Below, in pieces: positions 1 to 64,000 of a stretch of DNA of 64,000 bases. The translations under genes and the position numbers were made by a program. The number at the start of each line of letters is the position of its first letter. The first letter of the stretch is position 1. The notes beneath the pieces are model-generated. The model did not search any database. It saw only the letters and a list, made by a program, of their open reading frames with translations, and was not told the DNA's origin. The stretch covers positions 1 through 64,000 of IMG/VR virus record IMGVR_UViG_3300036944_001324; one strand, 5' to 3'.

Positions 1-7
1 AGCGAAC

Positions 8-1588
8 ATGCAGTCCGGTCGTGCTGGCGCCTGCACGTCTTACTACAACATCTTCGACGTCGAAGCATCGGCCATCGCCCAGCTGCAAGATCCACGGGCT
101 CCAGAAGACAAGCGCAACCGCAAGATCCACTTCGCGGTGAGCTATCATGGCCTCTTCATGAAGAAGGCCGCCTTGAACGAAAACGTCTTCACGTTCAGCT
201 GCAAGACAGCTCCGGATTTGTTCGACGCCTTCTACGGTAAGGACCGCGCTCTCTTTGAGAGCCTCTACAACCGTTACGAGCAAGATCCCACATTCAAGAA
301 GAACTACGTCAACGCCCGTGACTTGCTGGTGATGACTGAGCAGCAAGGGCCGAACATCGGCACCCACTACGACTTCTTCGCCGACAACGCGAACGCCCAC
401 ACTCCGTTCTTGGAACCTATCTACAGTTCCAACCTCTGCCTCGAGATCATGGAAGTGACACATCCTTACAAGGATAGCGATCAACTCCACAAGGCCGAGT
501 ACCACGGGATCATCAAGTTCCTGGACGGCAACGGCCAAGAACAGACGATCGCCCAGAACACGCTTTGCTGGTTCATCAAGGACGGTCAAGCAGACCTCAG
601 CACCGAGTTCCCAGCTGGTGAATTGGAAGAAGGCGCATACGTCAAGACCATCTTCGGCGAATACTTCGTCGAGAAAATCTTGGTGCGTGACCAACAGCCC
701 GAAGTAGCTCTGTGCTCCCTGGCTGGTATCGTTGAGCCGAACATCCGTGACGACGCTCACTACGAGCACGCCATGTACTACGCTCAACGCATGATCGACT
801 ACTGTATCCACAACAGCAGCTACCCGTTCGCCCACATTGCCTTCACGGCCAAGAAGCGTCTGAACGCCGGCATTGGTCTGCTGGGTGCCGCCACCACGAT
901 GGCGCGCAAGAAGCTGCACTACGATACCCAAGAAGGCCTGAACCAGATCCACCGCATGGCCGAACGACACATGTACTTTGCGATCCGTTCTTCCATCCGT
1001 CTGGGCAAGGAACGCGGCAACGCTCCATGGATTCACAAGACACTCTGGCCTAAGGGCTGGTTGCCTATCGACACGTACAAGCGTGAAGTCGACGAGATCT
1101 GTAACGAGCCCCTGCACTACGACTGGGAAGCGGAACGCCGCGCCCTGATCGAGAACAAGGGCATGCGTTTCTCCTGCTTGGTAGCCCACATGCCTACGGA
1201 GAGCTCCTCCAAGGCTGCCGGTGTTCCCAATTCGTGGTACCCAGTCCGTATGATCAGCATGGCCAAGAGCGATGCGTTCAACATCATCGACTGGACCGCT
1301 ACGGATTCGGATCTGCTCGGCTCTGACTACCAACTGGCCTTCACGATCAAACCGAAGGACATGATCAAGGTCTACGCCGTGATCCAGAAGTTCACGGACC
1401 AAGGTATCTCTGCAGATATCTACATGGACCGTTCACGCACTTTGGATATTTCAGCCACTGACTTGGTGGAACACGTTCTTCTGATGCAGCGTCTCGGCCT
1501 CAAGAGCCGTTACTACGTCAACTCCAAGACCGACGACGCAGAATCTGCAAAAGCAGAAGCTTGCGGTTCTGGAGGATGTACTCTCTAA
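8..1588 (+). CDS. nrdA: Ribonucleotide reductase class Ia alpha subunit, C-terminal part (frame open to window start)
   Basis: SNLCLEI (radical Cys and Asn/Glu), VALCSLAG, HMPTESSS, RYYVNS tyrosine pair, C-terminal CGSGGC redox pair. Confidence 0.95.
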   Translation: MQSGRAGACTSYYNIFDVEASAIAQLQDPRAPEDKRNRKIHFAVSYHGLFMKKAALNENVFTFSCKTAPDLFDAFYGKDRALFESLYNRYEQDPTFKKNYVNARDLLVMTEQQGPNIGTHYDFFADNANAHTPFLEPIYSSNLCLEIMEVTHPYKDSDQLHKAEYHGIIKFLDGNGQEQTIAQNTLCWFIKDGQADLSTEFPAGELEEGAYVKTIFGEYFVEKILVRDQQPEVALCSLAGIVEPNIRDDAHYEHAMYYAQRMIDYCIHNSSYPFAHIAFTAKKRLNAGIGLLGAATTMARKKLHYDTQEGLNQIHRMAERHMYFAIRSSIRLGKERGNAPWIHKTLWPKGWLPIDTYKREVDEICNEPLHYDWEAERRALIENKGMRFSCLVAHMPTESSSKAAGVPNSWYPVRMISMAKSDAFNIIDWTATDSDLLGSDYQLAFTIKPKDMIKVYAVIQKFTDQGISADIYMDRSRTLDISATDLVEHVLLMQRLGLKSRYYVNSKTDDAESAKAEACGSGGCTL

Positions 1589-1592
1589 CACA

Positions 1593-1630
1593 ACGTCATA
1601 AAGCTCCGGGCTCAATACCCGGAGCTCTGA
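1593..1630. terminator. Hairpin of the conserved-flank palindrome family
   Basis: ACGTCATAA-AGCTCCGGG-ctcaata-CCCGGAGCT directly after the nrdA stop. Confidence 0.65.
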
Positions 1631-1652
1631 ACAAAAAGATACCAAGTACATC

Positions 1653-2825
1653 ATGAACCAAATCATCACCCCCGTCAATGCAGCGGCCGCCATCATGGCT
1701 AACATGCAAACGCCGTACGAAACCAGCATTGACAAGAAAATCTTCAACTTCGAGAAGACGGACTACGCAGAACCTTCCTTGTTCTTCGGTCAGGCCAGCG
1801 GCCTCTTCGACACCATCAACCAACACTACCCACAGCTCAAGCGCCTGTACAGCCGCCTCAAGGTTCTGGACTGGGGTGAAACAGAATTCCCCTTCTCGCA
1901 GTGCAATCTGGAGTTCAAACGGATGAAGCCTGAAGTGGCGCGTCCGATGATCGTTCAGCTTGGCTGGCAGTGGGAGACTGACTCCATCGCGGCACGCACC
2001 ATCGCGCCGGTGATGTCCAACTTCCTGACCAACGACACAGCCTTCCGCATGTACCAACGTATTGGGGACAATGAAAGTACCCATGCGGCAACCTACGCCG
2101 AAATCGTGCGGTTCTCTTTTGATAACCCCACTGAAGTGATGGACAGCGTGCTCGGTATCAGCGAAAGCGCTCAGCGCCTGGAAACCGTCTCCAAGGTGTT
2201 TGCTGAAGCCTACAAGGCCGGTCTTGAACTCTCCTTGGGTATTCGCAAGCGTGATCAGGAGACGTTCAACATCTTCTTCATGTTCGTAGTCGCTTTGTTC
2301 ATGATGGAGCGCCTGCAATTCATGATCTCTTTTGGTATCACGTTCACCTACGCGCAGCACAGCCACTTCCTACCCATCGGCAAGGCCGTGCAAAAGATCT
2401 GCCAAGACGAGTATGAAATTCATGCTCTGGCAGGTGCTCACATGTACAACATCCTCATGGACACCGGAGAAGGCATCACTGCTAACTGGGCGTGCCGTGA
2501 TACCATTGTCAAGATGTTCAACGAAATCATGGCGGTGGAGCAAAAATGGCTCCCCTTCCTGCTCGCTGGCAACGAAGACCTCTTTGGCGTTACGCTGCGT
2601 GACTACCAGCAATGGGGTTACTTCTGCGCTGGTGATGTGGCTTCCGTCCTTGGCATCAAGACAGACTTCACAGTTCCAAAGACAGTGCCTATTGACTTCC
2701 TCAAGAACTGGATCAACATCTCGTCGATCCAAGCTTCTTTGCAGGAAGAAAAGAGCGCCGCTTACATGATCGGTGCAGTCATCCGTGACGACATCGGTAA
2801 AGTCTTCGACGTTACGGGCCTCTAA
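1653..2825 (+). CDS. nrdB: Ribonucleotide reductase class Ia beta subunit
   Basis: Di-iron/radical motifs ESTHAATY, MERLQF, DEYEIH; C-terminal Tyr in SAAYM; follows nrdA. Confidence 0.92.
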   Translation: MNQIITPVNAAAAIMANMQTPYETSIDKKIFNFEKTDYAEPSLFFGQASGLFDTINQHYPQLKRLYSRLKVLDWGETEFPFSQCNLEFKRMKPEVARPMIVQLGWQWETDSIAARTIAPVMSNFLTNDTAFRMYQRIGDNESTHAATYAEIVRFSFDNPTEVMDSVLGISESAQRLETVSKVFAEAYKAGLELSLGIRKRDQETFNIFFMFVVALFMMERLQFMISFGITFTYAQHSHFLPIGKAVQKICQDEYEIHALAGAHMYNILMDTGEGITANWACRDTIVKMFNEIMAVEQKWLPFLLAGNEDLFGVTLRDYQQWGYFCAGDVASVLGIKTDFTVPKTVPIDFLKNWINISSIQASLQEEKSAAYMIGAVIRDDIGKVFDVTGL

Positions 2826-2833
2826 GGCTTGTC

Positions 2834-3337
2834 ATGAAGATCGGACTGATCTTTGCCAAAGGCACCAACGAGGCCTTTGGCTACAAGAACGCGCTTCCTT
2901 GGGGACGTAACAAGGAAGACATGAAGCACTTCGCTGACATCACCAAAGGTCACGCAGTGCTCATGGGGCGCAACACTTGGGAGAGTCTGCCAGAGGCTTA
3001 CCGGCCTTTGCCAGACCGCACCAACATCATCATGACCCATAGTCAGATGTTACTGCCTAAGGGCAACTTTCACGTATCTTCTTTTGAAGAAGCTATGGCT
3101 GTCGCTAAGTTCAGTCATCGCGATGAGCTCTGGCTCATCGGTGGTGCCAGCCTGTTGCAGTCACTCCAACACCATGCAAGTATTGCCATTGTCACAGAAA
3201 TCGATACAGCATGTACGTTCGATGTACAGGCTCCGGTTCTGGATAAAAGCTGGCAATTAAAAGACACATGCCCAGCATCATTTGAAGGCATAGGTCAGTT
3301 CGGTACCACGTACCGTTTCCACACCTACTGTCGCTGA
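2834..3337 (+). CDS. folA: Dihydrofolate reductase
   Basis: LPWG..EDMKHF, VLMGRNTWESLP, RPLPDRTNI, IGGA. Confidence 0.95.
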   Translation: MKIGLIFAKGTNEAFGYKNALPWGRNKEDMKHFADITKGHAVLMGRNTWESLPEAYRPLPDRTNIIMTHSQMLLPKGNFHVSSFEEAMAVAKFSHRDELWLIGGASLLQSLQHHASIAIVTEIDTACTFDVQAPVLDKSWQLKDTCPASFEGIGQFGTTYRFHTYCR

Positions 3338-3370
3338 TACTCTGTCCGCTGCGCTTTGCCGCGCTTTTTA

Positions 3371-3413
3371 ACTACCTCGGTGCTTCGGCACTGGGGTAGT
3401 CTTTTTATGCTGT
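3371..3413 (+). terminator. Intrinsic terminator-like hairpin ending TTTTTATGCTGT
   Basis: ACTACCTCGGTGC-TTCG-GCACTGGGGTAGT plus conserved 3' flank. Confidence 0.75.
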
Positions 3414-3417
3414 AAAA

Positions 3418-4266
3418 ATGAACTACCAACCTTTTACACCCAAAACCCATCAAGAGCTCGCTCAATTGCTGGTGGACTCCAATAACCCCGCTGTCTGTAT
3501 CCAGCACTTTTCCAACGAGGGCTACGACCCCGATGAGATACAAAGCCAAATTACCAGCTTGATCAATCAGACGTCGTTGGTTGGTCGAACGCTGCGGGTA
3601 GGGGACGCAGCCATGCCGGTGAACAACCTGTGCCCGCAACCTACCGTGGAAAACGGTGTGTTTAAAACACCGCACGGTGCACGCATTCTTTTTGAGATGC
3701 AAGACCCCCACATCGTCCTGTACGATAACTTCATCACTCCGCTGGAATGCGATCAACTCATTGCGTTGTGCGCTGAACGCTTCAATCGTTCTTTGGTGGT
3801 CGGTGGTCCTGGTGAGACAGTGGCTGATACCCGGTCCTCACAGACAGCTCACCTTGCCATCGGGCAAGATCCGTACGTCAAGGCTTTGGAAGCCCGTATT
3901 GCCGAAACAGTTCACTGGCCTACTCTCAAAGCAGAGTCCTTGCAAATTATCAAGTATGAGCCAGGCCAGGAATACCAACCACACTACGACTTCTTCGAAT
4001 ACACCGAAGCAAGTCCTTATCTGGTCTCGCCTGGCTTTCAGCGAACAGCGACCATGATCTTGTACCTCCAGGAGCCTGAGGCAGGAGGAGCAACCAGTTT
4101 CCCTCGTCTTCGTCTGAAGGTACCTGCTCGCCGCGGACAGGCACTGTTCTTCAGTTACCCCACCCCAAATATCAACCACCAAACCCTGCACGGTGGTGAC
4201 CCAGTTATCGAAGGTGTGAAGATCATCGCAACAAAATGGTTCAAGACACTCCAGCACGGATGTTGA
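3418..4266 (+). CDS. 2OG-Fe(II) oxygenase, prolyl-4-hydroxylase-like (P4Hc)
   Basis: ECDQLI, RSS, LQIIKY.PGQEY.PHYDFF (HxD), QRTATMILYL, GGATSFP, TLHGG.PV.EG.KIIATKW. Confidence 0.9.
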   Translation: MNYQPFTPKTHQELAQLLVDSNNPAVCIQHFSNEGYDPDEIQSQITSLINQTSLVGRTLRVGDAAMPVNNLCPQPTVENGVFKTPHGARILFEMQDPHIVLYDNFITPLECDQLIALCAERFNRSLVVGGPGETVADTRSSQTAHLAIGQDPYVKALEARIAETVHWPTLKAESLQIIKYEPGQEYQPHYDFFEYTEASPYLVSPGFQRTATMILYLQEPEAGGATSFPRLRLKVPARRGQALFFSYPTPNINHQTLHGGDPVIEGVKIIATKWFKTLQHGC

Positions 4267-4328
4267 AATCTTTATGACGTCCTATATGGACAGCCTAATT
4301 TTCAACTTTCTTATGTGAGAGTCTCTCT

Positions 4329-5960
4329 ATGAAACAATCTGTGCTCTCGTCTCTGGGTCTGACTCATGTAGTCACCGAGAGCGAACAAGTCTTGGCTGCG
4401 CCCGTCAGCCAGATCCCCACTCCTATCGAAGTGACACCTGAGATCATCGAAGAAGTCGCTAAGGTGGCTCACGAAGCCAACCGCGGCATCAGTGAAGGCA
4501 CGCCTTTGTCGTGGGATGACAGTACCGACGAGATTCGCCAAAGCGCCATCGATGGCGTGCAAGCGATCGTCAACGATCCGACCATGACGCCTGAGAAGTC
4601 GCACAACAACTGGATGCGCTGGAAGGAGTCGAATGGCTGGGTCTTTGGTGAAGTCAAAGACGAAGAAGCCAAGACCCATCCCTGCATGGTTCCATACAAC
4701 GAACTGCCTGAAGACGAACGCGTCAAAGACCAAGTGTTCGTGGACACCGTCAAATCGGAGCTGATGAAGTACAAAGCTTCCGATGTCAGCGAAAACGACA
4801 TTCCTTCCCCGATCAACGAACAAGCAGTTCCATCGGAGAGCGATATCGATGAAACCACGATGGCGCTGGAAACACTCCTGGCGGCAGCTGACTTGCTGGA
4901 AAATACGCCTGACGAAGGCATGAACTCCACCAATGCCGAACTGGTGGAGACGATGCTTGCTACTGCTGTTGGTCCTCTGCAAGCCAGCTATGCGGTGCCT
5001 TCAGCCGAGTCGTACAAACACGGCAAGGTAGCGTCGCTCAAGAGCTTCGCCAAAGAAGGCATCATGGAACGCGCCACCGCCATCGTTGCCAAGCTGATGG
5101 AAATGGTCAAACGCATCGTTGCGTTCGTTACCGTCTGGGTGAAAGCTGCATTCAACGAACTCGAACGCGCCAAGGCTTATCTGCTGTACGTGCGTCGTCA
5201 GATCCAGAAATACCGCAACACCAACAAAACTGGTCCGGTTCTGACTACTGAGCGGATGCGTGGCATGACAGCTCCTTCCAACCAATCTGTCAAGGTTGGA
5301 TCTGACTTGGCGAGCAACGCCATCACGATGCTCGGTGAGATGTCCACGCGTTTCGTTACGCTGTCTCGTTTCGCTGGCTCCATGTTCAAAGAAACCGCGG
5401 ACAGCGTTACGGGTGAGTTCAAAGGTTCACACCTGATCAACAACATCTACACCGCTTTGGACAGCCTGGGAGGAACCCTTCACCAGTCCGGTACCAAGGC
5501 TTTCATTCTCTCGTCGAGTGGCTTGGGATGGCGTGAAGGAGGGTTGGTTGCGCAAGGTCAATCCGTACCAGTTGACGTTACGGATATCTACTTCCTGTCA
5601 GGTCAGATCGCGGGTTACCAAGCGCAGACCGAAATCACTGGCCTGTCGTTCTCCGACGCTGACCGTTTCCTGTCACAGTTCGGTCAGATCGTGTCCGTGA
5701 TTGAAACCCACCTGCGAACCATCTCGCAGTATGCTGCTTCTCTGTCCAAGGTCCAGACCATCTTGGAATCCGTGCAGCGCGCCGGTAGCTCGGAGCAACA
5801 TGGCGCCGCTCGCAACAAAGCCAAGTTGCGTGAAATCCGCATGACACTCAAGATGGGTCGCGCTTTGGCCAAAGCTGCGATGCACGTCAAGAGTACGACG
5901 ACTGACGCCATGATTGGCGCGGTTTCTCTGGTCAATCAGTCATCCAAGAACTGGTCGTAA
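4329..5960 (+). CDS. phiKZ-type internal head protein with N-terminal RyR-like domain
   Basis: HNNWMRWK..NGWVFGEVKD...KTHPCMVPYNELP..ERVKD; LLENT and SAE site followed by the WV..F amphipathic helix seen in the other head paralogs. Confidence 0.7.
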   Translation: MKQSVLSSLGLTHVVTESEQVLAAPVSQIPTPIEVTPEIIEEVAKVAHEANRGISEGTPLSWDDSTDEIRQSAIDGVQAIVNDPTMTPEKSHNNWMRWKESNGWVFGEVKDEEAKTHPCMVPYNELPEDERVKDQVFVDTVKSELMKYKASDVSENDIPSPINEQAVPSESDIDETTMALETLLAAADLLENTPDEGMNSTNAELVETMLATAVGPLQASYAVPSAESYKHGKVASLKSFAKEGIMERATAIVAKLMEMVKRIVAFVTVWVKAAFNELERAKAYLLYVRRQIQKYRNTNKTGPVLTTERMRGMTAPSNQSVKVGSDLASNAITMLGEMSTRFVTLSRFAGSMFKETADSVTGEFKGSHLINNIYTALDSLGGTLHQSGTKAFILSSSGLGWREGGLVAQGQSVPVDVTDIYFLSGQIAGYQAQTEITGLSFSDADRFLSQFGQIVSVIETHLRTISQYAASLSKVQTILESVQRAGSSEQHGAARNKAKLREIRMTLKMGRALAKAAMHVKSTTTDAMIGAVSLVNQSSKNWS

Positions 5961-5966
5961 TTCTCT

Positions 5967-6010
5967 GAACCAATCCCGTTCTCACGAGCGGGGTTCCTCT
6001 TTTTCTTTTT
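5967..6010 (+). terminator. Intrinsic terminator
   Basis: CCCGTTC-TCAC-GAGCGGG stem followed by a T-rich tract. Confidence 0.55.
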
Positions 6011-6024
6011 CGGATATTCTAATC

Positions 6025-7335
6025 ATGAGCATTTTTCGTAAACTGGGTCTGGAAAGCACAGTAATTCCTGAAGAAGGTTTGCCCGTTCAAACACCGACAC
6101 CTGAACAAACTCCGGAGCCAACTCAGGCACCTGCTCCCGCCCCAACAGTAACCGGCAATGTTGATGGTGGCGACAGCGGTGTCAACCTCGAGTCCGACGC
6201 TGAAAGCATGCAGCTCGAAGCTGAAGCCGAAACCATGGAAGGCGAAGGCAATGACATCGGTCTGGCAGGCGCTGACATCTCCAAAGCCCTGATCACGCTG
6301 GAGAACATCTCCACCATCTTGGCCAAAGCCCCGGATGAAGAGATCAACGAAACCACTGCAGCGATCGTTGACGCCGCCATCCAGGACATCAACAGCCGCT
6401 TCGACATCGAGAACGCCAAGGAAATCTCGATCGAGTTCTTCCAAGTGCAGGGCGCCAAACAGTACCGCCATAGCGCTAACGAGGCGATCAACGAACGCCT
6501 GGAACAACTCAAGAAAGCAGCCTACGCCGTGGTCGAGAAGATCATCGGTTGGATCAAGCAGTTCTGGAGCTGGCTGACCGCCACCCACAAGAGCACCAAG
6601 AAGAAGTTGGAAGCCGCCATCGCCGCTGCCAAGAACATCACTGTGGATGCCACCGTCACTTTGCCGAAGTACCAAGCAGACCGTCTGGCTTCTGGCGACC
6701 TGGTCGCTTCGACGGTGATCAACAACGGCCGCACGCTCGAAGCAGTGTGCCACAGCTCGACTTTGTTCATCAAGAACGCTTTCCCGAAAGTGATCGGCGC
6801 GCAAATCGCTTTTGTTCTGCGTGAAGAAGGTGTGCATCTGGCCAAGATGTGCTTTGGTAACTTCAAGTCGGCAGGTGACGCGTACGTTCTGTACAGCGGT
6901 ATCGCCGGCCGTCACGTGGAAGTGGACTTCAGTGGCGATGATCCACGCAGTGCCTTCAAGGTGAACGTCTCCAAGGTCTCTTCGGAACGCGGTAGCAACG
7001 AACTGACACTGAAGGAACATGACGTTGACGTGCTGTGTCAGCAGGCTACCCGCACGCTGCAAGCCAGCACGCTTGGCTACGACGAGTGCATGTCCATGAT
7101 TCGCAAGCTCGAAGCATGGCGTGGTTCGGTTGGCGCTGCTGTGGGTGGTCTCGTGTCTCAACGCATCGCTCTCTTGAATAACTACTCTGCAGCGGTGTCC
7201 ACCCTGAGCTCTGTAGGCTACACCGAAGCGCTGCGTTACGCCGATGCAGTGGTTGGCGTTTTGAACGCATACACGAAGGCAGCCAAGCCTGGTAACGATC
7301 TGACCCCCAACACCAACACCCCCCTTCTCAACTAA
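6025..7335 (+). CDS. phiKZ-type internal head protein paralog (start revised from 5914 to MSIFRKLGLES)
   Basis: GLE, NLE, SIE cleavage-type motifs; Pro/Thr-rich acidic N-terminus; IIGWIKQFWSW helix. Confidence 0.7.
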   Translation: MSIFRKLGLESTVIPEEGLPVQTPTPEQTPEPTQAPAPAPTVTGNVDGGDSGVNLESDAESMQLEAEAETMEGEGNDIGLAGADISKALITLENISTILAKAPDEEINETTAAIVDAAIQDINSRFDIENAKEISIEFFQVQGAKQYRHSANEAINERLEQLKKAAYAVVEKIIGWIKQFWSWLTATHKSTKKKLEAAIAAAKNITVDATVTLPKYQADRLASGDLVASTVINNGRTLEAVCHSSTLFIKNAFPKVIGAQIAFVLREEGVHLAKMCFGNFKSAGDAYVLYSGIAGRHVEVDFSGDDPRSAFKVNVSKVSSERGSNELTLKEHDVDVLCQQATRTLQASTLGYDECMSMIRKLEAWRGSVGAAVGGLVSQRIALLNNYSAAVSTLSSVGYTEALRYADAVVGVLNAYTKAAKPGNDLTPNTNTPLLN

Positions 7336-7345
7336 TCATTGAGCC

Positions 7346-7390
7346 GACGGCATAAGAAGGAAGCTTACGGGCTTCCTTCTTTTATGCTGC
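7346..7390. terminator. Conserved-flank palindrome
   Basis: GACGGCATAAGAAGGAAGC-ttacgg-GCTTCCTTCTTTTATGCTGC. Confidence 0.8.
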
Positions 7391-7466
7391 CTAGACAGTT
7401 TTTATTCATACCAAATCAATGGTGTGTTAACTATTTCTACCCATTCGAATACCGAAGGATTTTCTC

Positions 7467-8177
7467 ATGCTGATGTCTGATATCTGGATCAAGGAGCAGT
7501 GTCTCAATAAGGACCGTCCGATGATCACCCCTTTTTATCAAGAATCGATCTCTCACGTGGTCAACGATGTCACGCGCAATCCGCTCGGCGGTCTGATCGC
7601 CAACACCGTTAACACGACGAGCTACGGTCTGTCGTCCTACGGCTACGACTTGAGTCTTGGCAACAAATTCAAAATCTTGCGTTCTGTCAGTGACTTCTAT
7701 CGAGACGAAGTCACTGGTCGTCTGTACGATCGCGACCCCAACGTCATTTACAACGATGGCAAAGGCGCACAAGAAATTGAAATTGATCCCTGCAATTTCA
7801 ACCCACTTCTGTTCCGGGATGTAGAAGTCAAGGACGGCGAGAAGGTGGTCATTCCACCCCGTGGTTTTGCGCTCGGCGTGGTTGGGAACCATCTGGACCT
7901 GCCAGATGACATCATGGGTGTTTGCATGGAGAAATCTACCATTGCCCGTACCGCCATCGAAGTGACGGTCACTCCAGTGGAAGCAGGCTGGCGTGGTTAC
8001 CTCACTCTCGAGATCTGCAACAAGACCGACTACCCGGCAGTTCTGACCGCGGGCATGGGTATCACACAGCTGATGTTCTTCAAGGGTGACCAACCTTGCT
8101 CCGTTCCGTACCATGCGCGCAACGGTAAGTACCAAGATCAACCCGCAGAACCCGTGATTGCACGGATGAAGGATTGA
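7467..8177 (+). CDS. dcd: dCTP deaminase
   Basis: SYGLSSYGYDL, IPPRGFALG, KSTIARTAI.V.VTPVEAGWRGYLTLEI, GITQLMFF, KYQDQ. Confidence 0.93.
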   Translation: MLMSDIWIKEQCLNKDRPMITPFYQESISHVVNDVTRNPLGGLIANTVNTTSYGLSSYGYDLSLGNKFKILRSVSDFYRDEVTGRLYDRDPNVIYNDGKGAQEIEIDPCNFNPLLFRDVEVKDGEKVVIPPRGFALGVVGNHLDLPDDIMGVCMEKSTIARTAIEVTVTPVEAGWRGYLTLEICNKTDYPAVLTAGMGITQLMFFKGDQPCSVPYHARNGKYQDQPAEPVIARMKD

Positions 8178-8289
8178 AATGACACAAGACCTCGGGCGTG
8201 GGTGGTCGTCTGCAATCATTCCGTGTGATGAATTCGGACGCCCCTTCCCCAAACCCCACAGTCCATCTAACGATAAAGCAGGAACAACC

Positions 8290-8712
8290 ATGACCACCCC
8301 AGAAGCCAATGTGCAGCACAGTCCTTTCATCAATGGCGTACCCCCTGCCATCGTGGAAGTCGATCCCGTTCCGCCCGAGTGGTACGAAGAACAAGAACGC
8401 ATCTCGCAGCAAGAACGCGCGGCTGAACTGGCTAAAGTTCAAGCCCAGGTCACTGCGATGAATGAAGCCTGCCAAACCGCTGGCGTCAATCCGATCGCAG
8501 TAGCGTTCCGTGCCCTGGCCAACGCCATGCAGTCCGACCCAGGCTACGCCTGGTCGTGGCATTGCAACATCGCGATGCCTATCCATGACGAGGGTGTTAC
8601 CCCTCGCACTGCCAACCTGGCGGCTGCACGGATCATGCGCCATGTCTTCGAAGTGGACACCATGACACAAGTCCAATCCGATTTCGACGCCGCAAAGCCC
8701 AAAGAGGCCTAA
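8290..8712 (+). CDS. Hypothetical phage protein (alternative start 8179)
   Basis: ORF with phage-like codon usage; DPGYAWSWHCNIAM..HDEG segment. Confidence 0.6.
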   Translation: MTTPEANVQHSPFINGVPPAIVEVDPVPPEWYEEQERISQQERAAELAKVQAQVTAMNEACQTAGVNPIAVAFRALANAMQSDPGYAWSWHCNIAMPIHDEGVTPRTANLAAARIMRHVFEVDTMTQVQSDFDAAKPKEA

Positions 8713-8716
8713 CAAC

Positions 8717-8900
8717 ATGGCGCAGCAGACAGTACTCATCGGACACGAAAGCAACGTCATCTCCACACTGCTTCGGGAGATGCTTAAAGCCTGGATCGAG
8801 GAAGATACAGACATCCGCTACTGTTGTCTTGATACCAGTGCCTAACGGGTTCACTAACCTCGAAGCCCGCGCGTTTATACGTCGGATCACCAACACGTGA
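8717..8900 (+). pseudogene. Small ORF apparently split by a +1 frameshift near 8815
   Basis: Frame 1 MAQQTV...EEDTDI stops at 8845; the +1 frame ATVVLIPVPNGFTNLEARAFIRRITNT ends at TGA 8898-8900, overlapping the GTG start of the next gene. Confidence 0.35.
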
Positions 8901-9478
8901 AACTCAAACAACGCCCGATCATGCGAAGACCTTTCGCCACAGAAAAGGTCTTCGCAGGTATTGGCAACAGAGATGCACCAGAATGGGCCTTGAAGCTGTG
9001 CTCTTTGATTTCTGACATCCTTGCCAGTAGTGGTTACATCCTACGCTCCGGCGGGGCACCCGGATGTGATCAAGCTTTTCAGTCTCGGGCAAGCATTCAT
9101 TCAGAGATCTACGTACCGTGGCACGGCTTTGAAGGCTTCCCTATGAGGTGGCCAATACCAGATATCGCCTACGAAGCTGCACTCTACTACAAACCGTCTA
9201 TACGCTACGCCAGTGACGGTGTGGCGTCCATGACTGCTAGAAACATGATGCAGATACTGGGTCCCGATCTCAAGACCAAAGCAGACTTCGTGGTCTGTTA
9301 CACCAAGAACGGCAGACAAGAAAACTACGACGGCTACAAAGACGTATGTGGGACTGACTCAGCCATCACTTGTGCTAGAGACAACGGAATCCCGGTCATC
9401 AACATCTGCAATCCTGGTTGGTCTGAATACCTCTCAGCGATTACAGGTTTGGACTTCTTACACTTGGAGAACGCATGA
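8897..9478 (+). CDS. DprA/Smf-like (SLOG-fold) nucleotide-binding protein
   Basis: FAGIGNR, LRSGGAPGCDQAF, EIYVPW.GF, ARN..QILG, DFVVCYT, IPVIN. Confidence 0.7.
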   Translation: MKLKQRPIMRRPFATEKVFAGIGNRDAPEWALKLCSLISDILASSGYILRSGGAPGCDQAFQSRASIHSEIYVPWHGFEGFPMRWPIPDIAYEAALYYKPSIRYASDGVASMTARNMMQILGPDLKTKADFVVCYTKNGRQENYDGYKDVCGTDSAITCARDNGIPVINICNPGWSEYLSAITGLDFLHLENA

Positions 9479-9906
9479 CAGAAACAGCACGCTTTAACTT
9501 TCACACGGTCGATCATCAAGAGCGTTTCAAGAAACGCATGGCTGAGAAACCCGGTCGTCTCACAGGCGCCACTATTGTGGTGGACGGTCAGATCGACAAC
9601 ATGCCCAGCCTCTTTCCGAACGCCTCCAACGTTTACGCAAAGCTCCTGGCCAACCTGCGCTCAGCGCAGTACCTGCCTGACGAGATCTCGATGCTCGACG
9701 ATTTCACCGTCGTCGGCTTTCCTCGTTCTGTTTTGTCTTTTGACAAACTGCAAACGGTGGACATGATCGTCTCCGTTCCTGATGGCGTCTTTGTTTTGGA
9801 GATTTTCTTCAATTACAAAGGTGGAACGTCCATTGACTACAGCACCGGTATCCATACTGGCCTTGCAACCACCGTGCGTGCCCCTACGAGGCCTCAACCA
9901 GAGTGA
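9475..9906 (+). CDS. Hypothetical protein
   Basis: ORF with ATGA overlap to the upstream gene; ends before a palindrome. Confidence 0.6.
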   Translation: MTETARFNFHTVDHQERFKKRMAEKPGRLTGATIVVDGQIDNMPSLFPNASNVYAKLLANLRSAQYLPDEISMLDDFTVVGFPRSVLSFDKLQTVDMIVSVPDGVFVLEIFFNYKGGTSIDYSTGIHTGLATTVRAPTRPQPE

Positions 9907-9910
9907 GGCA

Positions 9911-9986
9911 ACATAACCCCCTACCCCGCAGCACCGAGGCCTTGTAGAGGCTTTAATGGTGTTGAAGGGTAGGGGGTTTATGCCGT
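9911..9986. terminator. Long bidirectional palindrome between convergent genes
   Basis: CATAACCCCCTACCC ... GGGTAGGGGGTTTATGCCGT with extra internal stems. Confidence 0.75.
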
Positions 9987-9990
9987 GAGG

Positions 9991-11202
9991 CTATCGAGGG
10001 GTAGCCAGACCGAGAGCACTGCGCAGATTCTCAAGGCCTTTGGGAGCAGTCTCGTCGAAGTACGGATCAGCAACAGTCTTGAGAACGATCACAGGAACTT
10101 CCGTCAAAGCCAGTTCTTCGTACAGCGCTGTCGCTGCTTTCAAGATCGTGATGATCTGATCGAAACGCTTTTGCAATGCCTGAGCAAGATTACTTGCATC
10201 GAGATTCTTGAACGCGTATTCACGAGCCGTGTTCAAGTTGTCGGTTGCGTCAGCCTCTGGTTTGGGAAGCTTCCCGAGGTAGGTAGCCAGTCCCAACATA
10301 GCACCAGCCAACAAACGCAAGTAGCCGATCGCGGTTTCAGACCCGATACCTGAGACAACCGTGATGAGCATGCGATCACCCGGCTTGAAAACACCGACAG
10401 AATCACGCAAGTACTCTTTCCACAACCCCGTACCTTCACCGGCTGCAACTGTGCCCAGGTCATAGATACGTTCGTCAGCAGTGAACTCGTTCGAGCAAAG
10501 AATGGCTTCGTTCAGAGATCTGCTCAGAGGCGCCAAGGCACCCACCTGACGCATCGCATCAACGAATCGCTCGATCGCATCGACAGGGTTGTGGTACCAG
10601 CTCGCGTGGTTGGACAACCAGTCATTGGCCAGCGGCGCGTTAAGCTCAGGTGTAGCGCGACGACAGAAGTCGATAGGTGTAAAGTCGTGCACCGTCACGT
10701 AAGCTGACACAGCCGACGTATAGGCTTGGTAGCACTGGTCAATCACCTGCATCGCATCGTTACCAGTCTTGTTCAGCAAAGCCACGAGACGCTCGTTCAG
10801 CGCAGATGAAGCAGTGCTGGCCTGATTCATGATGTCGGCACCGCGTGCCTTCAAACGGTCAACGGTTTCATCCACGTTGGCGCCGGTTGGTTTGTCGGTG
10901 TACAAGCCGATAGGGTTTTCAGCATCGACAATGCCGTTGACAATGTCTTCCAAAGCCATGACTTCAGAGGCACTGATTGTGCGGCGCTTCTCGATAGCCA
11001 TGATTGCGTTGGCAACCTGGTTACCTTGATCGGCTTGGTCTCTGAGTTTGGAGAAATCAACAATGATCTCCCCGATGTCGGTGACGTCACCTGTCAGGCT
11101 TTCTTCGAGATTTTGCATCTGACCTGCATTGCCGTTGAAGCTGGTGCCTGGATCGGTTGGAACAAGGTTCACAACATCCAGATCGTCAAGAGGTGGGTTC
11201 AT
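9991..11202 (-). CDS. Probable virion (head) protein
   Basis: 403 aa helical ORF co-oriented with the zincin-like virion gene; GLE site near the C-terminus. Confidence 0.55.
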   Translation of the reverse strand: MNPPLDDLDVVNLVPTDPGTSFNGNAGQMQNLEESLTGDVTDIGEIIVDFSKLRDQADQGNQVANAIMAIEKRRTISASEVMALEDIVNGIVDAENPIGLYTDKPTGANVDETVDRLKARGADIMNQASTASSALNERLVALLNKTGNDAMQVIDQCYQAYTSAVSAYVTVHDFTPIDFCRRATPELNAPLANDWLSNHASWYHNPVDAIERFVDAMRQVGALAPLSRSLNEAILCSNEFTADERIYDLGTVAAGEGTGLWKEYLRDSVGVFKPGDRMLITVVSGIGSETAIGYLRLLAGAMLGLATYLGKLPKPEADATDNLNTAREYAFKNLDASNLAQALQKRFDQIITILKAATALYEELALTEVPVIVLKTVADPYFDETAPKGLENLRSALGLATPR

Positions 11203-11216
11203 TACGACCTCTTGAT

Positions 11217-11705
11217 TTAGTAAGCAGTCGTCTGGGTGCCAGCGACCATGTTCGTGCGAACAATGGCGGACAGCAGACGGGCGAACAAAGGCTCGATAGC
11301 TGCTGCGTTGTCCGACAGATCAGCCAGCAAAGGTGCGGGCACGTTGTAGCTGATGCCGAACAGCGACAGCACACTGGCGTTCAGGCCGCTACCCGCAGTG
11401 ATCTGCGGAACCACAGCGCCGTGGGCAATCGCGTAACGTGCATTCCACAAGGCCTTGATGTTCTGCACAGTGTCGACCATGGGGACAGGACGAACTTCCG
11501 TAAACACACCACAGATGTTTTCACTGACGGTCTTGAAGTGCTCGTCAAAGTACCCCATGGGGGATTCGACAGGCATGGACGGCAAGGGCAACGCATACGC
11601 AACAGCCAGCGCTACGGCGCGATGAAAGTTGACAGCCAGCGAAGTGCTGGCGATTTGCGAGATGGTGTCTTGGTCGAGGTATTGGTGATGCATGATTGAA
11701 AACAA
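11217..11705 (-). CDS. Hypothetical, probably virion-associated protein
   Basis: 162 aa ORF tightly packed in a minus-strand operon. Confidence 0.55.
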   Translation of the reverse strand: MFSIMHHQYLDQDTISQIASTSLAVNFHRAVALAVAYALPLPSMPVESPMGYFDEHFKTVSENICGVFTEVRPVPMVDTVQNIKALWNARYAIAHGAVVPQITAGSGLNASVLSLFGISYNVPAPLLADLSDNAAAIEPLFARLLSAIVRTNMVAGTQTTAY

Positions 11706-11716
11706 GAAGAAAAGGA

Positions 11717-13021
11717 TTAGGCTTTAGCAGCCAGGCGTTGAGCGTTAACGAACAGGTCGTTATGTGCCAGTAGCTCGATGTCACGCTCCAGACGGAACGC
11801 AAAAGAAGCACGGCGGTTGGAAGTGAAGATATTGGCGATGTCTTCTGCAAGGGTAGTAAGTTCTCGACCACCCTTGAGCATTTTGTCAATGCTGTCAAGT
11901 TCTTTAAGAAGCCGTTCACGTGTGACGTGGTCCAACTCGAAGTTTTTGAGTTGAGCTACAACTGTTTCACGGATGCGCTGGAGGCGAACGTAAGGTTTGT
12001 CGTACTGGTTGGCTTGTTGGATAAAACGATCGCCACGACCACTGTAGAAGATCGTGGTTGCTGTGAGCAAAATACCAACCGCTATCCCAGCGCCAAAAGA
12101 AGCAAATCCGAGCGTAATACCCGCTAGCATAGAAACAGTCACTGGTCCCACGTAAAGCAGGAAGCTCTCAAAAGCGTTAACCCGACCCATTTCAGAATCG
12201 TACTCAGAACCAGCCCAGATACTGGCCAAGTCTTCAGCGAAGCCCCATTTGGCGGCAAAGTTATCTGCCAGAGCTTCACAGTTCACGCCAGCTACAGAGT
12301 TGTCCCCAAAGTCCGTTGCCAGTTTATGGTAGGTTCGAGCGAACACCACTGTAGAGATAGCGGTATCGTCTTTCATCGTGACACACTCGATGAACTCACG
12401 CGGATTACCGGTCAGGTCATTGGCAGCCACTTCCAGCGCATGCTCGTACGTAATACTGGTGTCGGTACCGACGCGAACTTGGTGCAGGCTTGCCAGAATT
12501 TGGGAAGCACGCACAGTGCGGTACATCAATTCAAAGGCAATAAACAAATGCCCGATCTCATGCATGAGAGCAGCCGCACACTGTCGAGGCGTGAAATTAG
12601 CTTTGCAAAACCGGAAACCCATTACTACGGGCGACACAAAAGTGGAATAAATCCCACCGATCTTGCCGTTCTTCAAATCAACAAAACCCTTTTTGGTGTT
12701 GGATTTTTTGATAGCCTCGATGAAACGGTTGGTCTCGGAGTTATAACCGTTATCAAAAATAATGGTACTCAAAACGTGCCGAGAATTTGCCATGACTGGC
12801 AGACACCCCGGCGGAATGAACGTATTGAGTTGAAGATCAATCTTGATGCCAAGACGATTGAAGACCAAGTCCACAATAGCCTTACAGGCCTTCGAGTCTT
12901 GTGCTTCGCGCATTGACCGACACTCGTACACTTGTTCGAACAACGCAGTCAGCTTGTCGCCGAAGTCATTCGTTTGTTGTGCAATCAGCTCGCAAGCAAT
13001 AGCACGTGCTTTGTGGTTCAT
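11717..13021 (-). CDS. Zincin-like (HExxH) putative virion metallopeptidase with hydrophobic segments (start revised to MNHKARA)
   Basis: AAALMHEIGH and EALADNFA..WGF; hydrophobic stretch LLYVGPVTVSMLAGITLGFASFGAGIAVGILL. Confidence 0.65.
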   Translation of the reverse strand: MNHKARAIACELIAQQTNDFGDKLTALFEQVYECRSMREAQDSKACKAIVDLVFNRLGIKIDLQLNTFIPPGCLPVMANSRHVLSTIIFDNGYNSETNRFIEAIKKSNTKKGFVDLKNGKIGGIYSTFVSPVVMGFRFCKANFTPRQCAAALMHEIGHLFIAFELMYRTVRASQILASLHQVRVGTDTSITYEHALEVAANDLTGNPREFIECVTMKDDTAISTVVFARTYHKLATDFGDNSVAGVNCEALADNFAAKWGFAEDLASIWAGSEYDSEMGRVNAFESFLLYVGPVTVSMLAGITLGFASFGAGIAVGILLTATTIFYSGRGDRFIQQANQYDKPYVRLQRIRETVVAQLKNFELDHVTRERLLKELDSIDKMLKGGRELTTLAEDIANIFTSNRRASFAFRLERDIELLAHNDLFVNAQRLAAKA

Positions 13022-13223
13022 AGTTAGTCGCAGAAAAGAAAATGGAGCCACTACCCTCCGCATGACGCAGCAAGGGTAGCAGTTTGAAATTAAGCACATG
13101 ATTTAACAACTTTTATTCCTTCCCTATGCAGGAAGTCACACAAGACGCTTTTTTAGACACCGCCCAGGTATCCTAATGTATAAAGCCAGTCGTTCACTGG
13201 CTTAAAGTCTACCCCCAAACAAC

Positions 13224-14945
13224 ATGTCCACCACATTCAAACCTGAAGACGTTGTTTCCAAAGAGTGCAGATTCGTAACGTACGTGGGTAATCCTCATCC
13301 CGACGAACCGGATCTTCACGTTGTCAAAGAAATCGTCCACCTCAAAGACGGAAGAAAGGTCCCTAACCTTAACCTCCTGTACGACGCCCCAAGGCCCTAC
13401 TGGGTTACCAAGAAGGGCTTTCGTAACCACCAACAGCACAAGGAATGGGAAAAAGAAGAACGACTCGTCAGGAACGAGTGTCCAGAGCGCTTCTTGATCA
13501 GTCGTATCGCTGCAGCCATCGGTACCCCTTGGTTCCGAGGTAATCGCCGCAAGCTCTTCGAATGCCCGTACATCTACGGTGTTGACATCGACTCCACCAG
13601 CGTTATCAAACGCGCTTACGACGTCAAGTACAAGATCGATCCTACTCCTTGGACACTCGCCGAGTTCGACATCGAAACGGACATGACGACAGATGACGAT
13701 CAAGGTAAGATCCCAACCATGGGAACCCTTACCATGAAGGAGCGCATGCTCACAGTCGTCGTCAAGGACTACTTCAAGGGCTATGCGAACGCGTGTGAGC
13801 GCGTGGAGAAGCTCACCATGAAGTACCTTGGTAAGTGGATCATAGAGCGTAACATCAAGCCACAAATCATCGTGGTTGATACACCGCTCGATATGTTCAA
13901 AGCCATCTTCGCAGCCGCACATGAGTGGCAGCCTGACTGGTTATCCATTTGGAACATGGAGTTCGAAATGGATCGCTTCATGGAGATCTGTGAGCAGTAC
14001 GGTGCAAACCCTGCTGACATCGTCTGCGATCCACGCATCCCTGTCGAGTACCGCTCTTTCGAATACATCAAGAGCGAACCACAAAAGAAGACGTCCTCTG
14101 GCAAGATCACGCCAGTGAAACCTTCTGCCCGTTGGCACACTGTCAAAGTGCCTGCGTCGTTCTACATCATCGACCAGATGTGTGTGTACAAGCAAACCCG
14201 CATGGGAGAACAAGAAGAGCCTTACTACAGCTTGAACTTCATCATGGAGAAGGAGCTTAAATTTGGTAAGCTTGAAATCGAAGAAGCCAAGCACATCGAG
14301 CATGCCACAGCCGATTGGCATTACTACATGCAAAAGAACCACCCACTGGAATACGTGGTGTACAACCGGTTCGATTGTTTGGGCCCAGAACTGCTTGACG
14401 AGAAAATAAAGGACTTGGCGCTGACACTACCTTCGATGGCCAAGACATCGAACTTCGGGAAGTTCCCAAGCCAACCTCGCAGAACCTGTGACGACCTTCA
14501 TTGGGAAATCATGGACATGGGCTTGGTGATGGGTGTTAGCTCAAGCAACGTTTCTGATGAATACGACGATGACACCTTGTCAAGACAGGACTGGATTATC
14601 GCTTTGAAGGCAGCGCTTGTTGAGGACAACGGCCTGAAGATCATTGAAGAACTTCCCAACACAAATACACGTGTTTACGCTATGGTAGCTGATTTGGACG
14701 TTAGTGCAAGTTATCCAAATGGTGAGATTGCGCTTAACACGTCGAAAGAAACTACCGTTCGAGAGATCATCAGTATCGGTGATGTACCTGAAGAAGTATT
14801 CCGCATGCAGAACATGGGGATCTCTGGAGGGCACGTTAACGCAGTCGACTATTGCACCATGATGATGAACTTCCCGACCCATTTTGAAATGCTTGAAGCG
14901 TTCCAAGAAGACACGCAAGCTGCCTTGGTAGAAGTACCAGCTTAA
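13224..14945 (+). CDS. Split family-B DNA polymerase subunit (3'-5' exonuclease plus motif A; phiKZ gp82-like)
   Basis: ExoI FDIET, ExoII WNMEFE, YSLNFI, ExoIII YNRFD, motif A DLDVSASYP; motifs B and C absent. Confidence 0.85.
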   Translation: MSTTFKPEDVVSKECRFVTYVGNPHPDEPDLHVVKEIVHLKDGRKVPNLNLLYDAPRPYWVTKKGFRNHQQHKEWEKEERLVRNECPERFLISRIAAAIGTPWFRGNRRKLFECPYIYGVDIDSTSVIKRAYDVKYKIDPTPWTLAEFDIETDMTTDDDQGKIPTMGTLTMKERMLTVVVKDYFKGYANACERVEKLTMKYLGKWIIERNIKPQIIVVDTPLDMFKAIFAAAHEWQPDWLSIWNMEFEMDRFMEICEQYGANPADIVCDPRIPVEYRSFEYIKSEPQKKTSSGKITPVKPSARWHTVKVPASFYIIDQMCVYKQTRMGEQEEPYYSLNFIMEKELKFGKLEIEEAKHIEHATADWHYYMQKNHPLEYVVYNRFDCLGPELLDEKIKDLALTLPSMAKTSNFGKFPSQPRRTCDDLHWEIMDMGLVMGVSSSNVSDEYDDDTLSRQDWIIALKAALVEDNGLKIIEELPNTNTRVYAMVADLDVSASYPNGEIALNTSKETTVREIISIGDVPEEVFRMQNMGISGGHVNAVDYCTMMMNFPTHFEMLEAFQEDTQAALVEVPA

Positions 14946-14956
14946 GGTGCGATACG

Positions 14957-15499
14957 ATGTTTGACCACTTGGTTTCACAACTCACCAAAGGCACTCCAAA
15001 AACATCCGAGGTCTGGTTGGAGTCTGCTCCTAACAAAAAATCTGCGACGGTAAGGAGCGTTGCAATCAAGATGCGTAACGTAGAGTCTGGAGAGATATTT
15101 CTTTTCCAGTCATTGGCAGCAGCCGGCCGATACTTTCGCATATCTGACCTGCGCATGATCAAGGGATTGGTTGATAACCCAGAACGGATGTGGCGCGGTC
15201 ATCAAGCTAAACCCTTGAAAGACAAGACTGATTGGGTGTCTCCTATCCAAAATAACGAATCCGTTTCCAAGGTCGTTAAAGGTGTCAATCACACTTACTA
15301 CCTCATCACTTGGAAGGATACCGGTGAGGAACAAGTTTGCATCGGATACGAGCAGGCTGCCTCCATTACTGGTGTAACCAGATCGTATCTCTCCAAGCTG
15401 GTGTGTTATGGTGACAAACCTAACAAACTCAACTTCAGTATCAGGAAAGCTTCGCAAGAAGATGTCCTCAGATACGAAAGCGGTCCAGTTACCGACTAA
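14957..15499 (+). CDS. NUMOD1/HTH-like repeat DNA-binding protein
   Basis: Two repeats of I..r...tGE...f.s...A; paralog of 15604..16176. Confidence 0.55.
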   Translation: MFDHLVSQLTKGTPKTSEVWLESAPNKKSATVRSVAIKMRNVESGEIFLFQSLAAAGRYFRISDLRMIKGLVDNPERMWRGHQAKPLKDKTDWVSPIQNNESVSKVVKGVNHTYYLITWKDTGEEQVCIGYEQAASITGVTRSYLSKLVCYGDKPNKLNFSIRKASQEDVLRYESGPVTD

Positions 15500-15501
15500 G
15501 C

Positions 15502-15540
15502 AAAAAGAGAAAGTCTCATCAGCTTTCTCTTTTATGCCGT
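15502..15540 (+). terminator. Hairpin with conserved 3' flank
   Basis: AAAAAGAGAAAG-tctcatcag-CTTTCTCTTTTATGCCGT. Confidence 0.75.
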
Positions 15541-15603
15541 GCGTGTTTTTTCATTAGTTGATTACCCATCGTTTGAAGAGACTTTCACTTACTCATTTAA
15601 CAA

Positions 15604-16176
15604 ATGTTCGACATCCTTGCTCAACAATTGGTAGCCGGCCGTCCGTTCACTTCGTACATCTACAGCGAAGACTCCGATTACAAACCTGTCGCTCCTTCCA
15701 ACATCAAAAAGAACATACCGATCCAGATCCGTGATATGGAAACAGGGGTGGTGACCAATCACGACACTATCGTTTCGGCACTGGACGTCTATCCTGATCT
15801 TTACATCAAGGCACTTCACTCATTGCTGCGAGATCGCCGCAATACCTGGAAGAACCTGCAGGCCAGACCAGCTTCAGATACCAGTCACTGGCATGACCAT
15901 AAGGAAAAATACTTAGGCAAGTCTGCTAAACGTGCAAGACCGTACGTGATTTACGCGCAGCACAAGGGGACAGGAGAAGTCAAGCTCGGTCTGCGTCCCG
16001 AGATTGCCAGGCTCATGAAACTGAGCACGACAACTATTTTCCAGTTGTGCACAGAGCGTTCCCCAGGAAAAGACACTTACGTCTGGAGTGTTCGTTACGC
16101 AACGCAAGAGGATCTTGCCAAAGACACTACCTTCCGCTACATCCCGACGTGCATGAGTTTCTACGAACCGAGTTGA
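15604..16176 (+). CDS. NUMOD1/HTH-like repeat protein paralog
   Basis: IQIRDMETGV and AQHKGTGEV repeats; C-terminal SVRYATQEDL versus SIRKASQEDV in the paralog. Confidence 0.55.
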   Translation: MFDILAQQLVAGRPFTSYIYSEDSDYKPVAPSNIKKNIPIQIRDMETGVVTNHDTIVSALDVYPDLYIKALHSLLRDRRNTWKNLQARPASDTSHWHDHKEKYLGKSAKRARPYVIYAQHKGTGEVKLGLRPEIARLMKLSTTTIFQLCTERSPGKDTYVWSVRYATQEDLAKDTTFRYIPTCMSFYEPS

Positions 16177-16230
16177 CGACATAAAAGACCTACCCGGACC
16201 ATCTAAGGCTCGGGTAGGTCTTTATGCCGT
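16175..16230. terminator. Conserved-flank palindrome between convergent genes
   Basis: GACGACATAAAAGACCTACCCG-loop-CGGGTAGGTCTTTATGCCGT. Confidence 0.8.
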
Positions 16231-16238
16231 TTAGGCGT

Positions 16239-18959
16239 TTAATTCATGTCAGGGAACGAGAGGTCAATGCCTCCAAGGTCATCCCCACTTCCACCGCCGA
16301 GATCCCCACCGCCGTCGCCGGTAGACGTGTCAGACCCATCGGAGTCAGACGAGGTTGAACTATCACTACTTCCACCCATACCGGACTCTTCTGATTTCAG
16401 AGCGTTGATTTCAGTGTCAGTAGCTGCAGCAACGGGCGTTGTCTTTTCCAAAATACCCAAGATGCTCTTGGCCACCAGCTCGGTGTGTTGCGAGATGTCT
16501 GCCTTGATGTCAAATGCTGGTCGGCCTTCTTCACCAATCGTGATCATTTCAAACAACTCAGGCGTGATGCCGTTAGCCGACAACCACCGGCGCATGTAAG
16601 ATGCCTTGGTAGCACCTTTGAGTGCGTCCAGACGCTGGGCCGCAGCTTCACCGATGATGGATGCGTCCAGGGTGTCTGTAGAGATGAAGTAGTTGATGAC
16701 CTTGTCGTACAGCTGTTCGTGGGTATCAACTGCTTCCAGTTGAACCTGCATGGATTTCACGTCAGGTTTAGCGAGGCTCGCTGTGAAGTTCGACAAGAAC
16801 TCCATGGTCAGCATGTGAATGAGCAACGGCACATTGTCCTTGAGAGTTTGAATCTCTTCGGGCAAGTTATCTTGCTCTGTAATCAACTTGATGTTTTCCT
16901 CGATCACCTTCTTGATTTCAATCACGAAGGTACCATCAGAAGAAACCAGCTGACGGCTGAATTGCGTGATGAGAGGTTCGAACTTATCCTGGATAGTCCG
17001 AATGCGCTTGGCAAGAAGCAAGTGCGAAGAAGCAGAGATGGATGCGAACTCAGGACGAGCTGCATCATCAATGAGTTCAGGAGGAACACCTACGCCACCG
17101 AGAATACGCTTGCGCAGATCTTCATCGAGTGTTTCATCGAACGGTTGGTGTGTAGTGTTGGATTCGCTGAAGTCTACCTTGGTATCTGGCAGACCTGGGT
17201 TACCACTCGTGCGAAACTCCAGACCCATGGTCTGGACCTGGTTGAGAACGTCCGAAGGGTTGAGCGAACTCGCAGGGGAGATGTGTTGTGTGGCACGAAC
17301 CACTTCCGCGATCACCTGGTCACGGGTTGCTTGTGGATCTGGATCGTCTTCATCGATAGTCACATCGACGATGCGCCGACCAATTGCGTTCTTCACGGCA
17401 CCCATCACCCGAACGAACAGAATCTGAGCACGCATGGCGCCAAGAATACGGGTATCGTCCAACAGGCTCTTACCAGTACCGTCGTCGTTGTACTGGTACG
17501 CGAAATACGTCATCATCTCACGAGGAATGAACAACACCTGCGTGTTTTGTTTTGACAATGTCCGCGCCAGCATCAGGCGGTAGATTTCCTGATTGCTAGA
17601 GATGGTCACTTCGTTACCGAATACGCCGTTGCGCAAACGAGCCAGTAGATCAGCTTCTACCAAGTCCGCGTAAATACGCGAAGCCTGAGCGAACGTCACA
17701 TCGTCGCAACTACCGCCAAAAGCCTGGCTGGCTTTTTGCAACAAGAAGCTACTCATGTCGCCATTGGTCCCGCTGCCTGCGTTTTTACCAAAGTTACGCA
17801 TGCTGTCAAAATGGCTCTTGTGGTTCTTGCGGGATAATGGATTACCCTCGCTATCCAAGACCACGTAGTAACCCACGGGGTCTTCAGGACGACCAGGCGG
17901 GAAAGCAGGAATGACGCTTTCACTGGGTAGATGCAGGATCAATGGCTCGCCCACGGTGTAGCGCTTGATCTCGTTGCCAGTCTTTACCTTGACCAGCGGT
18001 ACATGTTTGCGACGGGTGTTGCGATAGAGCAATGAAGTCAACTCGCGATCGTTCATCTTCTTATTCATCAACCCGGGCGTCTGGTTTTTGGAAGACTCGA
18101 AGTTCTCCAAACCAAACCGCTTACCGTTCAACGTGATCTGAAGTTCTTCCCGCTGACGATCGATGATCTTGGGAAGTTTCAGTGCGTCTGGATTATCGGT
18201 AACCGTAAGACCGGGTACTTCAATCCCAACTGCCTCGTTGACAAACACAACCTTGCTAGGAGTCTGAAGCTTCGCATCGAAGCGCTCAGAAGCAACGAAG
18301 TTCTCTACGGAGAAGTTAACCGACTCCCCAGGTTTTTGCAAGCCCTTACCCAGATACCCAACGGGCTTGAACCGACCGTTAGGCTCCATGTGGGCACTGA
18401 GACTTTCTCGCGAGATGGAAGTGTCCCCGTTAATCAGGTCATCCACTGAGCTTTCAGGGATAACAGCCACGGCGTAAGAGCCAGATCCAAACAAAGCCTG
18501 CTTGAATACTTCCGGCATCTTGCCAAGAAGGTTGTACTTCTCAGACAGGTACGCTTTGACCATCGGGATCAGCGTAGCTTGCAATGGCTGGACGTGCAGA
18601 CCATCGTTAATTCCGAAGGACAGCTCTTCCGTGAACATGTCGTTGGGTGACATGATGGATGCGACCATAATTTCGCATGCCAGCTTCAGCTCGGGAAAGA
18701 GCTGCATTTGTGTTTCGGCGTCTGAATCCTTTTGAGAAACACTGGCCGAAATGTTCTGCAGCTCGGCCTGCAAAGGCACCTCTGGTGTGCGACGACCTTT
18801 GCTGTCGTGCATCGGTGGTCGCACCGCAGACTGCAGCTTTGTTATCTGCGCAACCAGACCTGGATTGGTGCGTGTCAAACTGAGTATGGCAGACTGCTCA
18901 CTCGATTGACGCGCCTGCACCAGATAACTCGCTGGCGACTTGTCATTTGTTGGACTCAT
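16239..18959 (-). CDS. Probable portal protein (phiKZ gp129-like)
   Basis: 906 aa; RKRILGGVGVPPELID...LAKRIRTIQDKF resembles the T4-type portal C-terminal motif; SRE, SVE and GLE processing motifs; Ser/Gly/Asp tail. Confidence 0.65.
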   Translation of the reverse strand: MSPTNDKSPASYLVQARQSSEQSAILSLTRTNPGLVAQITKLQSAVRPPMHDSKGRRTPEVPLQAELQNISASVSQKDSDAETQMQLFPELKLACEIMVASIMSPNDMFTEELSFGINDGLHVQPLQATLIPMVKAYLSEKYNLLGKMPEVFKQALFGSGSYAVAVIPESSVDDLINGDTSISRESLSAHMEPNGRFKPVGYLGKGLQKPGESVNFSVENFVASERFDAKLQTPSKVVFVNEAVGIEVPGLTVTDNPDALKLPKIIDRQREELQITLNGKRFGLENFESSKNQTPGLMNKKMNDRELTSLLYRNTRRKHVPLVKVKTGNEIKRYTVGEPLILHLPSESVIPAFPPGRPEDPVGYYVVLDSEGNPLSRKNHKSHFDSMRNFGKNAGSGTNGDMSSFLLQKASQAFGGSCDDVTFAQASRIYADLVEADLLARLRNGVFGNEVTISSNQEIYRLMLARTLSKQNTQVLFIPREMMTYFAYQYNDDGTGKSLLDDTRILGAMRAQILFVRVMGAVKNAIGRRIVDVTIDEDDPDPQATRDQVIAEVVRATQHISPASSLNPSDVLNQVQTMGLEFRTSGNPGLPDTKVDFSESNTTHQPFDETLDEDLRKRILGGVGVPPELIDDAARPEFASISASSHLLLAKRIRTIQDKFEPLITQFSRQLVSSDGTFVIEIKKVIEENIKLITEQDNLPEEIQTLKDNVPLLIHMLTMEFLSNFTASLAKPDVKSMQVQLEAVDTHEQLYDKVINYFISTDTLDASIIGEAAAQRLDALKGATKASYMRRWLSANGITPELFEMITIGEEGRPAFDIKADISQHTELVAKSILGILEKTTPVAAATDTEINALKSEESGMGGSSDSSTSSDSDGSDTSTGDGGGDLGGGSGDDLGGIDLSFPDMN

Positions 18960-19002
18960 CAGTGAAACCTTTTAGAAAATAAACTCGACAGACCTAGCAG
19001 CG

Positions 19003-19038
19003 AACATAAAAAGTCGCTAGGGCGACCATCTATGTTGT
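19003..19038. promoter_or_regulatory. Conserved-flank palindrome between divergent genes
   Basis: AACATAAAAAGTCGC-TAGG-GCGAC-CATC-TATGTTGT. Confidence 0.5.
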
Positions 19039-19096
19039 TTTTGCAATTCAGTCACCAACACAAGGGACCGTCATTATTCCCATGGAGAATTAGCTC

Positions 19097-22000
19097 GTGA
19101 GCATCAATCACCATAAGCTCTATTTGAACAATGTCTTTGCCTTGGCAGGGACTTTGGTCGTTAAATCAAAGTATTCAGCCGAGCGCATTAATAATCGACT
19201 GATCGCTTTGTACGGAGCGTCGGCGGTTGATAGCAATCAACCGGCTACCTGGAAATACTATTTGAACATCTGCGGGAACTACCATCCCACAGACCCACAG
19301 ATCACAATTCGATCTTTGGACACTTTGCAGTACATTGCGTTCACCAAGACCAACTTGATGACCCACACTGCTACGGCCCGTGCTTATCAGTACGGAAGCC
19401 GGTACTATCGTGAGTTGCTCGCACAGTATCCTGACCACGAAAACCTCATCCTTGGGATTCTCTATCCGGCAACTATGAGTCAGGTGCTCGATGCACCTGA
19501 TTTTTCTGTAGTGGCCTATCCCAGTCATTTGGTAGAGTCCAATGAGGAAAGCCTCATTCGGAACATCAACACGTGGCTTGAAAAGTTCTACCACCGATGG
19601 AACGTCAGTGCGTTTCACCTGACTGATGAGCTCTACGGTGCCTCTCTCTTAGGCGTCATGTACAGCCAGCTGGTCCCGCTGATTCTCAGTCTGCGTCAGC
19701 GCGCTTGCAAAACGCCAGAAGTGCACAGCTACCATGTTCGGCAATACCTTGCCTCCCACGGAATGCTGGATGTCTACCTGTCGCAGATGACCCAAAAGCA
19801 AGCACTGTTCTTTTACCGGAACATCAGCTACATCGAACGCCACAGTGGCAAGGTCTCCACCTTCGAATGGCTGACTGAGAAAGTGCTTACAGACCGCGGT
19901 CTGCCGCTCGTAGAATACGAGATGCGGCATGAGACGACCGACATGCCTGAAGAGCTCACACCCAAAGTGGTGTTCTCGACCAACCCACTCAACCGTATCG
20001 GCTCTAAGAGCACGACCGGTATTTCCACGGCAGCCATCATGGCCAAGGAAATCGCAGTTGCTTCTGGGAACTTCGAACGTATCGCTATTTCCTCTGGACC
20101 GACCGAGCGTAATCTTAAATACTCTCTGCAAGGCAAGGTAAAGACCAAGGTTCTTGAATCCTCACTGGTTCAAAACGCCGACAGCAGCACACAGTCCATT
20201 CAAGAGACCGCCTTGTCTCTGTGGGGTTACATGGCAGCCACCGGCAGGTACGCCATCTACACGCGTGTGAAAAACCCGATCACGGGCGAAGAGCTCACGC
20301 TGTCGATGCTCCAGGCTTACCATTACTTCTTTTACGCGTATTGCATGGTGCATGCCCGGCCACTGCAAACAGTCCCGTTGGTTTACGCACAATTCGTTCC
20401 GCGTATTCCGCCACCCACGCTTTCCGAAGTATTGAACAACGTCGACACTGGTTACGTCTCAGAAGACAAGATCATCGAGCTGATGAGTTTGAACACGACG
20501 CTCTCGTCGTTCGTCAACACCGAGATGTTTAAAGAAGGCTGCCAACAAGTCTTCACCAGTATAAATCAGCAAGCCACGCTGGTCGCGCAAGAAGAGCACT
20601 TCTATTCTCGCGGTCTGATGCACGGCGCTTTTGCCAAGCAGTATTCCGATTACCTGCTGACAACCTCAGAAACAGGCGAGGACATTAAGGCGTACTTCTC
20701 GTCCATAGACATCCCGACAACAGGCTTCTCTGATTTGGAATGGCAGCAGATCTACTTGGATCTGTTCCAGGCATGCACAGGCTTTGATATGCAAGCCGCT
20801 ATCCAAACCTCGGACCTGCAAAAAGCGATGGTTCGCTTGATGACCCAACTGTCATCTTACTCCGTTCAGTTCGTTTCTGAGTTGTCAGGAAGTAGCATCC
20901 GAAGCTTGAACTGGGCAGCCATTCGTCTTGGCGATAACTCTGGAGCTTCTCGAAGCTACTTTGAAATCATCACCAACATGCTTGAAGTCTTCAAGCTCAC
21001 AAGTGATGTTCACATGTACGTTCCGGTGCCAGTGCTACCGACGTCCAACGGCTTTTCTTTCAAGTCACCTAACTACTACCTCGGGATGCTAGAGATCCCA
21101 GTGAATGTTAGCTCTGATTCCAACAATAACAATGCCCGCCACGAGGTCATTATCCACGTTGCTGGTGTTGATCTGGACGATCGTTTCGACGCCAACGCAT
21201 CGACAGAAATCCCAAGCTGGGAAGCTTTCCAGACCATGACGGATGCGGAGATCGCGCAGATCCCGGACATCTACACGTGGGAATGCCGTCAACCACCTAT
21301 CGTGCCGACCAAGATCAACATCAACGATGTTGTTCACAATAGCGCATTGTCCAGCTTTACGAAGCTGACCAAACCTTCAGTAATCTTGCCTTCGTGGAAA
21401 GCTTACTGGGGTCCCAAGAACATGCGTTACTTCTCAGACGAAAACTCAGTGATCGTTCTGGAAGGTATTTGGTATTACGGTGGTCAAAACCAAATCGAAT
21501 CGTTCATGCCGACCATCGGTCGCAGTCTGGTAGAAAGTTTCACGTATGCCGGTGGAACTGACATCAATGTGACGATAGGGTACTACGACTACACTGGTGG
21601 ACCACTGAGGACCATCAACTTCGCACCGGGTTCTACCCCTGGTGATATGGACATCGGTGTTATCGGGCAGCTGCCGCAGGCCATTGAACTTGAATTGACT
21701 AACGGAGTTAACATCTTCGAGTCGATTACGTTCAACAACACCAAGGTCGATTACGCAGACATTGTGATGGTACCGTTCCACAACACGTACCAGTTCCAGT
21801 TCACCTACAAGAGTGACGACCACGACGTCGGAACGCTCAGCAACTTCACCAACGTGCCGGTCCTTGCTTTCTACGAGATGGCACCTCGTCTGGTGCTCGC
21901 GCCGTTCCTGTCGCAGTACCAGTCAGTTGATTTGACGTTCTTCACCGGTGACGTTAACGTCTACCATTTGCTGCCTCTCTATCAGCACTTCATTGCGGAT

Positions 22001-22204
22001 GGCCCATCACTTCAAGGTTGGGGCGCTGTCGATTTGGACGTGACCCAAGTTGATCCAGTACCTGCTAACCAACCACCTGTTGATGAAGGTGTGGTCTTCA
22101 CTACGTCGGGACCAGCTGCTATTGATGGCTTCGTCTTTGCATCGCCTGGCCCTGCCGTGATTGATCTGGACTTTGAAGCAACGATGGCTACTTTGCCACC
22201 GTAA
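19097..22204 (+). CDS. Large virion structural protein (baseplate/tail candidate)
   Basis: 1035 aa; WKYYLNICG.YH, HSYH..QYLASHG, ALF.YRNI.YI..H.GK..TF..L-type jumbo-phage motifs; beta-rich C-terminal extension. Confidence 0.65.
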   Translation: MSINHHKLYLNNVFALAGTLVVKSKYSAERINNRLIALYGASAVDSNQPATWKYYLNICGNYHPTDPQITIRSLDTLQYIAFTKTNLMTHTATARAYQYGSRYYRELLAQYPDHENLILGILYPATMSQVLDAPDFSVVAYPSHLVESNEESLIRNINTWLEKFYHRWNVSAFHLTDELYGASLLGVMYSQLVPLILSLRQRACKTPEVHSYHVRQYLASHGMLDVYLSQMTQKQALFFYRNISYIERHSGKVSTFEWLTEKVLTDRGLPLVEYEMRHETTDMPEELTPKVVFSTNPLNRIGSKSTTGISTAAIMAKEIAVASGNFERIAISSGPTERNLKYSLQGKVKTKVLESSLVQNADSSTQSIQETALSLWGYMAATGRYAIYTRVKNPITGEELTLSMLQAYHYFFYAYCMVHARPLQTVPLVYAQFVPRIPPPTLSEVLNNVDTGYVSEDKIIELMSLNTTLSSFVNTEMFKEGCQQVFTSINQQATLVAQEEHFYSRGLMHGAFAKQYSDYLLTTSETGEDIKAYFSSIDIPTTGFSDLEWQQIYLDLFQACTGFDMQAAIQTSDLQKAMVRLMTQLSSYSVQFVSELSGSSIRSLNWAAIRLGDNSGASRSYFEIITNMLEVFKLTSDVHMYVPVPVLPTSNGFSFKSPNYYLGMLEIPVNVSSDSNNNNARHEVIIHVAGVDLDDRFDANASTEIPSWEAFQTMTDAEIAQIPDIYTWECRQPPIVPTKININDVVHNSALSSFTKLTKPSVILPSWKAYWGPKNMRYFSDENSVIVLEGIWYYGGQNQIESFMPTIGRSLVESFTYAGGTDINVTIGYYDYTGGPLRTINFAPGSTPGDMDIGVIGQLPQAIELELTNGVNIFESITFNNTKVDYADIVMVPFHNTYQFQFTYKSDDHDVGTLSNFTNVPVLAFYEMAPRLVLAPFLSQYQSVDLTFFTGDVNVYHLLPLYQHFIADGPSLQGWGAVDLDVTQVDPVPANQPPVDEGVVFTTSGPAAIDGFVFASPGPAVIDLDFEATMATLPP

Positions 22205-22364
22205 AAAACAACACTCACTATTCGAACAGGTGAAAATCCTGTAGCTAAATCGCACGCTCCTTAATCTTCGCCAGAAAGAGGGGTGTGCGTTATCGGTTTC
22301 ATCAACTCTTTTTCAAGAAAGGCGACATCCGTTAAAATACGGATGGTCCTTTACAGAAACAATC

Positions 22365-23210
22365 ATGGAAATTTTTCGTCGAACACTCTACGGTGGTGGG
22401 GCGCAAGTCGCGCAGCTTCTGCAGATCCCTCTGCCAATTTTGGTGAACTCCACACTCAACGAACGCCTGGGCATTCAGCAGGCTGCAACGTTGGGTCCTA
22501 CCGAACGTCCGGCGTTGCGTTACTTCACGCTCGGCATCGGTGGTCACGGCGCAACCACCGGTGTTGGGAATCTCCCACTCATCCAGTCGCTGCAGCACTC
22601 GTCCAGTCACTCGGGCCACTATCGCCAACTCCCGTTCGTGATGCGTACCGTTGGCAACGACATCACGGCCATCGAACGCGAGCGTTACGCCCTGCGCCGT
22701 ATCGAGACGATTGGCGGCGTTGACTACATCGTCTACTACGCTCGCCGTATCGACACCTCTGGTGCGCAGATCAAGTTCCAACGCCGCACAGTCGTGGGTT
22801 CAGTCACGACCGTTGAAGACTTCGTTCCAAGCGCTGCCGATCTGAACCCAGATCCACCAGACCTCAGCAACGGCGGTGTCAACACCACCGACGGCGTCTT
22901 CCTGATTGCCAGTTGCAAACTGGAAATCGTTCTGGACAGTTTCGACATCACTGAAATCCTGAACGCCGCCATCATCCTGTACAACTCCGAAGACTACGCC
23001 TTCGTCTCGGAAATCGGCCTGGTGACTGGCGTTGACCGTATGGTCCCGACCAATGACGGTGCAGGCGGCAGCTTCTCGTTCAACGAAGCGGTGTGCGCTC
23101 AGATCTTCACCCATGTGAACGCAATGCAGCCTCTCAAGAGTCAGCGTGACGGTCTCACCCTGACCTATGACGTAGGCACCAACGAGCCTTTGTTCGCTCT
23201 TCAGCCGTAA
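22365..23210 (+). CDS. Virion structural protein
   Basis: YF.LGIGGH, LPFV.R...DI...ER..YALR, YYARRI, EIGLV.G.D; strong codon bias. Confidence 0.65.
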   Translation: MEIFRRTLYGGGAQVAQLLQIPLPILVNSTLNERLGIQQAATLGPTERPALRYFTLGIGGHGATTGVGNLPLIQSLQHSSSHSGHYRQLPFVMRTVGNDITAIERERYALRRIETIGGVDYIVYYARRIDTSGAQIKFQRRTVVGSVTTVEDFVPSAADLNPDPPDLSNGGVNTTDGVFLIASCKLEIVLDSFDITEILNAAIILYNSEDYAFVSEIGLVTGVDRMVPTNDGAGGSFSFNEAVCAQIFTHVNAMQPLKSQRDGLTLTYDVGTNEPLFALQP

Positions 23211-23211
23211 A

Positions 23212-23361
23212 CATCGGGATTAGGTACTTTTTATAAGAGTACCCTACATCCGATGGTGACTCGCGTCAAGGGTCTCGATCCCTCGCCACCAACAGTTACC
23301 TACCGTCCTTGACATCCCACAAGTGGAATCTTGGTGCGGTAGGTGACTGCCTTTATGCCGT
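23212..23361 (+). other. Multi-hairpin intergenic structure ending in CTTTATGCCGT
   Basis: Stems 23212-23255, 23254-23288 and CAGTTACCTACCG/CGGTAGGTGACTG (23293-23349). Confidence 0.5.
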
Positions 23362-23377
23362 TTTGATTAATCCGTTT

Positions 23378-24001
23378 ATGTTACAGCTCGCCCAAGAGGG
23401 ACCCGATCATTTCTTTATTGTTGGTATCGACCCAGGCTCTACCACAATGGGGGTAGCTGCATTAGCGGTTCGTATCAGCGATCTTGAACTTCTGCGCATC
23501 GATTCATTCACGATCGATGCCAATAAACCATGTGGCGGTAAACCATACCCGTCCTCCCTGGAAGAAACCTACCCAGCCCGTTCTGTTCGCATGCTGGAAA
23601 TATCAAGGCGTCTTGCCAACACCTTTGATTACTACACACCTCTACAGATAGCGTGTGAAACCCCATTCTACAATCCTCGCAATCCCAACGCCTATGGTGT
23701 TTTGGTGGAGGTTGTTAAAACAGTAGAAAACGCAGTGCGTGATTGGAATCCATGGAGACCTCTGTACCGCATTGAATCAACTGCTGCTAAAAAGTCTGTT
23801 TCCCCAACTGACGAGGATGAACGCAAGCGCCTTCGCCTCATCAAAGACAGCAAAGAACGCATCAAAGAAACAGTTCGTATCTTTCCACCTTTGCAATTCC
23901 TTGACCTGAGCAAAATGTCAGAACACGAAATCGACGCAGTTGTTGTCGGTTACTGTCAATTGCTCAGACTGAGGAATCGTGATTTCACGGTCAGTCCATA
24001 A
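23378..24001 (+). CDS. ruvC: RuvC-like Holliday junction resolvase (start revised from 23309)
   Basis: IVGIDPGSTTMG, IACETPF, HEIDAVVVG acidic catalytic pattern. Confidence 0.8.
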   Translation: MLQLAQEGPDHFFIVGIDPGSTTMGVAALAVRISDLELLRIDSFTIDANKPCGGKPYPSSLEETYPARSVRMLEISRRLANTFDYYTPLQIACETPFYNPRNPNAYGVLVEVVKTVENAVRDWNPWRPLYRIESTAAKKSVSPTDEDERKRLRLIKDSKERIKETVRIFPPLQFLDLSKMSEHEIDAVVVGYCQLLRLRNRDFTVSP

Positions 24002-24019
24002 TTAGCATTCGAGATCAAC

Positions 24020-24598
24020 ATGTCCGATACCAACGTATTCACCTCGTATATCCTCAAACTGGCCAAAGAGAACTTGGCCAAGCTCGTGTTTTATGTCATC
24101 GCTGCCATCCTCGCCATTTCGTTTCTGAAGTGGTTGATCTTTGGTGGTTTCAGTATCTTGTTCTCTGGCTTCTTCAAGCTCATCGGCTTGGGCGGTCATG
24201 ACGACAAGGACACCATCCAAGAACAAGGTGTCGCCATTGTTCAGCTTGAACAGGCTAACAATACAAACACTACAACCATTGACACGCTTAAGCAGTCCAA
24301 CGAGATTGCTCAAGAATCCCTGCAAAATCATTACGAAAGCCAAGCCAAGACCACGGCAGCATTCAATGAAGTACGCAACAAGGGCCAGAAGGCCTTTAAT
24401 GAGGCCAACAAGGGCTCTAAAACAAAGAAGCCAGGGGGTAGTGGCACCTCTACCGATAAAACGCCTTCTGAAGCTGTAGACGAACCCAGTCCGTTGGACG
24501 ACTCACAGTCACCCGAGAGCTTGCAGCTTGCTGCGGCTCAATACACCATGCTCACTGAGGCATATTGCCTCGCATCTCCGGGCACTTGCGCTAACTGA
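24020..24598 (+). CDS. Probable inner-membrane spanin (i-spanin)
   Basis: N-terminal TM segment, coiled-coil, C-terminal Cys pair (YCLASPGTC); directly upstream of a lipoprotein. Confidence 0.6.
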   Translation: MSDTNVFTSYILKLAKENLAKLVFYVIAAILAISFLKWLIFGGFSILFSGFFKLIGLGGHDDKDTIQEQGVAIVQLEQANNTNTTTIDTLKQSNEIAQESLQNHYESQAKTTAAFNEVRNKGQKAFNEANKGSKTKKPGGSGTSTDKTPSEAVDEPSPLDDSQSPESLQLAAAQYTMLTEAYCLASPGTCAN

Positions 24599-24641
24599 CG
24601 CAGTGCATCATTTCTCCAATCCTCTTTAAGGAACATTTTTC

Positions 24642-24983
24642 ATGAAGTCTATCTACCGAACCTTCCTTCTGTTGGTGATGATGGTTGTGACTGCTGCCCT
24701 CGTCGGCTGCGGGACACGCGAGCGTATTGTCACCGCCAAAGAAACCACCACCACGGTGCTCAGTGCACCGAAGAAGTACACCACCAACACGGTGGTTCCG
24801 TCCCCACCGTTCACAAAGCTCCAGTACGACTCCGGAACGTGGCCGCAGCGAGCCCAGTACAACGCCGATCTGAACGTCTTGTTGTATGGAGCCATCGGCC
24901 AGTGCAACGCCGACAAGGCCTCCTTGCGTGACTGGGAGATCAAAGAAAAAGCCAATATCGAGAAAGCGAATAAGGCAAAGTAA
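24642..24983 (+). CDS. Probable outer-membrane lipoprotein spanin (o-spanin)
   Basis: Signal peptide with lipobox LVGC, Pro-rich segment, LLYGAIGQCNADKASLRDW. Confidence 0.72.
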   Translation: MKSIYRTFLLLVMMVVTAALVGCGTRERIVTAKETTTTVLSAPKKYTTNTVVPSPPFTKLQYDSGTWPQRAQYNADLNVLLYGAIGQCNADKASLRDWEIKEKANIEKANKAK

Positions 24984-25567
24984 TGACCAACCCGGCCCTC
25001 GAACTGGCGCGACAACGCGCTCAAGAAGACGCACAGCAAGGCGTTACGACGAACTCCATCCGCATGCCTGGCGGCGTTCGTCAATCCCCCACTGACTGGG
25101 GCGCCCTGCGTGGTCCTTCTGACCCCAACGCTGACGGAGGTATCTCCGTTGTTTCTCTCCCGTCAATCGCGGGTTACGAAATCGACGATGGTGGTCTTGG
25201 CGCTGAAGTGCATCCCGGCGACCAGCCCTACAAACAACTCCTTGCCAAACCTCGTGACGAGTTGACGCAAGAAGAACGTGACCTGGTGTATGACAAGCTC
25301 GTTGAAAAAGAACGTGCCTGGCAGGCCCAGCGCGACGCTATCGCGCTTGAGCATGACAAGTTCAACCTGCACAAAAGCAAGAGCACTTTCGATCTGGTGA
25401 AGAAGTTCGCCATTGGGTTCGGCGTTCTGGCCGCTGCTGGTTTCACTTCCCTCATCGGCCTTCTGGTTTGGGTCTCCGTCAAAAAGACGGATTTCACCGA
25501 TACCAGTGTGATCACTTCGATCCTGAACACTTTCAGCGCATTCTTCAACACCTTGGCCAGCATGTGA
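24983..25567 (+). CDS. Membrane protein, holin-like candidate
   Basis: C-terminal TM helix FAIGFGVLAAAGFTSLIGLLVWVSV plus an amphipathic tail; one-base stop/start overlap with the o-spanin. Confidence 0.45.
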   Translation: MTNPALELARQRAQEDAQQGVTTNSIRMPGGVRQSPTDWGALRGPSDPNADGGISVVSLPSIAGYEIDDGGLGAEVHPGDQPYKQLLAKPRDELTQEERDLVYDKLVEKERAWQAQRDAIALEHDKFNLHKSKSTFDLVKKFAIGFGVLAAAGFTSLIGLLVWVSVKKTDFTDTSVITSILNTFSAFFNTLASM

Positions 25568-25644
25568 CGATTAAGACACAGATCCCAATCCTGTGTCTTG
25601 AACCATTGTCGCTTGTGTTGAAATCACGTTAACGTGAACATCAC

Positions 25645-25679
25645 AGAAGCCTCTCGAAAGGGAGGCTTCTTTATGTCGT
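25645..25679 (+). terminator. Hairpin with conserved 3' flank
   Basis: AGAAGCCTCTC-GAAA-GGGAGGCTTCT-TTATGTCGT. Confidence 0.75.
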
Positions 25680-25714
25680 CTGGTTCTTTGTTTATCTTTC
25701 TCATTTCTCACCCC

Positions 25715-26380
25715 ATGAAACAACCAACCAGCGTCTCTCTGGAAGCCATCACCGGTGGCGTCGAAAAAGAAGTCGTCATGTATGCCCGCATCGGCAATCG
25801 TGAAGGCCTCAACCAAGCTGCTTCGTCGATGAAGCAAATCCAGGCTCAACTGATGGGTCCTCGTTCTCGCATTCGTATTCGGTACGAGGAGAAGAACGGT
25901 GCAGCGCCTACCTGCGTGATGACCACCAAGAAACCCGTTGATCACAATGGCACCCAGGTCATGAAGGAGACGAACGCAGACGTCTCCAAAGAAGCGCTGG
26001 ACGTCTTCATGATCTCTTGCGATCAAGTGTTCCACAAAACACGCTACGAGTTTCCCATCGAGAAAGCCACGATCTTGACCAAGGATCTGCGCGCTGAGAT
26101 CGAAGTCACCGGCCTGAAGTTCGAAGTGGACGTGTTCACTGTCGATGGCAAGGAAAGCGAATGGTGCAAGATCGACGTTGAAGTGCAGGAACTGATTCCA
26201 CAACTGGAAGCCAAGGGCCTGAAACTCTCCGACGTGGAACTGAACCTGAACGTGAAACTCTCCGGCCTGCCGTTCCAGCCGGAAGCCTTCTTTGTGGACA
26301 CGGGTGAAAAGACTGGCCCCATGCGCGAGCTGGTCACCATGATCTACGAAAAGCAGTTCATCACCAAACTGGTCGATTAA
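25715..26380 (+). CDS. CYTH/triphosphate-tunnel-like enzyme (start revised to MKQPTSVSLEA)
   Basis: EKE, RIRIR, TTKK, KETN, KTRYEF, FEVDVF, KIDVEV pattern. Confidence 0.7.
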   Translation: MKQPTSVSLEAITGGVEKEVVMYARIGNREGLNQAASSMKQIQAQLMGPRSRIRIRYEEKNGAAPTCVMTTKKPVDHNGTQVMKETNADVSKEALDVFMISCDQVFHKTRYEFPIEKATILTKDLRAEIEVTGLKFEVDVFTVDGKESEWCKIDVEVQELIPQLEAKGLKLSDVELNLNVKLSGLPFQPEAFFVDTGEKTGPMRELVTMIYEKQFITKLVD

Positions 26381-26387
26381 CCACTGA

Positions 26388-26431
26388 GACAGCATAAGAG
26401 GCTCCCTTGCGGGAGCCTCTTTTTATGCCGT
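26388..26431. terminator. Conserved-flank palindrome between convergent genes
   Basis: GACAGCATAAGAGGCTCCC-TTGC-GGGAGCCTCTTTTTATGCCGT. Confidence 0.82.
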
Positions 26432-26435
26432 TTGT

Positions 26436-27350
26436 TTAGGCGATAGCGCGTTCGATAGCGGCAATCAAAGCCACTGCGTGACGGTTCGAAGCCGCCTGGG
26501 TCATGTGGATCGCGTCGGTACCGACGTCGGTAGAGAAGAAGTCCTCGTTCCATCCAGCGTGTTGCAGACCGTAGTCAGCAGCGATCTGCAGAGTGGCTGC
26601 ATTGTTAGCTGCTCGACCAGCGACAGCATTGTTGATGTTGAAGACACCGGTGAGGACAGGGATACGGTCTTCACGCAAAACGATGTCCACCAGCTTGCGC
26701 ATGTTCGTGTCGAAATTAGGAACATTGCGGAAAGCGTCGTTGAAGCCCGTTTGCAAAACGACGACTTTGTGAGCACGCGTGATCAGCTCGAAAGCGGGCT
26801 GTGGTCCGTTGGGCCAGTACTCGGTAGGAAGACCTGCGTCAGGGATCGCGTAACCACCGAGCAAGTCACGGGTAGTCAACCCACCAGCTGCATGATCGGT
26901 CACCGTCCAAGCAGTGCGGTTTTGTTTGATGTAGTCGATCGGTGACAGGACCACCAACACACCGCGCATCACGCTGTCACCGCAAAGGTCGACAGAGATA
27001 GGCTTTGTGGCGGTGCCTGCCCGCAGAACAGTCTCGACCGTGACACCGTCAGAACCAACGTACTGACACGCCAGGTTGCTACCGGCGTACCAGGAGCGCA
27101 GCAGGTAACCTGCAGGACGCTTGTTCTTGGTGTATTCAACAATGGTCGATTGAGGAGCCGCAATCAACTCTTGGATCTTCGAGATCACTTGGGTGTTGTT
27201 GCCCGTGATTTGGTCTTTGATCCAGGCCACGACATCATGGTCGCAATACGACAAAAAGTAAGTCTTGATGGCCGCCGTCGTTGCGTCATCTTTTTCCAGT
27301 TGCGAGAGCAGCAGTGCAATCGTTCGTTTTTCAGTGACAAGCATCACCAT
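26436..27350 (-). CDS. SGNH/GDSL hydrolase-domain protein
   Basis: Blocks CGDSV, AAGG, GFND, DAIH. Confidence 0.8.
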   Translation of the reverse strand: MVMLVTEKRTIALLLSQLEKDDATTAAIKTYFLSYCDHDVVAWIKDQITGNNTQVISKIQELIAAPQSTIVEYTKNKRPAGYLLRSWYAGSNLACQYVGSDGVTVETVLRAGTATKPISVDLCGDSVMRGVLVVLSPIDYIKQNRTAWTVTDHAAGGLTTRDLLGGYAIPDAGLPTEYWPNGPQPAFELITRAHKVVVLQTGFNDAFRNVPNFDTNMRKLVDIVLREDRIPVLTGVFNINNAVAGRAANNAATLQIAADYGLQHAGWNEDFFSTDVGTDAIHMTQAASNRHAVALIAAIERAIA

Positions 27351-27419
27351 GAGAGTGGTTCCTTATGTGTTTGGCAAGAGAAGTCTATTCATAGCGTTTG
27401 CCAGAAACCACTCACTATA

Positions 27420-27462
27420 GACGGCATAAAAGCCTCCCGTTTCCAGGAGGCTTTTTTATACC
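27420..27462. terminator. Conserved-flank palindrome
   Basis: GACGGCATAAAAGCCTCC-loop-GGAGGCTTTTTTATA. Confidence 0.78.
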
Positions 27463-27472
27463 CCTACAGGGA

Positions 27473-27841
27473 TTAGACCCCGCCAGTGCACGCGACGCTG
27501 TTGGCCGTGCGTGTCATGTCCAGGAAACCACCGGAGCCGATCTTGTAGCGAACAACCAAGTCGACGCCCTTGCAGTACAGAGCCACCATCAGCGCTTTAG
27601 GACCCACCGAAGGAAGAGCAATGCCGGAGATGGACATGGGAGCGTCCAAAGCGATGGTGAGCGACTGCAGCACCGTTTCATCGACTTCGTCGTAAGCGTT
27701 TTCCAGCATTGCGCGCAACTCGGCAGCAGTGATGCCTTCTTCGAAGGCAGTGCCAACCGCAGTAGCGAACGCTGAGTCGGTTTCAAAACGCTCGATCAAA
27801 GCGTCGATGGTAGGGAAAGAGAACATCTGTTGACCTGACAT
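27473..27841 (-). CDS. Hypothetical protein (start revised to MSGQQM, GGAG RBS)
   Basis: ORF with RBS; in the operon downstream of the large structural gene. Confidence 0.6.
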   Translation of the reverse strand: MSGQQMFSFPTIDALIERFETDSAFATAVGTAFEEGITAAELRAMLENAYDEVDETVLQSLTIALDAPMSISGIALPSVGPKALMVALYCKGVDLVVRYKIGSGGFLDMTRTANSVACTGGV

Positions 27842-27916
27842 TCGGATTTTACTCCAAAAATAAATGAATAGGCAGTACGCACGTGTTGGACCGAAATCCA
27901 ACACGTGTTACCGGGT

Positions 27917-30868
27917 TCAGCTTTGAGCGTGGCGCAAGAAGTCCACAGTGATGTCCTCGCGCACGATGAGCTGACCGTTGGGCAGCGCGGCGAGTTTCTT
28001 ACGGATAGAGCAGCGTTCGCTGTCCTCCAACATGGTGATAGCTTCGAGGTTTCGAAGTCCACCAAGTCCAGACAAACTCACACTGATTACGTCACTGCCG
28101 TAGCGTTGACGCAATTCAGACGTAATGGCTGACATGGATACCGTCGAATTCTTGAAGTGTTTGTCAATCACTTCAATGGTTGTTGTAGTGAGAGCGTCAC
28201 GAAGGTCCGCGTTTTCAAACGTGGCATCTCCCACGTACAGACGCGCCGTCAATGCCTGTCCAGCCTGAACTTGGGCGATGTTACCGCCTTCGATCAGCGC
28301 ACGGATAGAACCCATGCTCACCTTCGGATGGAAATAGACCTTGGTCTGATCCAGGAGATCGCCATTCATCCGAGGAAGGTCACGTGTCACCCAACCAACC
28401 ACAGTTGCAACCATTTCGTTGCGATACAGGCTTGTCGAGTAGTCGTCTGCAAAGTAGTAAACCCCGTCGATGAAGAACATGTCAATCTGACGCGACAGGT
28501 AAGAGTGACCGATAGGTGTCGGAACGCCATTGGTCAAGATCACATCACCCCGGCGATGCAAGATGCGTGGCTGACCATTGCTGTCAAGTTTGACGTCACC
28601 TTGTTTACCGATCAGGTTGTACGAGATCGTTCCGTTGGCTTCGACCGTGAACGTAGCGCCCGTTACAGGGTCACGTTCGTACACGTCTGTTTCGTAGGTG
28701 TCGAAGATGTCCGTTGCATAGGTCTGGTGAGCTGCCGAGGACGGGATGGACCGCGACGAGGACCAAAGATTTTTCAGAGCCTTACCAAAAACGACAGAAA
28801 TGCGTTCTTGTGTCACACCAGCAATACGGTTCGGAAGCAAGAACCGTCCGAGCAAGGTATCCATGGAGTGGTTGGTCCAACCCATCGGCATCACTGAAGA
28901 GGCCGAATAGATCATGTCAAAGGACTGCGCAAGACCCACAGGGATGATACGCTCATCCAAGTTCAGAATCTTGAAACCAGTCAGTTGGAGATTGTCGTTG
29001 CTGTCAACGTCGAAACGCGTCTGAATGAAGAATTCAAAAATCATTTCGTTTTGGGCAGTCCGACCTACAAGCGTACCGTTAAGGTAACAGCGTACGCTTT
29101 CACCAACAGGTTGGTAGCTCAGTTGTAGATGGACCTGACTGTCATCGAGTTCGCGCCACGGGGCATTGCTCTGCGTCTTCACAACGATGCGGTATCCGCC
29201 GTCGATTCGTGTGATACCCATCTCAGCAGTGCTGACCTGCAGACCCGTGGTGTCGTTCTGGTCCACGAACATGGATGTCTCAGAAGTGGGACTGTCCAAG
29301 TAGTAAGGCCGCAGCGAGAACTCGTTGTTGGTAGCGTCCAGCACGTAGTGAAACGGCGTGTACAGGAAGTTGCGCGAAGAAACACTCAGCGAGCGACGCT
29401 CTGGCTCCAGCGCCATGATGTCGGCTTGCGCAGCCTCAGAGACGATCTTGACAATACCGTTAACGTTCTCGTAGAGGATCTCGGGAACGAGCGTCAAGCG
29501 ATCGCCGTTACCCAGCGTCTTGGAATGCTGCAGCGCTTCCTGGAACGAAACAATCAGCGATTCGATAGAAGCAGACCCAGCAGTCACCAACTTCTCATCG
29601 AATGGTTTCGGCATAGCCCGGGTAGCCAGGTACTCGCGTTCCGTCAAAGTATCAACGTACTTGACAACCTCGAAACCTTCACGGGTCAAAGACGCTTGGA
29701 TTTGTGGTCCGGTGATAGGGATCTGTCGCTGACCGACCGAGTTCATGATGACGCGTTCACGCAATTCTTCAAAACCCAAAGCTGCAGCACCACCGGAGAC
29801 GATCGTGTTGGTAAACACGTAGACAGACCGCATGGCTTGCCACGCGGCTACGTAGTTGGTCTTTTCCGACAGATCGATCGTGTTCCACTTCGCATCGAAA
29901 GCACTGGGCTTGAAGTTCGTGGTGTTGATACGAACCTCACCTTTGGTGGTGTAGATGTCGACCCGCAGAGAACCGGAGATGCTGCCTTGTGTCAGATACA
30001 CTTGAGGCACATGAACGCCAAGCGTTCCATCACCCACCTTCAGAACCGCGGTGCGCGTGTTCGGATCGTAGATCTGTTCCGTATGGGTTGTCTTGATTTC
30101 ACGCCACAGACCCAGCGTTGCATTGTTCTTGTAGAACACCCGAGCATAACAGAACTCGTCACTGAAGCCAAGTTGTTTGTTGTACCCGGTAGCCTGGTTG
30201 ATGTCAGAGTTGATCGAGGACACCCGCGTCTGGAGCATTTCCACGTCGATGCCAACCCAAGCACTTTTATCGCTCGACTGGACGAATGTCTTCCAGTTGG
30301 GTTCGTTGGTTCTGAAGACCTGCAAAGGGGTCACGTTGTCGAGGTCGTAAACGACGCTCAAGGCACCGTGCTGCATTTCCTTGATCTCAATCGGATACAT
30401 CAAGGTAAAGATCGTGTCAGCGACTTCAACGGTACTGTAGCGCGGAATCACCACCTTGCGAATGTTCGTGGCGGGGTCCAAGATCATCCGAGACAACAGC
30501 TCTTCTTTGTTGATCATGAACCGGAACGATGCGTTCGCAGGGATTGCGAAACGATCGATGTAGTCCTTGTCACTCATGTGCAGGTACAAGTCATCGATCG
30601 TCTGGGCTGCAGCGGGATACAGACGACGTGTCGTCGTTTCGTTGTCGATCACGAAAGCCGCGGTGTTCACAGCCGAAGCTTCCATGAGGTTAACAAACGG
30701 GTTGGTGGCATCTACCAATTCAATACCACCGCCCAGAACGTCTTGGACTTGCTCGATCATCAACCGCTGGATGGCAGTCGGGTTAAAACGCACACGGTCC
30801 ACGTTTTTCAAAAAGCGCGATACAGGTGTATCGACAGCGTCACGTGCGGTGCTGTACAGTTCAGTCAT
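27917..30868 (-). CDS. Large virion structural protein, baseplate-wedge-like (phiKZ gp87-like by synteny; start MTELYST)
   Basis: About 983 aa; NPFV.LME, LY.HMSDKDY, FEELRERVI...IPIT, YLATR. Confidence 0.65.
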   Translation of the reverse strand: MTELYSTARDAVDTPVSRFLKNVDRVRFNPTAIQRLMIEQVQDVLGGGIELVDATNPFVNLMEASAVNTAAFVIDNETTTRRLYPAAAQTIDDLYLHMSDKDYIDRFAIPANASFRFMINKEELLSRMILDPATNIRKVVIPRYSTVEVADTIFTLMYPIEIKEMQHGALSVVYDLDNVTPLQVFRTNEPNWKTFVQSSDKSAWVGIDVEMLQTRVSSINSDINQATGYNKQLGFSDEFCYARVFYKNNATLGLWREIKTTHTEQIYDPNTRTAVLKVGDGTLGVHVPQVYLTQGSISGSLRVDIYTTKGEVRINTTNFKPSAFDAKWNTIDLSEKTNYVAAWQAMRSVYVFTNTIVSGGAAALGFEELRERVIMNSVGQRQIPITGPQIQASLTREGFEVVKYVDTLTEREYLATRAMPKPFDEKLVTAGSASIESLIVSFQEALQHSKTLGNGDRLTLVPEILYENVNGIVKIVSEAAQADIMALEPERRSLSVSSRNFLYTPFHYVLDATNNEFSLRPYYLDSPTSETSMFVDQNDTTGLQVSTAEMGITRIDGGYRIVVKTQSNAPWRELDDSQVHLQLSYQPVGESVRCYLNGTLVGRTAQNEMIFEFFIQTRFDVDSNDNLQLTGFKILNLDERIIPVGLAQSFDMIYSASSVMPMGWTNHSMDTLLGRFLLPNRIAGVTQERISVVFGKALKNLWSSSRSIPSSAAHQTYATDIFDTYETDVYERDPVTGATFTVEANGTISYNLIGKQGDVKLDSNGQPRILHRRGDVILTNGVPTPIGHSYLSRQIDMFFIDGVYYFADDYSTSLYRNEMVATVVGWVTRDLPRMNGDLLDQTKVYFHPKVSMGSIRALIEGGNIAQVQAGQALTARLYVGDATFENADLRDALTTTTIEVIDKHFKNSTVSMSAITSELRQRYGSDVISVSLSGLGGLRNLEAITMLEDSERCSIRKKLAALPNGQLIVREDITVDFLRHAQS

Positions 30869-30907
30869 GTCTAAAACCAGTTGAATAAAATGAAAACCCA
30901 ATGAGTA

Positions 30908-32050
30908 TCAGGCTTCCAGGGGTGCCCCCATAGCCCAACTATCCAATACTTCTCGGGCACGATCGCTATCGTTAATGATAGACGCGTAGTACTCTTTTGT
31001 GACCCACCATTCAAGCTCGCGGGTCTGAGGGTCAATGCGTGGGTAGGCACGGCAGTTAAACACTGCCATTTCTTCACGGGATATCTTGGCCATCGATTGC
31101 TCTCGAGTCACCTCGGTACGCATAGACGGATGGAAAGCACCCACCACACGGTTAAAGGACCACACCAAAATTTCATCATCCACGATCGAGCCATTGGCTT
31201 GAAACTGGATCTGAACTTTAGCGCTAGCATCGTTGTAGGGCTTCTCGATGTTGTAGTCAAACTGCGCGCCCCGTGGCACACTCAGCGGGAAAGCAGCACC
31301 ACACGCCCAGATACCAACCACGGTCGTACGGCTCGGGTCAAGGATCAACCGATAGACCCGCGTCTGGTAATCGATCAGGTTGGCGATCATCATGTCGGTG
31401 TACGGAACAAGCAGTCCTTCGAACACATGACCCATGTAATGGACCCAGTAATCGAACAGCTTTGTGATAGGGTCCCCCCTGCTATTGCGAAAAGTGGCGG
31501 TGATATTGTATGCGGAATAATTTATCGCAGTACCATCAACCATCGTGTGTTGTTCGCGGTACTGGCCCTGCGGGGAATCATAAATCGGGATGAGCGTATC
31601 TGGAACGCCAGAGAAGCTTTCGATGTGATTGCTGAGCAGCGGTATGAACGCGTTCAAGGGATCGATCAGCGGGCAATTGAGCCCCATCGATGTACCGGTG
31701 ACATCAGTGGATTCCTGACCGAACACTTGAAGACGAGGGTCCAGCATACAGCGCACTGCGCGGTGTACACTCTTTTCTTCCGTGGTCAGCAGCGGGTAAT
31801 ACCGCCGCACGTTCTTCAGATTAGCGCTTTGCAGGTTCAGCAAAGGGCGTGTAAAAAAGACCATCCCGTAATGGTCTTTGTTCATCGGCACAGGCAGAGG
31901 AGTCTGCATGTGGTTAATACCGAAGAAGCTATTGGTAACCGGATTACCAAAGCTGCTCGGAATTTCTTCACCTCGTCCTGCATTCATGGACGGAGCGGAA
32001 GCAAACCCTAGACGACGAAGGTCTTCGATTGAAATATTATCAGAGGCCAT
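30908..32050 (-). CDS. Virion structural protein (phiKZ gp88-like by synteny)
   Basis: HYGMVFFTRP.LNL, FIPLLSN, SG.PD, IDYQTRVYRLILD. Confidence 0.65.
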   Translation of the reverse strand: MASDNISIEDLRRLGFASAPSMNAGRGEEIPSSFGNPVTNSFFGINHMQTPLPVPMNKDHYGMVFFTRPLLNLQSANLKNVRRYYPLLTTEEKSVHRAVRCMLDPRLQVFGQESTDVTGTSMGLNCPLIDPLNAFIPLLSNHIESFSGVPDTLIPIYDSPQGQYREQHTMVDGTAINYSAYNITATFRNSRGDPITKLFDYWVHYMGHVFEGLLVPYTDMMIANLIDYQTRVYRLILDPSRTTVVGIWACGAAFPLSVPRGAQFDYNIEKPYNDASAKVQIQFQANGSIVDDEILVWSFNRVVGAFHPSMRTEVTREQSMAKISREEMAVFNCRAYPRIDPQTRELEWWVTKEYYASIINDSDRAREVLDSWAMGAPLEA

Positions 32051-32146
32051 AAAACGTTTTCTTCCCAATCAAATGGAACTTTTCAGTACTGCCAAAAAGC
32101 AGCAAACTCGATTGACACCCAACCAGATTGACTTGACCCACAGATA

Positions 32147-32198
32147 GACTGCATAAGAGCAAAGCTGCGTCACAAGTACGCGCTTTGCTCTTGACAGT
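32147..32198. promoter_or_regulatory. Conserved-flank palindrome between divergent genes
   Basis: GACTGCATAAGAGCAAAGC-loop-GCTTTGCTCTT. Confidence 0.5.
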
Positions 32199-32272
32199 TT
32201 ACCTGTGAGGATAGCGTAGACTTTTTTGATTTCCCACATCCCTACTTTTTCATAGCAACGAGGATTCTTTTA

Positions 32273-33397
32273 ATGAGCTTACAAGCTGGTGCCATGGCCG
32301 CAGGAGCAGTGCTTGCTACCTTCGCCGATGTCGGCGGAGAAATTGGCAAGTACAACTCCATCATGAACAACTCTCGCTCCCTCATCGGGGTGAGTCAAGC
32401 AGCGCGCGTTGAGCCGCTCACCTTGGTGGACAACACCTTGGTCCATCTGGATTATTTGCCGGATGTACTCCAAACTCTCCAAAGCCAGTTCACAGGATTC
32501 TGGCTCCAGGCACTGGCGATGCTCACCGACCTCAACGGTGTGAATGTTGCCAAGATTCTCGACCCCATCAATCCTTCCCGTGATCCCGACTACGTCGAGT
32601 TCACCAAGAGCCTGCGTCGCCAAGCCGGCATGGAAGCCATCTCTCACATGAGCATGGAAGCCTACAAGTGGGCACTGCCTACCGCTGGTCAGCGATTCCT
32701 GGCAAAGGAAGCAGACGCTGGTAAAGGCGCGGTTGCTGATGCCATCAAGGAAGTCAAAGACTCTGCCAACCTGGCCGTCGGCAAGCTGATCAACGTCAAG
32801 GTGAAGAACCAGGGCGAAGAAGCCAACATTCCCGTGGCTATCCGTCTGATGGTTGTCGAGATGGACCCTTCGTCTCTCACCGCCCTCGTGGGTGACAAGA
32901 GCCAAAACCAAAGCTTCGGCCAACGCGTGTTCGAGTGGCGTGCCGGTCGTCTGGGCTTCATCTCCGATCTGATCTTGTGCAACGACCTGATCAAGGAAAA
33001 GAAGCGCATGCTGGCCAAAGACAAGGAAGGTGTGTACTCCGAAGTACGTCGCCGCCAGTCCCAGCACAAGAAGGCAGGCATGCTCAGCGGCCAAGCGTCC
33101 GCAGCAGAAGCTTCCAACCTGTACGTGATCTCCAAGGCATCGGCTGAAAACCTGGCCATGCAGTTCGGCTACGACATCGACAACTTCTCGCACCGTGAGA
33201 AGATCTTCGAGAACACCGCAGCCATGATCATCGCTGTGATCGATCCCAACTACGAGCGTGTGGTGTTCTACCACAACGGCCTGCGTCAATCGACCAGTCT
33301 GGGTATCCGTGACATCAAGGTTGCGAACAAAGGTTCCGGCCCGAACATCATGGACATCTTCCAAGCTTACAAAGAAGGAGCTGCACCGCGCTTCTAA
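32273..33397 (+). CDS. Inner-body/head protein (phiKZ gp89-like by synteny)
   Basis: ARVEPLTLVD, NLAVGKLINV, GME/SME/AKE processing motifs; strong codon bias. Confidence 0.65.
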   Translation: MSLQAGAMAAGAVLATFADVGGEIGKYNSIMNNSRSLIGVSQAARVEPLTLVDNTLVHLDYLPDVLQTLQSQFTGFWLQALAMLTDLNGVNVAKILDPINPSRDPDYVEFTKSLRRQAGMEAISHMSMEAYKWALPTAGQRFLAKEADAGKGAVADAIKEVKDSANLAVGKLINVKVKNQGEEANIPVAIRLMVVEMDPSSLTALVGDKSQNQSFGQRVFEWRAGRLGFISDLILCNDLIKEKKRMLAKDKEGVYSEVRRRQSQHKKAGMLSGQASAAEASNLYVISKASAENLAMQFGYDIDNFSHREKIFENTAAMIIAVIDPNYERVVFYHNGLRQSTSLGIRDIKVANKGSGPNIMDIFQAYKEGAAPRF

Positions 33398-33478
33398 GAA
33401 CAGGGAGGGTTTCAGTACCCTCCCTCTTACACGACGCCAATGCACTGATTTCCCATCTACCCTTTCTTTGAAACATCC

Positions 33479-34363
33479 ATGAATTTCTCCAACTACTTCA
33501 AGCAGCTCCTGCCGTACTTCGGTCGGGACCGTGCCGTCGAAGACGCTCGCGTGGTTCGCAATGAACTGCTCAGCGTTGCCATCCCGTCCTACGAACTGGC
33601 GATGGAAGCATTCAAGACCAACGTCACCTCCAAACGTGGCCAGGGCTTTGCCAAGCAATACCGCCTGATGGTCGGCAGCCACAAGAACTCGTTCGTCTTT
33701 GACATCCTGGAACGCCTGAAAAAGCTGCCCAAGGTTCTGGACGCCATCGACGCCGAGTTGGCCAAGACGTTCGACAACAAGGTCGTCACCATCGCTCTGG
33801 ACGTGCGCAAGGCCAACGTGCTGCGCGCTCTCGAGTGCGTCGGCTTTGTGAGCAAGTTCTCGATCAGTCTGCTCAACGTGATCTACGTTGACGAGACCTC
33901 TGACATGGGTAAGACCCAACCGCATTCGAGCGACGTCCAACAAGGCGAGTACGCCCGCATCGAACGCTTCTTCATCGACTTTTGCTCTTTGCTCAAGAGC
34001 CTGACCGATGTGAAGGACCCTGCCAAGTCGTTTGCTGACATCCCTGATGTTCAAGCTGACGGCGTGGAACAACTGCGCGACGTCTTTGACGACAGCCGCA
34101 TTGATCCCATGCAACTCTTTACCCGGACCAACTTCCGCGGTAACCCCATCTACTTCGTTCGCTCCGTGATGGTCGACTGGCAGATGGATCGCTTCAAGCA
34201 CACCCAAGAGCAAAAGAAGCTGTTGGAGCTGCGTCTGCTGCACCTGCAACGCCGCAAGCAAAACAACCCCGACGCCGGCATCGAGCGCGACATCGAAATC
34301 ACGTCTTCGCGCGTGGCTTCGCTCGCTGAGACGCTGCGCAAGTACGAGGAGAGTTTCGCATGA
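33479..34363 (+). CDS. Inner-body/head protein (phiKZ gp90-like by synteny)
   Basis: GNPIYFVR..W...R..LELRLL.L...NPD..IE..I pattern; follows the gp89-like gene. Confidence 0.6.
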   Translation: MNFSNYFKQLLPYFGRDRAVEDARVVRNELLSVAIPSYELAMEAFKTNVTSKRGQGFAKQYRLMVGSHKNSFVFDILERLKKLPKVLDAIDAELAKTFDNKVVTIALDVRKANVLRALECVGFVSKFSISLLNVIYVDETSDMGKTQPHSSDVQQGEYARIERFFIDFCSLLKSLTDVKDPAKSFADIPDVQADGVEQLRDVFDDSRIDPMQLFTRTNFRGNPIYFVRSVMVDWQMDRFKHTQEQKKLLELRLLHLQRRKQNNPDAGIERDIEITSSRVASLAETLRKYEESFA

Positions 34364-34950
34364 AAGTGGTCGTCGCTTACCCCAATGGCTTCGTGGGCTA
34401 CTCGGTAGGCTGGCCTATTCGTCAGTACTCCGCTGACATGGAAGAGAAACTCGCAGCGATGCGTTTTTCCAAAGTGACCGCTCCCAAAGAAAAGAGCGTG
34501 ATCTCCAACCCCATCGTCGAGAACCTGTTCTCGCAGTGGCGTTCCATGTCCCGGCGTGGTACGGACGTCGACTTCGTGTCGGACGTGATTGCTGCGGCAG
34601 CTCAAGCATTTGGCACCACCGATATCTACGAGTGGTGTTTCATGCAGACCAAGAGCCCGTACTTCACGGCCGACCATCGTCAGTTCTTGAACGATACGTT
34701 CGAGTTCATTGAGACGGGTCGTCGCAAGTTCAGCCACGCCACTTGGAACAAGGTGTTGCGCGTTCGCATGGTCAATCCTCAGGATGCCCTGCAGCCGTAC
34801 AACTACCAGGAATTCTTCCGCATCAGCGCTCCGCTGCAATACAAGCCATCTTCGCACATCTACACGTTGATTGAGCGCTGGCTTGCTCAACCGGGTGGGT
34901 TTGATGACATGCTCCAAACCCTGCACATCCTCTTTGGTGAGCACGAGTAA
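34360..34950 (+). CDS. Conserved jumbo-phage protein in the head operon
   Basis: ATGA overlap; FGTTDIYEW..Q..SPYFT.DH..FLND. Confidence 0.6.
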   Translation: MKVVVAYPNGFVGYSVGWPIRQYSADMEEKLAAMRFSKVTAPKEKSVISNPIVENLFSQWRSMSRRGTDVDFVSDVIAAAAQAFGTTDIYEWCFMQTKSPYFTADHRQFLNDTFEFIETGRRKFSHATWNKVLRVRMVNPQDALQPYNYQEFFRISAPLQYKPSSHIYTLIERWLAQPGGFDDMLQTLHILFGEHE

Positions 34951-34985
34951 TTCGTCACGCCTTCATTCAGAAAACGGAAATTCTC

Positions 34986-36701
34986 ATGAATCCATTGCTC
35001 AAACAAATCCTGGCTGGCGTTATGGTGCCCGCCAAGGAGAACTTGATCGATCAAGCCGCCCAAGCCAACCAGACAGCGGGCACTACCGATCCTGAACAAG
35101 TTCAAAAGAACGTCGACTTCCAAGCGGAAATCGATCGTCTCAAAGAACTCCAAGGCGACAATAGCGACGGCGGTACATCCACCGATCCTGTTGAAGGAAA
35201 CCCTGACGACGCAGCTGGCGGTGACGACGGTTCTCAACCGAGTCCTGACACTACCGGCGGCGGCGCTGGTGGTACTGACGGTGGTACCGAAGGCGGCGAA
35301 GGCGGTGACAACGGCGACCCCGACAACACCGACCCCGAACAAGATCCAGAACAAGAGCCCGAAGAAGATCCCGGCAACGGCGATGTTCCCGAAGAAGCAG
35401 AAGCTTCGGCCGACGGTGAAGAAGGCGATCAAGAGCCTGATGAAGACACCGAACCTCCAACGGAAGACGCAGAGATCGCTCAAGAAGCTCTGCGTGTGGC
35501 GGTTGAAGCACTGGAGGCTATTGGCCGTGCTCACGAGATGGGTGTTGTGAAACCCCAGCACATCGCGCTGTTCGATCTGGCGATTGAATCGCAATACCTG
35601 AACATCGGCATCACTGCCCGTCCTGGTGTCAGTCTCGAGTCCGTCTTGCCTGAAGGCAGCGCTGGCAAGGTCAAGTACGCCGCCGGCAAGGTGGCTGAAT
35701 TCCTGCGCCAGATCCTGGCCAAGATGAAAGAATACTACACCAAGGTCCTGCGTTGGATTCGTGACTTCTTCCAAGGCTATCGCGAAGCCAATGGCGTGTT
35801 CGCCAAGAACACCGAAGGCCTGCTCAAGCGTATCCAATACCTCAAGGGTAAAGAACGTGATCAAGCTGAGATCGACCAACTGGCTGAAAAGAAAGCCATC
35901 TCTGGCCGGCGCCTGTCTACCGACGGCAGTGTTCCTACGCTAGATTCCATCGCCAGTGGCATTGCAGCGATGCAGTCCATCGGCAAGGGTATCCGCTACT
36001 CGATCACGGAAGAAGAAGCCTACGGTCCTTTGGTGGACTTGGTGTCTGACTTCGACGTGGATGACATGGAAGGCAAACTCGCCAGTACGTCCAACGGCAT
36101 TCGTCCTGAAACCATGTTCCGCATCGCGGGAACAAGCTCCGTGTTTGAAAACTCGGACCTGTACCGCAGCTCTAGCATCAAGGAATCGAGCTTCACCAAC
36201 ATGGTGGATTTCAGCATTCGCAATCTGTTTGGTCTGTCCAGCTATGTGTGGACTTTGGCCGGTCGTGATGTGAGAAACATCGATTCTGTCGTTCACTTCA
36301 ACCACGGTTACAAGTTCGGCATCCATACCGAGCGTCGTGACGTGATGGTTCCTCTTCTCACCAACCTTGCAGACTGCGAGAAAGCCATGCAGATGGTGGC
36401 TCCTTTGCTCAAGGAACTGCAAGCCATGGGTGAGATGACCAAGGTGATGGAAGCTGTTGAAGCCACCATCATCAAGAACCAGTCCGTGATGAAGAACCTG
36501 GTGGACACCCTTGATATGGAAGAAACCTCTAAGATGAAAGTCTTGATGGCTTACTCGACCGGACAGTCGGCTTACACCAACTTGTTCGTCAAGAGCGTGA
36601 CGCTTCACATGCAAAACCTCGATGCGGTGGTCAAGGCGATTCACACCTGGGTTGCCCAGAGCCTGAACATCATTGCACCTGAAAAGGCCCCAGCGGCCTA
36701 A
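34986..36701 (+). CDS. Internal head protein with long acidic low-complexity propeptide
   Basis: DPEQDPEQEPEEDP repeats, VSLES site, WIRDFF helix. Confidence 0.7.
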   Translation: MNPLLKQILAGVMVPAKENLIDQAAQANQTAGTTDPEQVQKNVDFQAEIDRLKELQGDNSDGGTSTDPVEGNPDDAAGGDDGSQPSPDTTGGGAGGTDGGTEGGEGGDNGDPDNTDPEQDPEQEPEEDPGNGDVPEEAEASADGEEGDQEPDEDTEPPTEDAEIAQEALRVAVEALEAIGRAHEMGVVKPQHIALFDLAIESQYLNIGITARPGVSLESVLPEGSAGKVKYAAGKVAEFLRQILAKMKEYYTKVLRWIRDFFQGYREANGVFAKNTEGLLKRIQYLKGKERDQAEIDQLAEKKAISGRRLSTDGSVPTLDSIASGIAAMQSIGKGIRYSITEEEAYGPLVDLVSDFDVDDMEGKLASTSNGIRPETMFRIAGTSSVFENSDLYRSSSIKESSFTNMVDFSIRNLFGLSSYVWTLAGRDVRNIDSVVHFNHGYKFGIHTERRDVMVPLLTNLADCEKAMQMVAPLLKELQAMGEMTKVMEAVEATIIKNQSVMKNLVDTLDMEETSKMKVLMAYSTGQSAYTNLFVKSVTLHMQNLDAVVKAIHTWVAQSLNIIAPEKAPAA

Positions 36702-36789
36702 ACCATAGGAGGCGTAGGCGATGACCGCCTGCGCCCCCTGATCTCTTTTCACCTGTTTCTTTTCCCTTCTTTTTCTGAGAAAGAATTTC

Positions 36790-38046
36790 ATGAACGCTTC
36801 TTTTACCCGGCAACTGCGTGGTGGCCAAGGCGCATTCTCCCGCGAGAACCTGGAAAACGCCGATCTGCCACAACTGCCACCTGAACAAGTCGAACCGGCC
36901 CTGGCCGAAACCGACACCGTGGTCGCTGAAGTCGAGACCGAAGTGCCTACCGCTGTCGCGGAACTGGACGAAGGCACCGACGCCATCGCCGAAGCCGAAG
37001 GCGATGCCAACACCCTGGAAAACACCGCCCAGATCCTGGAAGACGCGATCGCTGCCGAGCCCGTGAATGACCCGGCCAATCCCGAAGCCGAACCCATTCC
37101 TGGCGAAGTGCCTACCGACGTGGAACCCGCCGGTGCTGAAATTGCCGACCTGGCTATCGAAGCCATCTCCAGCAAGTACGCCATGGCTCGCCCTGCCCGC
37201 ATCAGCGCTGAAAGCTTCGCTTCCGGCGCCGCTCGCGTGGCTACCTACCGCGCCCTGTCGACCGAAGCCTTCGAGAAGGCTGGTGAACTGCGCGCCCGTG
37301 CCGTTGAAGGCATCAAGAAGCTGATCGCCTGGTTCAAGGATTTCCTGAAGTCCGTGTTCGACAAGCGCACCAAGCTGGAAAAGCGCATCGCTGCTCTGAC
37401 CGCCTCGGCCAACTCGCTGACCGGCGAAGTCGCTGCTGACGCCAAGATCAAGGTCGGTGGCTGGGGCGCCGTCGTGGGTGAGGCCGTTGCTACCGATCCC
37501 GCTCCTGCTCTGAAGGAACTGGTGAACTTCGTCAACGAATTCGGCCAGATCGCCAAGATCGGTGGCAAGTCCATCGCCGAAACCGGCGACGTGGCTGAAG
37601 TGGACCTGAACCCCAAGAAGCTGGCCGGCCTGACCCTGAAGTTCTCCGCCACTGGTGGCAAGTACTCGGTGACCAAGGAACAATCGGGCAAGCCCGAAGC
37701 CGTGGAAATGGCACCTCTGAACGACGCCGCCATCAAGGCCGTGCTGCGCGACGCGCACAAGGCTCTGAAGTCGCTGACGCTGGCCGAAGCCAACTTCAAC
37801 GTCTTGATCAAAGACATGGAAGGCGCCTACGGCACCCTGAAGTCGGCCGTGACTGGCAAGGAAGGCGGCGAGAAGGTTGACCGCTCTGCTGTGATCGCTC
37901 GTTACCAAGCTTTCAGCAAGCTGTCGGGTTCCGTGTCAGCTGTGGCTCTGGCTGTGATCGGCAACGCTGTCTCGATGGTCGAGAAGTCGATGGCTGCCCA
38001 CAAGGCACCCGCCGCCGCTGCTGCTCCTGCACCCGCTGCCGCCTAA
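36790..38046 (+). CDS. Abundant internal head protein paralog
   Basis: SRE, SAE and STE sites; LENTAQILEDA; WFKDF; very strong GC3 codon bias. Confidence 0.75.
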   Translation: MNASFTRQLRGGQGAFSRENLENADLPQLPPEQVEPALAETDTVVAEVETEVPTAVAELDEGTDAIAEAEGDANTLENTAQILEDAIAAEPVNDPANPEAEPIPGEVPTDVEPAGAEIADLAIEAISSKYAMARPARISAESFASGAARVATYRALSTEAFEKAGELRARAVEGIKKLIAWFKDFLKSVFDKRTKLEKRIAALTASANSLTGEVAADAKIKVGGWGAVVGEAVATDPAPALKELVNFVNEFGQIAKIGGKSIAETGDVAEVDLNPKKLAGLTLKFSATGGKYSVTKEQSGKPEAVEMAPLNDAAIKAVLRDAHKALKSLTLAEANFNVLIKDMEGAYGTLKSAVTGKEGGEKVDRSAVIARYQAFSKLSGSVSAVALAVIGNAVSMVEKSMAAHKAPAAAAAPAPAAA

Positions 38047-38062
38047 CCGTTTCTACGGTTAA

Positions 38063-38099
38063 ATAAAAGCAGGCTCTTCGGGGCCTGCTTTTATGCTGT
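38063..38099 (+). terminator. Conserved-flank palindrome
   Basis: ATAAAAGCAGGCTC-TTCG-GGGCCTGCTTTTATGCTGT. Confidence 0.8.
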
Positions 38100-38217
38100 T
38101 TGTTTCTTTGTGAATTATGTGCGTAGCAGTTAACACCGCGTGAGAACCATGGTATGGATTTCCTCACCTTTAGTTATACCGACAACTTCTTTCTTTTCTT
38201 CCTAGGAAAAACCTGAC

Positions 38218-39369
38218 ATGACTTCTTACACCAAACAACTGCGTACCAGCAAGGGCGTGATTGCCGCTCTCTCGCGCGAAAACATCGATCAAGCTCCAGC
38301 ACCAGTGGCTGATGAGATGACACCCGAAGCAGCGACTGCCGTTCTGGCTGAGCCCGTTGCCCAAGAAATCGAACAAGACGTTCTCGCCCCCGCTGAACAA
38401 ATCGAGCAAGGCACTGACGCTCTGATGGAAGCAGAAGCCGACGCCGGCCTGCTGGAAAACACCGCCCAGATCCTGGAAGACGCATCCGGTGAAACTGCGG
38501 CCGACGTCGATGTGGCGACACCCGAGCTGGCCAACATTACCGTGGAGCGCATCTCTGCCAAGTACGGCATGGCCCGCACTGCCGTCCTGTCCAAGGAAAG
38601 CCTGGGCGCTGCTGCTGGTCGCGTTGAATCCACCCGCTTCATCTCCAAGGAAGCTTTCGAGAAAGCTGGTGAACTGCGCAAGCGTGTGAGCGAAGGCGTG
38701 GCCAAACTGATCGAGTGGTTCAAGAACCTGATCAAGAACATTTTCGACAAGCGCACCAAACTGGAAAATCGTCTGAACGCAGTGTTGGCCATGACAAAGA
38801 CCAAAGAGGGCGTTAAAGCCAGCGAAGACGCCACGATCAACGTCACCAGGGACATTGCCGAACTCAATGTTTCTGATGTCAGCGCTTTGATCTATAAATT
38901 CAAAAAGGTCGAAGAACTGGCCAAGGAAAACGCAGCTTCCATGCAAGGCATGGAAAACGAAACCCTTGACTTCAATCCCAAGAAACTCGGCGGTGTCACG
39001 TTGATCTGCGACATCGTTGACGGCAAAGTCTCGGTTACCAAGCAGACGGAAAAAGGACAGGAGACGTTGAAGAAAGCCGTTCCTACCCTGACTGACGTGA
39101 CCGAAGCTGCCAAGATGGGCCTGACCATCCTGAAAGATCTGAAAACAGCCGAAGCATCGTGTGAAAAGATCGTTGCCGAAATGGGTAGCGCTACACAAAA
39201 ACTCAAAGCCCTGGTCACCGGTGAAGACAATGGTGCTGGGGCAACACGTGGTAACATTCTGGCACGTTACCAAGGTGTCACCACTCTGGCAGGCGCGTTG
39301 AGCGCCGTCACACTGAAAGTGGTCGCTGACCTCAGCACTATGTGCGAGCAAAGTTTGGCTGCTTACTAA
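38218..39369 (+). CDS. Internal head protein paralog (tandem duplicate of 36790..38046)
   Basis: SRE and SKE sites; LENTAQILEDA, EAFEKAGELR, FDKRTKLE, NPKKL shared with the upstream paralog. Confidence 0.75.
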   Translation: MTSYTKQLRTSKGVIAALSRENIDQAPAPVADEMTPEAATAVLAEPVAQEIEQDVLAPAEQIEQGTDALMEAEADAGLLENTAQILEDASGETAADVDVATPELANITVERISAKYGMARTAVLSKESLGAAAGRVESTRFISKEAFEKAGELRKRVSEGVAKLIEWFKNLIKNIFDKRTKLENRLNAVLAMTKTKEGVKASEDATINVTRDIAELNVSDVSALIYKFKKVEELAKENAASMQGMENETLDFNPKKLGGVTLICDIVDGKVSVTKQTEKGQETLKKAVPTLTDVTEAAKMGLTILKDLKTAEASCEKIVAEMGSATQKLKALVTGEDNGAGATRGNILARYQGVTTLAGALSAVTLKVVADLSTMCEQSLAAY

Positions 39370-39380
39370 ACACTGCCATC

Positions 39381-39463
39381 GCATAAAGCACTGCAAGGGT
39401 GGTAACCCTTGTGAGTTCCTGCAACGGGAGGAGAGGCTGCAAGGCCTCTCCTTTTATGCCGTC
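39381..39463 (+). terminator. Composite two-hairpin conserved-flank element
   Basis: GCATAAAG...CAAGGGT-GGTA-ACCCTTG...GGAGAGGC-TGCAAG-GCCTCTCC-TTTTATGCCGTC. Confidence 0.7.
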
Positions 39464-39534
39464 AAACACTCTATCATGTGCTGGGTCCCTTTGTTGAGTG
39501 ACTTGTTCTTTTTACCTCTTAAGGAGTTTTACGC

Positions 39535-40506
39535 ATGAAAGCGTCCGCTATCGTTACGGTCGCAAGCAATGTGCTTGTACCGTATATCCTGCTTGCCTTA
39601 GGTTGGCAGGCTTTCTCTTTCCTTCAAGCAAACAACTGGTTGTATTACGCAGCGTTTGCCGTCTTGGCGTGGATCGTTCTGTGGAACGCTACCCCGCACT
39701 ACCTGGTGTGGAAACGCAAGGACATGCCCACTGCTCTCAAGCGGAAAGCTTCTTTGAGCTTCCTTGAATCAGCGCTACGGGGCGCGGTTGTCATGCCGTT
39801 CAGCATGAGCGCATTCTTCGTTGTACCCATCGTTCTTTTGTTCGTCAAGGAAAAGGACAACAAACTACCCGGTATCTTTGATCTACTCTACGGTGACGTC
39901 AACGGCATCCACGGTGACAGTGTCTTTTGGGTTTGGAATCCTGAGATCGGTGAAGAGATTCGCATCGAACTACCGCAGACCCTGGACATCGAAACGGAAC
40001 AACGCAACCGTTTCATTGAAGTGAACTACTTCTTGGAAGGTGTCTGGCAACGCACGTGGGCATCCCGTGTTGTGTGGTTGCTTCGCAATCGCTCGACCAA
40101 GCTCAGCGAGAAGATGGGCGTTCGCATTGCCAACTACCGTGAATGGAAGTACTGGGGTCCTCTCAAGCCTATCGATCGTCTGGCTACCGGTAGCTATGTG
40201 ATGCAGATGGGTAAACACTTCGAGGTGTACCAGATCGTGTCCTTGGGCAAGTGGTTTGGCAAGTTCCCCATGATCTGTCGCCAGCGTTACGGCTACAAAC
40301 TGGGCAATCAGATGGGTCCATTCATCACTACCCACGAAATGGCTCGCAAGACCAGCTCGGAAGTGATCAACATCGCTTACACCATCAAGGGTGACAAGGG
40401 ACCATCGAGCCAGGCCTTTCCGTTGAACCCTCTGGTTGAAAACGAAGACGGTAGCGTGAGCCTGGCTCTCGACTTGATCGATCAGAAGACAGGACGGCCT
40501 CTCTGA
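39535..40506 (+). CDS. Membrane protein of unknown function
   Basis: Three hydrophobic N-terminal segments; GIHGD, WLLRNR, YGYKL. Confidence 0.6.
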   Translation: MKASAIVTVASNVLVPYILLALGWQAFSFLQANNWLYYAAFAVLAWIVLWNATPHYLVWKRKDMPTALKRKASLSFLESALRGAVVMPFSMSAFFVVPIVLLFVKEKDNKLPGIFDLLYGDVNGIHGDSVFWVWNPEIGEEIRIELPQTLDIETEQRNRFIEVNYFLEGVWQRTWASRVVWLLRNRSTKLSEKMGVRIANYREWKYWGPLKPIDRLATGSYVMQMGKHFEVYQIVSLGKWFGKFPMICRQRYGYKLGNQMGPFITTHEMARKTSSEVINIAYTIKGDKGPSSQAFPLNPLVENEDGSVSLALDLIDQKTGRPL

Positions 40507-40592
40507 GGCTCTTTCAATGCAAAGGTAAGGCAACCCCTTACGTCAGTTCTTAAAATAGCTTGTAGGGGCATTTAAGCCCTTTTAAAAGCAAT

Positions 40593-40632
40593 CGTCATAG
40601 AGCCAGGGTTACAACCCTGGCTCTTATGCTGT
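40593..40632 (+). terminator. Conserved-flank palindrome
   Basis: CGTCATAGAGCCAGGGT-TACA-ACCCTGGCTCTTATGCTGT. Confidence 0.78.
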
Positions 40633-40719
40633 CTTCCTAATTACGTCGAACGATTTTGCGTTCTTGAAATCGTGTGTAACGATCGCTAAAGCTATCGACT
40701 AAGAAAGAGATTTTCCATT

Positions 40720-42312
40720 ATGCCTATTGTCAGTATCCCTCTTTTGGATGTGGATCAAACTATCACGCGTCCAGCTGTTCTTGACGTAGTTCGTCAAGTC
40801 AAAGACATCACGGGAATACCACAAGCCACTCCAGTTGTCTACATCGGTCAGGGTGAGAGCCGTCATCAGTTCGGTTCTACCGCGGGATCGCAAGAAGACA
40901 CCACCAAAATCAACTCCACCCAAATGGTCACCATTGAAGTGGACGAGCGCTACGACGAGGGGTTCTTCACTGCAAACGCGGGACACCGCCCTGAGCAGCA
41001 TCCTGATTTCATTGATCCGCACCTTGGGGTTATCGTCAAACCCATCTATGCCGTCAGTGAGTTCGATGTGAACTTCGTATATCGGACACCTTCTCGCTCG
41101 GAAGCTATTCGCTGGCGCAACGATGCCCAGTTCAAGGCTTCCCAGATGCGTGACGTGAACATGCACGAGCTCACGTACTACTACCTGATCCCCAACGCTT
41201 GCATCAACTTGCTCCAGCACATTCACGAGCTGCGTGAAAAGCAAGCACCCTACGGCGATACGTTCGAAGAATACGTGCGTGAGCGAATGACCACCCGCTC
41301 TACGGACGCCGTGGACATGACAGGTACTCACATGCGTCTTGTCATCCGTGAAACACAGATGCGGGTTCAGGGTGTGTTTGACTTCCAAGCACAACCTGAA
41401 AAGCAAGAGAAGAATGCTGACAATGGTGGTTGGGAAGTACGGTTTACGTACAAGTTCAGCTTCAGCAAGCCCGTTGCTTCTTCGGTGCAGTATCCGATCA
41501 TCGTTCACAACCAACTGATCGACGATAAGTTCATTCCCCAAACACCTGTTGACCACGAACGCATTCAAGCACGCGCAGCCCTTTCGACGAATGCACTGCA
41601 TTACTTCGAAGCCCACCGGATGCAGGCATCCATCGTTGGTGAGAAGACCCTCAAGTTTTTCCCGGCTATCGATGAGTGGCAGCCTCGACAGCTCGCGCCC
41701 GATACCCGACCCTACCTGTCTGTGTTGCTGGAAATCGATCCTGCCAACGACCGCTTCTTGGTCAACCTCGCGGACCTTGGTGATTACATCATCGATCCAG
41801 AGATCCTTGACTTCATCCGTGCGGGCGAGCATTTCTTTTTGAACAAGCTGCATTCTTCTTTGATGCAGGTGAGCCTGTACCGCAACGAGCAATTGGTCCG
41901 CCATGACCGGTTCTCTATCGGTGCCGATCTGAACGTCACACTGCTTGAACCCTCGGATCTTCGCTGCACGTACCGGTTGATTCTTTCGTTTTGCTCCGAC
42001 ATCACGAAAGTGGATTACCGTGCTGTGCGTCGGACCAAGCCGTATCCAAACGTCATGCAAAAGCTGGTCCGTATGGCTCGTGCTAACCGCGGACAAATCC
42101 GTCGTCTGCTGCCGTACTTGGACATCGAGCATTTGTTCATGGATCTTCCCAACACTGGCTTTAGCCGGCAAGAGATCATTGACTCCATTGTGTCGATGAA
42201 AACGGTCATGAACTACCACGCAGAAGCCTCACGCAAAGACGTGAGTACCACCACGGTAAGCGCAAGGTTCGAAGAACCCAAGCTGGGACCGCCGCAGATC
42301 ATCCAACCTTAA
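40720..42312 (+). CDS. Virion structural protein (neck/tail candidate)
   Basis: 530 aa; TITRPAV, F.D..LGV..KPIY, YPIIVHNQLI, TYRLILS. Confidence 0.65.
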   Translation: MPIVSIPLLDVDQTITRPAVLDVVRQVKDITGIPQATPVVYIGQGESRHQFGSTAGSQEDTTKINSTQMVTIEVDERYDEGFFTANAGHRPEQHPDFIDPHLGVIVKPIYAVSEFDVNFVYRTPSRSEAIRWRNDAQFKASQMRDVNMHELTYYYLIPNACINLLQHIHELREKQAPYGDTFEEYVRERMTTRSTDAVDMTGTHMRLVIRETQMRVQGVFDFQAQPEKQEKNADNGGWEVRFTYKFSFSKPVASSVQYPIIVHNQLIDDKFIPQTPVDHERIQARAALSTNALHYFEAHRMQASIVGEKTLKFFPAIDEWQPRQLAPDTRPYLSVLLEIDPANDRFLVNLADLGDYIIDPEILDFIRAGEHFFLNKLHSSLMQVSLYRNEQLVRHDRFSIGADLNVTLLEPSDLRCTYRLILSFCSDITKVDYRAVRRTKPYPNVMQKLVRMARANRGQIRRLLPYLDIEHLFMDLPNTGFSRQEIIDSIVSMKTVMNYHAEASRKDVSTTTVSARFEEPKLGPPQIIQP

Positions 42313-42325
42313 CTCATTCACCCCC

Positions 42326-43687
42326 ATGCCCGTTATCACGAAAAAGCCCTCTGCACCTGCCGAGGTGCGGCCATCTATACCTGCGGTGGCCAGTCCACCG
42401 GCCAAGCCGGTTATTGTGGATACCTTGCAAAAGCCTCGCAGTACGCTAGGTGCGTATGTGGAAGGTGCTGTTTACACGGTCGACTACTACAGCCAGGTCC
42501 TCACGGAAGACAGTGCTCTTTACGCACACGACCCAAGCGCCAGTGCTATCAACCAAACTTTCAAGAAGATCAGCCGTCTTGAGATCCGTTTGACAGAAGG
42601 GTTGACCAGTCAACAAGACGAGCAAGAAAAGACATTCACAGTTCGCGGGTCTGGTCATATCACACACGGCGTGATCCCTAACGCTGGTGACATGTTCGCT
42701 GCTGACGTCGGTGATGGTCGGGAAGGTATCTTCCAAGTCAACACCAGTGAAAAACGGTCTATCTTCAAAGACTCTGTTTATTACGTTCAGTTCCAATTGC
42801 TTTACTTCTCCAAGGACAACGCAGTCAAGCGTGCCGATCTGGAAAACAAAGCAGTTGCGAAGTACCACTACATCCGTGACTTTGCCCGCTGGGGTCAAAA
42901 CCCCGTGGTGTCCGACGGTCGTTACAAGAGCTTGCAAGAACTGCAGGTTCTCTACACCCAGATGGTCAACCACTACTTTGAATGGTTCTACTCGCGTGAC
43001 CGCGGAACCTTCCTTGTCCCAGGTCAATCGGGTAGCGTGTACGATCCGAACATCGTCGCGGCGATGCACGCCATCGTTCCTGTGCGGGACTTTCCCGACA
43101 TTCAAAAAGTGCGCCACTGGAGCACCCAAGACGACAACCTGCTCAAGCAGCCTAACTTGCTGACGGCTTTGCTCAAGCGTGATGACAAACTCCTCATCAT
43201 TGCCAATCGCAAGATGGGAACAGTCAACGTTGGTGCTTTCACCAACTACGCCCCTATGCGTTCTATCCGGTACTCCGGCATGGACCGGATCGTCTACCCG
43301 ATCTTGCAAAACGGCAGCATCGACCATTCTCGCAACGGGATGGATCGCGCTGCTGTTCCTGAGCCTCTTGCCGACGTCCCGTCTTTGTACGGACACCTTG
43401 AAGCGATGGGTCGCACCGAGAAGCCTGCGATGGCTGTTGATATCCCTGAGATCCATCCGGTTCTCATTGATGACAACTACATCCTGTCCGGTGCGTTCTA
43501 CACGAACTCCACAGGTGTGAGTCTGCTGGAGAAACTCACTCGTGACTACCTGGAAGGTGAGGGAATTAATCCTGAACACCTGCATTATCTGGCTAGCAAT
43601 TATTTCGCGTGGGGTGGTCTGGAGCGTTTTTACTACATTCCAATTTTGATCATTCTCACGCAGTCCCTTTTGCGTGATTCGATATGA
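42326..43687 (+). CDS. Virion structural protein
   Basis: YVEGA.YTVDYYSQ, VIPNAGDMF.ADVGDGR.GIF.V, YILSGAFY, LERFYYIPIL. Confidence 0.65.
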   Translation: MPVITKKPSAPAEVRPSIPAVASPPAKPVIVDTLQKPRSTLGAYVEGAVYTVDYYSQVLTEDSALYAHDPSASAINQTFKKISRLEIRLTEGLTSQQDEQEKTFTVRGSGHITHGVIPNAGDMFAADVGDGREGIFQVNTSEKRSIFKDSVYYVQFQLLYFSKDNAVKRADLENKAVAKYHYIRDFARWGQNPVVSDGRYKSLQELQVLYTQMVNHYFEWFYSRDRGTFLVPGQSGSVYDPNIVAAMHAIVPVRDFPDIQKVRHWSTQDDNLLKQPNLLTALLKRDDKLLIIANRKMGTVNVGAFTNYAPMRSIRYSGMDRIVYPILQNGSIDHSRNGMDRAAVPEPLADVPSLYGHLEAMGRTEKPAMAVDIPEIHPVLIDDNYILSGAFYTNSTGVSLLEKLTRDYLEGEGINPEHLHYLASNYFAWGGLERFYYIPILIILTQSLLRDSI

Positions 43688-44274
43688 CTGAAAAACTCGG
43701 AACAGATCACTATATCTTCGTTCCTCTCTTCCAAGTGACGGTTCCTCAGGAAGCTTTGCGTACCGAAGAAGAGGTTCGTATCCTGGGTACACCCACCACC
43801 ATGAACAAACGCTACGACGCTCAGTTGAGTCGTCAACGTACAACTACGTTCATGAACATCGCTAAGATGGCAACTCTCAGTCACAAAGGCTGGGGGGTTG
43901 CTATCGTTAAACACAGCGATTGCAAAACGATCTACGAATACATCCAGAACCACCTGGATGCATGGGCGAACTTGCTCGGTCACACCATCCATCGCCCCAA
44001 GGCTCCCTACGAGGACTTGTTCATTCTGGATCAGTTCGCGCAGCAGGTCTTCCAGCACGCCCGCTGGCAGTACAGCAATCCGGAAAACGTGCAAAACGCA
44101 TTCATGCGTCAGATCGACAGCCTGGGATTGCTCGGCGAGTTCAGTGTGTTCCAGCCGTCCATCATTTCTCGCACACGCCAGGAAACCGTGGAAAAGCCCG
44201 AGGAGACCGAAGGCATGAAACGCGAGCCTTTGACGGAGTTCTTCCTGCGCAGCCAGCTTGGTAAGAAGAAGTAA
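43684..44274 (+). CDS. Hypothetical protein in the virion operon
   Basis: ATGA overlap; IYEYIQNHL..W, P.EDL..LD.FA. Confidence 0.6.
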   Translation: MTEKLGTDHYIFVPLFQVTVPQEALRTEEEVRILGTPTTMNKRYDAQLSRQRTTTFMNIAKMATLSHKGWGVAIVKHSDCKTIYEYIQNHLDAWANLLGHTIHRPKAPYEDLFILDQFAQQVFQHARWQYSNPENVQNAFMRQIDSLGLLGEFSVFQPSIISRTRQETVEKPEETEGMKREPLTEFFLRSQLGKKK

Positions 44275-44276
44275 CC

Positions 44277-45692
44277 ATGACGTTCAAAGAAACGCCGTTA
44301 GCTCCTTTGGCTGAAGAGATCATCTTCAGCGGTGGGACGTCAGGAGCCTATACCTGGACTTTCGAGTTCAAGCTCCAAGAAGATGCCCCACCGGACCTCA
44401 CCGACACCGACATCGCGGTTACCGATCGAGAGCAAAACGGTTACTACCGACCTCTCAAAGTAACCAACATTGATTTCATCAAGGACTTTGAAAAAGCAGC
44501 TTCTGAACACGTTAACTGTTCGGTGCTGGTTGCTACCGGCATGTGGTTGAAAGTGATTCAGCCCAGCCGTAAACAACTCCTTGTGCATATCACTCGCCAA
44601 AAGCTCAAACGGGTAGAAGGTGAGACAGATGAGGAAGAAGAAACAAAAGTCTTCATCTACAAAGCACTGATCAAACTCGATGAGTCCCAAGACTCTGACA
44701 GTAACACGTCTTCGGAACTCACACGCAAAGAACTTGACATGCGTGGGTTCGTAACACTCGATCTCGATCTTATCGATCGGGCTGTTGAACAAGCCCGCAA
44801 CATCGCTATCGGCGGTGTCTGGAGAAAGACAACCTCGCAGAAAGTCATCCAGTCCATCTTGATGAAAGAATGCGAAAACATCGAAGTCGATGGCGAGAAA
44901 GCCGTCCTCGGTGTGGAGTTTGCCAAAGGCTACTCCGAGGAAGTCAAAGAGCATGTGATCATCGAGCAAGGCCTTCCCTTGCTTAACGTAGCGCACCACA
45001 TCCATGCCAACGTATCAGGTGTGTGGCCTACCGGCATCAACTGCTACTTCCACGAAGGTTACTGGTACGTCTTTCCACTCTACGACACCAGTCGTTTTGA
45101 TGACGAGACCAAAACACTGACCATCGTGAGGATACCGGACAAGGTCTACCAAAGCCCTGAGAACACATTCATCAATGACGCTGGAAGAGTAAAGCTGGTT
45201 GCTACCTCCAACAGCAGTGTTTTGGATGCAACCCATTTGCGTTACATGACACAAGGCGATGGTGTTCGCTTCGCAGATGCCGAAGCCATGATGAGTGATT
45301 GGGTTGAGACATCAGACAACAAAGCCAAAGCAGTGCGTTCCAAGACGAACTCTGAGCTGCGCATTGATGATAAGTCCACACCCGATCATCACACCAAGCT
45401 TAGCAAAGACCGTATTTCCTCCAACCCTCTGCTGGAGTACAGTCGTCTTGCAGGGCGTAAAGGCAAGATCCTTGCGTTTGCTTGGGAGAATGCCGACCAC
45501 ACCTTGCTTCATCCCGGGATGATGTGCAAGATCCTCTACAACGCCAAAGATGACGTTGCTGAGCTCGAAGGAGTTTTGCTCAACGCTCAGGCCTCCATCC
45601 AGTTGTTTGGACAAGGCCTTACCGCTGACTCCTACAGAACAACTTGCATGTTGTTTATTTTCTGTAACGTTGGTGAGGAGACTGAACAATGA
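44277..45692 (+). CDS. Virion structural protein (baseplate-hub-like candidate)
   Basis: 471 aa; GVWPTGI..YF..G.WYVFPLYD..RF, DHTLLHPGM. Confidence 0.62.
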   Translation: MTFKETPLAPLAEEIIFSGGTSGAYTWTFEFKLQEDAPPDLTDTDIAVTDREQNGYYRPLKVTNIDFIKDFEKAASEHVNCSVLVATGMWLKVIQPSRKQLLVHITRQKLKRVEGETDEEEETKVFIYKALIKLDESQDSDSNTSSELTRKELDMRGFVTLDLDLIDRAVEQARNIAIGGVWRKTTSQKVIQSILMKECENIEVDGEKAVLGVEFAKGYSEEVKEHVIIEQGLPLLNVAHHIHANVSGVWPTGINCYFHEGYWYVFPLYDTSRFDDETKTLTIVRIPDKVYQSPENTFINDAGRVKLVATSNSSVLDATHLRYMTQGDGVRFADAEAMMSDWVETSDNKAKAVRSKTNSELRIDDKSTPDHHTKLSKDRISSNPLLEYSRLAGRKGKILAFAWENADHTLLHPGMMCKILYNAKDDVAELEGVLLNAQASIQLFGQGLTADSYRTTCMLFIFCNVGEETEQ

Positions 45693-45943
45693 CCGTACAA
45701 GACAAACCAACTACCTTTCTGTCGTGCACGGGTGTAGATGGTCAGCGCGTGGAAGAAACAACGACTCAAAGATTCGAAGTCCTGCCTGCGGGTGTATACC
45801 GTAAAGCAGGCTACGACGAGTTGGTAAGGCTTTCTTACCAAACCAAGAGTCGTGTCTACTTTTATCGTGAGGGTGCTGTTGAAGTCGACTCACTAGCCAC
45901 GCAAATCTTCATGAAAATCTATAAGCCTTGGACCCCCGATTAA
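45689..45943 (+). CDS. Small hypothetical protein
   Basis: ATGA overlap with the upstream gene. Confidence 0.5.
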   Translation: MTVQDKPTTFLSCTGVDGQRVEETTTQRFEVLPAGVYRKAGYDELVRLSYQTKSRVYFYREGAVEVDSLATQIFMKIYKPWTPD

Positions 45944-45967
45944 CGCTCAGAAAGCGAAAACCTCAGA

Positions 45968-47692
45968 ATGACGATCCTTAACCTCACCGTTCTCGACATT
46001 AGCAAACCCGCTAAAGAAGTCCTGATCGATAAGCTCAACGCAGCCAACAGCCTGAACCTGCAGCCCAATGACTTCGTGATGGGTGCCCCTGAAGTTCAGG
46101 TCAACCCCAACTACGACACCAAGATCGTTTTGGCGCCAACGACATCGAGTCAGTGGTATGAATCCTTGAGCATTTTCTACAAACGCATCAAGCTCCAAGA
46201 AGTCTTCGAAGTGAACCTCAAGGCGTTCACGACGGGGGTGGAAACCACGCTGGAGGAAATCCTTCCACTCATCAACGCAACGTACGGCATCTACCTCACA
46301 CCGGATGATGTTGAACCTGCAACGATCGTGTTTTCCAATCCAGCAGTGCTCACCAGCGGTGGCACTGTCTCCGTTGTGGCAAAGACAACGTCTCCTCTCT
46401 TCCAGGGCAACAAGACCATCCAAATCAACGTGACAAACGTTGAAGGTCCTGCGATCTACGAAGACAACCAAACCTACTTCGCCGTGGTGAGTGACACAGG
46501 TGTCGACTCCGTCAAGGCTTTCAACAGCTTGGGTCTGCAACTCGACACGTTCAACTACCTGGACAACAGTGTTCTGCATTCTTCTTTGATCAAGAAGATG
46601 GTCCACTGGCCTAACAACGACATCATGGTCATCGGTGATTTCGATTACTCGCACACCGACTCCTTCAACGTCACAACCCGCTACCAGCACAAGCTGGTTC
46701 GCATGAACAGTCGCGGCCGTTTGAATGGTGTCTCTGCGGCCAGTCGCTTCGGTGTTGAATTCAACCTTCGTTACTATCCGGATGCCAAGAACGGTTTCGT
46801 GTATGTCCTGGACGCCACCAACCAGATCGGCGGCAATCTCCACGGCTTGCACCGCTATCTGGAAGACGGCACGTACGACAACGCATTTGCGGCTGCAGCC
46901 GTTACAGCGGCACCTTCGATCATCCTTGACATGACGACCGATGAAGACGGCAACATCTTCATTGCCTACGGTGACGCTGGCAACATCAAAGTCAAGAAAC
47001 TGCTTCCCACCGGAGCCGATGACGTCACTCCAGAAGTCACCATCGACCTGGCCATGGAAAGCGCCGATGTTGCGGACATGGCCGCTTCCGTGGACGGTAT
47101 CTTCGTTCGGTTGAAGATGCCTGCCAATCGCACCAAGCAAAACGTGATCACACTCAACGGTGTTGAGCTGTGGGACCCGGATGTTGTTTCGTCGGAAGGC
47201 CGCTGGATCGAGATCTTGAAGATCAATCTGGACATGACGCCTGACATGGACTTCAATCCATACCACAATGACCGCGGAGCCAACGCTCTGGGTATCGCCG
47301 ATCAATCGGGCTACAACGTCGCCAACAGCCTGTGCCCTATCTCAGGCTTCATCTCTTACGTTGCACTGACTGTGTCGCCTCTGACGGGCTTTGAACGCCC
47401 TTGCACGGTATCCTTGGCGGCTGCTGATGCCCGCCACCAAGGTATCACCGGTCATTACTACGATGACCTGCATTGGGACCGCATCGAAGGTACAGCACCC
47501 AACGCAACCAATGAAGCGATGGTGTGGGGAACTTACCGACCCTTGAGCCAGTCCGGCTTCAGCGCAGCTGAGTCCATCATCGCTCTGTACTCTCGCGGTG
47601 GTGACATGCCTCAGGTCGTTGTTGAACTCAACGGCTCTACCATCAAGGATGTGATCGCAGTATCCGAGGACAATCCGAATGTCACCCCGTGA
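45968..47692 (+). CDS. Tail/tail-fibre-associated protein (shared N-terminal module plus beta-propeller-like region)
   Basis: N-terminal module shared with the next two ORFs; repeated DG..D..F and IMVIGDF-type strands. Confidence 0.6.
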   Translation: MTILNLTVLDISKPAKEVLIDKLNAANSLNLQPNDFVMGAPEVQVNPNYDTKIVLAPTTSSQWYESLSIFYKRIKLQEVFEVNLKAFTTGVETTLEEILPLINATYGIYLTPDDVEPATIVFSNPAVLTSGGTVSVVAKTTSPLFQGNKTIQINVTNVEGPAIYEDNQTYFAVVSDTGVDSVKAFNSLGLQLDTFNYLDNSVLHSSLIKKMVHWPNNDIMVIGDFDYSHTDSFNVTTRYQHKLVRMNSRGRLNGVSAASRFGVEFNLRYYPDAKNGFVYVLDATNQIGGNLHGLHRYLEDGTYDNAFAAAAVTAAPSIILDMTTDEDGNIFIAYGDAGNIKVKKLLPTGADDVTPEVTIDLAMESADVADMAASVDGIFVRLKMPANRTKQNVITLNGVELWDPDVVSSEGRWIEILKINLDMTPDMDFNPYHNDRGANALGIADQSGYNVANSLCPISGFISYVALTVSPLTGFERPCTVSLAAADARHQGITGHYYDDLHWDRIEGTAPNATNEAMVWGTYRPLSQSGFSAAESIIALYSRGGDMPQVVVELNGSTIKDVIAVSEDNPNVTP

Positions 47693-48143
47693 CAAGTTCT
47701 TGGAGATGCTTAGCTCGCTCTCCAATACCCCCATCAACGAAGATCTTTTTATCGTCTCACCACCTATCACGGTAGACGGTATCAAGACTACCGTCTCCGT
47801 AACACCGGTTAGCAAGTCTAACCTGTACGGAGCACGGGTTGTTGATTACACCCGCTTTGATCTTTCTTCTTTGGGGGGAGTCTCCCTCAAAAGCAATGAT
47901 GAAGACTACTCCCACGAGTTGGTAGAACGACTGGTACGGTACAACTTGTTTAAGTACCGTATCAAAGATAACCGACAACCCAACGCAACCAAGACGCGTT
48001 TTCTGACGCTCAGCAAAAACGACGTTGAATCTGCCGTGCTCCCTCGTGTGTTCAGCACACCTGTAACTGTCGCATTACGCGCAGCAGCCGCCAGTGACTT
48101 CTTTGTAGGTTCGTTGTCCGTAACCCTGCTGCCCAGCATTTAA
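47679..48143 (+). CDS. Small tail-associated paralog
   Basis: FIVSPP...TTVSV.P...YG...DYTRFDL module. Confidence 0.55.
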   Translation: MSPRDKFLEMLSSLSNTPINEDLFIVSPPITVDGIKTTVSVTPVSKSNLYGARVVDYTRFDLSSLGGVSLKSNDEDYSHELVERLVRYNLFKYRIKDNRQPNATKTRFLTLSKNDVESAVLPRVFSTPVTVALRAAAASDFFVGSLSVTLLPSI

Positions 48144-48205
48144 TCGAGTCTCGCCAATCGTTTGGCGAGCTCTGCAATCAACTCTTTTAACCCCAGTCAA
48201 CTGAC

Positions 48206-48631
48206 ATGCCCGTACCAGATATCAAAACCAAGTTCTTCGCTGTCGTCAACAAGCACCTGTCTGACAACAGCAAGCCCACCATCGATCCCGACGATTTCGT
48301 CGTGAACGTTCCGCAGGTCTACACCGGCTCTGCCTACAACCGCAACACCCGCCTGGTTCTGGATGCTCCTTTGGACTCCACCAGCGTCGGCCGCACCACG
48401 ATCTACTACGATCGCATCAACTTGGCAACCATCACCGGTCTGCAAGTTGAAAAGGGTGCGTTCACAACGCTGCATGCGCTCCTGCCTTCCATCAATGAAC
48501 TGATGGGTGTGGAGTTCTTGCCGGCCGACGTCGTTGACATCACACTGCCCGCCAGCGGCACGTTCGAGATGGCTGCAACGTCGTCCAACCTGATCTACTC
48601 GGGCGCCATGACGCTCACGCTGATCATCTAA
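48206..48631 (+). CDS. Small tail-associated paralog
   Basis: DFVV..P...NTRLVL......GRTTIYYDRINL; LL..IN...G..F...DV. Confidence 0.6.
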   Translation: MPVPDIKTKFFAVVNKHLSDNSKPTIDPDDFVVNVPQVYTGSAYNRNTRLVLDAPLDSTSVGRTTIYYDRINLATITGLQVEKGAFTTLHALLPSINELMGVEFLPADVVDITLPASGTFEMAATSSNLIYSGAMTLTLII

Positions 48632-48637
48632 CGCATC

Positions 48638-48682
48638 GACGGCATAAAGCGAGCCTCCCGGGAAGGGAGGCTCGTATGTCGT
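48638..48682 (+). terminator. Conserved-flank palindrome
   Basis: GACGGCATAAAGCGAGCCTCCC-GGGAA-GGGAGGCTCGTATGTCGT. Confidence 0.8.
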
Positions 48683-48698
48683 TTCAGTAACCGCGTTT

Positions 48699-48956
48699 GT
48701 GAGTTTATCCATGTCTCTTTCTGAAATTGAAATTCTTTTGCTAGCCGCCATTGGTGTCTTCATCTTGTATCTTGCTTACGAGCGGTACCGACTACGTCAC
48801 TACTACATCAAAACTGGAGATCTGCCGGACGGCATGGTTGTTAGCTCCTTTTGTAAGGGCGGCCAACTCTACCACATCGTCTCTGATGGCGAAGGTTATT
48901 CTCGCCCAATGAAGTCTATGATCGCTGGTGCGTGTTTCGACGGAGAACTGAAATGA
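48699..48956 (+). CDS. Small membrane-anchored protein
   Basis: TM helix, then FCKGG.L...DG.G; paralog of 49296..49871. Confidence 0.55.
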   Translation: MSLSMSLSEIEILLLAAIGVFILYLAYERYRLRHYYIKTGDLPDGMVVSSFCKGGQLYHIVSDGEGYSRPMKSMIAGACFDGELK

Positions 48957-49294
48957 AAAAATTCATCATTTTCCTCGGCCTGTTTCTGCTCACCAGTCTG
49001 GTTAATGCTCAGTGGTCGGCGATCAAGGTTATTAATCACAAACCGGTGATAATTATCGAGAAAACGTCAGAATGTTTGTCGACTGACCAAGCTTCTGATG
49101 GACCTATGGCGCACCTGGTCAAGATACGTTCAAACACCACACAACCTTGTACGTCTAACGTTTACAGGTATATCGTCAAAGACGGAGCCGGCACGATGTA
49201 CATTGTGACACAGCATGAGGGTGTCATCACAGGGTACTTGCGGTACACGCTTTTGTTCCTGGAAGACAACACAGTTCGTTTGATAAAAGGTTGA
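48953..49294 (+). CDS. Secreted/periplasmic protein (signal peptide)
   Basis: MKKFIIFLGLFLLTSLVNA signal peptide; ATGA overlap. Confidence 0.65.
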   Translation: MKKFIIFLGLFLLTSLVNAQWSAIKVINHKPVIIIEKTSECLSTDQASDGPMAHLVKIRSNTTQPCTSNVYRYIVKDGAGTMYIVTQHEGVITGYLRYTLLFLEDNTVRLIKG

Positions 49295-49295
49295 C

Positions 49296-49871
49296 ATGGG
49301 TTCATTGTTGGATATCTTGCAGTTCTTTCACTTGTTGGGTACCGAACCCAACATACCTGTCTCGGTATTTATACCGATGATCGCAGTGATAGGCTGCTTG
49401 GCTGGGTTGTGCTTTTACTTCTTCGTGAGGTACCACAACGCCAAAGTAGAGAATAACTACGTTCGTCATACCAAACACCAACATACGGAAGCAGGGTCTT
49501 TGCTCAAGACCTATTGCTTGAATGGCGACCTGTTTGGGATGTATGCTGATGGCAAAGGCGATTCGTACGAACTGATCATTCAGAACCAATGCGCCGGTTG
49601 TGCTTTTCCATCCCAGACAGACAGCTCGCTTTATATGGCGAGAGATGTTTCAACAAAACAGCCTTCCGCTACCACACACCCACTAAGACGTGCTAAGGAC
49701 GCACCAGCTCGCAGAAGTGCAACTAGTGATGAGGATAACTCGTTACAAATGCAAAGCAGTTTGACACTCCATCAATCCATGGCGTTAGCTTCCCAGGTCT
49801 CGCAAGACACATGCACATCCTCAACCGACAGTTCAGGCTCAGATGCGTCCTGTAGTTGTGCCGGTGACTAA
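49296..49871 (+). CDS. Membrane-anchored Cys-containing protein with Ser-rich tail
   Basis: TM helix, YCLNG.L...DG.G, CAGC, C-terminal DTCTSSTDSSGSDASCSC. Confidence 0.55.
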   Translation: MGSLLDILQFFHLLGTEPNIPVSVFIPMIAVIGCLAGLCFYFFVRYHNAKVENNYVRHTKHQHTEAGSLLKTYCLNGDLFGMYADGKGDSYELIIQNQCAGCAFPSQTDSSLYMARDVSTKQPSATTHPLRRAKDAPARRSATSDEDNSLQMQSSLTLHQSMALASQVSQDTCTSSTDSSGSDASCSCAGD

Positions 49872-49880
49872 ATCGATACC

Positions 49881-49900
49881 AAAAAATCTCAGCGATATAT
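49881..49900 (+). promoter_or_regulatory. Putative early promoter (copy 1)
   Basis: AAAAAATCTCAGCGATATAT, identical to 53219..53238 and followed by a stem-loop. Confidence 0.65.
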
Positions 49901-49971
49901 GCTAGAGTTGAGGTACAAGAGTTATCTAGCCTTGTAACCTCTTCACTAACTATCTAACGGAGAATCCGACA

Positions 49972-50271
49972 ATGAGCGAAATCAAAACATACAACGACAT
50001 TGCCTTTGACATTTTGCGCCTGCGCAAGCAGATGCAAGATGAGTTGCAAAGTCGTTGCCGTGTGGTGATGAACAAGCTAGATATGGCCGTGGATGCCGGT
50101 CAGGTGAAACCTTCTCGTGAGGTGGCGCTGTGTAAGAGCATTTGGGATGAGTTCAACGCCATCCCTGTCACGATTCGCAATACCTGCGATCCTGACATTT
50201 CTTCTGAGTTGACCACGCTGATCGAAACAGCTGGTTATATCCCTAACTTCAAGGTTTGGGAAATGCGTTAA
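49972..50271 (+). CDS. Small early hypothetical protein
   Basis: GGAGAATCC leader; followed by a palindrome. Confidence 0.65.
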   Translation: MSEIKTYNDIAFDILRLRKQMQDELQSRCRVVMNKLDMAVDAGQVKPSREVALCKSIWDEFNAIPVTIRNTCDPDISSELTTLIETAGYIPNFKVWEMR

Positions 50272-50317
50272 CGGCATACAAGCAAGGAAGGTGAAAACCT
50301 TCCTTGCTTTATGTCCT
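50271..50317 (+). terminator. Conserved-flank palindrome
   Basis: ACGGCATACAAGCAAGGAAGGT-GAAA-ACCTTCCTTGCTTTATGTCC. Confidence 0.8.
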
Positions 50318-50352
50318 CTTTATTTTTGCTTTGCTTTTTAAGGAGCATTCCT

Positions 50353-51015
50353 TTGAAACTGAAAACAGACGAATTTTTGCGTGAAGGCGGCAACCGCAAA
50401 ATGGAACGCGCGGTTTCTGCCCTGGTCGAGAAGTACCCTGAAGCACTCGACATCCTCGTTAAACATGTCCGTGAGAACTATGTTCCCGATCACGCCTTCG
50501 TGAGTAACCAAGTGGTGGAGATGTGGCACAAAGACGTCGGCATTCATGCCTTGGTCGCTGAACTCACAGGCAAGTACTCTGATGCTGAGAACGAGATCCA
50601 GTTCTTGACCCACTTCTTCAGTTACGCTCCATTGGTGTTGACAGCGTCCATCGCACTGCGTTTTGACAAGATTCATCCCAAAGACTTTTTCTTGGTGTGC
50701 GACCGTACTCGCAACATGGGTGGCCCTGAAGCAACCTCACTGGCTATTGCCCGAATGATGGTTGAACGGTTAATCGGTCAACGAGGTGTCTACAACACTT
50801 CACTAGAACCTATCATGCATCACACCTCGATGGGTTTTCGACGGCAAGCGTTCACGTCAGATGACGGTCCTCCCACGTACGATCATCATGATCTCGTCGC
50901 GGCTTATAACCACTTCTATCTTTTTACTTCCCACACTTCCCATGAAGAACTTCCAACAAACCCCCAAAGCCAAGCGTTTGTCAATGGCAAGTCAGAAAGC
51001 AGCTCTGGCTCATAG
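50353..51015 (+). CDS. Hypothetical protein (TTG start after AGGAG)
   Basis: RBS spacing supports a start at 50353. Confidence 0.6.
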   Translation: MKLKTDEFLREGGNRKMERAVSALVEKYPEALDILVKHVRENYVPDHAFVSNQVVEMWHKDVGIHALVAELTGKYSDAENEIQFLTHFFSYAPLVLTASIALRFDKIHPKDFFLVCDRTRNMGGPEATSLAIARMMVERLIGQRGVYNTSLEPIMHHTSMGFRRQAFTSDDGPPTYDHHDLVAAYNHFYLFTSHTSHEELPTNPQSQAFVNGKSESSSGS

Positions 51016-51022
51016 CGTCTCT

Positions 51023-51187
51023 ATGGTGTTTCAACCACGGGAGGCGTGGTCCACCAAACAAAAGCTCGGTGGTGTGGCGCTATCCGTGCTTGATGACAAG
51101 CAACTGCATCCGAGTCGGCGTCGCAGTTACGCTTTCGATTACGGCATGTGCTTTGCTTTGCCGCGCGAAGCCCGTCGCCCTTACTAA
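51023..51187 (+). CDS. Small hypothetical protein (3' part of ORF 50861..51187)
   Basis: Fills the gap between neighbouring genes; start uncertain. Confidence 0.35.
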   Translation: MVFQPREAWSTKQKLGGVALSVLDDKQLHPSRRRSYAFDYGMCFALPREARRPY

Positions 51188-51213
51188 CACTAACACACAG
51201 AAATAAAAGACTT

Positions 51214-51624
51214 ATGTCTACCCCAGCCTACCTTCGTAATCCCATTTACCTCTCGCTCCGTCCTGACCACGCCAGAACCCTTGCCACCGTTATTTCTGAC
51301 AACGGCAAGGTGGCCATGACTGGTGATTTTCGGTTCATGGAAAAACCATTGCTGCGTAAGGTGGTGAAGCTTCAGCGCGCAGGCACTAACGAACACGTGT
51401 TCTTTTACCACATTATCGTGGAAGAGCCGGGCACTCGTTACAAGGCAAGCTACGAGATGATCTCCACGGAGAAGCTCGGCTCCTTCCTGCGCTACCGCGG
51501 TATGCGTCCCCGGCTGTTTACGCACTTCGGCTTGGTACCCCCAGAAGAAGTGAAGAACAGTTGCCGTGACGTGTCTAACTTCCTTCAACTGCTCGAAGAA
51601 ATTAACAGCGGTTACCCGCTCTGA
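51214..51624 (+). CDS. Hypothetical protein (start revised to MSTPAY)
   Basis: ORF with phage-like codon usage. Confidence 0.6.
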   Translation: MSTPAYLRNPIYLSLRPDHARTLATVISDNGKVAMTGDFRFMEKPLLRKVVKLQRAGTNEHVFFYHIIVEEPGTRYKASYEMISTEKLGSFLRYRGMRPRLFTHFGLVPPEEVKNSCRDVSNFLQLLEEINSGYPL

Positions 51625-51633
51625 AAGAAAATC

Positions 51634-52488
51634 ATGAAGAAATCACGTTACAACGAGATCATTGCTCGCAAGCAAACCAAACTCCAGCAACGTCGCAACA
51701 AGCGTTACGCTGGAAACCATGCTCTTTCTTCCGACGTATTTTTGCAAGCGAAAGCGTCACTGGAAAACATGGTGAACGCACATAACTGCTTCCTGAGCAC
51801 GGACGGTCTCTCTGTGTTCGGGGATGCGTACCCCGCTGAAAACTTCAAAACGCAAGGCATGAAGAAAACCGCCGAACTACTCGATGCTCCTTACAAGAGC
51901 AGAAAGTATGTTCGCGGTGCACGGCTCACTCGCGCTGAGCGCAAACAGGCAGTACACGCGGTCATGCACGAGACACGGATCTACAACATCGTCATCACGC
52001 GCAAACAGGTTGGCGAGATCATTAAAGCCTTTTGCCCCTGCAAGCCACGACGTACAAAACTGCAAGAGCCAATCTTCCCTAGTCTGTGCCGTAAACCTCG
52101 TTGGGTAAACGACATGGCCGAGTTGGTCCTTACGTACGTCCAGTTTGGTTCTGGTTACCCTACATGGTCGTACTACACAAGTGGCCGCATTTTTAAGTAT
52201 GAAGGAATGCCTTCATTTATCGAAAAAAGGCTGAAGGCCTTTGTGAACACGTTCTCTAAGTCGCTCGATTGGGACGAAGGTGAATTCGATAAAGATCCAA
52301 GTGCTTCGCGTGCAGAGATTTTGAAACATGCTGAAGCTGCTGTACCGACTCTCCAGCGCATGCTGCGTTATGATGATTTGGAACAAGGACCGTATTTGAG
52401 AGCGCCGGTCGGAGCGTTGGATGTTGAATCTGCCGCTCGTTTTTCTGCACCTGTTAGCGAGGGATTCCTGCCAGACAGACTCGACTGA
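51634..52488 (+). CDS. Basic (Arg/Lys-rich) hypothetical protein
   Basis: G.RLTRAERK...ITR motif shared with the next ORF. Confidence 0.6.
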   Translation: MKKSRYNEIIARKQTKLQQRRNKRYAGNHALSSDVFLQAKASLENMVNAHNCFLSTDGLSVFGDAYPAENFKTQGMKKTAELLDAPYKSRKYVRGARLTRAERKQAVHAVMHETRIYNIVITRKQVGEIIKAFCPCKPRRTKLQEPIFPSLCRKPRWVNDMAELVLTYVQFGSGYPTWSYYTSGRIFKYEGMPSFIEKRLKAFVNTFSKSLDWDEGEFDKDPSASRAEILKHAEAAVPTLQRMLRYDDLEQGPYLRAPVGALDVESAARFSAPVSEGFLPDRLD

Positions 52489-52521
52489 CTCACTCAAGCA
52501 TCTCAATCACAGGGCTAAATC

Positions 52522-53214
52522 ATGAAAAACCAAGCGTTCTACGCACGGCTGCGAAATGCACGCAGCTTCCTTCGTTTCTGTCAAGATACCCACAGTGAAC
52601 TGAGCGTCCTCAAAAAAGATGGTACAGTCACGCCTTTCAACGCAGGTGCTGTGGCTTCTTGGAACAAGTGGGCTCAGACAGGTACTTTCAAAACCACCGG
52701 CAAAGCGCTCACAAGGCGCGAACGCAAGCGTTTGGCAAGGCGTCTGTACAGCACCAGGTCGTACCTATACCCCGACATCACTCGTTCCAATGCATTCGCA
52801 CTCACAAAGAGCGCGTACCCAAGGAAGGCTGTGACTATCCACCATAGCGCGCTTTGCAAGTCATTGCGTAACTGTCTGCCGTACTGGTTGACGACAGGCG
52901 TGATAGTGAGCAACCTGGTGATGAACAATGACCGGATCAAGAGAAAGACCATCTCGAATAAAGGGTGGGTCCCTTTCCCTGGTTGGTGGTGTGGTGATAG
53001 GACTCTCGCGTCTGAACTCAGAGCTTCTGAATACGCGCCGGATAACGGTAGCAAGGTCTACCTATCGGGCGTCACAGCTGACCAGACAGCTGAAGTGCCA
53101 ACCTATCATCCAGTGGCTGGTCCTGAGACGACGAAACTCAAAGTCAATCTCGAGGACCCGGACTCAGTTGCTGAAGGCGTTCGTATTGCGAAGCGTTCTC
53201 TTCGTCGCCTTTGA
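52522..53214 (+). CDS. Basic hypothetical protein, paralog of the upstream ORF
   Basis: GKALTRRERK...DITR. Confidence 0.6.
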   Translation: MKNQAFYARLRNARSFLRFCQDTHSELSVLKKDGTVTPFNAGAVASWNKWAQTGTFKTTGKALTRRERKRLARRLYSTRSYLYPDITRSNAFALTKSAYPRKAVTIHHSALCKSLRNCLPYWLTTGVIVSNLVMNNDRIKRKTISNKGWVPFPGWWCGDRTLASELRASEYAPDNGSKVYLSGVTADQTAEVPTYHPVAGPETTKLKVNLEDPDSVAEGVRIAKRSLRRL

Positions 53215-53218
53215 TCCT

Positions 53219-53238
53219 AAAAAATCTCAGCGATATAT
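53219..53238 (+). promoter_or_regulatory. Putative early promoter (copy 2)
   Basis: AAAAAATCTCAGCGATATAT plus stem-loop GAAGGAAG/CTTCCTTC. Confidence 0.65.
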
Positions 53239-53313
53239 ACCAGTTGTGAGATTGAAGGAAGTATCATCTTCCTTCTCTCACTTTAACCAACCCATCTACG
53301 GAGTATCCGAACC

Positions 53314-53652
53314 ATGAACGCAACTCAAATCCCTTTCTCGATTCCTAACGTTACTGCTCGCAAGCTGATCGAAAGCTTTCAGCGTTTACAGTTGACTCGT
53401 GCCCCGGCTACTGGATCTGCACGCATTCTCTCGTTTGAAGTTAACTGTAAACAAAAAGACGGCCGTGAAGCCGTGGCCGTAACCATCAAGCTCAGCTACC
53501 TTGGTGACGATCCAATCAACTACATCTACGAAGGCCACTTCGTAAACGACGATGCGGTTGTTCAGTACGGCTCTTATGTCGGTGATGAGCGTAACTTCCG
53601 CTGCGGTGACATCGGTTTGTTCACCGAAGCCGTGATTACCGGAACCGTTTAA
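53314..53652 (+). CDS. Small early hypothetical protein
   Basis: GGAGTATCC leader. Confidence 0.65.
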   Translation: MNATQIPFSIPNVTARKLIESFQRLQLTRAPATGSARILSFEVNCKQKDGREAVAVTIKLSYLGDDPINYIYEGHFVNDDAVVQYGSYVGDERNFRCGDIGLFTEAVITGTV

Positions 53653-53679
53653 CCACTTCCACTTTTAAGGAGTATCCTC

Positions 53680-54033
53680 ATGAAGTTCTTTTTTATCCCC
53701 ACTGCCGTCGTCGAAACACACAGCCATTTCATCGATGAATTTACAAACGGCAATGATCCACTGTCCTTCGAATGTGCAAGTCGCGCAATCGGTAAAAAGA
53801 ACGGTGTCACGGCAGAAATGCTGATGTTCGTAGTGAATGATGACACCACTTTCGTTGGTGTCATCTATCGCCTGCAAAGCGATACCGATGTTTCCATCAT
53901 CGCTTTCAGCGACGACGCCGATGAGAAGCAAATTTTCGCCGGCATGCGTAACGACCCCATTGTTACCGAAGCTACCGAAGAGCAGTTCAACGCAATGAAG
54001 AACAAGGCTCTGGCCACCATCATGGATCTTTGA
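53680..54033 (+). CDS. Small acidic early hypothetical protein
   Basis: TTTAAGGAGTATCCTC leader. Confidence 0.65.
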   Translation: MKFFFIPTAVVETHSHFIDEFTNGNDPLSFECASRAIGKKNGVTAEMLMFVVNDDTTFVGVIYRLQSDTDVSIIAFSDDADEKQIFAGMRNDPIVTEATEEQFNAMKNKALATIMDL

Positions 54034-54082
54034 TCCAGTCCCATCAATTCACTCTGTTTCCAAACCTAAGGAGTTTCCTACC

Positions 54083-54298
54083 ATGAAAAACATTCGCTTC
54101 AATCGCAAATCACGCAAGACAGCCGCTAACGCTAATGCCAGTTATAAAGCCGGTTACAAAGCCGGCTGGGAAGCTTGTCACGATGCTTTCACAGCGTCCA
54201 TGCGGAAGACCATGGATAGTACAAATCAGCGCGTCGAAGAAAATAGTATCTTCTACGATCGCTTGGTTGAGCATCGTCAAAACGCTAAGGGTGGCTAA
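54083..54298 (+). CDS. Small hypothetical protein
   Basis: AAGGAGTTTCC leader; GYKAGW motif. Confidence 0.6.
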   Translation: MKNIRFNRKSRKTAANANASYKAGYKAGWEACHDAFTASMRKTMDSTNQRVEENSIFYDRLVEHRQNAKGG

Positions 54299-54350
54299 CA
54301 GTAGTCACTTCTCGTAACACCCATTTTTCAATTTAAGGAGTATCCTCATC

Positions 54351-54539
54351 ATGTCCAAGACCCAAGTTTACAACTACCTGCAAATCGCCGCCATCCTGAT
54401 GGTGGCTCTTATGGCGTACATGTTCAATGCTGACAACAAAGTGAACCTGCAGACCTCCATCGTCCTGGAAGCAATCATCCTCACCATCACCTTGGTGTGG
54501 CGCATTGCTTTCAGTGAAGAAATCAAAGAAGGCGCTTAA
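54351..54539 (+). CDS. Small two-TM membrane protein
   Basis: TTTAAGGAGTATCCTC leader; two hydrophobic helices. Confidence 0.65.
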   Translation: MSKTQVYNYLQIAAILMVALMAYMFNADNKVNLQTSIVLEAIILTITLVWRIAFSEEIKEGA

Positions 54540-54547
54540 AACCGCCT

Positions 54548-54610
54548 GACAGCATATACCTCCAAGCGTGCAAGCTGCCTTCGGGTGGCTTGCACGCTTT
54601 GTATGTTGCT
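54548..54610 (+). terminator. Conserved-flank palindrome
   Basis: GACAGCATA...AAGCGTGCAAGCTGCC-TTCG-GGTGGCTTGCACGCTT-TGTATGTTGCT. Confidence 0.78.
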
Positions 54611-54749
54611 GGTTTCTTTTTTCTGTCTTATTGAACCCATGTGTGTAGGTGCGAACTAAAATCGCATTCCAAAAATCTTGACTCATACATCATCGTAGCG
54701 GAGCTACTGAGCGTGAGTTTCGTTTATTCTTTTTTTTTGGTGTTTTCTC

Positions 54750-55553
54750 ATGACTCAGTACATCATTGTCGAGGGCCCTGACTGCGTAGGCAAAGGTTAT
54801 TTCATCGATCAGTTCAAACAGTTCATGAAACGGCCTTTGAATACCCCGTTCGATGAAACAGATCTGGAAACACGTGATCCTGATTTGTTCGAAACCCTCA
54901 AAGAAGCCCGTTGGGTCGCTGAATCCGGCCAGACGACCGGTGTCTTTCAGACGATGGAAGAAGCAACGCGCTTCATCAAGGATACGACTACGTTTATCCC
55001 CGTAACACAACCACTCAGCATGGCTGTGGCGGAGATCCCCAACGCCACCCCTGAGAACAAAGAGTTCTCACGCAAGATCCACGCAGGCGAGATGACCCAG
55101 GACCAGATCGCAGAAGAATACCTGCAGGTGATCTACGATCATTTCAACTATGCCAAGTTGTTGGGCCAAACGCACGACATCGTTCTGATGGATCGCTCAC
55201 TGCCGTCCTACTACGCCTACCAGATCGCAACTATGGGTTACGCCGACAAGCTTCCTTACTGGGAACAGCTGCATGAAATGATGACCGGTGAAGTTAACTT
55301 CATCGTCATCCATCTGGACGCTCCGGTGGAAGTCCTTGCTGAGCGCAAAGCCAAAAAGAAAGGCGTCTCTGTTCTGGACGAGATCTTCTTTGAACGCATC
55401 GACAAGATCCGCGCCGGCTATGCTGAGTGCTACGCCCGCAAGTACTTCCCGCACCAAATCAAAGTGGACGCCACTGTCACAGGCGAGCATCCCTACGATC
55501 CCCTCTTTCGCAGTCTCATGCTCAATCTCATCAACGCAACCGCACCCAAGTAA
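54750..55553 (+). CDS. tmk: Thymidylate (dTMP) kinase-like
   Basis: IIVEGPDCVGKG P-loop, VLMDRS..SYYAYQ, IHLDAP, KVDA. Confidence 0.85.
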   Translation: MTQYIIVEGPDCVGKGYFIDQFKQFMKRPLNTPFDETDLETRDPDLFETLKEARWVAESGQTTGVFQTMEEATRFIKDTTTFIPVTQPLSMAVAEIPNATPENKEFSRKIHAGEMTQDQIAEEYLQVIYDHFNYAKLLGQTHDIVLMDRSLPSYYAYQIATMGYADKLPYWEQLHEMMTGEVNFIVIHLDAPVEVLAERKAKKKGVSVLDEIFFERIDKIRAGYAECYARKYFPHQIKVDATVTGEHPYDPLFRSLMLNLINATAPK

Positions 55554-55564
55554 GAAAGAAAACC

Positions 55565-56722
55565 ATGACAGCCGTTATCACCCAGTACGAACAAGAATAC
55601 CTGCGAATTGGTCACAACCTCCTGAACAACGGCCGCTGGAAGAACTCCCGCCCTGGCCTGCGTACCTTGTCTTCTGACGAAGAACAAATGGTGGTTGACC
55701 TGCGCGGCAACAAACTGGCTTTGTTGTCGACCAAGCAAGTTATCTTCGAGACGTTCTTTCACGAAAACGTTTGGTTCCTCTCAGGCTCCCCCAATGTGGC
55801 CTATCTGAAACAAAACGGCATCTCCATCTGGGATGACTGGGTGATCCCCAATACCGCAGTTTTCGAGCACTGTGACAACCCTACCGGGCAAGACATGCTC
55901 ACGTATCTGCGCTGCAAGTCACCCGAGCGTTACAAGCTGTGGAAGGGCTACAAGGCCGATCACAATATCGGTCGCCCCACGCGTGACGTCGTGAAAGCTT
56001 TCATCGCCGCCACGACCACCGCAGGTCTTCCCATGTATCCTTTGTTCCGTTTGGTATCCGGCAACATCGGTAACGGTGCATATGGCCCCATGTGGCGTCA
56101 CTGGCCTGAACTGCGGGCCGTCACACCTGTGGAAGCGCGTGACAAACGTGGCTACCTCAACGAGATCGGGCATGTCGGTCTCTACCACGACAAGGTACCC
56201 AATCGCCTTGTTGGTCGTCACATCGATCAGTTCGCAGACGCCATCAAAGCACTGCGCGAGACTCCCGACTCACGTCGGATCATCGTCAGTGCCTGGAACC
56301 CAGCGTTGTTGGAAGAAACGGTTCTTCCTCCTTGCCATTCCTTCTTCCAGTTCCTGAGTTACGACAACGGCCCTGGCAAGAAGCGTTCCTTGACGCTGAA
56401 GCTGACTCAGCGCAGTGCAGACTACGCAGTTGGGACGCCCTTTAACGCGGGTCAGTACTCGTTGCTGGCTCACATGGTCGCTCACATCACGAACCACGTG
56501 GCTGAGAAGCTGGTGATCTCCTTCAACGACTGCCACCTCTACGAAGACCAGATCGAAAAGTTCAAGGAGCAGTTGACGCGCGAACCCATCTACATCAACC
56601 CCACGATTTCTTTCGTGGGTGATGTTCGGGAACTCGACGACTTCAAGTTCGATAACTTGGTTGTCAAGGGCTACGACGAAGGTTCCTACCATCCGAACAT
56701 CAGCTACCCTGTAGCGGTGTAA
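55565..56722 (+). CDS. thyA: Thymidylate synthase (start revised to MTAVITQ)
   Basis: LLSTK, E..WFLSG, IWDDW, YG..WR.W, SRRIIVSAWNP, LPPCH, QRSAD..VG.PFN, DCHLY, YP.AV. Confidence 0.95.
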   Translation: MTAVITQYEQEYLRIGHNLLNNGRWKNSRPGLRTLSSDEEQMVVDLRGNKLALLSTKQVIFETFFHENVWFLSGSPNVAYLKQNGISIWDDWVIPNTAVFEHCDNPTGQDMLTYLRCKSPERYKLWKGYKADHNIGRPTRDVVKAFIAATTTAGLPMYPLFRLVSGNIGNGAYGPMWRHWPELRAVTPVEARDKRGYLNEIGHVGLYHDKVPNRLVGRHIDQFADAIKALRETPDSRRIIVSAWNPALLEETVLPPCHSFFQFLSYDNGPGKKRSLTLKLTQRSADYAVGTPFNAGQYSLLAHMVAHITNHVAEKLVISFNDCHLYEDQIEKFKEQLTREPIYINPTISFVGDVRELDDFKFDNLVVKGYDEGSYHPNISYPVAV

Positions 56723-56734
56723 ATACCGTCCACT

Positions 56735-56765
56735 AAAAGCCAGGGCTTGACGGTCCTGGCTTTTT
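56735..56765 (+). terminator. Intrinsic terminator (no conserved flank)
   Basis: AAAAGCCAGGGC-TTGACG-GTCCTGGCTTTTT. Confidence 0.75.
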
Positions 56766-56779
56766 AACTGTCTGTTCAA

Positions 56780-57148
56780 ATGACTTACACCAGAACCCTA
56801 TCTGTACAACGCTCCGCAGCCATCGCTGCCTTGGCTAGTGCATCATTGATTGCGTCACCTTCCTCCGGTATTAAGATGCCGGAAGTTTGGAAGCCAACGA
56901 CTGATCGTGATTTCTTTCCCGACTTTCAGGTCAAAGATCTGCGGGCTTCCTTGGACGACATCACCGTTCGCATGAAGAACGTACGTGCCAAGAAGAACTG
57001 GCAACGTCAAGAACTGGAGCTTCTTAAGCAACATCGGCGTATTCTCTCAGGTCACCTGAACGCTATCGAGAACGCTGCCGTAATTACCCCGGAGCTCTTG
57101 AACAATGCAGACAACGCAGTCGAAGACTACCGTAGTGCCGTAAGCTAG
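56780..57148 (+). CDS. Hypothetical coiled-coil protein
   Basis: ORF between a terminator and a promoter. Confidence 0.5.
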   Translation: MTYTRTLSVQRSAAIAALASASLIASPSSGIKMPEVWKPTTDRDFFPDFQVKDLRASLDDITVRMKNVRAKKNWQRQELELLKQHRRILSGHLNAIENAAVITPELLNNADNAVEDYRSAVS

Positions 57149-57168
57149 AAAAAGTTGGCGATATATAG
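57149..57168 (+). promoter_or_regulatory. Putative early promoter (variant)
   Basis: AAAAAGTTGGCGATATATAG, then GGAGAT and TTTAACCAAT leader. Confidence 0.55.
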
Positions 57169-57218
57169 TGGATAGGAGATAGAAACCCCCGTATGTTCTC
57201 TTTAACCAATCCACCACC

Positions 57219-57503
57219 ATGAACGCAACTGTCGCCAAAGTCAGTCATGAACTGATGGTTCAGTTTGCTTTGAGCGATTGTGAAAATGCGCTCGAGCGAA
57301 TTGACGCAGCTCTAACCCAGCTGAAAAACAACAAGCTCACAGACAAAGACCCTGAGATCATCTGCTTGAACAACCTCAAGACGGATATTTCAGGCCTTGC
57401 TGTGCCACTGCAAGAAACACCCAGTCTGGTAACACCCGACCACCTGACTGCCGTTGAACGCCGATCGAACATTGCGCTGCAATATATCGGCTTTCTTATC
57501 TAA
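57219..57503 (+). CDS. Small early hypothetical protein
   Basis: Downstream of the promoter motif; begins MNAT like the 53314 ORF. Confidence 0.6.
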   Translation: MNATVAKVSHELMVQFALSDCENALERIDAALTQLKNNKLTDKDPEIICLNNLKTDISGLAVPLQETPSLVTPDHLTAVERRSNIALQYIGFLI

Positions 57504-57538
57504 CAACCCTTTCAACCAACAAAAGGAGTATCCTCATT

Positions 57539-58282
57539 ATGAACACTCAACCTATCCCCATCGTGCAAAACAAAAGCGCCACTTACTACTCAGAAGACGA
57601 CCTGCGCAGTATTCGGAGCCATCCCGTGCGCGTCATCGTCTCTTTCGTTCTGGATCTGCTCGCAGACAACGGTATCAACTACCGTGCCAAGATCCGCAAT
57701 CCCAAGCGGGTCCAAGTGATCAAGATCCGCAGCATCGACACCAGCAGCGAAATCGCTATCATCGTCCCAAGCGATGATCCGAAGAAGTTCTCCGTGCGGT
57801 TCCACGAACATACCGATCGCTACTGCACCACTACACCGTCACGCATCGTGATTCGCAAGGTGGACTTTGACTGTGACTCAGTCGATGCCAAGAGCCTGGA
57901 GAACTTCATGACGACCCACGTCCTGAAGTGGTTGACACCCCGCGCTGACAACCTCAAACCAGCGCCGGTTCACATGCTGGTGTTGGAAGACACGCCAGTT
58001 TGCCCGAGTCCTCTCGTGGCTATCGGATTCGTGGTGGAGCACGCAAGCATCACCACCGAAAACGGCAATCTGGTGGCGACCATCTCTAACAAGGGTCGTC
58101 ACATCACACGCGTCAATCGGCGCGTTCCCGACATCGTTGCAGACAACACACGTGAGACCTTGATCGGTCGCATTTACGTGGAGTTCTTCAACGGTGAGTA
58201 TCTCTTCATGTCTGAGCGAATCTTTGAACAGCAGTTCAGTTTCTTTCGTGAAGGTATGATCGATACCTCTGTGAAACACTGA
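57539..58282 (+). CDS. Hypothetical protein
   Basis: AAGGAGTATCCTCAT leader. Confidence 0.65.
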   Translation: MNTQPIPIVQNKSATYYSEDDLRSIRSHPVRVIVSFVLDLLADNGINYRAKIRNPKRVQVIKIRSIDTSSEIAIIVPSDDPKKFSVRFHEHTDRYCTTTPSRIVIRKVDFDCDSVDAKSLENFMTTHVLKWLTPRADNLKPAPVHMLVLEDTPVCPSPLVAIGFVVEHASITTENGNLVATISNKGRHITRVNRRVPDIVADNTRETLIGRIYVEFFNGEYLFMSERIFEQQFSFFREGMIDTSVKH

Positions 58283-58318
58283 GCTTTTTTCATCTAAAGA
58301 AAGGTGGTTACCGTGACC

Positions 58319-58582
58319 ATGAAAAAGTTCTATCTCTTCCTGTGGAAAGCCTTTATGATCATCGTTGCTATTGCTGCGGTGATTGGATTGTTCATCGGTG
58401 GCACTATGGCTGCCTTTGGACTGGCTATGCGATTCGCACCAGTGGTGGTCGTGGTCGCTGGTTTGGTTTGGGCGTTGATGCGTGCTGCAAAGTACGCAGA
58501 AGACGAAGAGAACCAGGCCATGAACTTGGCCAAAGCTATCCGCGAACAAAAGGAAGCCGAAGCCAACAAAGCACCTAGTTGA
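58319..58582 (+). CDS. Small two-TM membrane protein
   Basis: Two hydrophobic helices and a charged C-terminus. Confidence 0.6.
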   Translation: MKKFYLFLWKAFMIIVAIAAVIGLFIGGTMAAFGLAMRFAPVVVVVAGLVWALMRAAKYAEDEENQAMNLAKAIREQKEAEANKAPS

Positions 58583-58598
58583 TGCGTTGGTATTGCTT

Positions 58599-58653
58599 GA
58601 CAGCATAAAGCCCTCTGTAGCCCCGATAAAGGGCTACAGAGGGTATTTTATGG
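58599..58653 (+). terminator. Conserved-flank palindrome
   Basis: GACAGCATAAAGCCCTCTGTAGCCC-loop-GGGCTACAGAGGG-TATTTTATGG. Confidence 0.8.
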
Positions 58654-58739
58654 GCATTTCTTTTTCGGGTAGTCTCTGAACACGAATGACCACGCTCTCA
58701 AGCTGTCTCTTTCTTTCTTTTTCACTTTAGGAATTCATC

Positions 58740-58919
58740 ATGGCAACCACCAAGCCTACCAGCAAACCAGCTCCCAAAGTCAGTCAAGCTGACAAAGCCA
58801 AAGCAGCCAAAGTACGCGCTACTTTGCCTATGAAAAAAGCCACTGACGACGACGTGATGTCGATGGCTAAATCGCTGTCGGTCTTCAACAGCGAAATCAG
58901 CAAAGCTCGCAGCTTCTGA
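58740..58919 (+). CDS. 59-aa Lys/Ala-rich protein (missed by the ORF track)
   Basis: TAGGA RBS; MATTKPTSKPAPKVSQADKAKAAKVRATLPMKKATDDDVMSMAKSLSVFNSEISKARSF. Confidence 0.65.
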   Translation: MATTKPTSKPAPKVSQADKAKAAKVRATLPMKKATDDDVMSMAKSLSVFNSEISKARSF

Positions 58920-58978
58920 ACGCACTTGTGCAAAGGAAAGTAAAGAGTACCATTCTTACCTTTTAACCAACTTGTTGC

Positions 58979-59356
58979 ATGAGTGTTACCGAGACTACCC
59001 ATTACCTTAACGATGTCGAGCTGAGTAAATTCGAACAGTTTGTTTATTCGTTAAGCCAGTTCACCGCCCACCTGCACGAGTATGCATGGATTGGCGTTTT
59101 CATCTCTGGTGTTTTCATCGTATCTGCATGGGCGATCTTTCGTTACCATGAGAGCAAGATCGAAGACTACGAGTTCTTCAAACAAAACATACACGTCGTT
59201 GGGCGCTTCACCAGTAAGACATTTGAAATGTTTCGCTGGTGGTCCAAGACCTTCCCACCGCTGTCTGTAGCCATTGTGTTGTTCAGCATCTGGACACGCT
59301 TTGATACGATAGCTTTTATACGTGTCTTCGGCATCAAGCACGTAAGAGATAACTGA
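58979..59356 (+). CDS. Two-TM membrane protein
   Basis: TTTAACCAAC leader; two hydrophobic segments. Confidence 0.6.
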   Translation: MSVTETTHYLNDVELSKFEQFVYSLSQFTAHLHEYAWIGVFISGVFIVSAWAIFRYHESKIEDYEFFKQNIHVVGRFTSKTFEMFRWWSKTFPPLSVAIVLFSIWTRFDTIAFIRVFGIKHVRDN

Positions 59357-59388
59357 TTTATTTAGCTCTTCTTTAAGGTGTCAACCCC

Positions 59389-60039
59389 ATGCAGTTTGCT
59401 TTGGCTTTCCAACGTCGTGATTTGTTTATCCCGAGTTTCTTCTCGGGTATTTTCAGTGAGATGGATTACGAGAACGCGCAGCGCGTAGCAACCTCTCGAC
59501 AGACACCTGTAAGTATTTTTACCCACACTCCGTATTTGGTCGAAGCGGTCTTTGATCCCTACTTCCTTCACTTGATCCCTTACACGATCGTTGCTGCTCG
59601 CAAGGATGGGGAGTTGCACGTCTTTACGTATCAGCGCAAAGACGACCATCCAATACCAGAGCTGCGCGGTAAATGGAGCATCGGTATCGACAGTCAACCC
59701 AGTAGCCTTCCAGACGTCAATATGGGGATGCTGGACATCCTCACACATCATGCATCGCGTTCCGTGTTCGATGAGATGGGTTTGGACTTGGACAAAGAAT
59801 CTCTGCACCGCTGTATGAGTTATGCGTCGTTCCTCATGGATAAGAGCAGTGAGTTTACCCGCTCTTGTCTCGGCGTCGCACATCGCGTCAACCTACCATC
59901 TGTTCCACGCCTTACTCCGAGTGAAAACTCTGGAGTCTTGAATGGCCAATGGCTCGATGGTGAGACGATCCAGCAAATGCGTGAGGATGGCCTGATGGAC
60001 ACATGGAGCGAAATGCTTCTTGAAGAAGAGTTTGTTTAA
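59389..60039 (+). CDS. Degenerate Nudix-fold (COG4112-like) protein
   Basis: DP.F.HLIPY.IV, YQR, EL.GKWSIG, RS..DEMG, LMD.S.E....LG. Confidence 0.55.
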   Translation: MQFALAFQRRDLFIPSFFSGIFSEMDYENAQRVATSRQTPVSIFTHTPYLVEAVFDPYFLHLIPYTIVAARKDGELHVFTYQRKDDHPIPELRGKWSIGIDSQPSSLPDVNMGMLDILTHHASRSVFDEMGLDLDKESLHRCMSYASFLMDKSSEFTRSCLGVAHRVNLPSVPRLTPSENSGVLNGQWLDGETIQQMREDGLMDTWSEMLLEEEFV

Positions 60040-60045
60040 CCCAAA

Positions 60046-60090
60046 CCGGCATATTGCCTGGGCTTTTATAGCCCAGGCCTTTATGCCGTC
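60046..60090 (+). terminator. Conserved-flank palindrome
   Basis: CCGGCATATTGCCTGGGC-ttttata-GCCCAGGCCTTTATGCCGTC. Confidence 0.78.
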
Positions 60091-60110
60091 TAAATCGCTG
60101 TATCCTAGAT

Positions 60111-60140
60111 TTTTTTGGTCATATATAGTAGTTGGGAGAT
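60111..60140 (+). promoter_or_regulatory. Putative early promoter (variant)
   Basis: TTTTTTGGTCATATATAGTAGTTGGGAGAT, then stem-loop AGAAGA/TCTTCT. Confidence 0.5.
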
Positions 60141-60197
60141 AAAGAGAAGAATGCTCTTCTAAACTCTCAATTCAACCAACCTTTAAGGAGTATCCAC

Positions 60198-60545
60198 ATG
60201 TTCGCATCTTTCAACTTTTCTGAATTCGCCGCCATCTTCGCTGTCTACGCAGTGGCGGTTGTGATCTCGCAAATCTTCCTGCCACAACTCGTCGTCTTGA
60301 TGTCCAAGGCCAGCGTTCGCAACCTCAACTTCGGTGCCGTTCTTTCGCTCACCAGCCTTGGTGCCTGGATCGCCAGCATCGTGATCTTTGGTTGGGAAGC
60401 CGTTGCTGTCTTCATCATCGGCTCCATTACCGAAGTTATCATTGGTTACGTTCGCCGCAAGACCATCGTCGCTGCCGCGATTAAGGGTTTCGCAGACGCG
60501 ACAGCGCCCCTGAACTTCAACGATATCGACAGCAAAGCGCTGTAA
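60198..60545 (+). CDS. Multi-TM membrane protein (start revised to MFASFN)
   Basis: TTTAAGGAGTATCCAC leader; about three hydrophobic helices. Confidence 0.65.
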   Translation: MFASFNFSEFAAIFAVYAVAVVISQIFLPQLVVLMSKASVRNLNFGAVLSLTSLGAWIASIVIFGWEAVAVFIIGSITEVIIGYVRRKTIVAAAIKGFADATAPLNFNDIDSKAL

Positions 60546-60554
60546 GGGACTGAC

Positions 60555-60806
60555 ATGCCTTCTTCCACCGCAGCTGATCTCGAAGCAATTCGGGACGTAA
60601 CGGTAAGTTACATGAACAAGGTAATCAGTGACATCACTGATTACCGTGCAGGTGCTGAAGGCAACAAAGCCCTCAGCCCTGCACTCAAGAACGAGGTCAC
60701 GAGCCTCTGCGCTCAGCGCGTAGAAGCCAACTTGACCAACATCAACAAGAACATCGAGCGCTTCAAGTCGGGTGCGCTCGGAGTTTTTGATCAGCCCTCT
60801 AGCTAA
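60555..60806 (+). CDS. Small helical hypothetical protein
   Basis: AAGGGA RBS; phage-like codon usage. Confidence 0.6.
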   Translation: MPSSTAADLEAIRDVTVSYMNKVISDITDYRAGAEGNKALSPALKNEVTSLCAQRVEANLTNINKNIERFKSGALGVFDQPSS

Positions 60807-60922
60807 TGGAGGCTGATATGGCAGTTACCCGACGTCCCCGCAGCGTGGGCAGCCTGCAAGATCTGCAGCAACTGTTCTCGCCCCTTGATCCCCAAGAAAC
60901 CAAACTGAAAGAAACTGAAATC

Positions 60923-61342
60923 ATGAACACCGCACAAAACGCTTCCTCCACCAACAACGTGAACGCTTCTCCTGCTGACATGGCCGAAGCCCTGCAAATG
61001 ATCCAAGCCACGCGCCAAGCGCTGAACGAGCAAGTGGCCCGCGCCGCTGCCACGGCACAAGCCAGCGAAGAACAAGCTGCCGACGCCGTCAAGCGTGTCT
61101 CCGAAATGCGCACCGACTTCGAAAGCGCCACCAGCGACCTCAAGGCCCGCATCAACGTCCTCGAAGCTGCTGCCAAGGCTGCCAATGGCGGCACTGCTCC
61201 TGTCAAGAAGCCCGTGTACAAGCGTGCTCTCGACATCGCTCAGCAAGTCGGCGGCGTTGGCGCCCTGATCGGTGGCGTGGTCTACGGCGGCAAGCTCGCC
61301 TACGACCGCTTCACTGGTGACGGCGACACTGCTCAGGTCTAA
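60923..61342 (+). CDS. Coiled-coil protein with C-terminal Gly-rich hydrophobic helix (start revised to MNTAQN)
   Basis: Ala-rich heptads; VGGVGALIGGVVYGGK; strong codon bias. Confidence 0.6.
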   Translation: MNTAQNASSTNNVNASPADMAEALQMIQATRQALNEQVARAAATAQASEEQAADAVKRVSEMRTDFESATSDLKARINVLEAAAKAANGGTAPVKKPVYKRALDIAQQVGGVGALIGGVVYGGKLAYDRFTGDGDTAQV

Positions 61343-61347
61343 ACACT

Positions 61348-61390
61348 GACGGCATAGCTAGCAGACCCTCACGGGTCTGCTAGCTTGTCC
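61348..61390. terminator. Conserved-flank palindrome between convergent genes
   Basis: GACGGCATAGCTAGCAGACCC-TCAC-GGGTCTGCTAGCT. Confidence 0.78.
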
Positions 61391-61405
61391 TGATGTTCTT
61401 TTTTT

Positions 61406-62941
61406 TTAGATTCCGAAGTCAGCGAAGCTGGTATCGTTGACCACACTGATCATCTCGCCACCGACCTTCAGTCGCGTGGTATCGGGTTTATCAATATCGT
61501 CAGGGATGATACCACCAGCTACGAACTTCAAAACGAAGTAAAGATGCTCAAGTGGTGTTTGTTGGATCTTGCGGTGTTTACCACGCTGGATAGCGAGGTA
61601 AGCATTACCCTTGCTGTCCTTCTCGATGTTGATGAAAAGCTCCCCATCGATAACCTGACCCAGTTGTTTCGTACCGGAGTAGTAACCACCACCCACCAAG
61701 TCTTTAACGAGGTTGGCAGAACCTTCACGTACCTTGGATTTGATGTCAGGAGACAGCTGGTGCGGTGTGATCATAGTGATGCCGCGTGACGCCATGAACG
61801 CCTTGATGCGTTCGTACATGTTGCGAATATCAACACCGGCCGGACCCTGATCGCAACCAGTGGTAGGAATCTTGAGCAAGTAATCCAAAGCACAAAGACG
61901 AACTTCGTAACCTTGGGCTTCGAGCTTGATGATCTCGTTGCAGATGTCCTTGTAAGTCCACATCGATGGATTGACTTCGTACAAGAAGATGTTCCAGCCT
62001 CGAGCTGTAAGCTTCTCGTAAACGTACTTGGCCACTTCATCGGCCGTAGCTTCGATGTTGGTGAGCAATTCACCAGTTTCGTTCTCATACAAAGACTTGT
62101 ACAGGAACTGCATGTTGGAAGTTAGTGCGTCTTCAAACGAGAACCGAACCAACGCCGGCTTCTTGTCCTTGTTACGCAGGCAGACAGCATCGTTCCAGAT
62201 GGCAACCTGCTTGAAGATGCTCAAAGAGAACCCAGTTTTCCAATTGTGTTCCTGCGCACCAATCACCCATTGTTCACCAGGGCGAAACCCCATGTCCAGT
62301 GCACGGTTCAAACCCTGCCAACCAGTCATCAGGATGGCCGTACCGTTTTCTTGTTCTTGGATCTGGCGGATGATCTCAGCTGAAGCATGCAAGTCAGCCA
62401 GATTGAGCATAGCGTTAATGGCCGGGTCCTTAGACTCAACGTTAACTTGGTAAGGCTCGAGTTTACTCACCAACTCACTGATCCATTGGCGAGTGTTAGT
62501 AATGCTGTCGCGTTCTTGACGGAACGAGAAAGCAGCCTTGTTCAGCAGAGCATCAACTTCCTGATTGCGAAAGTGAGCACTGATGTTCTTTTGCAGATTG
62601 ATTACAGCCAGTTCGATGGCCGGTTGATCAAGGTCTTTATTCAGTACCTGCTCTGCACCAGAGTACAAACCATCGTCACCATGGCAAGCGTGACGCATAG
62701 ACAGCAACAAACTGTCCTTGTCGTATTGGTGAGTAACTGGGTTCTCAGCCATCTCCATGGCGATCTTCTTGAGAGCCGAGAGAACTTCACGTTCTTGACT
62801 CACCCCGATGATAATCTCGGGAACCACTACCGCCTTGATCAACTTGCGGACCAGCTCCGCAGAGTTCTCTGATTTTTCTTTCAGTTGGCTTTCACGAAAA
62901 AGCAAGGCGATAGCCTTGATGAGAAGCAGCTTATAGTCCAT
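61406..62941 (-). CDS. dnaB: DnaB-like replicative helicase (phiKZ gp118-like; start revised to MDYKLLL)
   Basis: TGWQGLNRAL..GFRPGE, variant Walker A GAQEHNWKT, FSFED, Walker B LDYL, ITPHQLS, QRGKHR. Confidence 0.85.
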   Translation of the reverse strand: MDYKLLLIKAIALLFRESQLKEKSENSAELVRKLIKAVVVPEIIIGVSQEREVLSALKKIAMEMAENPVTHQYDKDSLLLSMRHACHGDDGLYSGAEQVLNKDLDQPAIELAVINLQKNISAHFRNQEVDALLNKAAFSFRQERDSITNTRQWISELVSKLEPYQVNVESKDPAINAMLNLADLHASAEIIRQIQEQENGTAILMTGWQGLNRALDMGFRPGEQWVIGAQEHNWKTGFSLSIFKQVAIWNDAVCLRNKDKKPALVRFSFEDALTSNMQFLYKSLYENETGELLTNIEATADEVAKYVYEKLTARGWNIFLYEVNPSMWTYKDICNEIIKLEAQGYEVRLCALDYLLKIPTTGCDQGPAGVDIRNMYERIKAFMASRGITMITPHQLSPDIKSKVREGSANLVKDLVGGGYYSGTKQLGQVIDGELFINIEKDSKGNAYLAIQRGKHRKIQQTPLEHLYFVLKFVAGGIIPDDIDKPDTTRLKVGGEMISVVNDTSFADFGI

Positions 62942-63183
62942 GGGTATTGTTAAAGTCGTTTCGTCAGAGGGAAATGAAGCAAGAACTTTTCGATTGTAAC
63001 CACAACCCAAGTCCTGCTCTACACAGAGATAAACGACGCTGTGCAAAAGACTACCGGACCAATTAATATGTACTGAGATTGCTGCTTTTTGGCTAACCTC
63101 TTTTTGATGTGACGGTGGATTCCGGGCACAAAAGGACGTAACTATGCGCTTAATCTCTATGACTGCACAAGCAGACCACTATT

Positions 63184-63792
63184 TTGTATTCAAGACGTTT
63201 TGAAAAGGACGCATCTGTGATTCCTCAACACGCCATTATCCTGACCCAGTCAGTGGTACGCGTACTCAAAAACAAACGACTCTCCTTGGAGGTCGTTACT
63301 GACTACAGTCAGATGCGAGCCTTGTTCTCGCAGAACGATTTGGCTGCGATCCTTGCGCTGCAGACCAGCGCGCTCACGCAGTCGATTCACGACAGCTTTT
63401 ATTATGCGTTGGTAGATAAGTGGAGAAGCTCTGCTAAAGAGCACGTACAGGAGCTGGACTCCGTATTGCTTCCCTTGTCCCAAAGCGAACTTGTGGCCAA
63501 CTACCTTCGGGAACAGTTGTCTTTGCCAGAAGGCAAGGATCTGGACCCAGCTGCTTCGCCAGTTCAAGTGGTTGACCTCAACGGCAGTGGCATCGCTGTG
63601 GTGCTTGACGTAGGCGCGATTCAATATCTCGCCGACGGAGCAAACAAATACACAGTCGTGCGCGCTGTCATGCAAGTGTTCCTCAAGTACATGCCTTTGG
63701 ATAAGCTGGCGAGCCAGGAATGGTTCCGTCGCTTGGTTCATCTGTCGGCCGTGTACTCGACTTTGCGTCCTCCGCAGCCAGTGATTAGCTGA
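63184..63792 (+). CDS. Conserved jumbo-phage protein divergent from the helicase (start possibly GTG 63217)
   Basis: ORF position opposite dnaB resembles phiKZ-like synteny. Confidence 0.5.
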   Translation: MYSRRFEKDASVIPQHAIILTQSVVRVLKNKRLSLEVVTDYSQMRALFSQNDLAAILALQTSALTQSIHDSFYYALVDKWRSSAKEHVQELDSVLLPLSQSELVANYLREQLSLPEGKDLDPAASPVQVVDLNGSGIAVVLDVGAIQYLADGANKYTVVRAVMQVFLKYMPLDKLASQEWFRRLVHLSAVYSTLRPPQPVIS

Positions 63793-63994
63793 GGACAACC
63801 TTTGTTTTTGACTTGAAAAAGACTGACAACGCTTTTACAACCGTATTTGTATTGTTGGTTATATCAGTCAAATACTCCACAATTGTCTGAGGAGTGCGTG
63901 ATTCTGGAAGTTTCATGCCCCTGGACGGTTCTTTTTCTTTTCTCTCATCTTTTTTCCTTGCAAGGATTTTCCCGATGACCAAACTCTCCGCCAT
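63785..63994 (-). CDS. Small basic ORF, possibly the C-terminus of a gene extending beyond the window
   Basis: Frame open to the window end; converges on the 63184 ORF. Confidence 0.35.
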   Translation of the reverse strand: MAESLVIGKILARKKDERKEKEPSRGMKLPESRTPQTIVEYLTDITNNTNTVVKALSVFFKSKTKVVLS

Positions 63995-64000
63995 CGCGTC

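What the first reader, a model, noticed from the sequence alone, without database searches (positions are those of the whole stretch)
19003..19038. Palindrome copy between DIVERGENT genes (portal vs large virion gene)
AACATA-AAAAGTCGC-TAGG-GCGAC-CATC-TATGTT lies between the start of the minus-strand portal (18959) and the start of the plus-strand 19097 gene. No transcript needs terminating here, yet TATG points outward on both strands toward two late structural genes. This is the best internal evidence that the motif has a promoter or regulatory role.
Basis: partly seen in the sequence, partly recalled or inferred. Interest (0 to 1): 0.65.

Follow-up and report, generated by a model that had tools for sequence, protein, structure and literature searches.

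The report
Back-to-back late promoters in jumbo phage
The palindrome is a worn-down copy of a terminator-type repeat known from phiKZ-like giant phages, and its two outward TATG boxes most likely act as late promoters for the portal gene and a head gene, which fits known biology and is only mildly new.

Summary
The sequence is real. AACATAAAAAGTCGCTAGGGCGACCATCTATGTT lies at 19003-19036, in the 137-nt gap between the portal gene (16239-18959, minus; phiKZ gp129 homologue) and a head-protein gene (19097-22204, plus; phiKZ gp128 homologue). The window is the start of a 271.6-kb phiKZ-like (Chimalliviridae) phage.

The palindrome belongs to a family of over 100 copies: a GC-rich hairpin followed by (T)TTATGYYGT, often on both sides. 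This matches the conserved terminator motif mapped at transcript 3' ends in phiKZ (hairpin + TTATKYYGT). Its flank contains TATG, the phiKZ late-promoter core, where transcription starts at the G.

Across the genome the family behaves like a terminator. Copies sit just after stop codons, are dense between convergent genes and are rare between divergent ones.

The focal copy is the exception:
- It is the only two-sided copy in a true divergent gap.
- It has the weakest hairpin of the two-sided copies (5 bp).
- Its two TATG boxes and their flanks are invariant in four relatives, while the neighbouring spacers vary and one relative breaks the stem.

Best reading (confidence about 0.55): two back-to-back late promoters, starting at G19034 (+) and at 19005 (-). 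No start site could be mapped.

The parts
19003..19036 (.). The 34-nt palindrome: AACATA / AAAA / GTCGC / TAGG / GCGAC / CATC / TATGTT. It is a minimal two-sided copy of the hairpin + TTATGYYGT family.
   Evidence: Among 51 intergenic CATA..TATG pairs it has the shortest spacer of the structured ones (22 nt) and the weakest inner hairpin (-6.8 / -7.9 kcal/mol, against -13 to -29 for about 44 family copies).
19031..19040 (+). Plus-strand late-promoter core TATG (19031-19034) with a family-type downstream flank, TATGTTGTTT. The predicted +1 is G19034, giving a 63-nt leader to the GTG at 19097.
   Evidence: Its weight-matrix score is at the 34th percentile of the family and the 94.7th percentile of hairpin-less TATGs. 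Its downstream-only score (5.6) is above the family median (5.0). Relatives read TATGCTGT, which is closer to the consensus. The rule that G is +1 comes from phiKZ.
19000..19013 (-). Minus-strand late-promoter core. It reads CTTTTTATGTTCGC on the minus strand, with TATG at 19008-19005. The predicted +1 is 19005, giving a 46-nt leader to the portal ATG at 18959.
   Evidence: All 14 nt (GCGAACATAAAAAG on +) are invariant in five genomes. The score is at the 22nd percentile of the family, with a good T-run and a poor downstream part.
19013..19026 (.). Inner 5-bp stem GTCGC/GCGAC with loop TAGG. It occupies -8 to -21 relative to both predicted start sites.
   Evidence: Relative L006 has a T-to-C change in the left arm and a longer loop, which breaks the stem. 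No compensatory change was seen.
18960..19096 (.). The divergent intergenic region. It has a conserved 52-nt core block (about 18998-19049) flanked by variable spacers, and then conserved ribosome-binding and start regions.
   Evidence: Alignment A1 of the window with L003, L004, L006 and L007.
16239..18959 (-). Portal gene (phiKZ gp129 homologue), the presumed target of the minus-strand promoter.
19097..22204 (+). Head/virion protein gene (phiKZ gp128 homologue, phrog_3222), the presumed target of the plus-strand promoter.
16180..16226 (.). A typical full family copy, for comparison: a two-sided hairpin + TTATGCCGT at the convergent 3' end of the portal gene.
   Evidence: -32.4 kcal/mol, z -6.2. 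Orthologous copies in L003, L004, L006 and L007 have different stems and conserved flanks.

Best explanation
The palindrome is a degenerate two-sided member of the hairpin + (T)TTATGYYGT family, which phiKZ-like phages use as their conserved terminator module. The 3' flank of that module carries TATG, the late-promoter core of the phage's non-virion RNA polymerase. Nothing obvious needs terminating at this divergent junction. The hairpin has shrunk to 5 bp, and what selection keeps are the two outward TATG boxes with their immediate flanks.

These boxes most likely act as two back-to-back late promoters. [quoted passage not shown] It would start at G19034 on the plus strand for the gp128-like head gene (63-nt leader) and at 19005 on the minus strand for the portal gene (46-nt leader). 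The two start sites are only 29 bp apart, so the upstream contacts of each polymerase (about -18 to -23 in phiKZ) fall on the other promoter's core. The two promoters probably cannot be occupied at the same time.

Shown here: the sequence, its family membership, gene identities, conservation, and presence of the polymerase subunit. Inferred: that transcription starts at these two G residues, that the genes are late, and the mutual exclusion.
For: 1. TATG with G as +1 is necessary for phiKZ nvRNAP late transcription in vitro and in vivo (PMC4666361). gp123 binds it on the non-template strand (PMC12809450).
2. This genome has a gp123 homologue (67782-69446, E 1.8e-60). Ten of 16 pocket residues are identical, including F151, H185, H331 and Y406, in a protein only 28% identical overall.
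3. The flanking genes are homologues of phiKZ gp129 and gp128. The divergent pairing is conserved in phiKZ and in all nine relatives fetched. Each gene therefore needs its own promoter.
4. The gap has only one TATG per strand. TATG is rare locally: 6 in 3.3 kb against 15.7 expected.
5. In alignment A1 a 52-nt block around the element is conserved, while the spacers beside it and the portal N-terminal codons vary. Both TATGs and their flanks are invariant. The stem is broken in L006.
6. It is the only two-sided copy in a genuine divergent gap, because the other two apparent cases were gene-calling errors. It also has the weakest hairpin of all structured two-sided copies.
7. Late-type TATGs occur without hairpins. 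The gap 63047-63183 is the positional counterpart of phiKZ P119L (helicase minus / small ORF / major capsid). It has three plus-strand TATGs, none on the minus strand and no hairpin. phiKZ P119L itself has no hairpin.
8. TATG is depleted about two-fold inside genes on the antisense strand as well as the sense strand. The Markov obs/exp on the antisense strand is 0.47, the lowest of 256 tetramers; codon-shuffle ratios are 0.50 and 0.51. This is expected for a DNA-level start signal.
Against: - No transcript ends were available. The public runs that hold this phage are kept only as contigs. One 217-nt contig from an RNA library spans the whole gap (18914-19130). That is not expected if all RNA starts at the two TATGs, although the contig may derive from DNA.
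- TATG is necessary but not sufficient in phiKZ.
- The family is terminator-like in its placement, and in phiKZ it is terminator-like by experiment.
- The minus-strand half has a poor downstream flank. On that strand the element folds into a stable hairpin plus U-run.
- The four relatives that conserve the element are close (portal 71-76% identical). At 59% identity, L009 keeps only the portal-side TATG and L008 has neither. More distant relatives and phiKZ have gaps of only 35-62 nt with no such element.
- A second divergent gap (32069-32272) keeps a strong hairpin next to its TATG. The argument that the hairpin decays where it is not needed is therefore not general.
Confidence: 0.55

Rival explanations
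1. The element is what the rest of the family is: a terminator. Here it would work as a weak bidirectional insulator, or as a 5'-leader attenuator of the portal mRNA. A minus-strand transcript starting further upstream (the next TATG is at 19115) would form the 14-pair hairpin and stop at the U-run, which would tune portal expression.
For: - The family motif equals the phiKZ terminator motif mapped at 61 transcript 3' ends.
- 42 phage terminators in that study lie in 5' leaders.
- The minus-strand RNA folds to -17.6 kcal/mol, z -4.5, and no shuffle folds as well.
- The pattern scan calls GGTCGC-CCTA-GCGACT + TTTTATGTTC terminator-like.
- A contig from an RNA library crosses the element.
Against: - The stem is by far the weakest of the two-sided copies, and it is broken in L006 while the flanks stay invariant.
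- On the plus strand the fold is no better than shuffles (z -1.7), and no T-run follows the stem.
- No co-directional gene ends nearby on either strand.
Confidence: 0.2
2. The element is a functionless relic: a family copy that landed or arose in this gap in the ancestor of this small clade and has not yet decayed. Its apparent conservation would reflect the short evolutionary distance.
For: - The element is confined to the window's clade. Relatives with portal identity of about 40% and phiKZ have gaps of 35-62 nt without it. L008 has no TATG at all and L009 only one.
- Reverse-only family copies with no obvious role exist elsewhere in the genome.
Against: - The spacers beside the block and the portal's first codons have diverged a good deal in the same five genomes, while 14 + 7 + about 20 nt of the element are invariant.
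- TATG is otherwise strongly avoided in this genome, so two neutral TATGs facing two late genes would be unusual.
Confidence: 0.12
3. The palindrome is an operator. A dimeric DNA-binding regulator would bind the inverted half-sites AACATA / TATGTT and co-regulate the two divergent genes.
For: It has perfect two-fold symmetry of outer arms and stem, a central position between two divergent genes, and a conserved block.
Against: - In the family the distance between the half-sites varies from 22 to 45 nt, and the spacer is always self-complementary but variable in sequence. This fits single-strand folding plus strand-specific reading, not a dimer on duplex DNA.
- One-sided copies are common.
- No candidate regulator was identified.
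Confidence: 0.06

Closest known systems
phiKZ late promoter (5'-TATG-3', G = +1), read by the non-virion RNA polymerase. Yakunina et al. 2015, PMC4666361; structure PMC12809450.
   Same: A TATG core sits on the coding strand 46 and 63 nt upstream of two homologues of late virion genes. The phage encodes the gp123-like subunit with most of the TATG pocket conserved.
   Different: - The two cores are arranged back to back, 29 bp apart, around a small hairpin.
- The plus-strand core carries the extended TATGYYGTYT flank, which in this genome goes with terminator hairpins. phiKZ late promoters showed no conservation outside TATG.
- Start sites are not mapped here.
phiKZ conserved terminator motif 5'-BCCYCCCCHWWDGGGRRGGBYTTATKYYGT-3' (61 termination sites by ONT-cappable-seq, Putzeys et al. 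2024, PMC10914365), and motif A of phage 201phi2-1 (PMC11512511).
   Same: The genome-wide family here is a GC-rich hairpin followed directly by (T)TTATGYYGT. The focal copy has CTATGTTGT on + and TTATGTTCG on -. phiKZ itself uses TATGTTGT after its hairpins.
   Different: - The focal copy is not behind any gene's 3' end.
- Its stem is 5 bp, against 9-13 bp in the family.
- On the plus strand the stem is 4 nt away from the TATG.
- The hairpin sequences differ from phiKZ's CCYCCCC type.
Bidirectional intrinsic terminators between convergent genes (six reported in phiKZ, PMC10914365).
   Same: Two-fold symmetry, with an A-rich 5' arm and a T-rich 3' arm around one hairpin. Many two-sided family copies in this genome lie in convergent gaps.
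   Different: The focal copy lies between gene starts, not gene ends.
PeSL cassettes (early promoter plus stem-loop) of T4-type phages.
   Same: A repeated intergenic module that pairs a stem-loop with a phage promoter and is scattered through a large phage genome.
   Different: A different polymerase, a different promoter and a different order of parts. It is an analogy only, and no test was run.
AR9 late promoter AACA-(6N)-T-A/G (PMC5312081).
   Same: Both strands of the element begin with AACA.
   Different: The 11th and 12th bases are GT on both strands, not T-A/G. AR9 recognition needs uracil DNA and a different pocket. Not a match.

Membership tests
phiKZ-type late promoter (nvRNAP, TATG) | 5'-TATG-3' on the non-template strand upstream of the gene | tested here: met
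   One TATG per strand in the gap: 19031-19034 (+) and 19008-19005 (-). Both point at the adjacent gene.
phiKZ-type late promoter (nvRNAP, TATG) | The phage encodes the non-virion RNA polymerase subunit that binds TATG (gp123) with its pocket intact | tested here: met
   Homologue at G000 67782-69446, E 1.8e-60. S144, F151, R156, K158, H185, N186, H331, S334, S402 and Y406 are identical. K190, S330, N398, Y399 and Q466 differ, as does R155, which contacts DNA through its backbone (pairwise alignment at 28% identity).
phiKZ-type late promoter (nvRNAP, TATG) | Drives late (virion) genes | tested here: inconclusive
   The genes are homologues of phiKZ gp128 and gp129 virion proteins. Their timing in this phage was not measured.
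phiKZ-type late promoter (nvRNAP, TATG) | Primary transcripts start at the G of TATG | not testable with these tools
   The runs that hold the phage are kept only as contigs, which show no ends and no strand.
Chimalliviridae conserved terminator motif (hairpin + TTATKYYGT) | TTATKYYGT directly 3' of the hairpin | tested here: inconclusive
   The plus strand reads CTATGTTGT (8 of 9) but lies 4 nt from the stem. The minus strand reads TTATGTTCG (7 of 9) and follows a T-run that abuts the stem. Weight-matrix scores are at the 34th and 22nd percentile of 108 family copies.
Chimalliviridae conserved terminator motif (hairpin + TTATKYYGT) | Stable GC-rich stem-loop | tested here: not met
   The stem is only 5 bp and the inner hairpin is -6.8 / -7.9 kcal/mol, against -13 to -29 for the family. 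The plus-strand fold has z -1.7. The stem is broken in L006.
Chimalliviridae conserved terminator motif (hairpin + TTATKYYGT) | Lies downstream of a gene's 3' end, where transcripts end | tested here: not met
   It lies between two gene starts. Family hairpins typically begin 2-60 nt after a stop codon.
Chimalliviridae conserved terminator motif (hairpin + TTATKYYGT) | Transcript 3' ends map to it | not testable with these tools
   No raw strand-specific reads were available.
Sigma-70 host promoter | -35 / -10 hexamers with 16-18 nt spacing | tested here: not met
   No site in 18700-19400.
Known structured RNA family (Rfam) | Match to a covariance model | tested here: not met
   No match at E up to 1 in 18500-19600.

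The most novel reading that the evidence does not exclude
The hairpin + TTATGYYGT module may be a dual-use signal read by one pocket of the phage polymerase. The polymerase's sigma-like and promoter-reading parts are permanent subunits, so an elongating enzyme would meet TATG on the non-template strand again. Just behind a nascent hairpin this would make it pause and release, giving termination. On naked DNA the same box would fix the start site, giving a late promoter.

This would explain four things:
- why the terminator flank equals the promoter core from phiKZ to this distant phage;
- why TATG is avoided about two-fold on both strands inside genes;
- why copies are symmetric regardless of gene direction;
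- why a copy that has lost its hairpin can survive as a pure double promoter at the portal / gp128 junction.
Probability: 0.2. Interest if true: 0.7.

Novelty: new member of a known kind. Interest (0 to 1): 0.35.

Why it matters
The result gives two precise, testable start sites for two core virion genes of an uncultivated phiKZ-like phage. It also shows that the phiKZ regulatory signals (the TATG late promoter and the hairpin + TTATKYYGT terminator) extend to a lineage whose portal is only 27% identical to phiKZ's.

The broader point is that the terminator flank and the late-promoter core are the same four bases. This one copy, where the hairpin is nearly gone but both TATG boxes are kept, is a natural separation-of-function case. 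If start sites do map to terminator-flank TATGs, many intergenic regions in these phages would be combined stop-and-restart modules. That would change how operons are drawn in jumbo phages and how their parts are reused in engineering.

Tried and rejected
- Megablast of 16000-22500 against the phage collection found no match.
- A scan of IMG/VR with the portal protein found no relative. Relatives were reached instead through the protein word search and contig look-ups; one look-up returned no DNA.
- The public run search found only wastewater runs kept as contigs. Laying four of them gave no ends, strand or joints, so they say nothing about start sites or 3' ends. One 217-nt contig from an RNA library crosses the gap.
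- Supplementary start-site and terminator tables for phiKZ and 201phi2-1 are not held, and Ceyssens et al. 2014 is not held. I therefore could not check whether mapped phiKZ late start sites coincide with terminator-flank TATGs.
- There was no Rfam match and no sigma-70 promoter match.
- The AR9-type late promoter AACA-N6-T-A/G does not match on either strand.
- Two length-greedy gene callers gave noisy strand assignments and were not used for statistics. The codon-score caller that was used mis-called two genes: 5914-7335(+) is the real gene (internal head protein), and 182190-184412(+) is open. These errors had created two false divergent gaps. The counts by gap type are therefore approximate.
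- I considered that the conserved 5' arm merely lengthens the RNA stem. That is unlikely to be the whole story. The two arms often do not pair with each other (TATGCCGT opposite ACAGCATA gives an A-C mismatch), while each arm stays close to the consensus. Copies with only the 5' arm also exist.
- I considered that the hairpin decays wherever no terminator is needed. The strong one-sided copy in the divergent gap 32069-32272 weakens this.

Full report
**What the window is.** The window is the first 64 kb of a 271,654-bp virus record that is 99% complete by the record's estimate. It belongs to a phiKZ-like, nucleus-forming type of jumbo phage.
- The 906-aa ORF at 16239-18959 (minus) matches phrog_3004 (E 4e-191). 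It is 27% identical to the phiKZ portal gp129 (E 2e-98).
- Its best cultured relatives are jumbo phages of Burkholderia, Ralstonia, Xanthomonas, Erwinia and Pseudomonas, at 28-35% identity.
- The 1035-aa ORF at 19097-22204 (plus) matches phrog_3222. It is 30% identical over 641 aa to the phiKZ head protein gp128 (E 3e-99).
- gp128 and gp129 are also divergent neighbours in phiKZ, 35 bp apart. The same is true in every relative I fetched.

**The observation.** The sequence is present as described, at 19003-19036 rather than ending at 19038.
- It has 6-nt outer arms (AACATA / TATGTT) and a 5-bp inner stem (GTCGC / GCGAC, loop TAGG) on the same axis. Non-pairing 4-nt spacers separate arms and stem on the plus strand.
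- Both parts are rarer than chance: 1 found against 0.01 expected, and 1 against 0.09.
- It sits in a 137-nt gap between the two gene starts. It supplies the only TATG on each strand of that gap, and both point outward.

**The family.** Listing the intergenic regions showed what 'copy' means. Many gaps hold a GC-rich hairpin of variable sequence flanked by conserved arms...ACRRCATAA on the 5' side and (T)TTATGYYGT on the 3' side.
- TATGC[CT]GT occurs 72 times in the genome, 65 of them in the 14% of the genome that is intergenic.
- 108 intergenic TATGs have a perfect stem of at least 6 bp ending right before them. Their consensus is TTTATG-Y-Y-G-T-Y-T, with G at +4 in 81% and T at +5 in 65%.
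- About 44 copies are two-sided (CATA-hairpin-TATG), with inner hairpins of -13 to -29 kcal/mol.
- Orthologous copies at the portal 3' end in four relatives have different, co-varying stems and conserved flanks.

**What is already known about this motif.** It is not new.
- In phiKZ, long-read mapping of transcript ends found a conserved terminator motif at 61 termination sites: 5'-BCCYCCCCHWWDGGGRRGGBYTTATKYYGT-3', that is, a hairpin followed by TTATKYYGT (PMC10914365).
- Phage 201phi2-1 has a similar motif at 59 sites. Adding a second motif there lengthens the stem and strengthens termination (PMC11512511).
- In a 35-kb stretch of phiKZ I found the same layout, with TATGTTGT after hairpins behind the capsid gene, in front of the tail-sheath gene and at the portal 3' end.
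- Separately, the phiKZ late promoter is 5'-TATG-3', with the G as the start site. It is necessary but not sufficient, and downstream sequence matters (PMC4666361).
- The beta-like subunit gp123 of the non-virion RNA polymerase binds that TATG on the non-template strand (PMC12809450).
- The terminator flank therefore contains the late-promoter core. The papers I could read treat the two motifs separately.

**How the family behaves in this genome.** Its placement is that of a terminator.
- Hairpins begin a few to a few tens of nt after a stop codon, while the distance to the next start codon varies widely.
- With the codon-score gene set, 20 convergent gaps (1,973 nt) hold 20 hairpin-linked TATGs. 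The 20 'divergent' gaps (4,280 nt) hold 5.
- Four of those five disappear on inspection. The ORFs 5914-7335(+) (internal head protein) and 182190-184412(+) are the real genes, so those two gaps are co-directional.
- In co-directional gaps the hairpin-linked TATG points backwards as often as forwards (40 against 34).
- Outward TATGs on both sides are thus a general property of the element and are not particular to the focal site.
- The gene calls are heuristic and these counts are approximate. Two alternative callers were worse.

**Why the focal copy is different.**
- It is the only two-sided copy in a genuine divergent gap. Among structured two-sided copies it has the shortest spacer (22 nt) and by far the weakest hairpin (-6.8 / -7.9 kcal/mol).
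- As RNA, the plus strand folds no better than shuffled sequence (-13.1 kcal/mol, z -1.7). The minus strand folds better (-17.6, z -4.5), thanks to G-U pairs, and ends in a U-run. Typical family copies reach -25 to -32.
- The plus-side flank TATGTTGTTT is a good family flank. Its downstream score of 5.6 is above the family median of 5.0. The minus-side flank is poor downstream of TATG.

**Conservation.** Four relatives with portal proteins 71-76% identical (L003, L004, L006, L007) keep the element. Alignment A1 shows four things:
- The first codons of the portal gene vary a good deal.
- Two spacer stretches in the gap vary (columns 91-99 and 152-180).
- A 52-nt block is conserved: CAGCGAACATAAAAAG-YCGC-loop-GCGACCAYCTATGYTGTTTWTGCAATT.
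- Both TATGs and their flanks are invariant. The loop varies, and in L006 a T-to-C change breaks the stem with no compensating change.

The relatives read TATGCTGT, which is closer to the consensus. At 59% portal identity, L009 keeps a TATG 42 nt before the portal ATG but none for the other gene, and L008 has none. At about 40% identity, and in phiKZ, the gap is only 35-62 nt and has no such element. The element is therefore a feature of this small clade.

**Support for TATG as a promoter in this phage.**
- The genome encodes a gp123 homologue (67782-69446, E 1.8e-60).
- In a pairwise alignment at 28% identity, 10 of the 16 residues listed as forming the TATG pocket are identical. These include F151, which stacks on G+1, and H185, H331 and Y406, which sandwich T-3 and A-2.
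- The gap 63047-63183 lies between the helicase (gp118 homologue) and the operon that holds the major capsid gene (gp120 homologue). It is the positional counterpart of phiKZ promoter P119L. It has three plus-strand TATGs, none on the minus strand and no hairpin. P119L itself has no hairpin.
- Inside genes TATG is depleted on both strands. With a second-order Markov expectation the ratio is 0.65 on the sense strand and 0.47 on the antisense strand, the latter being the lowest of all 256 tetramers.
- With synonymous-codon shuffles the ratios are 0.50 and 0.51.
- Avoidance on the strand that is not transcribed fits a start signal read on DNA. General TpA avoidance may contribute to it.

**Most likely mechanism.** The two TATG boxes are back-to-back late promoters.
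- By the phiKZ rule, transcription would start at G19034 on the plus strand, giving a 63-nt leader.
- On the minus strand it would start at 19005, giving a 46-nt leader.
- The small stem occupies -8 to -21 of both promoters.
- The two start sites are 29 bp apart, so each polymerase's upstream contacts (about -18 to -23 in phiKZ) fall on the other core. I infer that the two promoters compete. None of this is measured.

**What could not be done.** The only public runs that hold this phage are wastewater libraries kept as assembled contigs, which cannot show starts, ends or strand. One short contig from an RNA library crosses the whole gap. That is a small point against exclusive initiation at the two boxes, if the contig derives from RNA at all.

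**Rivals.**
- A weak terminator or leader attenuator, mainly for minus-strand transcripts that start at 19115.
- A functionless relic of a family copy.
- An operator for a dimeric regulator, which the variable half-site spacing across the family makes unlikely.

**Open puzzles** that none of these readings explains:
- Reverse-only copies right behind plus-strand genes.
- The strong one-sided copy in the divergent gap 32069-32272, upstream of a structural-like gene.

**Verdict.** The promoter reading is plausible for this copy (about 0.55) and rests on well-established phiKZ biology. The claim that this copy shows a promoter role for the motif family is only partly supported, because the family is a known terminator module. 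The finding is a new member of a known kind and of modest interest. The more interesting possibility is that one polymerase pocket reads TATG both to start and to stop transcription. That is compatible with the data and untested.

Noticed in passing
whole genome G000 (window included): TATG is depleted about two-fold inside genes on both strands. Sense obs/exp is 0.65 and antisense 0.47 (the lowest of 256 tetramers) under a Markov expectation; the ratios are 0.50 and 0.51 against synonymous-codon shuffles. Locally there are 6 TATGs in 17400-20700 against 15.7 expected.
   Followed up: partly
window 53233, 57161, 60121 (+); also G000 217746: A small repeat, T-run ... GGCGATATATA(C/G)(C/T)AGTTGTGAGAT, lies just upstream of small plus-strand ORFs in the 48-61 kb block. 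It looks like an AT-rich early (virion polymerase) promoter of the phiKZ type.
   Followed up: no
window 63047-63183: This divergent gap lies between the DnaB-like helicase (gp118 homologue, 61406-63046 minus) and the operon with the major capsid gene (63894-66116). It is the positional counterpart of phiKZ promoter P119L. It has three plus-strand TATGs (63067, 63143, 63158), none on the minus strand and no hairpin.
   Followed up: partly
window 32069-32272 (hairpin about 32157-32192): This second divergent gap holds a one-sided family copy. It has a 10-bp stem with a 16-nt loop, followed on the minus strand by CTTATGCAGTC, 84 nt upstream of gene 30908-32068 (phrog_3196, weak match to a virion structural protein). 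It keeps a strong hairpin where nothing obvious needs terminating.
   Followed up: partly
G000 1602, 157885, 220925, 244502, 246750 and others: Eleven hairpins right after the stop of a plus-strand gene carry only the 5' arm (RRCATAA) and no TTATG on the 3' side. That is, the motif points backwards into the gene just finished. Overall, reverse copies are as frequent as forward ones in co-directional gaps.
   Followed up: no
window 5914-7335 (+) versus 6019-7161 (-): A long antisense ORF out-scored the real gene in my codon-score caller. The plus ORF matches internal head protein families (phrog_6807, phrog_2497) and is followed 19 nt later by a two-sided family copy at 7351-7386.
   Followed up: yes
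L003, L004 (NCBI metagenome assemblies); L006, L007 (Logan contigs): Two near-complete relatives (contigs of 258 kb and 256 kb) and two fragments share the portal at 71-76% identity, with the same gene order around it. Together with the window they form a small clade with no cultured member in the phage collection.
   Followed up: partly
window 16150-22100: Wastewater libraries from several studies hold this phage. One 10-kb contig covers the whole stretch at 95-99% identity with 94 differences, most of them transitions.
   Followed up: no
L011, L012, L013 and phiKZ L002 15330-15364: In relatives with portals about 40% identical, and in phiKZ, the portal / gp128 gap is only 35-62 nt. The 137-nt gap with the palindrome is therefore an expansion specific to the window's clade.
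   Followed up: partly
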